Source: Octopus vulgaris (taxonomy: Eukaryota). From it: a stretch of DNA of 64,000 nucleotides. The notes beneath the pieces are model-generated. The model searched no databases. It was not told the DNA's origin and saw nothing but the letters and a program-made list of their open reading frames with translations. Both the position numbers and the translations under genes were made by a program. Location: the NCBI GenBank assembly GCA_951406725.2, contig OX597835.1, positions 44,144,001-44,208,000 of the forward strand, in the 5' to 3' direction. Positions 1 through 64,000 of the stretch are shown here, piece by piece (position 1 is the stretch's first letter; each line of letters begins with the position of its first letter).

Positions 1-171
1 TGTGTTTACGTCCCCGTAACTTAGCGGTTCGGCAAAAGAGACCGATAGAATAAGTACTAGGCTTACAAAGAATAAGTCCTTGGGGTCGATTTGCTCGACT
101 AAAAAGGTGGTGCTCCTTCATGGCCACAGTCAAATGACTGAAACAAGTAATAGAGTAAAAGAGTAAAAGAG
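1..171 (+). mobile_element. SINE family A, 3' part (cut by window edge)
   Basis: tgtgtttacgtccccgtaacttagcggttcggcaaaagagaccgatagaataagtact...cagtcaaatgactgaaacaagtaa plus (agtaaaag)n tail; the same sequence recurs in more than 10 copies in the window. Confidence 0.85.
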
Positions 172-224
172 ATATGTAGGACTGGAAAGAAAATTGTTCC
201 CATTTTCTTGGCAGTATGTAATTA

Positions 225-437
225 CAGGGTGGCCCCAAAGTAGGTTTTTACAGTTATTCAACTCTCTCTTTCGCATTCATATATTAACAGTTTTGATCTT
301 AATTATAAATAATATGAAACCATCATTCTATGCTAATTTAGTTAATTGTAAGATAAAAATTTAAATGTAATAAAATGTTTTAAAAGAAATTTAAATTGCT
401 TATGAGATAATTGCGAACCTACATTTGGACCACCCTG
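225..437. mobile_element. Tc1/mariner-type MITE
   Basis: Imperfect TIRs cagggtggccccaaagtaggt / acctacatttggaccaccctg; TA on the left flank, CA on the right; AT-rich non-coding interior. Confidence 0.7.
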
Positions 438-624
438 CATGTAATGTATAGATGTTTATATGTATGCATGCCTTTATGCTTGCGTTTATGCCATAGTTCT
501 AATTATTTGAATTCTTCCTGTAGAGAAGGAGCCAGTTTTTAACAAAACAAAATTTCCATTCCTAGAATGTGGATAACACTAATAGTAAGCGTTCCAAGAT
601 TATATATACATGGGCATATACATA

Positions 625-850
625 GTGAGAATTTACAAACAAACAAAAGACGAAGACGAGTGTGTAAGCAACAAACAGATGTATTAGTTTAACGCTTGAG
701 AAGTCAGAAAGTCTTTTACGTTTCGTACCTACGCTCTTCGACAGAAAGGAACACAAAAATAAACAGGGAGAGAAAATAAAAAAAAGGTTTAGTGGCTAGC
801 GATCTACCATGGCGAATGCCGGACAGAGGGGTCACACACGAGAGCTAGGA
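625..850 (-). mobile_element. Family E short repeat with hammerhead-like motif (putative Penelope-derived)
   Basis: Minus strand cctttCTGTCGAAGAGCGTAGGTACGAAACGTAAAAG, then gcgttaaactaatac...cttcgtcttttgt; homologous to copies at 5.9, 30.6, 40.1 and 42.2 kb. Confidence 0.65.
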
Positions 851-916
851 AGACGTGTATACATATTTATATATATATTTTTCCGTGTTAATTGTTAACA
901 AGGTAAAAATACACTC

Positions 917-948
<32 letters not shown>

Positions 949-2145
949 TTCTTTTCTCCTTGTTTCTCTCCTTGTTTTTTTCTGGGCACTCAACTACGAG
1001 TCCACTGCATCTTACAGCAGAAACAGCTGTAAGCTAATGAAGTGCTTGAGACAATCTTTTAATCTTTTTTCATCTCATTTTATTGAAACGCACATCCTCG
1101 CGCGCGTACCCTCCCCAGAGTTTTATTTTTTGCGACTGAAACCAAATTCTTGTCGCGTCTCGAGCTTTATGGCATTGCGAGTTTCCGGCGCATACATTTA
1201 CGTTGGTGTTATGTTTGTGTGTAAATTACCATGAGTCGCTTGAGGCCTTGAATCAATCAGAAAAAATGTCCTCACCAAGGTGTACGCCATAGAAAATTCT
1301 GGTTGTTTTAAGGGTGATCTGTCGCACCCCACCAACGCCTTCGACAACGTTAGCATCCTTTCTGATACCATCTTGTGTACTAAAATTTCAGACACGTAAA
1401 TAAACTTCGAGGAGACGCAAATGTAAAACAAAGATAAACAGTTAAATGGGTGACGGTAGAAGCCATTGATATATTTCTGGTCAGTAAAATTAATGTTAGT
1501 CATGATATGTCGCATAGTTTGTACGAAAGGGAACTGGATACTTTAAATAAGATAGGTATATTGTTACATTTCTTAAGCCTGTCGTGGATTAAATGGAATA
1601 AAGACAGATTAAGGGAAATAATTACACAGAATAATAATCATTAAACCACATTTGTAAAGGCAACACTATATCAGAGAATAATTTTACCGGTGTTGAGAAG
1701 AGGTTTTGAAGTAGCTAAATTAAATTAGATCGTCGTACAATAGGCATAATAGTTAAATTGAGTCTATTAAAGTATAGTCTGTGTTAAGGAAATAAAAGTT
1801 TACTGCAAATTAGATGATGTTAAAAATAATGGCGACATATTTTATGGAATATTCTACGCTTCGGGAATAAAATGGAAACTGAAAGTTTGTGTGAACGCTA
1901 AGAAAGAGAAAGAAACGTAACGAAGGCAAAATAATTATCGGGAAAGTAAAGCATATTAACACTTTTGGTCCTTCACAGAATCCTAGGGTTCTGTGATAAG
2001 GAATTTATGCTATAAAGTGATTTAAGCTAAAAAATTTCTATTTATTTATCTCTTCAAAATACAGTTTAATAACGACAAAATTACTTTATTAAATCCTGCA
2101 TTTACAAAATGGAAAGAAAGTCAGTGAGTTTCATCAGAATATTAT

Positions 2146-2354
2146 TGGCACAAGGGCAGCAATTTCGAGGGAAGGGGGTTTAAATCGATTACATCGACTC
2201 CAGTGCTCAAATGGGACCTATTTTATCGATCACACCGTACGAAAGGCAAAGTCGACTTCAGCAGAATTTGAACTCAGAACATGAAGGAGATTGATGAAAC
2301 TCCGCTGAGCATTTTGTCCGGGGGGGTGCTATCAACTCTACCAACAAGCCGCCC
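2146..2354 (-). mobile_element. SINE family C, diverged
   Basis: gaaaggcaaagtcgacttcagcagaatttgaactcagaac is the reverse complement of the family C B-box/core. Confidence 0.75.
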
Positions 2355-2383
2355 TTGGGTAATAAAATATATCAACGTTATAG

Positions 2384-2476
2384 GCACTCCGCAAACTGTC
2401 CGTTTTGAGCACTCCGCAAACTGTCCGTTTTGGGCACTCCGCAAACTGTCCGTTTTGAGCACTCCGCAAACTGTCC
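2384..2476 (+). repeat. 25-bp minisatellite, about 3.7 copies
   Basis: Unit gcactccgcaaactgtccgttttg(a/g) starts at 2384, 2409, 2434 and 2459. Confidence 0.9.
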
Positions 2477-2863
2477 ATTGTCCTATGATATGAAGTTTAT
2501 GTTACAGAGTGATCTAAACCAAAATCTTTCCATTTATTTTTCTCCCCACATTTAGTTTAATAAGTTACGAAATTATTTTGCAAAATTCTTCATTGGCAAA
2601 ATTAATTGAAACAAATGCAGTGAATTCAAACAGAAATATTTTAACCAAAGATTTAAAGTGGAAATAAAGAAATAAAATATACAAATAAGAACAGTTGAAA
2701 ATATCTGTATATAAAAAAAAATAGGTTCTCACATTTACAAGCAGGTCCGCTGTAAGTAAATTTATGAGTTGGAAGTGACTATGCGTAAATATATACGCAA
2801 ATATAATTAAAAGAGTTGTACGAAGTAAAAAATAGAGTAAAACATTGAAGATTATATACAATA

Positions 2864-2923
<60 letters not shown>

Positions 2924-3289
2924 CAGAAGAGGCATGTTTCAATGTGTGACAGTAGTACAAACATAAAAAAACATACATTTGAATAAACTTTGCATGAAAC
3001 GACGAAGGTGGCGTGCAGCTTTCTTTGAAAGACAAGATGACAACCTAGAAAACAACTTCAAATACGAATTTGAATCTAATAAATGGTTACCGAGAAATAC
3101 GCCATTAGTAACATTGAAGGGAGGATGTTTTTTTTTTTTCGTTAATGAATGAAATTTAAGAAGACACGTGTGAAATAGCTTCCAGAGGAATTTGAACATC
3201 AAAATAAGTGGGATATAACACTGATGATCTCCGGAGTCATAGCCTGGAAACACAGTTATTTTGAGAAATGGAATACTAGCATTTGTACG

Positions 3290-3303
3290 TATATATATGT
3301 ATG

Positions 3304-3390
<87 letters not shown>

Positions 3391-3423
3391 GTACATACAT
3401 ATATATATATATATATATCTGTG

Positions 3424-3508
<85 letters not shown>

Positions 3509-3531
3509 GTACATACATATATATATATATA

Positions 3532-3591
<60 letters not shown>

Positions 3592-3668
3592 CATATACAT
3601 ATGTACGTATACACACATAAATATATGTAAATATATGTATATATATATATATATATACCTATATACAT
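3290..3668. repeat. (TA)n microsatellite with higher-order duplication
   Basis: Long TA tract; the interruption block acgtacatac(at)n-ctgtgt occurs twice (~3389 and ~3507). Confidence 0.9.
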
Positions 3669-4064
3669 GTGCTAAATGATGTATTTCTTTTATTTAGCAT
3701 TACTAAAATTTCACACGCATGCGGTGTACAAATACACGCACAGAGTAGCGTAAACGAATGTACGCAGAAATACGCGTATCGGCACCGAGCCCCATTAATC
3801 TATCCACTCAGGTATTATACGTATCGCATAAAGAAGAAGAAAAACGCAAACAAACAAACGTAAAAACACTGCCACAAAAAAATTATTGACAACAGAAAAT
3901 ACAATGGATCCGTGACAGTTGCAACAGTTATTACATCTGAAGAGATGACAGAATTTGTGTTGAAATTCTTTCATGCTCACGAAAAATTATTAAAGAACTG
4001 ATTATATCGAGAAACGGGTGTTATTATTGAGTTGATGCCGGTGCTAATATGTACTCATCACCAT

Positions 4065-4078
4065 GTATATGTATATAT

Positions 4079-4112
<34 letters not shown>

Positions 4113-4119
4113 GTATATG

Positions 4120-4177
<58 letters not shown>

Positions 4178-4259
4178 TATAGAAGGAGCTTCTACAGGAC
4201 TAGAACTGTTTCATTAAATTGAGTACCTTATTTACTGTGGTTAACCCCAACCCGGGACC

Positions 4260-4309
<50 letters not shown>

Positions 4310-4450
4310 TATACATATAAATGCATATATATATACGCATATATATATACACACATATATATATATGTACACACACGTATATATGTATGTATATATATAT
4401 ATGCTTATGTGTGCATATTAACACCGACATACATACATGCATATACTTAT

Positions 4451-4506
<56 letters not shown>

Positions 4507-4582
4507 GAAAATGCGTTAAATACATACTACAAAACGTACACATAGGACAGTTATATATATATATATAGACATATATATATAT

Positions 4583-4650
<68 letters not shown>

Positions 4651-4678
4651 ATAGTTATGCATGTATATATATGTATAT
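4065..4678. repeat. TA/CA/TG compound microsatellite cluster
   Basis: Direct reading; short unique spacers between tracts. Confidence 0.85.
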
Positions 4679-4885
4679 TCTGGAATGACAAACTCCCGTT
4701 ACTGCTGAAGCGTTCTTGGAACATACGATAGATGAGGTGACATAAAATTTTTATCTATTTTTCAATACAGTAAGAATTTTTTTCTGGCAATCGAGGAAAT
4801 CGTCACCTCATAATTTAAGTCTCTTTAATTTATCGTTTATATATTTAATGTTAAGTTCTGTTTTTCACGTTGATATACACAAGCT

Positions 4886-5042
4886 AGACATAGGTGTGTG
4901 GTAAGAAGTTTGCTTCCCAACCACATGGTTTCGGGTTCATTCCCTGTGCATGGCCCCCTGGGCAAGTGCGTTTTACTATAGCCTTGGGCCGACGAACGCC
5001 CTGTGAATGGATTTGATAGATAGACACTGAAGGAAACCCGTC

Positions 5043-5102
<60 letters not shown>

Positions 5103-5318
5103 TTATGTGTATGGGTCTATGTTTGCCCCACCTCAATATCACTTGGCAACCGATGTTGGTGTATTTACCTCCCTGTGACTTAGTAGCTCGGTAAATGGGT
5201 CCGATAGAATGAGTACTAAGCTTACAAATAAATAAGTCCTGTGTTCGATTTCCGCGACTAAAAACCATTTAAGGCAGTGTCAAATGACTGCAACAAATAA
5301 AAGCATAAAAGAATAAAA
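4886..5318 (+). mobile_element. SINE family A, near full length, with internal (TG)(TA)n
   Basis: tRNA-like head gtgtgtggtaagaagtttgcttcccaaccacatggtttcgggttcattccc (A/B boxes), CORE-like ctgggcaagtg, 3' part as at 1-171. Confidence 0.85.
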
Positions 5319-5455
5319 ATATATATTTAAATATAGTCAAAATGAGGGTGAAAATATTGTATATTAATTTAGTAACATCAAATTAACACCAGTTGTTTAG
5401 CGCATAAAAAACTGAGATTCAGTAAATATTATTAATACACATACGAGAGAGAATT

Positions 5456-5636
5456 CACTAAACTGGACGCCCTTACGCTAAAGAGAGATTCGCATGAGTC
5501 TCAACCACTCAAAATTGTTCTCAAGAAAAACTAAGCAAACCATGAACGTAACCGAGCAGGACAAATGAAAAATACAATTTTTAGTGGTTGAGAGTCATAC
5601 GAATCTCTCTTTAGCGTAAGGGCGTCCAGTTTAGTG
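5456..5636. repeat. Fold-back inverted repeat (arms ~63 bp, spacer ~55 bp)
   Basis: cactaaactggacgcccttacgctaaagagagattcg... (5456-5518) is the reverse complement of 5574-5636 with few mismatches. Confidence 0.85.
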
Positions 5637-5645
5637 GATTATTAA

Positions 5646-5727
<82 letters not shown>

Positions 5728-5871
5728 GTATGAGTATAGGAGTTAGTGTAAAAAAACCATTGCACTTAACACATTTCATGTGACTCACATATATTTATAA
5801 CAGGTTGGTTCACCATGGTTCACCATATGATTTTAAAATTTTGTCAGCGCTTGAGACACGTCCGTCTCATT

Positions 5872-5905
<34 letters not shown>

Positions 5906-5924
5906 GTATACCGCAAGCCCCTAA

Positions 5925-6060
5925 AGCTTTTTTAAATTCTCTCTCTGTTGAAGAGAGTAGGCTCGAAAGGTAAAAGACTTTCTCACCTCGAGCGGTAAAC
6001 TTATACACCTGTTTGATTTTTACACACCTGTCTTCGTCATTTGTTTTTTGTACACTCTAA
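5925..6060 (+). mobile_element. Family E short repeat with hammerhead-like motif
   Basis: ctgttgaagagagtaggctcgaaaggtaaaagactttctcacc...cacctgtcttcgtc. Confidence 0.65.
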
Positions 6061-6103
6061 TTCTCTCTCTCTCTCTCTCTCACTCTCTCTCTGTCTGTCT
6101 GTC

Positions 6104-6152
<49 letters not shown>

Positions 6153-6164
6153 ATATCAGTACAT

Positions 6165-6352
6165 ATCGGCCATGCTGGGGCACAGCCTCGAAGAAATTTT
6201 AGTCGACTGAATTGACCCCACTATTTTTAAGCTTGGTTCTGAAACAGATCTATCCGTTTGTTTTGCTGAACCGCAACGTTAAGGGGACTTACCATACCAA
6301 GAATGGTTGTCAAGCGGTGGCGGTTGGGACAAACATAGACGCAAAGGCACAC
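6165..6352 (-). mobile_element. SINE family A, diverged 3' half
   Basis: cggccatgctggggcacagcc...ggttgtcaagcggtgg...ggacaaacatagac. Confidence 0.7.
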
Positions 6353-6392
6353 ATATACACACACACACACTTACACACGTATATACACCCTC

Positions 6393-6444
<52 letters not shown>

Positions 6445-6461
6445 ATATGTGTATATATGTA

Positions 6462-6535
<74 letters not shown>

Positions 6536-6536
6536 A

Positions 6537-6570
<34 letters not shown>

Positions 6571-6872
6571 TCAAGTTAAAAGTAAGTCCAAAGCGTGTTT
6601 ATAAATTTAAAACATAAACATATAAAATTGCTGAGAAATGAAATTTTATGATTGAACTCGTTCGTTTTTTTAGAATTTAATTAAATTAATGTCACAAAAT
6701 TTTTTTCTAATCCTGTCACCATGACATCACCAGGAAATAACGCTAAAGAACTTTTAGAAAGCATCCATCTTCTATGGTAGCCTGATATTCTATGTTCTTA
6801 CCACCATAAGAATGCAGTTCGAAATTGATGTGTGTCTCTACATTTGCATGTCTGTCTCTTTGTTTGCTAGTC

Positions 6873-6939
<67 letters not shown>

Positions 6940-7178
6940 GCCTGTCTGACTGTCTGTCTTGCTGTCTGTCTGTCTGTCTCTGTCTCTCTGTCTCTCTGCT
7001 TTTCTATGTATTTATATATATATGTACATATATGTATGTAGTCGTATATATATGTATATATTCATATATATAAATATATATAAAAGAACGATGATATTTC
7101 TAAAAATATTGTTGGTGGCCGCGAGCGTAAAGCTGTATAGGCAAATTTATAACATACATATATATATGTATATATGTA

Positions 7179-7298
<120 letters not shown>

Positions 7299-7924
7299 TA
7301 TATATATATGTAACATATGGTATAATTATGAGCAGAGCAAATTTTAGCCATTTCTCCGGAGACTGAAAAAATGTTGAACAACCTGAATCGATTTTCGAAC
7401 CTCATTTTGACAATTTCCAGAGAAACAAACTGTATATATATATATATATATATAATAAATATTATTTTTCTCTTTCGAAAAAGTTTCTTTTTTTACACAG
7501 TTGCTTGGAAGTGCTCAGGTCGAACCCGAGACGCCAGACATTATATAATTTGGTTTAAGAAGAGACAAAATTTAGATAACCACTCTATAATTGTGATATA
7601 CACCAACATATTAAATACATATAACACAAAATTACAGCAAGACAAGGAACATAACTATATATTATTTAGAATAAAGATAATAAATGGATGAGGTAAAAAT
7701 CTACGTGAAAAGGATAAGTAAATAAAGGGTGATATATCGATTAAAATCATTTTAAATTTAAGATTAAAAAACGGTGAATTAAGGATTAAAAGGTGTAAGA
7801 TACATCGACAGCAGTGAGAAATCCTTATGAGAGATTTAAATGTTTAGTGGAGTTCCGAAGAAATGTTTATAGAGCAAATGCTTCATATACGTTGTTATGA
7901 GTCTCTCTATATATAAGAACGTGT

Positions 7925-8520
7925 GAATCGTTGGCGATTTTCTTCCTCCGTCTTCCGTTCTTTTCGGCTTTCCTTAATTTCTGAAGAAGAGCTTTGCACG
8001 AAACGTTAAATCCTCTTTCTTTGCTTTCCTGAGCGTCTGATAATTTATTACTTGTATAACTTCCTCGCGTTTGTTCTTCTTTATTTGAATTCAGTGTATA
8101 TGTATATATATATATATATACATGTCCTGAATTTTTCAAAACACGGATTAGAAAAACCACCGACAACCGACGAAGGGACGTTCTTTGTCTTGCTTGTCTT
8201 GTTTTCCATTTGTTTCTTTTGTTGTTGTTTGCAAAAAAGTTCATATTCCATGTCTTCGTACTTCGTATTTTTTATTGTTTACGTTTTGTGAGGTCCTGTC
8301 GCCACATATGCATATATATATACATATACATGTAAATATGTACGTATACGTATGTATGTATGTATGTATGTATGTATGTATGTATGTATGTATGTATATA
8401 TATATATTTATATATATATATGTATGTATGTATATATATATATATTTATATATATATATACATTATTCATATTATTATATGATTGAACGCCACGATCCTT
8501 TTCCAAGTTTTATCTATCTG
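7925..8520 (+). mobile_element. Composite repeat F-G-H with hammerhead-like motif and internal microsatellites
   Basis: Modules match 30930-31670 in the same order: ggcgatttt...CTGAAGAAGAGCTTTGCACGAAACGTT...cctgagcgtc; caaccgacgaaggga...; atatgattgaacgccacgatccttttccaagt. Confidence 0.65.
7977..8011 (+). ncRNA. Minimal type-I hammerhead ribozyme-like motif
   Basis: AUUU-CUGAAGA-A-GAGC-UUU-GCAC-GAAA-CG-UU-AAAU: intact core, 4-bp stem I, one mismatch in stem II, palindromic AACGUU stem III. Confidence 0.55.
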
Positions 8521-8610
<90 letters not shown>

Positions 8611-8635
8611 TGTGTGTGTTTAAATATGGATGGAA

Positions 8636-9013
8636 GCACTCCGTCGGTTACGACGACGAGGGTTCCGGTTGATCCGAATCAACGGAACAGCCTGCTCGTG
8701 AAATTAACGTGTAAGTGGCTGAGCACTCCACAGACACGTGTACCCTTAACGTAGTTCTCGGGGACATTCAGCGTGACACAGAGAGTGACAAGGCCGACCC
8801 TTTGAAATACAGGTACAACAGAAACAGGAAGTAAGAGTGAGAGAAAGAGTGGTGAAAGAGTACAGCAGGGATCACCACCATCCCCTGCCGTAGCCTCGTG
8901 GAGCTTTTAGGTGTTTTCGCTCAATAAACACTCACAACGCCCGGTCTGGGAATCGAAACCGCGATCCTACAACCGCGAGTCCGCTGCCCTAACCACTGGA
9001 CCATTGCGCCTCC
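8636..9013 (-). mobile_element. SINE family B (head B + tail 1), full length
   Basis: Reverse complement of 28276-28655; tRNA-like head ggaggcgcaatggtccagtggttagggcagcggactcgcgg...ggtttcgattccc. Confidence 0.9.
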
Positions 9014-9204
9014 ACACGTTTAAATGCATATATCTGAGATCTCAAAATTTGCCGTGTTGGAATTTCCTGTCAATCGAACCAGGGTCGATGATATATAAGT
9101 ATAAGTTGATCACTCATCGGTCAATGCAATCGACTCTCATTCTTCCCCACCTTCCTCAAAACTGCTGGTATCCTGCCTATCGAAATAATTATCTACCTAC
9201 ATTC

Positions 9205-9325
9205 CTTTCAGGGTCGATTAAATAAGTACCAGTTGTGCTCTGAGGGGTCGATGTAACCGACCTAATCACTTTGTCCTTGTTTGTCCCTTGTATGTTTAGC
9301 CCCCTGTGTGCAATAAAGAAATAAG
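9205..9325 (+). mobile_element. SINE family C, 3' fragment
   Basis: ctttcagggtcgattaaataagtaccagtt...tttgtccttgtttgtccc...ataaagaaata. Confidence 0.7.
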
Positions 9326-9332
9326 TAATTAT

Positions 9333-9608
9333 ATACCTACATACCAACCTACCTACCTACCTACCTACCTTACATCTACCTGCCTACCTACCTGCCTGCC
9401 TACCTACCTACCTGCCTACCTACCTGCCTGTCTACTTACCTGCCTACCTACCTACTTACCTACCTACCTACCTACCTACCTACCTACCTACCTACCTACC
9501 TACCTATCTACCTACCTACCTACCTACCTACCTACCTATCTACCTACCTACGTACCTACCTACCTACCTACATACCTACCTACCTACATACCTACTTACA
9601 TACATACA
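9333..9608. repeat. (CTAC)n tetranucleotide microsatellite
   Basis: Direct reading. Confidence 0.95.
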
Positions 9609-10074
9609 AATATTATGCATATGCTGATATATCCGTTTACATATTTGTATAGGTAGACATTTAACCAGAAGAGGAGTGTGTTCCCTTTGATTCAAAAGGC
9701 TCACCAATACCGATATATATTAATCTATATTTCATAACAAGTTGACACTGACTCACAGTACTCAACGTTTCGTGTGCACACATGTGCTCCTACATCATCA
9801 GACCTTTTCTGACTCCCGGATCAAATGCGTTCTTTGTTGGCATGTGTTTCCGAATTTCTGACGAAATACATTTCACCGTGACATTCACATCGATATTCCA
9901 CAACCGTTGTATGTTTAGGCCTACATTTTCCATACTGCCTGCCTCTTTTTATGGGGATAATACTCGTTGTTAGAGGGATTTGGTAGCTATTTCTAGTTAC
10001 CAAAAGCAAGCTTCATTGCTGACTCGTAATTGATGCTTCAATTGCTTCGTAGAGTGTTAAAATAATCTCTTATT

Positions 10075-10304
10075 TTTGATCCTTGGACTTCGGCCATGCT
10101 GCACCAGCTTGAAGTATCTTAGTGGAACGAATTGAACCCAGTACTTATTAGTTGACCCTTACGCCCAATCGGTAAGTTACTGGAACGCAAACAAACCAAC
10201 ACTGGCTGTCAAGTGACCAAACAAGCACACGCACACAAATATATATGCATGCACACACACATATTACATTAGCGAAGACTTGTGTGTGTGTATATGTATA
10301 TATA

Positions 10305-10400
<96 letters not shown>

Positions 10401-10535
10401 GAGAGACAACAGGATTCGCCAGGCTTTGGTTTGATCGGGGCGATAGTAGAAGATATTTGTCCAATGTACTTTGCCGTGGGATTGAACCTTAAATCTACAT
10501 AGTGCTGGTGCAAACCTGTAACTATACAGCCGCGA
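10075..10535 (-). mobile_element. SINE family A, old copy with expanded internal microsatellite
   Basis: cggccatgctgcacc... (3' end) through atagtagaagatatttgtccaatg...gggattgaacc...tatacagccgcg (head). Confidence 0.65.
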
Positions 10536-10835
10536 CTGACGACAACATCTGTTTATAAAGAATGATTCATTGAGAATAGACAAAACAAAAGAAAAACAAA
10601 ACCGAAACAATAAACAAAACAGCGAAAACATTAGCAAAACAATTATTTGCTATGAAAAAGAGACGCTTTGGAACCTAACGGGATTTGATATCGTTTCTTA
10701 ATTAATGAAATAGACACAATTAAAAATGAATGGCTTAAATATATATAAGCTATAATAACAAATAGTAATTTGATTAAAAATGTTTATTATTTATATGGAT
10801 AAAGAACTGTATATCATTGTAAGTTATATATGGGT

Positions 10836-10850
10836 ACGTATATGTGTGTG

Positions 10851-10890
<40 letters not shown>

Positions 10891-11016
10891 TACATACATA
10901 TATACATATATCTGTAAATATATATGTATATATATAGCTATATATGTAAATATATATATATATATATATCTGTAAACATATATATGTGTATATATATATA
11001 CATATATCTGTAAAAA

Positions 11017-11070
<54 letters not shown>

Positions 11071-11126
11071 GCATATGTATATATATATCTATATACATAT
11101 GTATATATATATACATATGTATATAT

Positions 11127-11161
<35 letters not shown>

Positions 11162-11211
11162 CATATGTATAAATATATATACATATATATATATACATAT
11201 ATCTGTAAATA

Positions 11212-11272
<61 letters not shown>
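10836..11272. repeat. (TA)n-rich microsatellite with recurring tctgtaaa interruptions
   Basis: Direct reading. Confidence 0.9.
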
Positions 11273-11275
<3 letters not shown>

Positions 11276-11919
11276 CTACTGCGTGCACTCTAGCTCTCTA
11301 TGTCGTATTGTAAATATAATATTATGGCTGTGTGCTGTGTTTGTTGTTGAATAAATATCAGTGATATAGTATGTGATAGCAACGCTAAAACAATAACGCC
11401 ATTGCCTGATAGCCAATGGTTGTTCAATGTTATACAGAGTTGCTTATTTATGTTTTCTTTTCTTCCGCAACGAACGTCATGTTATATCGATTTTCGTTAG
11501 ACTTCCAAACACGTATGTTTGTGTATGTATGCTTCGGTTTCCTGCGTTGAAGGCTTTGCGAGAATCTGCTGCTCTGAGCTCTGAGCTCGAACACTGTTCA
11601 TGCTTTCGTGTTTCCCTTTCATGCTTTCGTGTTTGTTAACCTGTGTACACGTCTTGATTTGTGGATCGGCCGGCATGTCAGTGTTGCTCTGTATTTGCCC
11701 GTTTCATCTCTTCACGTTCTTGGTTCATATCGCGCCTCCTCTTTACTTAAAAATCAAACTGATCTTTCTCCCTGATTAATCAGGGCAGAAAAGATAACAC
11801 GTAGGAAGGATTGAAGTTCTTTGCGCTTGCGTCGTTCTTTTCGTTCAGTCCTATTTTTCTTCATTTCTTCTCTCTTTCTCTCCCTCTCCATAGATAGACG
11901 CAAAAATATACAAATATCT

Positions 11920-12056
11920 TACGTTTATATATTTGTTGTGCAAGATTTTTTATGTGAAGTCGTGTGTTGAAACAAACAATGTTGTATTTCGGAATGGTCA
12001 TTTTGCCAATTTAGCCAATAAAAACACACGCACTGTATATTTGGTGTTACTTTGCT
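11920..12056 (-). mobile_element. Terminal fragment of the fold-back element found at 38494-38989
   Basis: acgtttatatatttgttgtgcaag...ggaatggtcattttgcca...ggtgttactttgct is the reverse complement of ~38852-38987. Confidence 0.8.
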
Positions 12057-12156
12057 AGGATCTTTTAAACAGAGCTCAGAGCAGCAAACACTCGCAAAGC
12101 CTTCCACGTAGTATCCGATACATACATACACAAACATACAAATATCTGTTTCAGAT

Positions 12157-12362
12157 TTTAGGCACAAGGCCTTCCAAGTTCTGGTGTGGTTGGGAGAAAT
12201 TCGATTACATCGACTCCAGTACTCAAATGGTAGTTATTTTATCGACCCCGAACGGATAAAAGGCGAAGTCGACCTCGGCGGAATTTGGATTCAGAACGTT
12301 AAGACGGACGAAATACTGCTAAGCACTTTGTTCGGCGTGCTAATGATTCTGCCAGCTCACCA
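12157..12362 (-). mobile_element. SINE family C
   Basis: atcgaccccgaacggataaaaggcgaagtcgacctcggcggaatttg...ctgccagctcacc. Confidence 0.8.
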
Positions 12363-14229
12363 ACATACCAAATATATAATTGTATATTCCGTGTCATCAT
12401 CGAACTCACGAAGATGTACTTACTTAACGACAGCACTCCAGGTTCTCACAAACTATGCATAACCCCCACCTCTCAACGGAGACTTGGAAGGAACAAAACA
12501 CACTCGTCGTACGCCAAAGAATCTGATGTATAGATACGTTTTGTCGTAAATCTGAGGACAATTGTAGAATTCTTAGGAAGAGAAGCCTTACTTGTACTCA
12601 TGGCCCTTTCACAATCTCACTTTTGTAGGTGATGCATTTACAATGCACGAGAAAATCCGTATTGCACAAAAAAGAATGAGAAAATAATATATACATATAT
12701 ATATATATATAAGCATACATCTTTCCATGCAAACATTCATTCACACACACGCATACATACTGACTCTCATACATACATACCGGCTTACAAGCATATATAT
12801 ACACACATGCATACGTACATATGTACATACATATATAAGAAACCAACCAGCAAACGCGTGCATTATGAATAGAATCGGTAAGTGGTAAAAATATGGATGA
12901 CTTTTCCGAGATTCTAAATGTGAACTTGTTTTTGTCGTCTACATTCCAACGATGGAGCTTTGTATCTTCGTTAGAAAGCGGCTCCTTTAAATAATTAATA
13001 ATACAAGAGAATACATATATACAAGCAATCATTCATTCTTCCATACATACTTACATGGATCTCTCGTCGTAAACTGGGGATAAGGAGAATATCTATGTAG
13101 GACTAATGAGAAACCCACAGCTTTCATTTCCAGGCTATAGAATTTAATTTGTTTCAATTGTTAAACCTGTACTGGGCTTTCAGTAACACTACTACTACAA
13201 CATACCTACTGAACAAAACAGACAGCGAAGATAACATTAACGCATGTACGCACAAATATACGTATGCAATTCAAAAATGCATACATACATTTATACGAAC
13301 ATTGATATATACACACGTAAATATGTCTTATCGAAAATTAGGGAAAATGGAGATCTAATGAGAAACCTACATCTTTTATATCCAGGCTATAAATTCTCAT
13401 TCGCTTCTATTATCTTTGGTTTACTGAGCTACGTAGCGATGCATCGGCATAAAAAGCTTAAAAGTGCCAAGGTTCTCTGAACAAGAACATAATTTGACTG
13501 ATTCGCATTCTGATTTCACAATAACTGAAGTTTGTATAATGAATACTTGTAAAACATTTCAGAATTTTTTCATTTCAATTTCGCTGGTGTACACACGCGC
13601 ACACGCACTCATGATTATCAAGCTGGGAGACTTGTATAAGCTCGGAGACTTGTATATTATATATTAATGAAAAAAGAAAAATAAACTGCAAACTGCTACA
13701 TGAATGCATGTTTATTCGTACACATGTACAAATCAAATGCATACGGTAACCAGTTGAGAGAACCAGTGACCTTTAAAATATTCTTCATTTGTTGGTGATC
13801 TTATTGAAATTTAAATAGGAGAAACTTAAATAATTCTTAAAGCAACATATATAGACTTTGACCAATGAACTATCGATTCTGCTATATTCACTCTCGGAAT
13901 GATATTGATTTTTATGTAGAAAAGTGGGATAGAAATTTTCGTTGCATTTAGAGGGAATAGTTGATTATTCAACCCTAGATTATTTCAACGACTAGTTCTT
14001 TAGATTATCGTCTGCGAAGAAGAACGGTAAATACTTCGGTGAGATTTTAGGAAATACTAGGAATATTTCGACGTTATACGAACTCAGAACTTATTGAGAT
14101 GAAACAAGTGGCACAAGGCATTTTACCGGCGTGTAAAAAGCATCATGTGAAGAGAGAAAATTAAAGAAGAGATTTTAGAGCTTTCAGTGACATCATCACA
14201 AAAAACACACAAGCGGAAAGGAAAAAAAA

Positions 14230-14630
14230 ACTAGAAATGGAAAATGAAATTCTAACAAAAATGAAAAGTGAAGAATCGAAAGAGGGCCTAAGGCAACATA
14301 TTGTTGCTAAAGCACAAAGAATCTGTCGTTTGGAAAAGCGGCGAGATTTTCATTGAATAAAACAGACAATTTTTATATAATTCCAAAAATGATATTACAA
14401 TTTTTAGCAGGCAATACGTAGAAAACATGATAGAAATCAATGCAATGTCAAAAGCAAAAGAAATGAAGATCTTTCAGGAGATGTTTGAAGAACTGACGGT
14501 TCAGAATGGTTGAGAACGCTTAAAACAATTCTTGAGAGAATTCACAACCAAACGAAATAACCGAGATATTATAGAATAAAAATAACCGGAAGGCAACTGG
14601 AAATGAAGAATACCAAACTTCTGGAAGTTA
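14230..14630 (+). pseudogene. R4/Dong-type non-LTR retrotransposon ORF remnant (region upstream of RT)
   Basis: LRQHIVAKAQRICRLEKRRDF resembles LKQRxxAKAxRIxRYExR; later NRKATGN.../PNFW resembles NWKAPGxDxIxNFW; stops and frameshifts present. Confidence 0.55.
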
Positions 14631-14968
14631 TATATAAAAGAGTTTATGTGGTAACCCGAGTTGCTAGAAATAATAACCAAATCTCCGTCACATCACATAA
14701 CATTTTCTCTGTATGGGAAGTCAAAATCTTATATTGCAGTGAGTGCGCGAAGGTAATGTTGTGAATATCAGCGACATCTAGATGGCATTCAAGGAGAACC
14801 CTGTCTACAAGATATCCCAAAAATTATGCTGACATGTATTGCCCATATCCTTAGAAAAACCCAATCAATTTAAATGTTTGCGTTGTATTGCCCGGAAGTA
14901 TTTCGCTTCTGCTCTTCCTACATCCTCTCCCCAAGCATTCAGCTGTATTTCACTATCTCTGAACCTCA

Positions 14969-15320
14969 GGCGGTGGGCTGGCAGGAACGTTAGCACGCCG
15001 GGCGAAATGCTTAGCGGTATTTCGTCTGCGTTACGTTGTGAGTTCAAATTCCGCCGAGGTCGACTTTGCCTATCATCCTTTCGGGGTCGATAAATTAAGT
15101 ACCAGTTACGAACTGGGGTCGATGTAATCGACTTAATACCTATGTCTGTCCTTGTTTTTCCCTCTGTGTTTAGCCCCTTGTGGGTAATAAAGAAATAGGT
15201 ATTTCATATGTCTTTATGTTCTGAGTTCAAATTCCACCGAAGTCGACTTTGCCTTTCATCATTTAGGGGTCGATAAATTAAGTGTCAGTTGCGTACTGGG
15301 TTCGATCTATTCGACTGACT
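14969..15320 (+). mobile_element. SINE family C with internal tandem duplication
   Basis: ggcggtgggctggcaggaacgttagcacgccgggcgaaatgc...gagttcaaattccgccgaggtcgactttgcc; the core restarts at ~15199. Confidence 0.88.
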
Positions 15321-16075
15321 CTCTCTAATGGACTGGCTCTCAGGTGTTCAAAGTTTTATAATTTTCAGAATTTTCAGCCAATCAGAAAACAGCGCGTTCG
15401 CTGCTTCTTTTATCATCAGGGGACGGAGGGGGGCATTGGCATGTCAAAACATTAAACTAAAATAGTTGAGTGTGAGTTCCATCTGTTATGAAAACAAGCA
15501 ATTGTGTGCATGTGCAGTATCTTTGGTTGCTATGGAAACAGAGTCCTTTGCAATCAGCTGTGGAACACGTGGTGCTTCTTTGCTTTGGTTACAACAGAAA
15601 CAGACTTCATCGCCATGGTGATGTCTAAAATATTCGCTTCTAATTTAGCAAATTTTAAAGGCTATTAACTTTTTAATCGCGGATCTATTGGGAAAATGAA
15701 TTTCATTTCCATAGTTAGTATACAAAACTTAATCCATATACCAAATTTCAAAGCAAATGGAGCAAAATTGTAAACAGTGACGAAAACCACAATGATCCGA
15801 TACCGGAACCAATGAAGAGACGAGTAGGCCATGGCTGGCTACACCTGCTAAAAGTAGCAGCCGAATTACCTCAAAATCCCACTGCTGTGTCCTGAGACGG
15901 CAAGAACACATTGTCTAATGTATTCCTGGATGCACTACGTGCGAACAATATTAGGGATCTTTTATTGTGAGAATTATTGACCTTGGCTATCGATATTTTC
16001 AATCAACCAGGTCTGATAAAACAAACAAAAGAGACAACCAGGAAATCGATCAGAAGAGAATCTTTTAGCTTCGAT

Positions 16076-16490
16076 CTTTTGCTTGCTTCAGTCTTTAGAT
16101 TGCTGCCATTCTGGAGCACCGCCTTGAAGAAGAGTTCGTTGCACGAGTCGATGTTAGTAGGTTTTGTTTTAAATCCCGGTACCTTTTCTGTCGGTCACTT
16201 TTGTTAGGGGACATAAACACAACAGCACCGGTTGTCAAGCGGTGGTGCTGGTGGTGGTAGGGACAAACACACACGCACACACGTCCACAAACACGTGTGT
16301 GTGTGTATGTGTGTATGTGTGTATACGACTGGCTTCTTCCAGTCACCGTCTACCGAATCCACTCTCAAGGCTTACAAAGCTTTGGTTGGCCCAAGACTGT
16401 AGTAGAAAACACTCGCCATTGATGCCATGCCGTAGGATTGAACCTGGAACTTTGTGGTCCGGGAGCAAGCTTTTCCACAGCAACGCCTGG
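16076..16490 (-). mobile_element. SINE family A
   Basis: ctggagcaccgcc...ggttgtcaagcgg...gtagtagaaaacactcgcc...gattgaacc. Confidence 0.8.
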
Positions 16491-16526
16491 AGACTGTAAA
16501 AACATATAACGATGCATTTATACGCT

Positions 16527-16668
16527 GCAAAAGATACCGATAGAATAAGAACTAGGCTTACAAAGAATAAATAATGGGGTCGATTTGCTCGAATAAAGGC
16601 GGTGCTCCAGCATGGCCACAGTCAAATGACTGAAACAAGTAAAAGAGAGTAAAAGAGTAAAGAGTAAA
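16527..16668 (+). mobile_element. SINE family A, 3' fragment
   Basis: gcaaaagataccgatagaataag...cagtcaaatgactgaaacaagtaaaagagag. Confidence 0.85.
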
Positions 16669-16989
16669 TCTATAAATCTATATCATGAGAGGAGAAGGAA
16701 TGACCTTGACTTGGCCTGAAAGAAGTGGGCAGTGTTTGTTATTTTGCAAAGATCTCCTTCCTGCCAGACGAAGAATCAATCCCTAAAATGTAGATTACTC
16801 TTCTCTCTGCAGCCAAAGAAGATACCAAAAACTTATGTGGGTTTCTGTTTAAAGTTTGCTGAAGTCCACTGATTAGATTTACTAATGCATACAATCACTC
16901 TCAGTTTCTGCGGACAGATATTATGACAGAACAAATAATGGAATAACGGCTCAGCAGAAACCTAAAAGAAGACTACCAGAATGATAAAC

Positions 16990-17015
16990 ATAATAATAAT
17001 AACAACAACAATAAC

Positions 17016-17064
<49 letters not shown>

Positions 17065-17097
17065 GTAGTAATAATAATAATAATAATAATAGTAGTA

Positions 17098-17154
<57 letters not shown>

Positions 17155-17160
17155 GTAGTA

Positions 17161-17218
<58 letters not shown>

Positions 17219-17240
17219 TAATAATAATAATAATAATAAT
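16990..17240. repeat. (AAT)n microsatellite
   Basis: Direct reading, with AGT interruptions. Confidence 0.95.
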
Positions 17241-17451
17241 GCAGCACGAATTAGTTACAGACACACCGTCATCGTTTGTTAGTTAAGTGAATTACATAGA
17301 GTCGATAAGAAAACTGGGGATATAATAAAATCATTGAGTTTGTGTTCGCTGTAAACCCGGACGTAGATGTCTGATGCAATTAGAAAATTATTATAAAATA
17401 TCTACTATAAGCTAACAAACGTAATTAGTGACAGCAAGAGCGTAGTACTTA

Positions 17452-17668
17452 TACGATATGGGTGCTGAAAAGTTCTTGTCTTTAAGAGTATCGTGAAAGG
17501 TCTGGTTGAGGGCCCAACCGTCTGAGTTCTTTTACAGGGCTTAGAAAAACTGAAGGACCGCCGAAAAAGGGTGTGAAACTCAGAGGGAAATATGTTGAAT
17601 AAAATCATAATTAACTGATCCTTTTCTATTTTCTTTAACCAAACGCCATGACCTTTAAGCACTGGTTT

Positions 17669-17670
<2 letters not shown>
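17452..17670 (+). mobile_element. Mariner-derived MITE retaining the transposase C-terminal codons
   Basis: Degenerate TIRs (ta)cgatatgggtgctgaaaagttcttgtcttt / aaacgccatgacctttaagcac; interior encodes GLEKLKDR../VKLRGKYVE*, the typical mariner C-terminus. Confidence 0.65.
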
Positions 17671-17715
<45 letters not shown>

Positions 17716-17719
<4 letters not shown>

Positions 17720-18116
17720 ACTTGTTTCAGTCATTTTGACTGCGGCCATGCTGGAGCACCACCTTTAATCGAGCAACTCGACCCCGGGACTTATTCTTTG
17801 TAAGCCCAGTACTTATTCTATCGGTCTCTTTTGCCGAACCGCTAGGGTACGGGGACGTAAACACACCAACATCGGTTGTCAAGCAATGCTAGGGGGACAA
17901 ACACAGACACACAAACATACACGCACACACACATATACATATATATATACATATATACAACGGGCTTCTTTCAGTTTCCGTTTACCAAATCCACTCACAA
18001 GGCTTTGGTCGGCCCAAGGCTATAGTAGAAGACACTTGACCAAGGTGCCACGTAGTGGGACTGAACCCGGAACCATGTGGTTAGTAAGCAAGCTACTTAC
18101 CACACAGCCACTCCTG
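17716..18116 (-). mobile_element. SINE family A, full length, low divergence
   Basis: tttacttgtttcagtcattttgactgcggccatgctggagcacc...gggactgaacccggaaccatgtgg...cacacagccactcctg. Confidence 0.92.
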
Positions 18117-18820
18117 TGGTTATATATATATAACCGCAAAGTATAAACCAAATAAGATGCACTCTTCTGCCTTGTCGGAGAACAGAATATATGAAATGGA
18201 GACGGTGGTAGATTCAATCCATGGCCCTTTGTAGTCACCATATTCTAGGTTCTTAGTGCTCCGCTGGAAATATTCAGCAAGTTCACAAGGTCTTTCACTT
18301 CAACCACATATGGTAGAGATACCCTATAAAAGTAGAGTCATAGGCGTCGCAATTCCTAAAAGCACATTTGTGAGGAAAACGAAGAAATAACAGAAATTGT
18401 TATGAAAGCTAATAAATAAACATTTTCTTCTGTGTTGGGAGTGGCATTATTCTCATAATAAACACAAGAAGTAGTTCTATTCAACTTCAATTAGTTATCT
18501 ATTTACAAAATTAATTAATCGATAGTTTGATTAATCGTTCGGCCTATGGCATTCGCGACATCATTAATTACATCCTATCTCTATTCCCCGGTTATCTGTT
18601 TGTCTGTCTGGGAAGTGAAATACAACCAGTGCATGTGTTTATCATTGACATAGTGACCCTCTCGAGATACAAAGAATCTGTAATCTATTTCAAAACATCG
18701 AGAAGCTTACAAATCAAATACATTATCAAAAAATAAATAGATAAATGAATTTATTAAATGTTATTACGGAGATGTACTTGCATAGCAAGTGATTTGATCT
18801 GAGATCGTGTGCTGAAACAA

Positions 18821-19050
18821 AAACAATTGCAGCGTGGAAGGTGTTTGTAAGCCATTTAAGAAACACACAAAAGCCGTTCGATTCACTTCAACATTTAAGT
18901 TTAATATGTGTGTTTCTTAAATGGCAACAGGTCGCGGTCTTAAAGCGACGAAAATATTTTGACAAATTAAACTTAAATGTTGAAGTGAATCGAACGGCTT
19001 TTGTGTGTTTCTTAAATGGCTTACAAACGCCTTCCACGCTGCAATTGTTT
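18821..19050. repeat. Fold-back inverted repeat (arms ~85 bp)
   Basis: 18821-18905 is a near-perfect reverse complement of 18966-19050; spacer contains GTCGC...GCGAC-GAAA. Confidence 0.9.
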
Positions 19051-19148
19051 ATTAAATGTGTTACTGTAAAATATCTTATTAAAATATTTGGTCACCGAGG
19101 CCACAGAAACAAACAAGACCAAGCAAAGGGATTGGTTGTGAAGCTCAA

Positions 19149-19773
19149 TGTTCAAATAAAATTGAATACGGCAAAAGTTTAAGACCTCAATGGAAAACTC
19201 TTCTAAAAATTATAATGACGACTTGTACAAATCAGAAGTGTTAAGGTGAGACAGTGTCACGTGACAACTTGCTGGGGCTGCCTGCTGGAGCTTATGCGGC
19301 AGGTATGTTCAAATAAAATTGAATACGCTGACAATAAGTTTAAGAGGCTAGGGAACAGAAGAAAGAAGACATGCACCGGGGGAGGGCGCCACGTCAAATC
19401 AGTGTTAAGGTGAGACCGGATGTGGTTCCTCCTGATGATGTCTTGAGCTAACTTGCTGGAGCTGTTGTGGTAGCAGACCACGGCACGGTTGAAATTCCTC
19501 CGTTAAAGGGAAAAATTGGACAAATCAGTCAGTCACCGTCTGACACTCGCTGACAATAATCGAAGAGGCTAGGGAACAGAAGAAAGAAGACATGCACCCA
19601 ACACCAGAGCTGAAGACACCTCCGAAAGGGGGAGGGCGCCACGTCAAAACAGTAGAGGAGTAGGGGCCGAAACCGGATGTGGTTCCTCCTGATGATGTCT
19701 TGAGCTAACTGGATCCTATAAAGGAGCTGTTGTGGTAGCAGACCACGAAACACGGTTGAAATTCCTCCGTTAT
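19149..19773 (+). repeat. Scrambled tandem duplication of a GC-richer repeat
   Basis: cgctgacaataa..gaggctagggaacagaagaaagaagacatgcac and ccggatgtggttcctcctgatgatgtcttgagctaac each occur twice; tgttcaaataaaattgaatacg occurs twice. Confidence 0.8.
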
Positions 19774-20002
19774 GGGACGACAGCATTTAATCTGGCCTCT
19801 AAATATAGTTTAAATTGCATTACACATAACCAGTGCTTAGAAATCCGTGAGCATCCTCATCATTCGAACGAAAGGAAAGACTGTTCATAGAATTAATGTG
19901 TTACGGGCCAAGTTTCGTTTCCTTAGAAAAATAAAAAGAATATTAAAAAGAAAGAAACAAAACTGCAAGGGCGTTTAAGGCAGGCAATGTTGGTCTGTCC
20001 AA

Positions 20003-20250
20003 CAGCGTGACACAGAGTGTGACAAGGCCGGCCCTTTGAAATACAGGTACAACAGAACAAGAAGAAAGAATGAGAGAAAGTTGTGGTGAAAGAGTACAGC
20101 AGGGTTTGCCACTACCCCCTGCCGAAGTCTCATGGAGCTTTTAGGTGTTTTCGCTCAATAAACACTCACAACGCCCGGTTTGGGAATCGAAACTGCAATC
20201 CAACGACCGCGTGTCCGCTTCCCTAACGACTGGGTCATTGAGTCTCTCCA
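20003..20250 (-). mobile_element. SINE family B, 3'-truncated
   Basis: Matches 8770-9013. Confidence 0.85.
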
Positions 20251-20902
20251 TATCGCACAGTAATATATACAATGATACACAGAAAAAGCACAGGAAAAGG
20301 TTTGTTTGATATTTACAAAAAAATGGCAGAAGGAGAAACCTTATCACGAAGCAAGGAATATGTATAAAGTTTTATCAGCTGATTAGCTGAGAATTATATG
20401 GGAATCATTGGAGTGCTTAGTGGGTTTTTACGCTTGCGAGTGCGCACACACACACATACGCGTTCGCACACACACGCGCATATAGCAGACACATTTACAC
20501 ATGCAGACACGTAGATATCATACTAATGTATATACACATGTGTAGTACACACACAAACACACACAGAGAAAAAACATACACACGCTCACACATATATGCG
20601 TGATATGTGTGTGTATGTGTATGCGCATAAGTTTTTATACATTTACACTGCACGAGTTTGATTGTGTATATGTATACATGTTTGTACTTAGATACATATA
20701 GAAGAATCTCTCTCTTTTTCACTCTCTCTCCCGAGTTCTCTATATATATACATACACATACATACATGTATATATACATAATAATATATGTATGTATCTA
20801 TCAAGCTATCTATATATATATATATGCATATGTATATACCTGTATATATATATCCTACATACGCATACCGTATATATATGAATATATATATATCTATATA
20901 TA

Positions 20903-20934
<32 letters not shown>

Positions 20935-20935
20935 C

Positions 20936-21041
<106 letters not shown>

Positions 21042-21442
21042 CATGTATATATACATATATATGAGGGAGGTGGCCGGTGCGTCGGAATCAATGGCGATTT
21101 GGTGTACTAGGAACTTCCTCAAGAATTCAGGGAAGCTAAAGATGAAAGCATTGTGGAAAGACAACATTAATTATCCATCGGTATTTGCGGTAATATCCAA
21201 ACATGCGATCCAAGGGAAATGAAGGCAGAGAGAAAGCCATATCTTAATGGTCCTAATAACCAAACTGTAAATACGATATACTCGCGCGCGCGTGTATATA
21301 TATATGTGTGTGTGTGTGTATATATATGTATGTATGTATGCATACACATACATATATACACATACACATACATATATATAAATATATATATATGTTTCTA
21401 TATATGTGTGTATGTGTATACATTTATATATGTGTACACACG

Positions 21443-21492
<50 letters not shown>

Positions 21493-21979
21493 TATATATA
21501 TATATACATATATATAAGATTCCCGTAAAGATACCAAGGTGTGTTGATAGTTTACACGCACGCATACACGCGCCCGCGCACTCACACGCACACACACACA
21601 GATATATGTATACGTGCATACGCTATCATAAAGAGAAAGAGATAAAAATAGATAGAGAGAGAAAAAGAGTGATAGATAGATAGAGAGGGAGAGGGAGAGA
21701 GGCAGTGAGAGAGAGAGAGAGATCGTTATTAATGTTTGTTTTTATGCCAAGTTATATGGTGAAACGACTTGAGGATGATGGTGAAGGAATGCTGAAAGCG
21801 TTCTATAGTGGAGTAGACACGTCTGGTGAAGGCGAAGTAGCCGACACTTCGAAGTCACTGTCAACCGTCTACTTGTAAAAGGAGAATAAAGACGGCGTAA
21901 GACGAAAATATTCTCTTTGATGAATATATTTACATCAAAAATTGAAGAGAACTTCTGCAACGACATTTGCAAGAAATAT

Positions 21980-22232
21980 AACACCACCACCACCACCACC
22001 ACCACTGCCACCACCACAACTCTCTCTCACCCTCCCACCTCTTCCTCCTCCCCTCCTCTTCCTCTCTCTCTCTCTCTCTCTCTCTTCCTCTTCGTCTTCG
22101 TCTTCCTCTCTCTCTCTCTCTTCCTCTTCGTCTTCGTCTTCCTCTCTCTCTCTCACCCTCCCTCCTTTTCCTCCTCCCTTCCTCTTCCTCCTCTTCCTCC
22201 TCTTCCTCTCTCTCCCCCTCTCACTCTCTCTC
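21980..22232. repeat. (CCA)n followed by CT-rich low-complexity tract
   Basis: Direct reading; the block ctcttcctcttcgtcttcgtcttcctctctc is duplicated. Confidence 0.9.
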
Positions 22233-23154
22233 ATTAATATACTCATTCCCCTGTTATGTCCAGGTACCTACTCTCTCCATTATCCACTATACTCGGTCCT
22301 AGTCTTTTCTCCAAGCAATATTTTTCTCTTTCGAATCTTACCCCGTGCTCATGTCTTTGCTTTACTGCAACATTTTAAAGCGGAACATTAAAGACACCGA
22401 TCCCTCACTGAATCTGAAAAGGCCGCCGAGAATGTCCTCTTTGTTCAGACTCAGACACGAAACACAAGCAAGAACAAAAACAAAAAGAAAAAGAAAACAA
22501 AAGATGAGATCGTTGTAGTTCACTTGAAGTATTATAATATCGAAGAAGGAAAAAACAAAAACTTAAATCCCAATGAGTTTTTGTCTTGACCTAGGATCAA
22601 CATAAGCTTTTGTATAATAATTTCTCAGAAAGATTATGAATGGGACTCACTCGGAAGGAACCTATGTCGTCTTGTGCGATCTTTATTGGTCATCAAATTT
22701 TACACCATCAACACTACATGATATATAAATGTCTTTAGAGGAGCCCCCTCTGTACAGGGCAATTCAGCCGAGTGTTCAAGCACGGAACGACATCCACCAT
22801 GGGTCTGAAAACCCCCAAAAATGTTGTATAACCACCGTTTTCTTCCATGAATCAGTCATTAACGGAAAGAAGAGGATCCTCTCGTCTTTGTCTTCTTTCC
22901 TTCTTGTGCAATATTTTTCACTGATTTGAGTCATTGTCAGACGAAGATGCTATGGCGACTCTTTAAGCGCAATTGTTTTACCTGATTTTATCGACTCCAG
23001 TATATATCTCGATTTGCTGGTCATGCTAAAGCCTTCAATTAAGCGAATAATTAAGTAAAATTCCAATGCAAAGCGATGCAACACCACGAACCACTTTAAA
23101 ATTGTATGCAGAATCAGAAACCTATGGACATGAAAGATGTACATGAAATTCGTG

Positions 23155-23470
23155 TTTGTGTGTGTATGTATGTATGTATACATGTGTGTATATATACATG
23201 TGCGTATGTATATATACATGTGCATGTATGCATGTGTGTGTATGTATGTACATGTTTGTATGCATGTGTGTGTGCATGTGTATGTATGTTTGTATGTATG
23301 TATATATGCATCCGTGCATGCATGTATCTATGCATGCGCGTATACATATGTATGCATCCATATATGTATGTATGTATGTACGTATGTATCTATGAATGTA
23401 TGTATGTATGTATGTATGTATGTATGTATGTATGTATGTATGTATGTATGAATGTACATGTATATACATA
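23155..23470. repeat. (TATG)n/(TG)n compound microsatellite
   Basis: Direct reading. Confidence 0.9.
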
Positions 23471-23507
23471 AGAATGTGTGTACATAAGCATACATATACA
23501 CGAATAT

Positions 23508-24053
23508 TCCTGGCTTGTTTTCGCGAATAAATATTCACCGAAGATGTCCACGTCTGTTTCAAGCCTGCCCATGCCCACCCTGTCCGATCCTAGGAAGGAG
23601 GACTGATCAGCGTTGTTTGCAGTGTTTTTGTTTTACATTCTTTTTCATTTGTTTGCAAAGATGTCCCCGCGGGTGCCTTCAAAAAAAGGTGTTTTGGACC
23701 AGTGGACATTGAAACGCCAGGCTTCTTGGTCAGTGGCAAGCACAGACCAGTGGTGCTGATGATGAATATGGCAGAACCTGAGGGACTTCATACGGGAGTC
23801 CTTCTACATCTTTGATATTCATGTACCACAGTGATAAGAGCAGAGTTTGCCATACAGCGTGAGCTTTCGAAGTCAATAATTGTCTATCCTGGATGATGTG
23901 AATGCAGAGCTGATGGAATTGCTGAAGAAGTCATTGGTCATGATGATAAATGACCGACGTATAAGTGGATGGTCAGAACAACTGTTCTGTATACATTGAC
24001 CTTGGTCATTTTCTTCAGGTGGTTCTTGTTTCACATCCTTCTGTACAGTCTGC
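23508..24053 (-). pseudogene. RTE(BovB-like) LINE, 3' portion (thumb, C-terminus, 3' end)
   Basis: Minus strand RLYRRM*NKNHLKKMTKVNVYRTVVLT resembles GRLxxRVW..TKxxVYRAVVL; LLQQFHQLCI resembles LLERFHQRCL; RKLTLYGKL resembles PKxxxYGEL. Confidence 0.7.
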
Positions 24054-24385
24054 ACGAAAACCAGAAGGGCCAGGTCAGGTACAGCGAGAACCTCTCCGAG
24101 CCCTTCCCTGTTAGCAACGGTGTGAAGCAAGGCTGCGTCCCCGCACCGACTCTTTTCACCATCTTCTTTAGTAATATGTCCCATCAGGCCACAGAAAACT
24201 ATGACGAAGACGAACGCTTGTACCTATACTACCTTACTGATGACAGCTTCTTCAACCTGAGGTGCCTGGAAGCTCACATCGAAACACTGGAACAAACCAT
24301 CCATGAGATAATTTTTGCAGACGGTTGCCAACAGAAAGACAGTCTTGCAACGTATCATCGCTTTCTGCCCGGCAGTTTGACCAAG
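24047..24385 (+). pseudogene. RTE(BovB-like) LINE RT core fragment, inverted relative to the adjacent 3' part
   Basis: SLHENQKGQVRYSENLSEPFPVSNGVKQGCVPAPTLFTIFF...DDSFFNLRCL...IHEIIFADG: GVKQGC motif and degenerate FADD. Confidence 0.85.
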
Positions 24386-24826
24386 AAGACAGTTTAAAAA
24401 AGAAAGAAACGAAAATATCTATGAATACATTATCCGTTTCTAAAAAGAACTTACTACTATTTATAGCAGATACAAGCACCAGTGAAAATCTGTTGCATAA
24501 TCTCATATTCAATAAGCATTGCTCAGCTTAGTCTTGGATGGTTTTCACTTTTTTACTACATTGCACATCGGACAGCAATGCAAAGTCACAAATAGAAGAA
24601 TTTCAATTAACGCTGATTGGCAAAACGAAACGAGATGTAAGTAAACGTGGTTTCGATTTTTATTCTGAGATCACCGTCCGTTCTCGGTTGAAAATATCTT
24701 TCAACTTTTCGATGGCTATCAAATAACTATCAGTTAAATTCTCGAATCGATACACTGATTTATATTTCCACATAGAAGTTTATAATAAAATAAACGAAAC
24801 CAACGAAAGCATTACATATAGATAGT

Positions 24827-25163
24827 CGCAGGCGTGCCTGTGAGGCAAGAATTTTCCCTCCCAAACACAAGGTTGCAGGTTCAGTCCCAGTGCGTGTTAT
24901 CTGGGGCCTGTCTTCTTTTATAGCCCCAAAGTCTTGTGAGTCGGTCGTCTTTGTATTTGTGTCACCTATCGGCGCTTGAGAAGCCGGTTTTTGTTTGATT
25001 ACCTCCCCGTACCTATCGGTTCGACAAAAGATATCGATAGAATAAAAAAAAGCTAGGCTTAAGAAAATAAGTATAGAGAACGATTTCTTCCTCTGAATTA
25101 TTCGAGGAAGTGCTCCTGCATGGGCGCAGTCCAGTGACTGAAACAAGTGAATGATAAAAGAGC
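24827..25163 (+). mobile_element. SINE family A, diverged
   Basis: cgcaggcgtgcctgtgaggcaagaa...ggttcagtcccagtgcg...cagtgactgaaacaagt. Confidence 0.75.
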
Positions 25164-25707
25164 TGTAAGTAAATATGAGAAGTAAAAGTAACAAAACTGC
25201 AGAAGGGCTTCACACAGTTTCCGATTTTCACAACATTGTCTCAGCATTGTAAATTTTTACATAGACGACACTAATAATTCCTCAATTTAGACTTACTTAT
25301 CGTCTGTAAATATCTTGTCATTGAAACTATATAAAAATAGGTCATTCGGCTGACATCGGAGGAAGCTGTGACCTATTGTCGTTCATTCGTTCCAGTAAAA
25401 TTCAAATTTTGAAGATGTGTCGAATTACATGTTACAACACTTGAACTGTTTGTTGTGTCTCGCCTCTTAATAAAGTGAATATTCTACAAAACTGTCACCA
25501 TGCCAACCATCAGCGATTGATTCTGTTTGGGAACATGGCAGACACAACATGAAATCGGTTCAGCGGTTTTGTGTCGTTATTGAAGCAGAATAAAGCTGAT
25601 ATGACTAAGTAAATTTTTGCCTGTGTACTCACACACACACACAGACGCACACACACACACAAACACACACACACACAACACACATATACACACATATCTC
25701 TATAAAT

Positions 25708-25772
<65 letters not shown>

Positions 25773-26732
25773 TACACGTATATCGAGAAAGGCATTTATA
25801 TACATTTATATATTTGTGTGCAAGATTTCTTATATACTGACAAACATAAATACATATATATATATATATTTTATATATTTTATATACATATCATATATAT
25901 GTATGTGTGTGTGTGTGTGTGTTTCTGCGTATACATGTATCTAACATTTTATTTTAAATATGTTTCACATAATTATACACACGTTCAAATGCTGACATTA
26001 ACGAATGCATATGTACACACTCCTACACAGGCATATCAGTCATAACCTGCAGGTCTAACAATGAGAGCCATAAATTACAGTTGGCCATTCTGATGTTTGG
26101 AAAAAAATTCTTCTCTCAAATTCTATTCTCAACACAGGTGGCATCTCAGGCTCTGCCAATATTTCTCTATTGCGATCGATTTCACTGTATCTGTCACGTG
26201 GTATAGGCAACAATTAACAACGAATCGTTTGTGACACTTGAAACATTGATTTATCCTTAAATAGCATCGCAATGAGGTCTGTTAAAGCATTTTCTTGGAG
26301 GAACTTCATAGAAGCGAACCTGTGGATCTTGACACCTCTATGAACGCTCGATTTTCAGTGCCATATTAATCTCGTATCAATGCTGTGCCACCCGTTTCTC
26401 GTCTCTAACTGTCAATAACTTCACCTCAGATACTTTGTATCGCAGAGTGCGTTGAAGAATACCATTTTGCATGCACACACACACACACACACACACATAT
26501 GTGTATATATATGTTTCTGTGTTTTGTGTACTATTTGTTGTGCATTTAACCGTGTATAGATATATATACACGTTCATATACATATGTGCCTTTATCTATA
26601 GGTGTGTGTTCAGCTGAATGTGTCTCTATAGGTGTCTTTCTCCTATCAATGTGGGAGCCTATCTATGCAGTAGTGTATATGTGTGTGTGTCTGTGTGTAC
26701 GTGCGTACATATCTATGCCAATATATATATAT

Positions 26733-27008
26733 AAATACAAAAAATGAGACACGAACGCAATAGGCGACAACAAAACATCTAAACAGTTAGATAATACAAA
26801 AAGCAACAAGAAAAAACAAGGACGGATCATTCGGAGTTTTCTTTCGTCAGTCGGGTTCCATATTATCTTTGCAGTTTCAGCTGGGAACCCGACTGACGAA
26901 AGAAAACTGCAAATGTTCCGTCCTTGTTTTCTCTTGTCCCTCTTTGTATCATCTAACTGTTTGGATGTCTTGTTGTCGCCTGTTGTGTGTTGTCCCATTT
27001 TTTGTATT
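26733..27008. repeat. Fold-back inverted repeat (arms ~125 bp, spacer ~24 bp)
   Basis: ...ttttctttcgtcagtcgggttcc / ggaacccgactgacgaaagaaaac...; arms are diverged reverse complements. Confidence 0.85.
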
Positions 27009-27517
27009 CTTTGTTTATATACATACAGCAGCGTACGTACACTTTGGTCTCTTATATGCCAATATATATGTATATGCCTTTATAGATACACATGTTTATA
27101 TATTTCTGTTGGTACATTTATTTGTATTGGGTATATGTGTTTCTAGCAGCATTTATCCATATAGCATGTGTTTATACTCATGCATGTATACATACGTTTG
27201 AATGTGCATAATGTTTGTCCCTGTATCCTATGCAGGTATATTCATAGAAGTGTGAATATACAGCTATGAGGGTGAGGTTGTGTATCTTTATTTTATTTCT
27301 TAATTTTATTTCTTAATTTTCAGTATATTAATTCTTTATTTGTATCTTCCCTTTTTTGACTTCAATGCAGTGTATTGAAACACAATGAATCTGAAGGTCA
27401 TGTGACCTTTAACCCTATTTGAAAATGCTGTTCAAAACTGTCCCTTCGTTTAATGTTTATATCTCCAGCTGTCCCCTACTGAATTCATGAATTTTATTTT
27501 TTACTGACTGTCTATAC

Positions 27518-28054
27518 CAGTGGTTCCCAAACAATGAGTCGCGACCCACAGATGGGTCGCGAACGGAATCTTAGTGGGTCGCAAAAAGTTATATAAAATT
27601 ACGCATTAGCTTTGATTAACTGCTGTCTATCGAGATAGTTCAAAACTTATAAGTGGGCCGTCATGAACTGGTGTGATAAATAGGGGGTTGCGACTCTTTA
27701 AAGACTCCGTCGGTTACGACGACGAGGGTCCCAGCTGATACGATCAACGGAACAGCTTGCTCGTGAAATTAACGTGCAAATGGCTGAGCACTCCACAGAC
27801 ACGTGTACCCTTAACGTAGTTCTCGGGGATAATCAGCGTGACACGGAGAGTGACAAGGCTGACCCTTTGAAATACAAGTACAACTCATTTTTGCCAGCTG
27901 AGTGGACTGGAGCAACGTGAAATAAAGTGTCTTGCTCAAGGACACAACGCGTCGCCGGGAATCGAACTCACAACCTTACGATCATGAGCCGAATGCCCTA
28001 ACCACTAAGCCACGCGCCCTCGGGTTGTGACTCTAAATAGTTTGGGAACCACTG
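27518..28054. mobile_element. hAT (Charlie-like) MITE carrying a nested SINE
   Basis: Perfect 15-bp TIR cagtggttcccaaac / gtttgggaaccactg; perfect 8-bp TSD gtctatac at 27510-27517 and 28055-28062. Confidence 0.92.
27698..28021 (-). mobile_element. SINE family D (different tRNA/CORE head, same tail 1 as family B)
   Basis: Minus-strand head gggcgcgtggcttagtggttagggcattcggc...gagttcgattcccgg, CORE-like tgtgtccttgagcaagacacttt, tail nearly identical to 8636-8815; 13-bp TSD gggttg(c/t)gactct. Confidence 0.88.
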
Positions 28055-28275
28055 GTCTATACGTATTTTTAAACGTTCTCATTATATATGTTTTCTTGAA
28101 TTTAATATAACTTCTTTCCTCCTTTTATTTTTTCGCTGTCTTTTATTTAAATTAAAGATGGTGAAGTCCCGAAACTTGTATACAGCATCTTACTTAATAA
28201 CATAGAAATATTTGAATCTGGTGCGGTACCGGTTGGTGTCTACATGTGATTACATATTCATATTAGTCTAAATAT

Positions 28276-28656
28276 GGAGGCGCAATGGCCCAGTGGTCAG
28301 GGTAGCGGACTCGCGGTCGTAGGATCGCGGTTTCGATTCCCAGACCGGGCATTGTGAGTGTTTATTGAGCGAAAACACCTAAAGCTTCACAAGGCTCCTG
28401 CAGGGGGTGGTGGTGAACCCTGCTGTACTCTTTCACCACAACTTTCTCTCACTCTTTCTTCCTGTTTCTGTTGTACCTGTATTTCAAAGGGCCAGCCTTG
28501 TCACACTCTGTGTCACGCTGAATCTCATCGAGAACTACGTTAAGGGTACACGTGTCTGTGGAATGCTCAGCCACTTGCACGTTAATTCCACGAGTAGGCT
28601 GTTCCGTTGGTCGTATCAGCTGGGACCCTCATCGTCGTAACCGACGGAGTGCTCCT
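28276..28656 (+). mobile_element. SINE family B, full length with TSD
   Basis: 16-bp TSD atattagtctaaatat at 28260-28275 and 28657-28672; A/B boxes tggcccagtggtcagg and ggtttcgattccc. Confidence 0.93.
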
Positions 28657-29169
28657 ATATTAGTCTAAATATATTTGTAAGCATACTTACATACTTACAT
28701 GAATCTGAATATGGTTGGCAGTGTCAACGAATTTACATACAAACGCATTTAGTATTCACATTTGTTCTTTAATGCTAATACCATTCTAATTTTATCAATT
28801 ATCGGTCTTCCATACATTGCATATATAAAGAATGATGCATTGGAGTCGAAGCATTCAGTATTACCATGATGTTCTGGCGATTTGAAGCAGCTGGCCTTCT
28901 TCTTTATCTGCATTGATTTGTGATTGAACAATTGTACTGTGCAGTGTATAGCATGAATATTGGTGCAGAAATATAAACTGATTTATTTTGCACGGAAATT
29001 ATTATTATATGGTGAAGGATTCGAAACGGCCGCAATTCTACGGATGTCAAGTAGTCAAATAAATTCATCTCTCTCATACCTCCTGATTTGTTGTGCTCTC
29101 TCTCTCTCTTTCTCTCTCTCTCTCTGTATATATATATATATATATATGTATGTATTATGTATGTATGTA

Positions 29170-29226
<57 letters not shown>

Positions 29227-29350
29227 AGCTTGACTCCCTTGTCAGTAATTAAGATAGTGCTTCTCTGACGACAGAGTTCTTTCGACTCTTATTTCTAGCG
29301 GTACTGGTGCTGATTAGAGCCCTTTCTCACTTTAGAGGCGTGTATATATA

Positions 29351-29421
<71 letters not shown>

Positions 29422-29553
29422 ACACACATATATATAAATAGATGAGTACCTTGTTAACAATTAACACGGAAAAATAGTATCAGTGGAATTTTCGAAACAT
29501 GTGTCGAAAGTAAAAATATTTGATTTACACCTGCGTTAAACTCCATTTATTTA

Positions 29554-29612
<59 letters not shown>

Positions 29613-30383
29613 TGAGAAGTTACCCCGTTGACTTTGACCTGTGGGATAGCTATTCAATCCGGGGAGAAGTTCGACCAAAGGAATCTGTCCATGTGCTTCC
29701 ATTTCCTAAAAGATTCGGATCTGGAATTAAGTAGTGTGGTGGCATTCTTAGATCTAAAAAAAAATGTGCGATTTTCAGCTACGCAAAACTTTCACCTCCT
29801 TGCTTCATTTACATATGGCGTAGTTGTCTCAAAAGTTATCTATATTTCTCTACAGATTCTACATAGATATATGGGACACAGGTCTGTTTTTTTTTGTTTC
29901 TTATCAATTCTTTTGCATCAATCTTCTTTTGGTCTTTCTTGTTTTTGTTCTCGTGTTTTCTCATACTCCACCGTCCTGGCGTTCAAATAGGATTAACGGT
30001 ATACATTAAGTCTGAAGGTTTGCTTGCAGACACATGACATGTTACATAAATCTGCCAAATTATTGTATCCATACGGTATGAAAATATTAGTAATTATTTT
30101 CTTAAATTTGGTGTATTTTAAATGATGTGTGTGTGTCTCAATGGTGTAAAGTTATGTATAACAGTTACAAGTCTCAATTATGTAATTTGCCATATATTGC
30201 TAATAATCACCTCACTTTAATGAAAAGCACTATCATGATTTGCAAAACTCATTACTGAGTTCCACATCTTAGTGAAGCGTTTCGAAAATCACGGATTAGC
30301 AGTGGAAAATAGCCACACTTCTATAAGAAGCAATCAAACTCTAGTTCAAAATTGATCACCTTTCGTGTTGTGTATGTGCGCGT

Positions 30384-30455
<72 letters not shown>

Positions 30456-30457
<2 letters not shown>

Positions 30458-30520
30458 CATGTGATCATATGACCGATCTGGCTATCGGATGTTGCTATTC
30501 ATCGCTGGTTACAATGCGCA
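30456..30520 (-). mobile_element. SINE tail 2 fragment
   Basis: Reverse complement of 57910-57984 (accagcgatg..tagcaacatc.gatagcc..tcggtca). Confidence 0.7.
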
Positions 30521-30544
30521 TGCTGGACCACTGAAATCTACAAG

Positions 30545-30680
30545 TTTTTTTTCATTCTCTCTCTGTATATTTCCTCGTATTCCTTTCTGCTGAAGAGCGT
30601 AGGCTCGAAATGCAAAAAACTTTTTCATTATCCCGAGCGTGAAACTAATACACTTGCTTGTTCATACTTCTGTCTACGTG
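30545..30680 (+). mobile_element. Family E short repeat with hammerhead-like motif
   Basis: cctttctgctgaagagcgtaggctcgaaatgcaaaa...cccgagcgtgaaactaatacac. Confidence 0.65.
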
Positions 30681-30929
30681 TTTGAGAGATCAGGGGTCAC
30701 CTTTACCTACAACTGCCCTTATCCGTGTCATCAATGTCGCCCAAAGAAAAAGCAAAGGCCGATACAGCTTGGTAGTAGTGACATCGTAACTCATTTCTAC
30801 AGCGGAACGAAGTGGAACAGCGCGAAATAAAGTGAAATACACAACCCAGTCCGGCAATCGAGCTCACTATAAATATACACGAGTGTGCATGCGTATAAAT
30901 ATGTATATATGTATATATGTGACCTCGTG

Positions 30930-31116
30930 AGTACCGCTGGCGATTTTGTTTTCCCTTCTCGGGACCTTTCCTTCTCCTATGTTTCCGACGAAGAGCTCCG
31001 CTCGAAACGTTGAACCCTCCTTCTTCCCTTCTTTCCTGAGCGTCCAATAGTACTTTATTTGTTCCACGTCCTCGCGTTGTTGTGTTTTTTTTTTTTGTGT
31101 TTTCTTGTTTGGATTA

Positions 31117-31175
<59 letters not shown>

Positions 31176-31663
31176 ATATATATATATATATATATACGTG
31201 CATATATGGGGTACAGGATATAAAAAAACGTAGACAAAATTAGAAGCAACAACATAAAAAACAAAACCATAGAAAACGAATTTTTTTCCGAACAACGAAA
31301 GAAACGAGACATGCAAAAAAAAAAAAAGAATATTCCCTTCATCAGCCGTTCCCCTTCGAAATGTGGAGTAGATAAAACAGGGGTCAACTGATGACGGGAA
31401 TATTCTTTATGTTGCATGTCTCGTTTCTCTGTTTGTTTCTTTCGTTGTTCGGGAAAAAGTTCCTTTTGTATAGTTTTGTTTTTTATGTTCCCGTTTTTCA
31501 TTTTGTCTAGGTTTTTTTGATTTCCTGGACTAATCTATATATATGCATCTATATATACATATATATGTAGATATGTACATATATGTATGTATGTATGCAT
31601 AGATTTATATATTATTTATATTCTTATATGATCGAACGCCACGCATCCATTTCCAAGTAAGTT

Positions 31664-31670
<7 letters not shown>
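30930..31670 (+). mobile_element. Composite repeat F-G-H; module G is present as a fold-back (31214-31345 / 31388-31528)
   Basis: GTTT-CCGACGA-A-GAGC-TCC-GCTC-GAAA-CG-TT-GAAC at 30981-31015; same module order as 7925-8520; gaatattcccttcatcag is inverted to ctgatgacgggaatattc. Confidence 0.7.
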
Positions 31671-31758
<88 letters not shown>

Positions 31759-31767
31759 CCTACCTAC

Positions 31768-31838
<71 letters not shown>

Positions 31839-31976
31839 CCTGTCTGTCTATCTATCTATCTACCTACCTATCTACCTACCTATCTATCTATCTATCTATT
31901 TATCTATCTATCTTTCTGTCTGTCTGTCTATCTGTCTGTCCGTCTGTCTGTCTGTCTATATCTCTCTCTCTCTCTC

Positions 31977-32046
<70 letters not shown>

Positions 32047-32056
32047 CATACATATA
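31664..32056. repeat. (CTAT)n-(CTGT)n-(CT)n-(TA)n compound microsatellite
   Basis: Direct reading. Confidence 0.95.
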
Positions 32057-32514
32057 TTGTATAGATAAATTAAATACAGAGATATACCATTGACACTCCA
32101 ATAATGTATTTATTTTACAGTATTACATTAGATACTCTGAATATAATATATAACATAATATAAGATTTTATAACATAAATAATTATAAAAACCCTAAAAG
32201 GCCAACAAATTGTTTCGACTTATATTTTTTCTGATATATATACATAATCACGGTTCCATTATATTTATATATATGCTTTGAACGATTTCGTTTCCTCAGT
32301 TTCATATTATATACATACACTGTATATATGTATGTAAATATATGAGGGTGGCTTATTAGCAATTAGAACCTAAAAGCAGAGTTAATAGAGGTCTAGGGAC
32401 TTACCTTCCTTTGTCAGTCATTAAGTATAGGGCTTTGGTGGCTTTAGAGCTAACTTAACTCTTAATTTAGCATAAGCGATGCTAGTCAGCACCCTCCGCC
32501 ATTTTTGTGACCTC

Positions 32515-32552
32515 CATACATACACACATACATACATACATACATACATACA

Positions 32553-32585
<33 letters not shown>

Positions 32586-32636
32586 GTATGTATATGTATG
32601 TATATGTATGTATATGTATGTATACATATATATATG

Positions 32637-32676
<40 letters not shown>

Positions 32677-32758
32677 CACATATATATATGTATACATACA
32701 TATAAATACATACATATGTATGTATGTATATGTATGTATATGTATGTATACATATATA

Positions 32759-32805
<47 letters not shown>

Positions 32806-32862
32806 TACACATATATGTATATATGTGTATGTATGTATGTATGTATGGTTATGTGTGTGTGT
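32515..32862. repeat. (CATA)n/(TA)n/(TATG)n microsatellite
   Basis: Direct reading. Confidence 0.9.
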
Positions 32863-33456
32863 GGTTTTGTGTATAGATTCACCTAAAGCCATTCATGCGC
32901 GTGTATATACACAGACACATGTAAATGATTGATTTTCTCAAAACATTGTCAAAATTATAGCCAAAGCAAAACGTGTGTTTCCCTACTCAGCAGCCATTCC
33001 ACCTTACAACGTGTACCTCTCTCTCTCTTTCTCCGCTACTTCCTCACACCATTCCTTTCTTTCTCTCAGCCTCTGTCTCTTTCACCCCTTTCACATTAAC
33101 CCACTTTCCTCGTTCTCTCTCTCTCTCTCTCATACTGTTTAGCAGTCTCCCTCTCTCTCTCTCTCTCTCACTCTTTTAATATCCAACCAATATATTTTAC
33201 CTATTTGCATAGGTGTTGCAATTACTGTCAACTCTAATCGCATAATTTCAAGTACTTCTCGTTGATGATAAAAATATATGATTCAAAGCTACCGTAGAAT
33301 GTTAAGAATAATTGCTAATGCAATTATCACAAATATATAATTATCTGTCTGCTTATATCCTCACCCCCCAACCTTATCCAACCCACATCGATCAACGAGG
33401 CTCAGATGCTGCCGGGCATGCGCGAGTATGCAGTAATTCACGTATTCATTTATTGA

Positions 33457-33457
<1 letters not shown>

Positions 33458-33487
<30 letters not shown>

Positions 33488-33730
33488 CTTCTTCTTCTTC
33501 TTCTTCTTCTTCTTCTTCTTCTTCTCCTCTTCTCTTCCCTTCACTTCTTCCCCTTATTGTTGTTATTCTTCCTTTTCTTCCTCTCCCTCTTTCTATTCCT
33601 CTCGTTGTTGTTGTTCTTCCTCTATTTCTTCTACATTTTATTCTTTTTTACTCTCTTATATATTCTCCTCTTCTACCTGTCTAGTCCACTTGGTCATCAG
33701 CATAACTACCACCACCACCACAATCACCCC

Positions 33731-33792
<62 letters not shown>

Positions 33793-33930
33793 GTATTATC
33801 GTCATCATCTTGTTTTCCTTCTCTTGCTTCCAAGTAGGGGCATAGAGAAAAGAGAGATAGAGAGGTAGAGAAGAAAGGAGAGAGAGAGAGAAATAGAGAG
33901 AGATAGAGAGAGAGAATGAGAAAGAGAGGA
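33458..33930. repeat. (CTT)n, (ACC)(ATC)(AGC)n and GA-rich low complexity
   Basis: Direct reading. Confidence 0.9.
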
Positions 33931-34262
33931 ATATGGCAAAGAGCCTGAGAGCCACGTTGCGTTTCCTCTTGCCAACTTGTTCGTTGTCATGGAAAGTAAC
34001 CACCTGAAATAGGCGGCAACCGCATCAAGAGTTAGCGACCTGAGTGGCGTTCATTTTGTTTCTTTACTTTCGGCTGAATCGGGAGAAACTGTTTCCGTTT
34101 TCTGTTGACAGAGGGCAAGACAGGAAGTCGGTTGGTGAGGGGAGGGGGCAGAACGTGGGAACGAACATTGCAAATCCCGTACCGCATCCCAAAACCGCTG
34201 CCTTAACAATTCCACTAAATCCATTACTTCTGATTAATACTTCTTTGTTTTCTTAAGGGCAA

Positions 34263-34279
34263 TCCTCCTCCTCCTCCTG

Positions 34280-34315
<36 letters not shown>

Positions 34316-34391
34316 GTCCTCCTCCTCCTCCTCCTCCTCCTCCTCCTCCTTCACCTCCTCCTTCTCCTCCTTCTTCGACAACTACAACCAT

Positions 34392-34436
<45 letters not shown>

Positions 34437-34542
34437 CATCTCATTCATTACCATCACTGCTGCTGCTACTTCTACTACTACTACTACTGCTAATACTTCC
34501 ACCACCACCACCACCACCACCACCACCACCACCACCACCACC

Positions 34543-34593
<51 letters not shown>

Positions 34594-34611
34594 GCTGCTG
34601 CTGCTACTGCA

Positions 34612-34690
<79 letters not shown>
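34263..34690. repeat. Compound trinucleotide array (CCT/CAT/CTA/CTG/CCA)
   Basis: Direct reading. Confidence 0.95.
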
Positions 34691-35236
34691 TTTCTTATAA
34701 AATGTAAGAACGCCATTGTTGGAATTTGAAATCAGAACTTAGAGAAAAGTCACTAATTTCTCGACATCGTCGGGGTATAAGGCAAAATAATTTTGATCGG
34801 GCCCCAAGAGAGCAGAAATGCAAAATTCGAGTTTGCTGAGGATCTTGCGTAAAGAAAGGCTTGACTTGAATAACAGATTTGATCCACCGCCCATGTTGAC
34901 GCCATGAGGTGGCACCCAGAGGTACTTTAGCACCCTTGGGTGCCACACTCTTATTTTATATGCTTGATTACCACTATGTACTTATGGTTTACTTGTTTTA
35001 TATATATAATGATTTGTGCTTGTTTTTTTTTTAAATATTATTCTGTGTAATTATATCTGCTAGTTTAGTTTTCTTCATTTTAAAGAAAGCTTTTATAATA
35101 CTGTGAATAATTAGTTAGGAAATTGCTAATAATATGTTAATTAAATTGATTTGCCATGCAATTATTTAGATAATTGAGTAAGTACTAGCGTAAGAATACC
35201 GCCCTACTCTTTCTCTCTCACGCTCCCTCTCTTCCA

Positions 35237-35270
<34 letters not shown>

Positions 35271-35450
35271 TTCGTCAATCACAATTTCTGCGAAAGGTCA
35301 AGAGAACCGATTTTCCAATTAACCAAAAACTTTAAGTGCAGTCTAAGGCCTTTTTCAGCGTGTTTTAACGACAAAATGTAATTGTTTTCTGACATATGTT
35401 TCAAGCGTTATAAATTTTCTGGCGGGAGACAACTTCATATTTTATATCAT

Positions 35451-35828
35451 GTTTTAGTATTTTCAGTCCTCACATTGCGGCCATGCTGGGACACCCACTT
35501 AAAAAATTTTCGTCGAATACATCGACCACAGTTCTTCGTTCCTTTTTCAAGTCTGGTGCCTATTTTATCGCAAACTATTGTCGAGCCCCTAAGAAACGGG
35601 TGGGGGAGAACCAACACTCGGTGTCAAGCAGTGGTGAGGGACAAACAGGGACAAAAAACACAAGCACATCGACGTATACGGAGGGCCTCACTTCTTTCCG
35701 TTTACATCTGCCAAATCCCCTCTGTACACTATAGTAGAAGACACTTGCCCAAGGTGTCACGCAGTGGGACTGAAACCAAAATCATCTGGTTGGGAAGCAA
35801 GCTTCCTACCTCACAGCCATACCTGCGC
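35451..35828 (-). mobile_element. SINE family A
   Basis: ttgcggccatgctggg...tatagtagaagacacttgcccaaggtgtcacgcagtgggactgaa...cacagccatacctgcgc. Confidence 0.85.
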
Positions 35829-35885
35829 TTAACCGTTGATATCAGTGTCTCCAGCTCATAACTAAAATCTTATATAAATTGTGTC

Positions 35886-36081
35886 GGCGTAGTAGTGGCT
35901 GTGTGGTAAGAAGTTTGCTTCGCAACGACTCCGTTCCGGGTCCAGTCTTCCCGCGTAGTACCATGGGCAAGTGTTTTCTACAAGGCCTTTGGAATGAATT
36001 TGGTAGACGGAAACTGAAAGAAGCCCGTCGTATGTATATCTACACACACACACACACCATACATAAATATATATATATATT

Positions 36082-36127
<46 letters not shown>

Positions 36128-36133
36128 CATACA

Positions 36134-36181
<48 letters not shown>

Positions 36182-36420
36182 CATATGTGTGTGTGTGTGT
36201 GTGTGTGCGTGCGTATTTGTGTGTCTGTGTTTGTTCCCCACCATCGCTTGACAACAGATGTTGGTGTGTTTACGTCCCCATAACTTAGCAGTTCAGCAAA
36301 TGGACAAATAGAATAAGTACCAGGGTTACAAAGAATTAGTCTGGGCGTGGATTTGCTCGACTAAAAGGCGGTGCTCCAGCATGGCCGCAGTCAAATGACT
36401 GAAACAAATAAAAGAGTGAA
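35886..36420 (+). mobile_element. SINE family A with expanded internal microsatellite
   Basis: gtggctgtgtggtaagaagtttgct...ggtagacggaaactgaaagaagcccgtcg-(microsatellite)-...cagtcaaatgactgaaacaaataaaagag. Confidence 0.88.
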
Positions 36421-36659
36421 GAGAGAGTACATTTGTATATTGTTTGTTTGTTCTGAAAACCTAATACGAATGACGTAACTAAAAGCGGCAAAGTATTTTG
36501 TTCGTCGCACTCTCGATTTGATAGTAATAGAACGAAGGACTATAGTAATAAAGTAGGTGGGCGAAGAAAAGATGGCAAAAAAGAACCCCAAACAGAATAA
36601 GAAACAAATGTAGGCGACAGAATGACAGAAACGGAGTAAAGTACTCAAACGATTGTGTG

Positions 36660-36866
36660 CGTATGAGTGTGTTTGTGTGTGAGAGGGGCGGGGAGAGAGA
36701 AGAAGAAGAGAGGGAGAGATAGGAGGAGATGGAGAAAGAATGATAGAGAGAGTGAGAGAGAGAAGACGACAAGAGGATATAGACAATAGGGCAGTAATTA
36801 ACATGAAAAAAGATAGCTAGAAAGAGACAGAGAGTAAGAAAGTATGATGGACAGGTAGATAGACAG

Positions 36867-36902
<36 letters not shown>

Positions 36903-36991
36903 AAATAGAGAGTGAGAGAGACAGATATACAGGCAGATAGATATATAAATCAATAGAGATAGAGAGAAAAATATATAGATTTATATATAGG

Positions 36992-37039
<48 letters not shown>

Positions 37040-37450
37040 TGTATATACATATGTACGTATGTATGTATATATATATGTATAACATATATATATATATGTG
37101 TGTGTGTGTGGAGAGAAAGCTGGGTTGATAGAAAAAAAGATAGGAGAAAGGAAAAATAGAGATTGTTAGATAGAAAACACCTTCAGATATAGAGAAACGG
37201 ACGCGTGTGTATGTGAGGGAAGGTTGGGCAGAGGTGGAGGGAGAGAGAGAGAGGGAGAGAGAGAAAGCGAGAGAGGAGAGCAAGGGGGAAAAGCAGGGAC
37301 AGCGATTGAGAGACAGTGAGAGACATACAGATATATAGAGAATACCGTGGGATAGAGGAACAGGTATAAATAATCAGATAGATAGATAGATAAGTAAAGA
37401 GAGAGAGAGGGTGATGGAGAGAGGTGAGAAGGAGAGGGAGAGAGAGAGTG
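36660..37450. repeat. GA-rich / (GATA)n / (TATG)n low-complexity region
   Basis: Direct reading. Confidence 0.8.
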
Positions 37451-37644
37451 AGCGCTGTCAAGCATCAAGAAAGCCAATAAAATGGTGAGAGTGTAGTTAG
37501 ATCCATCTTCACGCAGAGAAAATTCAGAGTAAATAACTTCGATCATGGAAAACAATGTCGAAATGTCGTGTTAGTAATGGCGGATAAAATAAGAAGAAAC
37601 ATGGCGGAAAAGACAAAAGGAAGGAGAAGACAAAGGAAACGAAG

Positions 37645-37849
37645 ATGAGGACGACGACGACGACGACGACGAGAAATGGAGAAGGAAAGTTTGGTGTAGT
37701 AGTAGTGGTGGTGGTAGAGGAAACAGAAGTAGTCGTAGTAGTAGTAGTAATAATAATAACAATAATAGTAGTAGTAGTATTAGTAGTAGCATTAGTAGTA
37801 ATAATAATAATAATAGTAGTAGTAGTAGTTGTAGCAGTAGTAGTAGTAA

Positions 37850-37909
<60 letters not shown>

Positions 37910-37965
37910 ACGTCGGCGATGAAGGCGACGGAGTCGAAGAAGAATGAGGAGGAGGAGGAGGATGG
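37645..37965. repeat. (GAC)/(GTA)/(AAT)/(GAG) trinucleotide array
   Basis: Direct reading. Confidence 0.9.
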
Positions 37966-38613
37966 AATTAAATGTAAATGTTAAATTACATGGTTAAAGA
38001 GTACAGTATAGTGTTAAATATAAACGATACAATACAATAAGAATTGGCGATATTAGCCAGAAACAACAGCAATGACATCAACAACAACGGTTACAGCAAC
38101 TATAATAACAACAACGACTTCCCGAACAATAACAACTATAACATCAACGATGACAACGTGACCAACACAGAGAATTAAGGACCAGTAAGGGAGCTGTTAC
38201 ATGCTTGTTTGATTTGCTAGATGCATCAGGTAAATCTGCTTCCGATTATACCCTAAAGTCTCGAGGAAATTAAGGGTCATTTTGCATAATGTAGTCTAAG
38301 ACAGTGCTACTCAAAATCGTGGTCCGCTGACCGGTGCCGGTCTGGTCCCCGAGCCATCAGCTGCCGGGACGCGGTGAGTTTCCAGAAAAAGAAAGAAACA
38401 TTATAAGACGCTTATAAAATGCTTACATAATATTTATTATTTGTTTACAAAATAAATAAAAGATACAAAATATTGTCAACTTTTATTATATTCACTGTTG
38501 TATTTTGGAATAGTCATTTTGCCAGTTTAGCCAATAAACACACACACACTATATATTTGGTGTTACTTTGCTTCAGTGTTATTTATTTTTTACATTAATC
38601 TTAATCTTATTTC

Positions 38614-38658
38614 GGCCAGAGTTCTTTCGTCACACTCCTGTGACTGCATCAGTGGTCC
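38614..38658 (-). ncRNA. Hammerhead ribozyme-like motif (left arm)
   Basis: GGACCA-CUGAUGCA-GUCACA-GGAG-UGUGAC-GAAA-G-AA-C-UC-UGGCC. Confidence 0.6.
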
Positions 38659-38765
38659 TTTGCTTTGTCCTTATGTTTATAAAGGGGGTGATAAGCACCT
38701 CCACCCAGCAAAGCCAGCAACCATAGTTAGTAAAGAGAGACACAAATAAGAAAGAAGAAAGCAAA

Positions 38766-38810
38766 GGACCACTGATGCGGTCACAGGAGTGTGACGAAAG
38801 AACTCTGGCC
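38766..38810 (+). ncRNA. Hammerhead ribozyme-like motif (right arm)
   Basis: GGACCA-CUGAUGCG-GUCACA-GGAG-UGUGAC-GAAA-G-AA-C-UC-UGGCC: 6-bp stem II, stem I GG(A)CCA/UGGCC, CUC triplet; core differs from CUGAUGA at A9. Confidence 0.6.
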
Positions 38811-39071
38811 GAAATAAGATTAAGATTAATGTAAAAAATGAATAACACTGAAGCAAAGTAACACCAAATATATAGTGCATGTGTTTTTATTGGCTAAACT
38901 GGCAAAATGACCATTCCAAAACACAACAATGTCTGTTTCAACACACGACTTCACATAAAAAATTTTGCACAACAAATATATAAACGTAATTTTATTATAT
39001 TCGTTATAAATATATTAATAGAAATAATATATTTCTAAATCTCTCAGAGAGATTTATTCTGTAGTTACACG

Positions 39072-39400
39072 TTAAAATGGTATTATGTTGTCAACTTAAT
39101 GTGATAGTCCCATGAAAGGGAAGAATACTACTGCTATTTAGCCCTAGGAAGCATTGCTTACTGTTGGCCTTGACACATTTCATGTGTCCTTATGTTTATA
39201 AAGGGGAGATAAGCACCTCCACCCAGCAAAGCCAGCAAACATAGACTAGTTTCTGAGTCATTGCTCGTCATCAGTCTGGAGTAGCATGGCTTGAAGGCTT
39301 GAAGGCTGAAAGGAAGAGGTACTTCCTAGGGCTAAATAGCTGTAATATTATTCCCTTTCATGGGACTGTCACATTAAGCTGACAACATACCACAATTTAA
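39072..39400. mobile_element. Fold-back insert 2 (arms ~80 bp) with hammerhead-like motif in the loop
   Basis: 39072-39151 is the reverse complement of 39322-39400 (gtcccatgaaaggg...gctatttagccctaggaag). Confidence 0.75.
39240..39279 (-). ncRNA. Hammerhead ribozyme-like motif
   Basis: CCAGA-CUGAUGA-CGAG-CAAUGA-CUCA-GAAA-CUAG-UC-UAUG: perfect core, palindromic ACUAGU stem III, GUC triplet; stems I and II carry mismatches. Confidence 0.6.
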
Positions 39401-40034
39401 TATATATTGTTTCCTGTAGAAATTATTATTCCTAAGAAACAGTACCAGTCCCTGGCACACTGGAATAAAAAAACAACTGCCGGTATGCCACGTTAGATAG
39501 GTTGAGAAGCACTGCTCTAAGATACACCTATTCCTGAAAAAGTGACAAAAAAAACGAGACTCCAAAATTATGAATCTGTGTTGGTCACAGTGGGATGAAT
39601 GCAATCATAGGTTGCTCGGATCCAATTTGATATGGGGAGAAACAATATAAGCAGCATAGAGTGACACGAATCAACGTGGGATCCGGAACGCAGTCAACTG
39701 ACGTTTTAGAAACAGCAGCCAAAATGCTCGAGGTTGAAATACTGAAGGAAATTCTGAAGAAGATTCTGAAGGAAAGCAAGGTAACATTGCGTTAATATAG
39801 GGCCGTGGTGTATGTGTGCACGTATGCATGCACGTATGTATGTATGTATGTATGTATGTATGTATGTATGTATGTATGTATGTATGTATGTATGTATGCA
39901 TGTATGTATGTATGCATGTATGTATGTATGCATGTATGATTGTATATATATACATAGATATATAGATATATACACAGGCACACACTTATGAATACAGATG
40001 CACACACACACATATATACATATACGTTTATATA

Positions 40035-40265
40035 TAACGGGAATGTTTACGAAAATAAACAAAAGACGAAGGCAGGTGGAGTACAAACAAACAAATGTAT
40101 TAGTATGGCGCTCAGGAATAGAAATAGAACAAGTCTTTTACGTTTCGAGCCTACGCTCTTCAACAGAAAGATACACAGAAAAAAAAAATAAGGAGAGAAA
40201 CAAGGAGAGAAAAAAATGCGTGTAGGAGCAAACGATCTATCATGGCGTCCTGATTTCGGACGTTT
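40035..40265 (-). mobile_element. Family E short repeat with hammerhead-like motif
   Basis: Minus strand tcttt-CTGTTGA-A-GAGC-GTAG-GCTC-GAAA-CG-TA-AAAGA. Confidence 0.7.
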
Positions 40266-40267
40266 AC

Positions 40268-40547
<280 letters not shown>

Positions 40548-40657
40548 GTGTGCATGCACAGCAGAGTCCAAGGTGAATCTGCGCCAAGCAGCTTCACTCT
40601 TCATGCTTTAGCTTCGTTAGTATGCCAACAGCCCGGATACTTACTGATCAGATCTCG

Positions 40658-40706
<49 letters not shown>

Positions 40707-40937
40707 TTACAACTAAAATTAAGGGTGTCTGAGAGACACCACCATGCCGAGAGACACCACCATGTCAAATCCCTGACTCTAAAAACTACCTTAAATGTTC
40801 ATATCGCACCATGAGATAAGACAGAGGGACAAAATAGACTAGCAAAAAGATTTAGTTGTAAAAAATTATTACCTTTGTATGGTATTTTTCCCATGCTGGC
40901 CACTTGATAATATCGATATTATCCTTATTTATAAATT

Positions 40938-41056
<119 letters not shown>

Positions 41057-41094
41057 TTTGTGTGTGTGTGCGCGCATACTCACAGCGTTGATTT

Positions 41095-41642
41095 CCAAAC
41101 AACGTTTGGTTTGTTTAGTCAGACCGTGCTCTGCTTGTCCGAGTGTTTGTCATCCTTTTCGGTTGAGGTATCTCAAAAAACCGAGATACGTGGACTTATG
41201 AACTTGATTGACGGGGGTCTCCGCTGATGTTGCGGATAGATCCTTGTTGATAGTGAGCGATGAACTTGGCTTTACTAGGATTAACAAGTAATCTAACATA
41301 ATGTGCAGCTAATTCTAGACTATGAAGTTATTGGCTGGAGATCGATATTTTATCAGCAGCTTAGCTAAATCAAGAACGTTGTCTACACCGGTTGTTTCGT
41401 GCTGGATGTTCGATCTATGTTCCTTTCGCAAGTATGAAACCTAGGGGTTTCAATTCTCAAGTGATGTTATGAAGACATAATCCAAAGCTATCACAAAGGT
41501 GTCAGTGTGTCATCCTGGAGTACTCAGGCTTTAACTTCAAAGAAACTTGTACCTTTGTCTGGGTAACTTACCATTGATTTGGTGTAGTTATAAAGAATGA
41601 TAATTACTGCTGTGGTTTCCTCAGGAATACCACATACCAGAG
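41095..41642 (-). pseudogene. RTE-group LINE reverse-transcriptase fragment (second family)
   Basis: Minus strand CGIPEETTAVIIILYNYTKSMVSYPDKGTSFFEVKA*VLQDDTLTP../VIALDYV resembles YGIP...SPDGDTxFFxIxAGVLQGDTLAP; later TYLG motif. Confidence 0.75.
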
Positions 41643-41908
41643 TTATTTGAATACTACTGGCACCAGCAAGTCGTCTGAAGATAACATATGTATTAATATA
41701 CAGTGTGTGATTCCCTGAATCTCTCTCTCAACTAATGCGGGACCAAGACACGGATGGTGTGCGCGGATTAAAAATGTCCGACCAAGCTCGACTAGATTAT
41801 GACGATGACACACACGCACACACACGCGCACGAGCACATATACACCTAAAATCAGCACACACGCGTGCACACACACGCACACACATACACACACACACAC
41901 ACTCACAG

Positions 41909-41942
<34 letters not shown>

Positions 41943-42194
41943 GTGTAAAGAACGTGACAGAAAGCGACACACACAGATAGAAAGGAGCAATGATCACTCA
42001 ATTCTGATGTTAGAGTATATTCGAAGAACATAATAGACATACAGACTCATATAAAAAGATAGACATGTAAACAACCATAAATATACGCAAGATTACGTTG
42101 TAACATATATGGCTTCATCAACAGTATCCTCGCCATGTGTTTGTGTGAGTGTGTGTGTATGTATATATATCACCATGATTAACGGCAAGCCAAT

Positions 42195-42365
42195 AAAGCT
42201 TTTTTATATTCTCTCTCTGCTTATTTTCTTGTGTTCCTTTCTGTTGAAGAGCGTAGGCTCGAAACGTAAAAGTCTTTCTCACCTCCCGAGCGTTAAACTA
42301 ATATACCTGTTCGTTGTTTACACACCTGTCTTGGTCTGTCGATTTTTTGTGAATTCCAACTATAT
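42195..42365 (+). mobile_element. Family E short repeat with hammerhead-like motif
   Basis: ccttt-CTGTTGA-A-GAGC-GTAG-GCTC-GAAA-CG-TA-AAAG at 42236-42272. Confidence 0.7.
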
Positions 42366-42383
42366 GTATATGTACCCCCCACA

Positions 42384-42434
<51 letters not shown>

Positions 42435-42438
<4 letters not shown>

Positions 42439-43524
42439 GTCATCCAATAAGTTCTGTCCGATTTTACCTTTTTTAGAATTGAATGAACTTTAATTGCATT
42501 TTGGGATGTCTAATTGAATTAAAAATTACTTTTATGCATTTGTGTACATTTAAACTAATCAAATATTATTTTAGAGGATAATAGAATTAAAATTTCTTTG
42601 GTTAAAACCCTTTCTAACATGGAAGTATCCAAAGAGCATTTAAGGCACATAATGCTTTATGAGTAAAAGAAAGTCTGCAGCCGAAGCGACTCGAAACATA
42701 CACTCAGTTTATGGGAAAGAATGCTTGAATGAAAGAATTTGCAAAAGATGGTTTGCAAAATTTAGAAGTGGAGATTTAAGCCTTCAAGATGAAAATAAAA
42801 CAGGACGTCCAGTTGAGTTTGATGATAAGCTCCTTGAGGCATCACTTGAAAATTTTGCATTATCAGTTGAAGAATTGGTAATAAAGTTTAGTTCAAACCA
42901 TACAACTGAAAGGTTCCTAAACTTGGAAAATGGGTGTCTCATGAATTGTCCGAAAGCAACCGCAAATCCTGAGTTGATATCTGCTCTTCTCTCCATTCTC
43001 ACAAACTCATTTCACCCATTTTGGATAGACTTGTGACTGGTGGCGTAAAATGGATCTTCTATCGAAATGTTAAACGTCGTAAATAGTGGCTTGGTAAAAG
43101 AGAAAAAGCTCAACCTCAACCGAGAAGGGAACTTCATGGGAAAAAGTTTCTTCTCTATATCTGATGGGATTGCAAGGGAGTAATTCACTTTGAATTGTTA
43201 CCAACTAATGCAAAAATCAATGCTTAAGTCCACTGTCAGCAATTAAAGCATTTGAACCAAGCTTTGAAGAAAAAAGACCCGCTTTAGTGAATCGAAAAGT
43301 AATGATGTTTCCTCAGGACAATGCACTACCCCACATTGCAAAGGTCACAACAAAGAAGATCGAAGAGCAAGGGTGGGAAAAAATTCCGACCTTCCTCCTT
43401 CAGACTACCATTTGTTTCGTAGTTTACAGAATCATTAGGGGGACATGACTTTCGCAAACCAAGGGGAGGTCGAAACTGACATTTCAGAGTTCTTCGCTTT
43501 GAAGCCAAAAGAGTTTTACATTGA
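42435..43524 (+). mobile_element. Mariner transposon, decayed, 3' end lost into a microsatellite
   Basis: TA plus TIR-like tcaggtcatccaataagttctgtccg at the left end; transposase remnant follows; no right TIR seen. Confidence 0.85.
42619..43524 (+). pseudogene. Mariner DD34D-type transposase pseudogene
   Basis: MEVSKEHLRHIMLYE*..KSAAEATRNIHSVYG..WFAKFRSGD..GRP; GKWVSHEL (WVPHEL); LVTGGVKW (TGDEKW); QDNALPH; PSDYHLFRSLQNH; multiple stops and frameshifts. Confidence 0.9.
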
Positions 43525-43529
43525 TATAC

Positions 43530-43621
<92 letters not shown>

Positions 43622-43664
43622 GCACATATATAAATATACATATTTATGTATATATATATATAAT

Positions 43665-43699
<35 letters not shown>

Positions 43700-43808
43700 A
43701 CAGGCATATATATATATACAGAGAGAGGGAGAGAAATTGACAGAAAAGGAGAGCCATATATATTATAAACAAATAAGACCCATACTCACACACACATACG
43801 TATGTATG

Positions 43809-43865
<57 letters not shown>

Positions 43866-43947
43866 ATATAAATATATATTTACCTTCTCATAACTTTCCA
43901 CTACAAACCAATACCAAATATGCATACATACATACATATATACATAC

Positions 43948-43992
<45 letters not shown>

Positions 43993-44414
43993 TATATGTG
44001 TGTGTGTGTGTCTGTGTGTATGTATTAAGAGACAATATATTTATCCTTTTAATATACATATTATTAATTTCTTTATTTCCATTTCCTTTTCTCTCTCTTA
44101 TTCACTTATCAATTGTGTCTTATAAATTTTTTCCTATATATATTTTTTTTCCGTTGCCACTTTTCCACTTTTAACGTAACATTTCAGAACGAGGCCGACC
44201 TTCCGTCTCGTCGATTTCCTTCACCATTCCACCAACATCTCTCCCGCCATTTCATCTTTTCTTTTTCTTGCCGTTTTTGCTGTTGTTGTTGCAGTTATTT
44301 CCCCTTATTTGTTTTGCGTTTATGGCTTCCCATTGAATGGGACCAATTATATCATCTCTGATCGATATCGATCTATTTATTCACTCACTTATCCGCTCGA
44401 TACAGCAGTGGTCA

Positions 44415-44441
44415 GACATATATATATATATATAAATATGC

Positions 44442-44478
<37 letters not shown>

Positions 44479-44832
44479 CATACACACACACATATATATA
44501 TATATGTATAAGTATATATAAATTTGTATATACATACATATATATGTGTGAGTGTGTGTATATATGTATGCATGTATATGCGTCCGTGTTTCTCCCAGAA
44601 TTTGTATTTACCTCTGTGTGTGTGTGTATGTGATATGTATGTTCGTATATACATACAAACAAATATATATGTGTATATGTATGTGTGTATATATATATAA
44701 ATATATATATATATAAACATATATATATATATGTACACGTACATATATATATATATATACATACATGCATATATATATATATATATTTATATTTATATGT
44801 ATATATATATATATTATATATATACATAGATG

Positions 44833-44868
<36 letters not shown>

Positions 44869-44873
44869 ACATA

Positions 44874-44925
<52 letters not shown>

Positions 44926-44942
44926 TGTATATATATATATAA
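44415..44942. repeat. TA/CA-rich microsatellite cluster
   Basis: Direct reading. Confidence 0.9.
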
Positions 44943-45273
44943 TCACATACGCATATGTAGAAGTGTATATAGCTAAATGTACTCATCTATAAGTGCCTAT
45001 CATTATATATACATTTAATGATGTATGTTTATATACAGCAGCCAATCATCCTTGTCTAGACGGAAGACAAAACCCAAAAGATACGAAGGAGACAATGTAA
45101 GCACTGAGTGGTAAATTGAAACTGAAATTTCATAATTTAGATTTTTTTATGGAAACACACTTATACATAGACACTCATACACACGAGACACACTCTCTCA
45201 AGTGTATATGTGCAATATATCTCAGAGATATATACGCCTACATACGTTTACACATATAGTATGTGTGCATGTA

Positions 45274-45356
<83 letters not shown>

Positions 45357-45677
45357 GTATATGTGTGTATATATATACATGTATGTATATGTGTATATAT
45401 GTAGGTATTTTCATTTCACTTTCCCTCTTCGTATATATCTGCTCACACGCGAACACGAGGGCGCAAGGAAAAGCTTATGCCTAGGTCCGCAAGCTAAAAG
45501 ACATATTTTTTATTACATTCACTCACCACCAAACATATTTTTACTAACAACTATACACGAAAATGCTCTTGTGTACGTACATATATATATGTGTGTGAGT
45601 GTGTGTGTGTGTGTAGAAATATTGATGTATATTCATATTGAGACATGTATACGTATATAAGTTTGTGTGCATATATA

Positions 45678-45709
<32 letters not shown>

Positions 45710-45739
45710 GTATATGTATATGTATATATATATATATGC

Positions 45740-45795
<56 letters not shown>

Positions 45796-45985
45796 GTATA
45801 TATAATTACAATTTCTAAGACATATTTGAAGCCTAATTCTTTCATAAATTCTTTTTTCGTTCTGCTTTGAAAAGAAAAGATCAGAGAAAAGCAAATGTCT
45901 CTCACAACATTGAATAGCTTTAATAACAACAAAAATAGTTTTCTTATATAATCAGAACATCCGATCGCATGGGACTACTCTATTG

Positions 45986-46833
<848 letters not shown>

Positions 46834-47119
46834 AGTTCTAACAATGTCTTACTTCGATACTGATGACAATTACATACAATTCATTCTTACTTATAAACAT
46901 GAAACTTAAAAAATGGTGACTTAGAAAGCTGCATCGGTTGCGACAAACAATTTATATAAGAACGGGTGTTTTGGGATATTTATTTGATAGATGTGCGTGG
47001 AAGAAAAATAAAAATAGTTTTATGAAAAGTGAAGGAATTGCTTGAATATTTTTCCATAGAAAAATTAAACGATTATAGAAATCATAATAAAGAGAAAACA
47101 TTTCTCTGAGTAATTTTTT

Positions 47120-47315
47120 ATAGGCCAAGAATTTTGAGGGGGAAAAAAACGATTACATTGACGCCAATTCATGACTGGTACATTATTACTGTGAACTCGA
47201 AAGGATGAAGGGCGGATTAGCCTTCACCAGGTTTGGACTCAGAATGTAAAATGCCGGAGGAAATACCGCCAACAGCTTTTCCGAACGTTTTAAAAAGTTA
47301 GCCAGCTGTCTGCCA
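47120..47315 (-). mobile_element. SINE family C, old copy
   Basis: cgattacattgac...ctggtac...gaaaggatgaagggc...ggactcagaatgt...gccagct. Confidence 0.6.
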
Positions 47316-47488
47316 TATTGCTTTAAATAAACCTTAGAAGACGTCATAGCTACTCGTGAAACTTTAATTCACCGTTTCTGTTATTTCACTAATTGTTCAC
47401 AATATCCCTCATGTGCTGGCCTTGTGCCAAAATTTGAAACCGATATCCCTCATCTACGTTGTTGCTAACTATAATTTGACTTTGAAAA

Positions 47489-47886
47489 GCGGCGAGCTGG
47501 CAGAATCGTTAACACTCCGGGCGAAATGCTTAGCGTATTTCGTCTGCCGTCACGATCTGAGTTCAAATTCCGCCGAGGTCGACTTTACCTTTCATCCTTT
47601 CGGGGTCGATAAATTAAATACCAGCTACGCACTGGGGTCGATATAACCGACTTAATCCGTTTGTCTGTCCTTGTTTGTCCTCTCTGTGTTTAGCCCCTTG
47701 TGGGTAATAAAGAAATAGGTATTTCGTCTGCCGCTATGTCGTGAGTTCAAATTCCACTGAGGTCTACTTTGCCTTTCATCTCTTCGGAGTCGATTAATTA
47801 AATACCAGTTGCGTACTGTAGTCAATTTAATCGAATGGCCTTCTTCCCAAAAGTCTCTGGCCGTGTGCCTAAAGTAGAAAAGAATA
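47489..47886 (+). mobile_element. SINE family C, dimeric
   Basis: gcggcgagctggcagaatcgttaac...; second core from ~47719; ends ggccgtgtgcctaaagtagaaaagaat. Confidence 0.88.
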
Positions 47887-49205
47887 ATTTCACTGTGATC
47901 CTCGTGCTAAATGGTTGAAAACATTGCAGAACCATTGTATGAGTCAGTGTGTGATATACGAACCCCACCAACGTATTTGCCTCGTATTGAGTGCTTAAAT
48001 GAAATCTTACAAAGGTATTAGCTTGGAATTTGGTCTAATGGCTTCAAAGACGACAGAAAGAAATCGTTGTTCATCATAAGTAGGTGACTATTTTACCTTA
48101 AAAAAAATATGTGGTATATATATATATATGCATTTGTTTTTGGTACAAACTATTGCTTTCTTGTTGGTGTCTTGTTGGTTAATTCATTTATATTAAAGAT
48201 TTATTTGTTGTTGCAAGCAATATTCATAACTACTACTTTGTTCGCACTTTCTATTTTTGGCAAAGAAAACTTTTGAAATGCATTCGTTGTTGTTGTTATT
48301 GTTGTTGTTGTTGTTGAGCGAATCGTTAATTCCTCGACATTCAGTAACATGTTCCGTTGATGTGGTTTTGAAGCTTTACACAATTAACTCTTCACAATGA
48401 TTGTCTTCTTCGTTTAATAAGCCGAGAAAATCTAAAAGGAATTTGGCACTCGCCTTTTTTGAGTTAATTGCTAACGAATTAAAACAAAAAAAAATAAATA
48501 AATAAATAAAATGTAGGAAAATCTTTATATTTTATAATTCATAACTGAACTGCGCGGCAAGAAACAAGAAGAACAAGAAGAATAAAAGAAAAAAACAAGA
48601 AGAGGTAAAGATAAAAGACAAATGAATAAAGCTAAATTGGAATAAATTGAAATAATTTCTTTCATTTAACACAGGTGAACAGGATGAATGGGATAGCACA
48701 AGAATCAATTAGTAAAACGGTTCAGTTTCAAGTGGAATCGATTATGAAGAGATAAAAGAGAAAAATTAACCCATCCACCACCACGAAAATATATACAAGC
48801 ATGAAAAGCAGAAGAATAAAAAAGGGATGAGATGTAAAATAGTCACAGAGAGAGAGAGAGGGGAAACAGTTTAGGATTTTCATAGGTACAAGTTTACTTC
48901 TTACAGACATGTGTCTAAGCCACTTATGTTTCCAGCCTACAAATAAGGACCAAGGTCATTCATTCAAACGCCTCTTGCCGCCATATTTCAGCATCTTCAT
49001 TCGAGAGTAATACATCTGTTTCTCCACTCACTCATCAATTGATGAGATTTTAATCTCAAAAGGAATTAATTATCGTAAGTTCTTTCAATATTCTTTCAAT
49101 ATTCTTTCCTTTTATTCGGCATTACAAAAAGATTAAAATAAGGATTCTTCACAGTTGAGCATATATTTCGTAGTGCAGAATGGAATATTAGCTTTATCTT
49201 GTCAA

Positions 49206-49502
49206 ATATTCCTTTGTACTCTAGGCACACGGCCCGAGATTTTGGGGGAGTGGGCCAGTGGATTAGATCAACCCCAGTATACAACTGGTACTTAATTTAT
49301 CAACTCCGAAAGGATGAAAGGCAAAGTCAGCCTCGGCGGAATTTGAACTCAGAACGTAACGGCCGACGAAATACCTATTTCTTTACTACCCACAAGGAGC
49401 TAAACACAGAGGGGACAAACAAGGACAGACAAACGTAAAGACAAACGAAATGCCGCTAAGCATTTCACCCGGCGTACAAACGTTTCTGGCAGGTGGCCGC
49501 CT
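49206..49502 (-). mobile_element. SINE family C, dimeric form with first core deleted
   Basis: Head joined directly to the tgtctgtccttgtttgtcccc linker, then an intact second core. Confidence 0.85.
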
Positions 49503-50062
49503 TTTTTTATCTGGTCGAATATTAATTGAAAAATGGAAGAATGTTTTTGAAATCAAGGGCTTTCTAAAAACATCAAGCAAAGAAATTTTATACGGTTTTT
49601 GTGAAATTGAATAGAATTTAATTGATGAAAGGGCAATACCTTTTTTTTTAAAATAAAGAGTAAAGATACTAAATAAAATAATTATCAAACAGCTTGGATT
49701 GATTACAGTTGAAATGTCACGGTATCAATAACTATACAGAAAGAAATTTATATGATATATAAGATTAATCTCGACGTCTGACCCTGCATTGAATCCTTCA
49801 AGCAAAAGAGATTGTCATTTCGGAAGCAATTTTTATGAGTGATTGTTGTATTCTAAGCACTTTGAGAAAGGATATTCTCATTTCATGTGGGTCCATTCTA
49901 CTCAGCTCTAAAGAATTGAAAGAGATTTTGTTTCCCTTCAGTCGTCACATGTTCCATTGTTCTATTGGGTCAGGTGTGGAAAAGCCGAGAAGGCATCTGT
50001 CTCTGCTGTTGGCTACATATGCACCTAAAACCTTTAGTGAATTCAAAAAATTAAATTCCCTA

Positions 50063-50387
50063 TTCGAGGCTCGGACACCAGATATTGTTGTGGTAGATAA
50101 TGGAAAAAAGGAAACCAAGGTTATAGATATTGCAATATTTGGAGATGCTCGCATAAGTGACAAAGAATTAGAAGAGATTGAAAAGTAGAGACTACTAAAA
50201 GACGAAATTGCAAGCATGTTGATTATAAGGAGAGTATTTGTCATTCCAGTAGGGCCACTCGGAGCACTGCGAACCAAATTTCGAGAAATATGTCAAAGAA
50301 ATCGGAATTGACACGAGAGCAGAGCAAACTCCAAAACCTGCTTTGTTGGGGACAGCTAGGGTTTTGAGATTGGTACTTGGATTTTGA
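50063..50387 (+). pseudogene. R4/Dong-type restriction-like endonuclease C-terminus
   Basis: RTPDIVVVDNGKKETKVIDIAIFGDARISDKELEEIEK*..IPVGPLGAL../..ALLGTARVLRLVL: the PD..D..K signature of RLE non-LTR elements. Confidence 0.85.
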
Positions 50388-50555
50388 ATGTCTCCCACGA
50401 TAATTAACAACCAAGCATCAGAGCTTACAATGTGCGGAAGGAGACCCTGGGAGATCAAAAAAAGTCTGAACGTTCTGAGAAGTACAACAACAACAGCAGC
50501 AGTAGCAGCAGCAAGGATAACAACAACAGCAACAACAACAACAATAATAATAATA

Positions 50556-50973
50556 TCGGCTTCAAATTTTGGCGTAAATCCAGCAATTCCGGATAAGGGG
50601 ACAACTCAAATATATCGATTCCCCTGCTTAACTGGTACTTATTTTTTTGGACCCCGAGGGATGAAATACAAAATAGACTTCGGTGGCATTTGAACTCAGA
50701 ACGTAAATACGGACGAAGTATCGCTAAGCATTTTTGGGTGGCGCAATAACGATTTTACCAGTTCGCCGCCTTAGGTGTTGGTTTCCAAATTTTGGTAGAA
50801 GGCCAGAAATTTCGAGGGAGGAGGATAAATCGATTAGATGGATCCCACTTTTCAACTGGTTCTTATCCTACCTTTACCTTGAATGGGATGAAAGGCTAAG
50901 TCGAATTTGAACCCAGGACGAACGAAATGCCGCTAAGCATTTCGCCCGGCATGCTAACGATTCTGCCAGCTCG
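50556..50973 (-). mobile_element. Two adjacent SINE family C copies
   Basis: 50556-50772 and 50778-50973, each ending in ...ccag(t/c)tcg. Confidence 0.75.
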
Positions 50974-50980
50974 TAGCTTT

Positions 50981-51013
50981 AAAGAAGAAGAAGAAGAAAA
51001 AGAAGAAGAGGAG

Positions 51014-51095
<82 letters not shown>

Positions 51096-51256
51096 AGGAG
51101 GAAGAAGAAGAAAAAGAAGAAGAGGAGGAAGAATAAGAATAAGAATAAGAATAAGACGAATAAGAAAAGGAATAATAAGAATAATATTAAGAAGCATAGG
51201 AATAAGAAGAAGCAGAAGAAAAAGAAGAAGAAGAAGAAGAAGAAGAATGAGAAAAG

Positions 51257-51329
<73 letters not shown>

Positions 51330-51400
51330 CATAGGAATAAGAAGAAAAGAAGAAGAGGATAAAGAAAAAGGAAAAGAAGAAGAACAACAACAACAACATC
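50981..51400. repeat. (AAG)/(AAT) compound microsatellite
   Basis: Direct reading. Confidence 0.95.
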
Positions 51401-51829
51401 ACCGCCGAAACATTAGCCGTGTTTCAGATGATGATAGTGTTAGGGCGTGGTGAGAAGTAGGATATGGAAATAGGCAAAAATAATAATTCCGATCTTTACT
51501 TTATAAAAATATAAAAAAAATAAAGAAGAACGTGGGAAAAATCATCGAGATATGGTAATAAAAAATTGTTAAAAATTTCCCCCAAAAAGAAAACCAGAAA
51601 ATCGAAGAGCTGCTATGACTACGAAAAAGCATAAAATTGTCACGTGGTTTAGTTTTGGCAAAAAACAAACCAATGTATGTCATTTGATACAGTTGATGGT
51701 GGAGTGTTTTTGCCAAAGTTACGAGTTTTATGCACTACTGGTAACTGTGCCAAATAAATGTTTCCAAATATCTCTTGAATATTGCATTATTACTGTTGTT
51801 GTTGCTTCCAATATCACACATATGAATGC

Positions 51830-51835
51830 ATACAT

Positions 51836-51904
<69 letters not shown>

Positions 51905-51940
51905 TATATATATATATATGTATATATATATATGTATATA

Positions 51941-51973
<33 letters not shown>

Positions 51974-52048
51974 CTACATATATATCTATAGATATATAGA
52001 TATAGATATATATATGTATATATATATACATATATATATATCTATATA

Positions 52049-52122
<74 letters not shown>

Positions 52123-52138
52123 TATCTATATCTATATA

Positions 52139-52229
<91 letters not shown>

Positions 52230-52230
52230 G
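51830..52230. repeat. (TA)n/(CA)n microsatellite
   Basis: Direct reading. Confidence 0.9.
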
Positions 52231-52542
52231 CATATTTCCGTGTGTGTGCGTGTGCACACACGAACAGATACTTACAGATATGTATACACAATTTAGAAAT
52301 AAAATACTCGATACATTTAGCAGAGTATATTTATTCGTTCAAAGACTATGATTCACTCGAAAATGGTTTTTCAAAATGGGTCGCTTCCTCCGCCCGCCCC
52401 ACCATGTAGCTTCCAGCCTAAGGGGTTTTGGATGCCATGGCTACAAAGAACACCATGGAAACACTATCATATCATAGGTTAAACTCGATTAGGAAGTGTT
52501 TTGCAGCGATTCCATAAGAACAGATAACGGGAGCGAAACTAA

Positions 52543-53038
52543 GTTTGGTACAAGGCTAGTGATTTCGTGAGACGTAGCAATTCGATTAGATTGACCCTGG
52601 TGTGTAACTGGTACCTCTTTTATGGTCACCGAAAGAATGAAAGGAAAATTCGACCTCGGCGGAATTTGAACTCAGAACGTAAAGAAATGCTGCGAGGCGG
52701 TGTGGCTGTGTGGTAAGAAGCTTGCTTCCCAAACACATGGTTCTAGATTTAGTGCCACTGTGTGTCATCTTGGGCAAGTGTCTTCTACTATTGCCTCCGG
52801 TCAACCAAAGTCTTGTGAGTGTATTTGGTAGACTGAAACTGAAAGAAGCCCGTACCGATGTTGGTGTGTTTACATCACCGTAATTTAGCAGTTCGGCAAA
52901 ACAGACCGATAGAATAAGAACTATGTTTACAAAGAATAAGTTCCTGGGGTCAATTCGTTCGTCTAAAGGTGCTGCTCCAGCATGATCCCAGTCACATGAC
53001 TAGAAGATGTGCTAGCGATTCTACCATGACGTCGCCTT
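52543..53038 (-). mobile_element. SINE family C interrupted by a family A insertion
   Basis: C core at 52543-52690; its head (gtgctagcgattctacc...tcgcc) resumes at ~53008-53038. Confidence 0.7.
52694..53005 (+). mobile_element. SINE family A lacking the internal microsatellite
   Basis: gtggctgtgtggtaagaagcttgcttccc...gaaagaagcccgt joined directly to accgatgttggtgtgtttac. Confidence 0.85.
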
Positions 53039-53055
53039 ACGCACCACATAGCTGA

Positions 53056-53268
53056 TAAGGGTTTCAAGTTTTGACACAAGGCCCGCAATTTGGAGGGAAG
53101 GGGATAAGTATATTATATCAACTCCAGTGCACAACTGCTACTTACTTATAGACTTCGAAAGGACGAAAGGTAAAGTCGTCCTTCGAGGAATTTGAGCTCA
53201 AAACACAAAGACAGACGAAAGGCCGGCCGCTAAGCATTTTTCCCTTAGTGGTAAAGACTCAGCCAGTG
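53056..53268 (-). mobile_element. SINE family C, diverged
   Basis: gacacaaggcccgcaattt...gaaaggacgaaaggtaaagtcg...gaatttgagctc. Confidence 0.7.
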
Positions 53269-54235
53269 AAACCTTCAAATATGAAATAATAATATGTAAA
53301 AATTAAAACGTCTTTTATGTTAAGTTCGTGAAACCTATGTACTTTTGTTAAGCCCACTGGTTACTAGATGTTTTCTTAGCAACATCTATGTTATTCCGAT
53401 ATTATTACCCGGTTTCTATTCATTTCCCGACTGCCTGGCTTCCATAGGTCTTTTTGAAATCCTGCCAACCTCTACTGGCAAAACAAACTTATTTTCCTCT
53501 CATTCTCGTCGCTGGTTTCCATCGAATCACACCATATTATTCTTTTCCTCTCTTACGCCCCCTACCGGGGTATATTTCACTATAGTAAGATTAACAGTCT
53601 GGTAATGGAGAGGAAGATGATATCTGGACACAACGAGATTTGGGTGATATGTTATCAGGATGATGAAAAACTTTATATACATAATTCAACGTTTCACGAC
53701 ACTTCAAGAGCGTAGAAAATTTTCTCTGGAAGATATGAGAAAATCAGTGGTTGCCAATAATGTAGTCAGAGTCCATGTTTGACGATATTTGCTGTTGATT
53801 CATTCATGTTTATATTTGAGAACTTTGCTATTTCAACACTTATCAGGCAGACATTTTGTTCCCTACATACACGCTCAAGCACAGACCAACACACGCATGC
53901 GGGGTGTATATATATACATACATTGTACACACACACACACGCACACGTATATATATAACTATGCATCATACGCACTTACATTGGGACCCATCTTCGAGCT
54001 TCCACAGTGTATGTATATATATATATAGATGGGTGTGCTTATGTGCGTCAGTGCATGCTCATATACGCATGTTCATTTATACACACACACATATATATAA
54101 ATGTTTGTGCAATGCATATATATATTCTGTACCTATATATGTATATTATGTATATACTTATACCCGAGTTATTTTAAGCAAAGGTGACTGAAACTAATAT
54201 AATACCCATGATAATATTTGTATAGATTATATCCA

Positions 54236-54281
<46 letters not shown>

Positions 54282-54294
54282 ATATGTATATATG

Positions 54295-54325
<31 letters not shown>

Positions 54326-54938
54326 ATATGTATAAATGCATGCATAGTGACATATATAAATACTCACAGCTATACATGAATGTATATATATATATATATA
54401 CGTATATATATTCCCATATAGAATCTTGGTAATTCTATAGTATTTGTAGAGTTGAAATAGCATAACTTCTATGGAAGTAATCAGATACAATCATGCTCCT
54501 GTATTCAATAATATTGATCTCAACCGTCTAAATGGACGTATATTCATCAAAGCACCGATGAATGAAAGACGAAGGAGGCAAAAATAAAAGGAAGAAGTAA
54601 AGAAGAAAAGAAGAAAAGAACCTGTAGAAATTATGAATAAAAAGGAGACTGCTACATCTCCGCCCCTACTCACCTACGTTCCATTATGTTAAGCGATGTC
54701 AAGCCACTGTTTTTAATTACCTCGGCGAATGTACCTCGTTTTGTGAGTATGTGTACACCTGTATATACGTGCCTGCTTATATGTGCTCGTGTGTGTATGC
54801 GTTTGTGAATGTATGTATATAAATATGTGTGTGTATGTGTGTGTGTGTATCCGTTCACTTGTATGTGCGAGGGTGTGGGGGAAGTAGGGAGACATAAGGT
54901 GCGCTTAGTGATTTAGATATATACACAAACTTAGCGGC

Positions 54939-54939
<1 letters not shown>

Positions 54940-54982
<43 letters not shown>

Positions 54983-55020
54983 TGTGTGTGTGTGTATGTG
55001 TGTGTGTGTCTGTGTATGTA

Positions 55021-55082
<62 letters not shown>

Positions 55083-55132
55083 TATATATATATATGTATA
55101 TATATGTGTATATATATATATATTACATATAT

Positions 55133-55203
<71 letters not shown>

Positions 55204-55450
55204 CTACGAATGCGAATTAGTGCACAGGCGTACATATATAAGCCTTATGTATTTATATATATGCGTATATATATATTTGTATATGTGTAGTAGTGTGTGT
55301 GTGTGTACGCATGTGTTAGTGTGTTTACATATGTGACTTTATATGCCCTACTGTTTTCTTGATTGGCCCTTTTTTCTTTATATTCAGGAAGCTGTATGTA
55401 CACACTCATACATATTAATAAACATATACACACACACATATACATGCATT

Positions 55451-55525
<75 letters not shown>

Positions 55526-55548
55526 GTGTATATATATATGTGTATATA

Positions 55549-55592
<44 letters not shown>

Positions 55593-55744
55593 CATAAATA
55601 TTATATGATTACATACACACGTGCGCAAGCATACGTTCACACACATACATAGATACAATTATGTAAGCATCTAATAGTATCTATATTAACAAATTTGTAG
55701 ATTGGCCATATTTGTGCTCAATTTCATTATTATTATTATTATTA

Positions 55745-55823
<79 letters not shown>

Positions 55824-55835
55824 ATATATTTATAT
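54940..55835. repeat. TA/TG and (ATT)(CAT) microsatellite cluster
   Basis: Direct reading. Confidence 0.9.
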
Positions 55836-56497
55836 ATATATATATTCGTTGTCGCTTATTCAGGAGGCCACATATGTCTATAGACATATCTTTCAAAAGT
55901 CATTTCCCTGTGTAGTCACGGCATTGCACGCCTTGATCTATACACATTCATTTACATTTACATAAATAATATATTGAAAAGGGAGATAATTATGGAAATA
56001 TAAATGTCTGAAATATTACTAGCGGTTCACAACTTCCTATTATTTCTTTTCGATTTCCGGTGATATACTTTGACCCATAGAATATATTTACTCGGAGACA
56101 TTGCTCCCAAAACGTTTACAGACAAAGTATATATAAATTTTTCATATAAACGAATTCTTTCAGAGATTATACGTATTATGTCATGTTAATTCGACTAGAA
56201 AAAAAAATGAAGAGAGTTTTACTGTTTATAGATCTGGGCTTATTATATCAAGTGAATGGTGGTTGGAGACTGTTGCAGTCTCTCACATTTGCAATTTATT
56301 CTTATTCATCTTTTGATGAAATACTATGAGTGATTATATATATATATATGTATGTGTGTGTGTGCGTGTGTGAGTGTGTGTGTGCGTGTGTGTGTGTGTG
56401 TGTTGTGTGTGTGTGCTTGTGTGGGCTTGTGTGTGTGTATACTTACACACATTTATATTTACACACAGAGTTACATATATATATATGTATATATAAG

Positions 56498-56606
<109 letters not shown>

Positions 56607-57000
56607 ATCCATACTTACATACGTGTATATGTTTGTGTGTGCACACACAAACACAGACATGCACATACATTCACGCACACACACACGCACGCACACACAC
56701 TCACACAGACACACACTCATATGGAAAAGCAACAAAACATCAAAAGAATATCTGACATCTAAATGTAGGACTTTTAGTTACCATGGGAAGGAGGGATGTT
56801 GGAGAGAGAGAGAGTAAGGGATGGAGGAAAGAAGGAAGAGAGGCAGATGGAGATAGAGAGAGAAAGTGAGAGACAGACAAACAGACAGGCAGGTAGGAAA
56901 TGAGGGGGAAGGAGCGGGTGCAGGGTATTTAGTAATCGTTATTACCAGAAATAAATTGCATGCACTTTTTTCGTGAATACCTGAACATTAATACTAAATA

Positions 57001-57038
<38 letters not shown>

Positions 57039-57603
57039 TTACTACTACTGGGGATGAAGATAATAATGACTATGTTATTAATTATTGTGATATTCTTTGT
57101 AATTTTTGGCGCAAGGACGCCAAAAAGCGAGAAAATTGAATACATCAACCGTAGTACTTGACTGGTGCTTTAGCTTTCGAGGAATGTTGATCTCATTTGC
57201 ATTTCGCCATTGAACGTAAAAATGCTTTGCTTTATTTTCTTCTGATTTGCTAATGAACCTGCTTTCTCGCCGCTCATTATTATTAATTATTATTAAAGTA
57301 ATAATCGATTATATGTAAAGTGTACTTCAATGATGGTAAGATCAACCAAAAATCTTCTCCATCTGGTGAGAAATAGATGTTATTTAATAAACACAGTATA
57401 TATATATATATTTATGAGATGCCAATAGTTGTTTGCGATGGAAACAATGCCGACAATATTTTCCAACAGTTCTGCTGGGTTCACGTAGTCCTCAGGCTTT
57501 GTCAGGATTGCAAAAAGGTACCATCCGTGTTATAAAATGCTGTCAATGTTATTTTCATTGTATGGCACTTTTAGTAACTCATCAAATAATATATACTGTG
57601 TTG

Positions 57604-57641
<38 letters not shown>

Positions 57642-57679
57642 AGTATATATATATATATATATATAAGTATATATATATA

Positions 57680-57980
57680 GAGGCGCAATGGTCCAGTGGT
57701 TAGGGTAGCGGACTCGCGGTCGTAGGATCGCGGTTTCGATTCCCAGACCTGGCGTTGTGTTTATTGAGCGAAAACACCAACAGCTCCACGAGGCTCCGGC
57801 AGGGGTTGTTGGCGATCCCTGCTGTACTCTTTCGCCATAACTTTCTCTCACTCTTTCTTCTGTTGGCCTGATCGCTTACCCAGCAGGGTGGTGTCATTTG
57901 AAGGCTAAAACAATGCGGAGCACATTGAGACCAGCGATGTGTAGCAACATCTGATAGCCTGGTCGGTCACGGTGATCACG

Positions 57981-57984
<4 letters not shown>
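57680..57984 (+). mobile_element. SINE with head B and alternative tail 2
   Basis: Matches 28277-28460, then diverges into tgttggcctg...accagcgatgtgtagcaacatctgatagcctggtcggtcacggtgatcacggtga. Confidence 0.88.
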
Positions 57985-58053
<69 letters not shown>

Positions 58054-59480
58054 TGCGTGGGTTGAGACAGTAACATCAAGCTTAATCCTTATATATCACT
58101 AGGAATTTTATCAATAGTCTCTCTCCCCTTTATTATAATATGCATTTCATAATAAATACTTGTCACCGAATATTTTGTCATTGGTATCACTGTATAATAT
58201 AAGAACATCGTAATATCTAGTCCCGTGACATTGAAACCCAACCCAATGCCTTGTGTTGAGGAATTGGTGCTCTTAATTTTTACGTCGCTATTCGTTGGAA
58301 TTTAAGATTTTATTTATTTTCCCCTCATTAAATCGTTGTCAATATCTTCCGCTTAATCGGGCGCCATATTTTCGGCCTTATCATCAAACTAGAATTATGA
58401 GGCGCTGTTGAATTCCTTGACTGTCGAGGCGGACTGGCTGCTTTCTAATTTGTAGAACCAAGCAACCTGTGACCTCTGCCAACATCGGTGTTGCAACTAA
58501 TGATACTCTGAAAAATAAGGCATGGTGTTCTTGATACTCCCGCCGCTAATGATCGATTTTATTTTGTTTATCCTCTGTTTTCCAGTTTCTTCAAATATTC
58601 AGGTAATAAATATCCCCCTTTTTTCTATATATATATTACAGTTGTAACAACTAAACTCTTTGTTCTGCATCACTTGTATCATATGTTTTGTTTACCTACC
58701 TGCAACTTAATACAGACCCAGAGGATCACTAGGACTCATGATTCTTATACTGTGATACAAGGATGACAATGAACCAGGATCAAACATCATGAATATGAAC
58801 CCGACCTTTCTATTTATATTTCGTCAACCAAAGAACTGGATTCCAAATTTAAGTGCTGGTATGCGCCGCACCATTTCAGTTCATTTCATTGTGTTTCCAG
58901 CTCTAAAACAAACCGTCACTATCTACGGCTTTGAGTCATTGAATGATATTTTTTAACAATATTTCGAATAATGCTTCCTCTAAGCCTTGCTTTCAGGTTA
59001 AATGAAACACAATCGCCATTTTTAGAATGCACAAACAGATAACTTCGTTCCTTGTTAATTAGTACAAGCATCGTTGCAGGAAAGAGAGAATGCATGGCTT
59101 GATATAACTTTGCCAAACCACTTTTGTTTCTCTGAGTTTGCATGTGTGAAGTTTTTGGTGGAAAATCTCTGTAGATTTTCTATTTCGTTTACTACAGACG
59201 TGTTCTGAAGTGCAATAATTTTTTGTTATTTTTTGTATTTATGTTTCGTGCATAAAAAATCTGGCTTTTATCTTTTTCTCTCGTGGTGTGTGTCTGGTAA
59301 TTTTGAAAGGCATTTTTTTTCTGTACGTGAACAAAGTGAGGAAAAAAATTTCTAAAAAAAACAAACCTTAATCTTTTGCCTAAACCCTGTAAGAGCAGGC
59401 TTCCAAATTCCGAAGGGTCTCTGTAAGCGAATAAATTAAAAAAAAAAGACATTATTAATCTTGATGTATCTCTCAAGCCA

Positions 59481-59482
59481 TG

Positions 59483-59560
<78 letters not shown>
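59481..59560. repeat. (AAT)n microsatellite
   Basis: Direct reading. Confidence 0.95.
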
Positions 59561-59639
59561 GTTTCTGATTTTAGGAACATGACCAACAATTTTAAGGGAT
59601 TTACTTGATAGCATTGGTCCCAGAACTTTAAAATATAAA

Positions 59640-60730
59640 ACCTGAGATGGATTTGAAAAGAGGATGTAAAGAACCATATAAATAGAATAAAACATTTCTG
59701 CGACACCTGTCAATGTTAATGGAACCATTTTATGGGGAAACTGGGTTATAGAATCTGAAGTCAAGAGTTACAGGCAACTAGACGTGGTGGAACTGAGTGA
59801 TGTTGTACACAAAACATGAAGGTAAAAAGGAAACCGTATATTTGAAGAAATGTACGCTGGTATTGAAGTCCAAACCTAATTGAAGGAGTCTGATAAATGC
59901 GATCAACCTCTGATCGGTTGTCATGCGTTATACTGCATGAATAAGGAATTTGATGAAAAATCAAATATGCAGAATAATGGAAGTAACACTAACCCCGCAG
60001 AAATTTCTTCCTTCAAAGGTAACTTATACAGGTAACTTGAAGGAGATGTCTTAGAATTTCTGATTTGGTGAATGGACAAAGAGCGGAAAATCAATCATTA
60101 CATTGTAAAAATGGAAAGATCTTAACCCTGTTGCATTTAAACTAGGACTTACTTGTGCTGTTCTTAGAAAAAATGCACATCAAAGCAAGATATGCTAATT
60201 TGTGAAAGACTTGAATTGCTAAAACAAATATCGATACATGAATAGCTCGACAGAGACACCAAGAATGTGAAAGAAATCTCACAGAAAGTCGGAATATTTC
60301 TGGAGTGGAGATTCAAAATGAGAAATCAAGAATTTGTTGATGGTTGCCCAAGAAAAAGCTCTAAACACCCGACCAATGACCAAAGGTATTTCTTCCACCT
60401 GCACGAACAATAATCCGCATGTAATCAGCGAGTGGAAAATACTGAACGTGTTGTTGCACGCTCATACACAAAGTAAATAATGTTGTGCTTCGTTTTATGG
60501 ACTCATCACAGGAAGAATGGTTACGTCCTTGAATCTTTCCAAGGTCTCCGAGACAAATGGAACAAAAGAGGTGAGACCTCCAAGCCCTCAGATTCTGGGA
60601 CCTGATTTGATTGCATGCAACAGAGTCGACGCCGCTGAAGGTTCGGATTATGCTTTCGAGCTCTTCGCTAGATCAAGTCATCTACACGAGATTAAATACA
60701 GGTTCAGTCGTTTGGGGCAATCCAAGAGTA
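59640..60730 (+). pseudogene. R4/Dong-type non-LTR remnant (RT thumb to Zn-knuckle region), heavily decayed
   Basis: YLKKCTLVLKSKPN*RSLINAINL*SVVMRY resembles YLRRLRxxLKSKLNGRNxIxAINxWAVxVxRY; VAQEKALNTR resembles AAQDQALNTR; HVISEWK resembles HIxSxC. Confidence 0.6.
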
Positions 60731-60764
60731 AGGTAGAAATCCTTTGATCAAACGTAAGTATATA

Positions 60765-61179
60765 TATTTCTTTACTACCCACAAGGGGCTAAACATAGAG
60801 GGGACAAACAAAGACAGACAAAGGGATTAAGTCGATTACATCGACCCCAGTGCGAAGCTGGTACTTCATTTATCGACCCCAAAAGGATGAAAGGCAAAGT
60901 CGACCTCGGCGGAATTTGAACTCAGAACATAACGACAGACAAACTACCTATTTCTTTACTACCCACAAGGGGTTAAACACAGAGAGGACAAACAAGGACA
61001 GACAAACGGATTAAGTCGATTATATCGACCCCAGTGCGTAACTGGTACTTATTTAATCGACCCCGAAAGGGTGAAAGGCAAAGTCGATCTCGGCGGAATT
61101 TGAACTCAGAACGTAGCGGCAGACGAAATACCGCAAAGTATTTCGCCCGGCGCGCTAACGTTTCGGCCAGCTCGCCGCC
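60765..61179 (-). mobile_element. SINE family C with core+linker unit tandemly repeated
   Basis: tatttctttactacccacaagggg starts at both ~60765 and ~60949; head at 61120-61179. Confidence 0.9.
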
Positions 61180-61470
61180 TTTCAAGTATATAGAACCCGC
61201 GATCACGGGACTGCGAAGTAAAGCATCATGACTATGGAACCAGGTTATGTAGAGTGACAGCAAGAACACGAGTCGATAGTCGCATACATTTCCAATACCC
61301 CAGACGTCACAAAGAGATAACTATCTGATTACGAACTGACGGTTTCGTCAGCAGCAAGAAGTTTGTATGGTATCACGTAACACTTGGGCAGAAAAGATAC
61401 TCCATACTTTTAATATTGAAAACTGTGTCCCAATCAAATTTCTCAAGATAATGTGAGTGTGTGTGTGTGT

Positions 61471-61536
<66 letters not shown>

Positions 61537-62387
61537 GTAGTCAAGCACTGTACTGTTAGTGTTGATTTCCTGTTGTCAGATTTTATTGATTGGGCTTTCT
61601 TTCAAATGTGTTGCAAGCCTGATCATCTCATTTCATTTTTACTTCAGAAATAATATTAAAGATTCTTTTATATAACACCGTGTAACAATTTTTTTGTTCG
61701 TCTTTGGTCAGTTAATGGTATTTCCTATTTGCTTCTTCCTAGAATTCAAAGGAAAACGCTACTGCTCCCTTCAAACTTTGCTCTTGTGCTCTGGATGTCA
61801 ATGTTTTGAAACTGACCTATTTTCCATTACATTTCAGACAGATTTGACGATGAGTTGCTGAAGCAGAAATATCGTTATAGCAGATATCCTGCTCAGTATC
61901 ACAGATTTGCTTGTGACTTGCTTCACCTTAACCCCTGAAGCGTGTCCCTTAGTGGTTGACAATATGTGCAGCTCTGATTACGACCAATTGTGTATGCATG
62001 TGTGTGTGTCTGTGGGGGCATCATAGTCATGTATTCAGGGGGTTTCTTTGGAGTTGGAATAACTGTAACAAAAACAAGGTTTGAATGAATTATCAGCCAC
62101 ATCTCATACTTCCGAAGAGTAAGCAAACAGGAAGTAACGGTTGTTATCCAAGGACAAGATTCTATTTTCACAATGTAAAACATGTGATTTATTGGAGATT
62201 TTCTTTGTTATTGTAACAAAGCCAGGTGGCATTCTAAAGATTCTCCGGTTGGTTTGTATTTTATTGATTTAAGGTCAACGTGTCTTATGGCTTTAAGCTA
62301 CAATTCATGATGCCAAAATGTAACCGATCATTTGCGTTGCTATCGTGTCCATTTTCTTGAATTTGTGTTTCAGAAATATGACATTTT

Positions 62388-62695
62388 ATCTTTTACTTGT
62401 TTCATATGTTGGACTGCGAGCCAGTACCTATCTTTCAAAGTCTGATTACTAATCACCCACTTTTTTGTCGATCCACTAAAGTTCGGAGAAATTAACTAAG
62501 CAATATCGGTTGTTAATTGGCGTAGAAAGAAATACAAACACAAAACCACCCACACATCTATGCGACGCAAATTTTTCCACACGACATTAGGCGGCCCGGG
62601 GCTATAGTAGGAGATACTTGTCCAAAATGCCGCGCAGCGGGACTGAACCCGAAACCACCTGGTTGCGAAGCGAGCTTTCTTAGAATTTGCTGCTC
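62388..62695 (-). mobile_element. SINE family A, old copy
   Basis: ttttacttgtttca...gctatagtaggagatacttgtccaa...gggactgaacccgaaaccacctggttg. Confidence 0.7.
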
Positions 62696-63384
62696 TTTCC
62701 AGCAAACCAGGCAATCTCGTAGACTTTCCCATTTTGGCGTGTAGGGTATTGATTTAAGGTGTAGCTGCCTTAAGTTATAATCATAAAGACATGTTGTTAA
62801 GTTGTAAAATGCCAAATAATAAATAAATAGAGAAAGAAAGAAAGAAAGGAAAACACCCATAAAGACTCGTAAAATTCCACCGAATTCGATTCTCGCCACC
62901 TTCGGATGCCAGTAATTGTGTATCTTGATTCTGTTTTGTTAAGGGAGGGATATTTGAGGTGAACGGATAACTGGTTAATAAATCACGCAATTGGAAGCGA
63001 TTTTATCATAATAAAACCTATTGATAGCTCAGGAATTAGCGCTTAAATAAAAACAACATTCCTTAGCAACAACAACAACAACAATCACAACAAAAGAATG
63101 AAATTTCTCGGTATTGTTTGTAAGTGCTATTTATTAGTTATTTATTTGGTTGTTGTTTTTGTTGTTGTTGTTTTATTAAACAGAGATTTGGCAGTTATGT
63201 GGTTTTCAAACCACACGAATTTGATGTTAACGTATTTTCACCAAAATATTTTTACGAACGTAGAAAAAACAAAAAAAAAGAATAGGATACAAGTGAAAAT
63301 CATGTAAATAAAAAAAAGAAATATTGTATGGAATTTAAGTTGAATGTTAGTTAATTTACTATTTTATGGGTGATAAAAATGATG

Positions 63385-63428
63385 AGGACAATAATGATAA
63401 TAGTAATAATAATAATAATAATAATAAT

Positions 63429-63463
<35 letters not shown>

Positions 63464-63477
63464 TAATAATGATGATG

Positions 63478-63560
<83 letters not shown>
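63385..63560. repeat. (AAT)n microsatellite
   Basis: Direct reading. Confidence 0.95.
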
Positions 63561-63855
63561 TACAAGTGTAGCAATAGAATGCCGCATGAAGCAAGGGAAT
63601 TTAGCTTTCGCTGGACCGATTGCAGAAGGGCTTTCGACAATCTTCCACACTGCTAGTTCTTGGAGTACGCAAGGAAGCTCAGAGTCAATGAGAAGACAAA
63701 CGGCTTTTTGCAAAAAGCAAGGAGCGCATGCGTAGTAAAAGTAACGTGCGCAAAGGAAACGTGAGGAAACATTATAATAATACGCAAGTGTGTTTTCCAG
63801 GGAAACTCGCTCTCTCGACTACTCTTCGTCACTGCGTTAATATTGTGTTGAGTCA
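63561..63855 (+). pseudogene. R4/Dong-type RT fragment
   Basis: NLAFA/WTDCRRAFDNLPH resembles NLSMAWIDYKKAFDSVPH; VFQGNSLSRLLFVTAL resembles GIFQGDSLSPLLFxxAL. Confidence 0.75.
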
Positions 63856-64000
63856 AAAGTTTACCAATATTTTGGTACCTTATCTGCTTTATTCGTTAGT
63901 TTATAACAAAAGCAGTCTAGCATTGAATGTTGAGGCCATCATGTTCGCCCCATCTGAAGCTAGGTTTCTGCCAGTTCTTTCATCATTTGTTGATACCTAT

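What the first reader, a model, noticed from the sequence alone, without database searches (positions are those of the whole stretch)
38302..39514. Nested locus: hAT MITE holding two fold-back inserts with three hammerhead-ribozyme-like motifs
Seen: TIRs with an 8-bp TSD (7/8) bound a 1.2-kb unit. Inside it, insert 1 (38494-38989, 13-bp flanking direct repeat) has ~170-bp inverted arms, each carrying GGACCA-CUGAUGC(A/G)-GUCACA-GGAG-UGUGAC-GAAA-GAAC-UC-UGGCC. Insert 2 (39072-39400) has ~80-bp arms and, in its loop on the minus strand, CUGAUGA-CGAG..CUCA-GAAA-CUAG-UC. Known: Penelope-like elements carry minimal type-I hammerheads in their pseudo-LTRs and often insert with an inverted partial repeat. 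Inference: these are non-coding, ribozyme-bearing Penelope-dependent elements (retrozyme-like). A transcript of insert 1 from either strand would contain one hammerhead plus its antisense copy, which could act as a fold-back switch on cleavage.
Basis: partly seen in the sequence, partly recalled or inferred. Interest (0 to 1): 0.8.

Follow-up and report, generated by a model that had tools for sequence, protein, structure and literature searches.

The report
Two fold-back Penelope stumps in MITE
Two short hairpin-shaped, hammerhead-bearing stumps, most likely left by two different Penelope-like jumping genes, sit side by side inside a small DNA transposon; this is a known kind of debris, except that one stump holds a 61-base scrap of the other that stops at the predicted ribozyme cut site.

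Summary
In detail: a hAT-type MITE, two fold-back inserts and three hammerhead-like motifs. Public runs contain the empty MITE (joint 38494>39400, 4 of 4 runs). Both inserts belong to very abundant families with Penelope-like (PLE) hallmarks: inverted 5'-truncated copy, two 3' ends about 58 nt apart (the 'tail'), AT-rich targets with TSDs, and, for family A, a likely ORF start. Other copies fold back at different points, so the hairpin is made anew at each insertion and is not a mobile unit. No RT/GIY-YIG ORF could be linked. The 'switch' fails: on both strands the antisense copy is transcribed first and buries the ribozyme (about 70 kcal/mol). All three local motifs are degenerate. This may be a fossil of in-vivo self-cleavage (one event, post hoc). 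The architecture is published (PMC4209133, PMC8557442), and this scan noted similar stumps in other genomes. Verdict: new members of a known kind; interest 0.3.

The parts
38294..38301 (.). left 8-bp target-site duplication of the MITE (7 of 8 with 39515-39522)
   Evidence: 38 X1 contigs have loose ends before 38302
38302..38493 (.). left part of the non-autonomous hAT-type MITE, TIR 38302-38315; empty element about 308 bp
   Evidence: (joint 38494>39400, skips 905, 4 of 4 runs)
38481..38493 (.). 13-bp target site of insert 1 (copy 1; MITE sequence)
38494..38665 (-). family A inverted copy without tail; its 3' end faces left; carries degenerate min-HHR (core starts 38652, predicted cut 38619|38618)
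38666..38726 (-). segment S: 61-nt scrap of family B captured at the fold-back junction; shares two rare alleles with insert 2; its sense 5' end is the predicted HHR-B cut site (38725, or 38726 if the shared G is counted)
38727..38989 (+). family A direct copy, 5'-truncated (the family continues upstream in other copies); min-HHR core at 38772, predicted cut 38805|38806; tail 38931-38989
   Evidence: (loose ends at 38726, 38734, 38930, 38988)
38907..38987 (+). 27 open codons from ATG to the element end; likely N-terminus of the parent element's ORF (inferred; no homologue found)
   Evidence: X5 loose end at 38925 keeps MTIPKY through 3 synonymous changes; searches found no real relative
38990..39002 (.). 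13-bp target-site duplication of insert 1 (copy 2)
39008..39016 (.). probable target-site duplication of insert 2 (8 of 9 with 39400-39408; AT-rich, weak)
   Evidence: by eye
39017..39293 (-). family B long copy with tail (about 39017-39073), arm, segment S (39185-39244) and HHR-B (core starts 39274, predicted cut 39244|39243); 5'-truncated at 39293
39294..39321 (.). junction filler between the two family B copies, including a short GGCTTGAA duplication
   Evidence: family B contigs leave the window sequence at 39293
39322..39399 (+). family B short inverted copy without tail; 3' end faces right
39400..39514 (.). right part of the MITE, TIR 39501-39514
39515..39522 (.). right 8-bp target-site duplication of the MITE
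11919..12056 (-). third family A piece (138 nt, 94%) ending on the same 3' base as 38989, inside another fold-back

Best explanation
A small hAT-type DNA transposon carries two adjacent head-to-head fold-back insertions from two abundant repeat families, most likely dead-on-arrival 3' ends of Penelope-like retrotransposons, each with a decayed hammerhead-like motif that is predicted to be inactive here. Inferred mechanism: the element's endonuclease nicks both strands of an AT-rich target. Its reverse transcriptase starts on the RNA at two internal sites about 58 nt apart, so two cDNAs grow towards each other, one with the tail and one without; both stop early and are joined, leaving a hairpin between target duplications. 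Family B landed first or in the same episode. While making its left arm, the family A reaction switched template onto family B sequence from the neighbour or from its source RNA, copied 61 nt, and stopped at the predicted HHR-B cut site before joining the right arm. The locus itself is likely inert.
For: Shown: empty MITE joint in 4 of 4 runs; pile-ups of family A ends at 38930 (42, 57, 31 contigs in X1, X5, X9) and 38988 (29 in X1), followed by (TA)n-like flanks; family A continues upstream of 38727 and family B upstream of 39293 in other copies; other copies fold back at other points (38536>38812, 38537>38726, 38605>38772, 38606>38886, 38613>38892, 38616>38726; 39154>39322, 39213>39347, 39275>39356); summed contig depth peaks about 40,000x (A) and 5,000x (B) above the unique flank in X1, an order-of-magnitude hint only (all). 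A third copy ends on the same base. 27 open codons lie at the end of A, conserved through synonymous changes in a diverged subfamily. The family-majority letter at 39242 (97-98% of depth in all 4 runs) gives a perfect 5-bp helix I, so the local HHR-B is a decayed copy. Published match: dual min-HHRs 100-700 bp apart on opposite strands (PMC4209133); inverted 5'-truncated copy plus tail (PMC8557442); pLTR containing the first codons of the ORF (PMC3846280); tail defined by two RT start sites (PMC11167929).
Against: No RT or GIY-YIG sequence was linked to either family: no genome is held, and protein searches with the short peptide gave nothing real. The tails (57-58 nt) are longer than the published 30-40 nt. 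Family B shows no ORF start in any frame and could be a non-autonomous family. Rfam has no hit. Whether the C at core position 9 of HHR-A and the C.A at the base of helix II of HHR-B are local decay or family traits could not be read, because one search showed only 40 of 135 variant rows. Insert order and the template switch are inferred from one locus.
Confidence: 0.78

Rival explanations
1. Family B (and less likely A) is a dedicated non-coding, PLE-dependent mini-element or retrozyme, whose long helix I and palindromic helix III make a working dimeric ribozyme that releases short or circular RNAs; insert 2 is a truncated copy of it.
For: HHR-B has an intact CUGAUGA core, palindromic ACUAGU, a family-level perfect 5-bp helix I, and upstream family sequence complementary to S (25 of 30 letters, 2 of the 4 mismatches being G.U on the ribozyme strand; by eye loose ends). 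No ORF start in B. A head-to-tail joint 39293>39017 occurs in 4 of 4 runs.
Against: That joint is on only 1-2 contigs per run, at depth 71-106 in X1 and X5 against about 45 for unique DNA, so one or two loci rather than arrays. B has the same tail and variable fold-back centres as A. Non-LTR retrozymes are defined as tandem repeats (bioRxiv 10.64898/2026.07.22.740005; PMC7229834).
Confidence: 0.14
2. The inserts are fold-back DNA transposons (long-TIR MITE or Mutator-like) that happen to carry hammerhead-like words.
For: Long inverted arms and 9-13 bp target duplications.
Against: The arms are unequal by a fixed tail; the centres vary between copies; a solo arm with tail exists at 11919-12056; ends pile up at two sites followed by (TA)n.
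Confidence: 0.04
3. One reading: the fold-back RNA of insert 1 regulates hammerhead cleavage through its antisense copy.
For: Each strand of insert 1 does contain one motif and its antisense copy.
Against: The antisense copy precedes the motif on both strands; helix I pair probabilities are below 1e-45; the penalty is 71-77 kcal/mol even for RNA ending 6 nt past the cut. Core A9 is C in both copies, and a minimal HHR needs a second sense copy (PMC4209133). The junction varies between copies.
Confidence: 0.02

Closest known systems
Complex insertions of endonuclease-positive Penelope-like elements: pLTR, inverted 5'-truncated copy, optional tail (Craig et al. 2021, PMC8557442; Arkhipova et al. 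2013, PMC3846280; Frangieh et al. 2024, PMC11167929)
   Same: Head-to-head arms with 3' ends outward, tail on one arm only, two family 3' ends, AT-rich or (TA)n targets, short TSDs, first codons of an ORF inside the repeat (family A).
   Different: Tails of 57-58 nt against the published 30-40; no ORF body at this locus; two families side by side with a cross-family scrap at the junction; parent RT+GIY-YIG ORF not found.
Minimal type-I hammerheads (min-HHR) of metazoan PLEs (Cervera and De la Pena 2014, PMC4209133)
   Same: HHR-A has a 6-bp helix II with G10.1-C11.1, an extra nucleotide after position 9 and a short helix I; pairs on opposite strands 100-700 bp apart are described there. HHR-B has the small palindromic helix III of the variant class.
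   Different: Local HHR-A has C at position 9 and a non-palindromic spacer; local HHR-B has C.A at 10.1-11.1. Family B appears to have a helix I extended to about 40 bp, whereas the parts I read give 4-6 bp.
Non-LTR retrozymes (Cervera and De la Pena 2020, PMC7229834; Li et al. 2026, bioRxiv 10.64898/2026.07.22.740005)
   Same: Short, type-I hammerhead-bearing, PLE-related, non-coding at this locus.
   Different: Not tandem monomers; inverted rather than direct arrangement; no circular RNA evidence; family A carries a likely ORF start.
Non-autonomous hAT MITEs, Charlie-like (label recalled, not from a call)
   Same: 14-bp TIR starting CAGTG, 8-bp TSD of the form NTCTA(G/A)NN, about 308 bp empty, multicopy, non-coding.
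   Different: No transposase partner was looked for; this copy is interrupted by 905 bp.

Membership tests
EN+ Penelope-like element | ORF with PLE reverse transcriptase and GIY-YIG endonuclease linked to the repeat | tested here: inconclusive
   No such ORF seen in the window ORF list; no genome held; peptide searches gave 0 hits and 3 repeat-protein artefacts; 5 sequence terms absent from the one supplement file held for each of PMC8557442 and PMC13282606
EN+ Penelope-like element | Inverted 5'-truncated copy next to the direct copy, variable junction | tested here: met
   at least 9 other junctions among the rows shown
EN+ Penelope-like element | Tail on one end (two alternative 3' ends) | tested here: met
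   A: 38930 and 38988/9; B: about 39074 and 39017; 57-58 nt, longer than the published 30-40
EN+ Penelope-like element | Short TSD, AT-rich target | tested here: met
   13 of 13 for insert 1, 8 of 9 (weak) for insert 2; (TA)n-like flanks
EN+ Penelope-like element | pLTR includes the first codons of the ORF | tested here: inconclusive
   A: 27 open codons in 2 of 2 tailed copies and synonymous conservation in a subfamily, but short and without a homologue; B: none seen
min-HHR (type I) | Intact core CUGANGA...GAAA...UH | tested here: inconclusive
   Met in HHR-B; not met in the 2 local HHR-A copies (position 9 is C); family state not among the 40 of 135 variant rows shown
min-HHR (type I) | Helix I and helix II pairing, G10.1-C11.1 | tested here: inconclusive
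   A: 6-bp helix II closed by G-C, helix I 4 of 5; B: helix I perfect in the family majority, 10.1-11.1 is C.A locally
min-HHR (type I) | Covariation across many copies | not testable with these tools
   No multi-copy sequences obtained: 5 scans empty and 2 with one chance match each (searches cover 8 scans in all, 6 empty)
min-HHR (type I) | Self-cleavage as a dimer | not testable with these tools
   needs a bench assay
Non-LTR retrozyme | Head-to-tail tandem monomers, each with an HHR | tested here: not met
   Arrangement here is inverted; the only head-to-tail joint shown is on 1-2 contigs per run at near single-copy depth (15 of 119 joints shown)
Non-LTR retrozyme | Abundant circular or linear monomer RNA | not testable with these tools
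   only contigs were offered; none on record as RNA
hAT MITE | Short TIRs, 8-bp TSD, non-coding, multicopy, shared ends | tested here: met

The most novel reading that the evidence does not exclude
Segment S is a genomic fossil of Penelope hammerhead self-cleavage in vivo: a family A reverse transcriptase jumped onto a family B RNA and ran off its 5' end exactly at the ribozyme cut. Family B would be a hammerhead variant held together by a helix I of about 40 bp. If so, cross-family scraps at fold-back junctions could be mined genome-wide as a record of which PLE ribozymes really cut, a point left open by PMC11167929 (no RNA-seq ends at the cut) and PMC4209133 (weak in-vitro activity).
Probability: 0.25. 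Interest if true: 0.6.

Novelty: new member of a known kind. Interest (0 to 1): 0.3.

Why it matters
As it stands it matters little: it is annotated-type retroelement debris, and the same window holds at least seven more hammerhead-like stumps of two other families. It would matter if the S endpoint proves systematic. The role of PLE hammerheads is open (dispensable for insertion in vitro, no cut-site read ends in PMC11167929), and junction scraps ending at cut sites would be direct evidence that these ribozymes cleave in vivo and that cleaved RNAs of one family are copied by another family's enzyme. My two searches pairing octopus with hammerhead listed no paper describing octopus PLE hammerheads beyond a Naiad 'half core' entry; subscription papers and repeat libraries were not searchable.

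Tried and rejected
Whole genome: none held. Rfam to E 10: only spurious miRNA-type hits, no hammerhead. Collection scans for related DNA, 8 in all: 6 empty and 2 with a single match, L001 (58% GC) and L002 (51% GC, bacterial), neither extending beyond 20-23 nt, rejected as chance. Peptide searches: 0 hits; 3 hits that are tandem-repeat proteins with 38-43% identity over about 20 residues, rejected. Sequence terms in paper supplements: 0 of 5 in each of two papers, one file each; their FASTA libraries were not among the files held. No RNA holder listed; X10 is only guessed to be RNA, so expression and 5' ends at 38806 were not testable, and 'places where many molecules begin or end' was empty because contigs cannot show this. 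A splice donor guessed downstream of S was dropped because the family-majority letter at 39160 removes it. The joint 38494>39021 was not read as a MITE with insert 2 only: its filler letters resemble the MITE's own right part, so it is probably a misplaced empty MITE. The terminon paper PMC5850863 was not held, so long helix I variants described there, if any, were not compared. The search by sequence among earlier findings gave one unrelated note, and this genome has no earlier notes.

Full report
Setting. The window is AT-rich (26-42% GC per 2 kb), microsatellite-laden animal DNA, full of short interspersed repeats, with a mariner HTH remnant and a weak RT remnant. From recall of its SINE-like repeats it looks like octopus DNA; no call names the organism. 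No genome is held, so family-level evidence comes from one laying of 4 of the 24 listed public runs. All four are contigs, and the tables were cut: 40 of 135 variant rows, 15 of 119 joints, 12 of 74 filler rows and 24 of 1911 loose ends were shown.

Observation. The TIRs (12 of 14), the 8-bp TSD (7 of 8) and the 13-bp repeat (13 of 13) are as described. The arms are 180 nt at 94% and 77 nt at 90%. The three motifs exist, and the right-arm cut would be 38805|38806. With my descriptor, 2 of 5000 and 17 of 5000 shuffles of inserts 1 and 2 matched as well. Rfam found no hammerhead. The empty MITE is real: contigs join 38494 to 39400 in 4 of 4 runs, so the whole 905 bp is inserted into an element of about 308 bp.

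What the inserts are. Both arms of each insert point their 3' ends outward. Family A ends pile up at 38930 (42, 57, 31 contigs in X1, X5, X9) and 38988 (29 in X1), followed by (TA)n-like flanks. The left arm ends at the first site; the right arm and a third copy at 11919 end at the second. Family B extends to about 39017, 57 nt past its short arm. This is the PLE tail, which PMC11167929 traces to two internal RT start sites and PMC8557442 describes together with the inverted 5'-truncated copy. In other copies both families continue upstream of the local 5' ends and fold back at other points (at least six A and three B junctions among the rows shown). The hairpin is therefore an insertion product, not the mobile unit. 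Family A ends in 27 open codons from an ATG, open in both tailed copies, with 2 of their 5 differing codons synonymous. A subfamily in X5 (22 contigs) keeps MTIPKY through three synonymous changes while the upstream letters diverge. PMC3846280 describes a pLTR holding the first 12-22 codons of the ORF. No protein homologue was found, so the link to an autonomous element is inferred.

The ribozymes. HHR-A fits the min-HHR layout of PMC4209133 (long helix II, extra base after position 9, short helix I, and pairs on opposite strands 100-700 bp apart). But both local copies have C at core position 9, which from general hammerhead knowledge (recalled) should cripple it, and the family state was not shown. 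HHR-B keeps CUGAUGA and a palindromic ACUAGU. Locally its helix I has a G.A mismatch, but 97-98% of depth in all four runs carries the letter at 39242 that gives CCAGA/UCUGG. The family sequence upstream of 39293 (40 contigs in X5, 23 in X9; agreement 0.67 and 0.59) is complementary to the region just past the cut. By eye, 25 of 30 letters of the X9 consensus match, and two of the four mismatches are G.U on the ribozyme strand. Together with the pairing seen in the window this gives an interrupted helix I of about 40 bp. That rests on a 30-letter consensus, not on an alignment.

The switch. On both strands of insert 1 the antisense core comes first (positions 154 vs 279, and 213 vs 338). Enforcing the hammerhead fold costs 77 and 72 kcal/mol in the full RNA, and 71 in RNA ending 6 nt after the cut. 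There is no kinetic window; the motif is locked off.

The loop of insert 1 contains 38666-38726, 95% identical to 39185-39244 of insert 2. Both copies carry T at the 39199 and 39242 equivalents, where 97-100% of family depth has another letter, so the scrap came from the neighbour, its source RNA, or a small shared subfamily. In register, the scrap ends at C17 of HHR-B (39244), and U1.1 is 39243. The last G can equally come from family A, whose upstream sequence has G there (loose ends), so the family B part ends on the first base of the predicted 3' cleavage product. With 110 or more bases of family B available upstream, a hit within one base has a chance of roughly 2 in 100 (my estimate, post hoc, one event). 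Against the cleavage reading: the copied allele already had the helix I mismatch; no pile-up of family B ends at this site is among the 24 loose-end rows shown; and stalling at the structure or copying from nearby DNA could give the same result.

Context. The window has five copies of one and two copies of another hammerhead-like family, most running into (TA)n. PMC13282606 gives Penelope-like elements 6.83% of the Octopus vulgaris genome in 190 families (supplement row). Earlier notes of this scan report the same kind of stump in other genomes, one with a cross-family scrap; I use them as leads only.

Papers seen. PMC4209133 and PMC11167929: parts 1-2 of 4 of the text. bioRxiv 10.64898/2026.07.22.740005: part 1 of 5. 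PMC8557442, PMC3846280, PMC7229834, PMC13282606: passages, plus a term search of one supplement file for PMC8557442 and for PMC13282606. Repeat libraries and alignments in unseen supplements could already contain these families. A search for cross-family chimeras ending at a PLE hammerhead cut listed six papers, none on this by title or abstract start.

Verdict. Observation confirmed; interpretation partly supported. Truncated fold-back PLE ends in a hAT MITE 0.78; dedicated retrozyme-like family B 0.14; fold-back DNA transposon 0.04; regulatory switch 0.02. New members of a known kind, interest 0.3. The cut-site scrap is the one lead worth a genome-wide test.

Noticed in passing
window about 700 (-), about 5975 (+), 30587 (+), 40166 (-), 42241 (+): Five copies of another family with a minimal-hammerhead-like motif (core reads CUGUUGA in 3 of 5, helix II GAGC/GCUC), most running into (TA)n about 110 nt downstream.
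   Followed up: partly
window 7910-8130 (+) and 30915-31150 (+): Two copies of a fourth hammerhead-like family ending in (TA)n.
   Followed up: partly
window 11513-12139: Another fold-back (71-nt arms, 86%) encloses the third family A piece (11919-12056) with no obvious TSD; possibly a second cross-family chimera.
   Followed up: partly
window 39017-39060: The family B tail folds into two small hairpins, and the first 3' end of both families lies in an AC-rich stretch, recalling the AC-rich stem loop of RT initiation in PMC11167929.
   Followed up: no
window 19326-19772: A partial tandem repeat (about 180-225 nt, 74%) with a CUGAAGA...GAAA word in the second copy; not a clear hammerhead.
   Followed up: no
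window 42653-43036 (+) and 23954-24397 (+): Remnants of a mariner transposase (HTH_48, E 5.8e-14) and of a LINE-type reverse transcriptase (RVT_1, E 1.7e-6, below the curated cut-off).
   Followed up: partly
window 14968-15324, 47482-47834, 49204-49435, 60765-61185: An abundant family of about 350 nt with internal and tandem duplications of about 184 nt; not examined.
   Followed up: no
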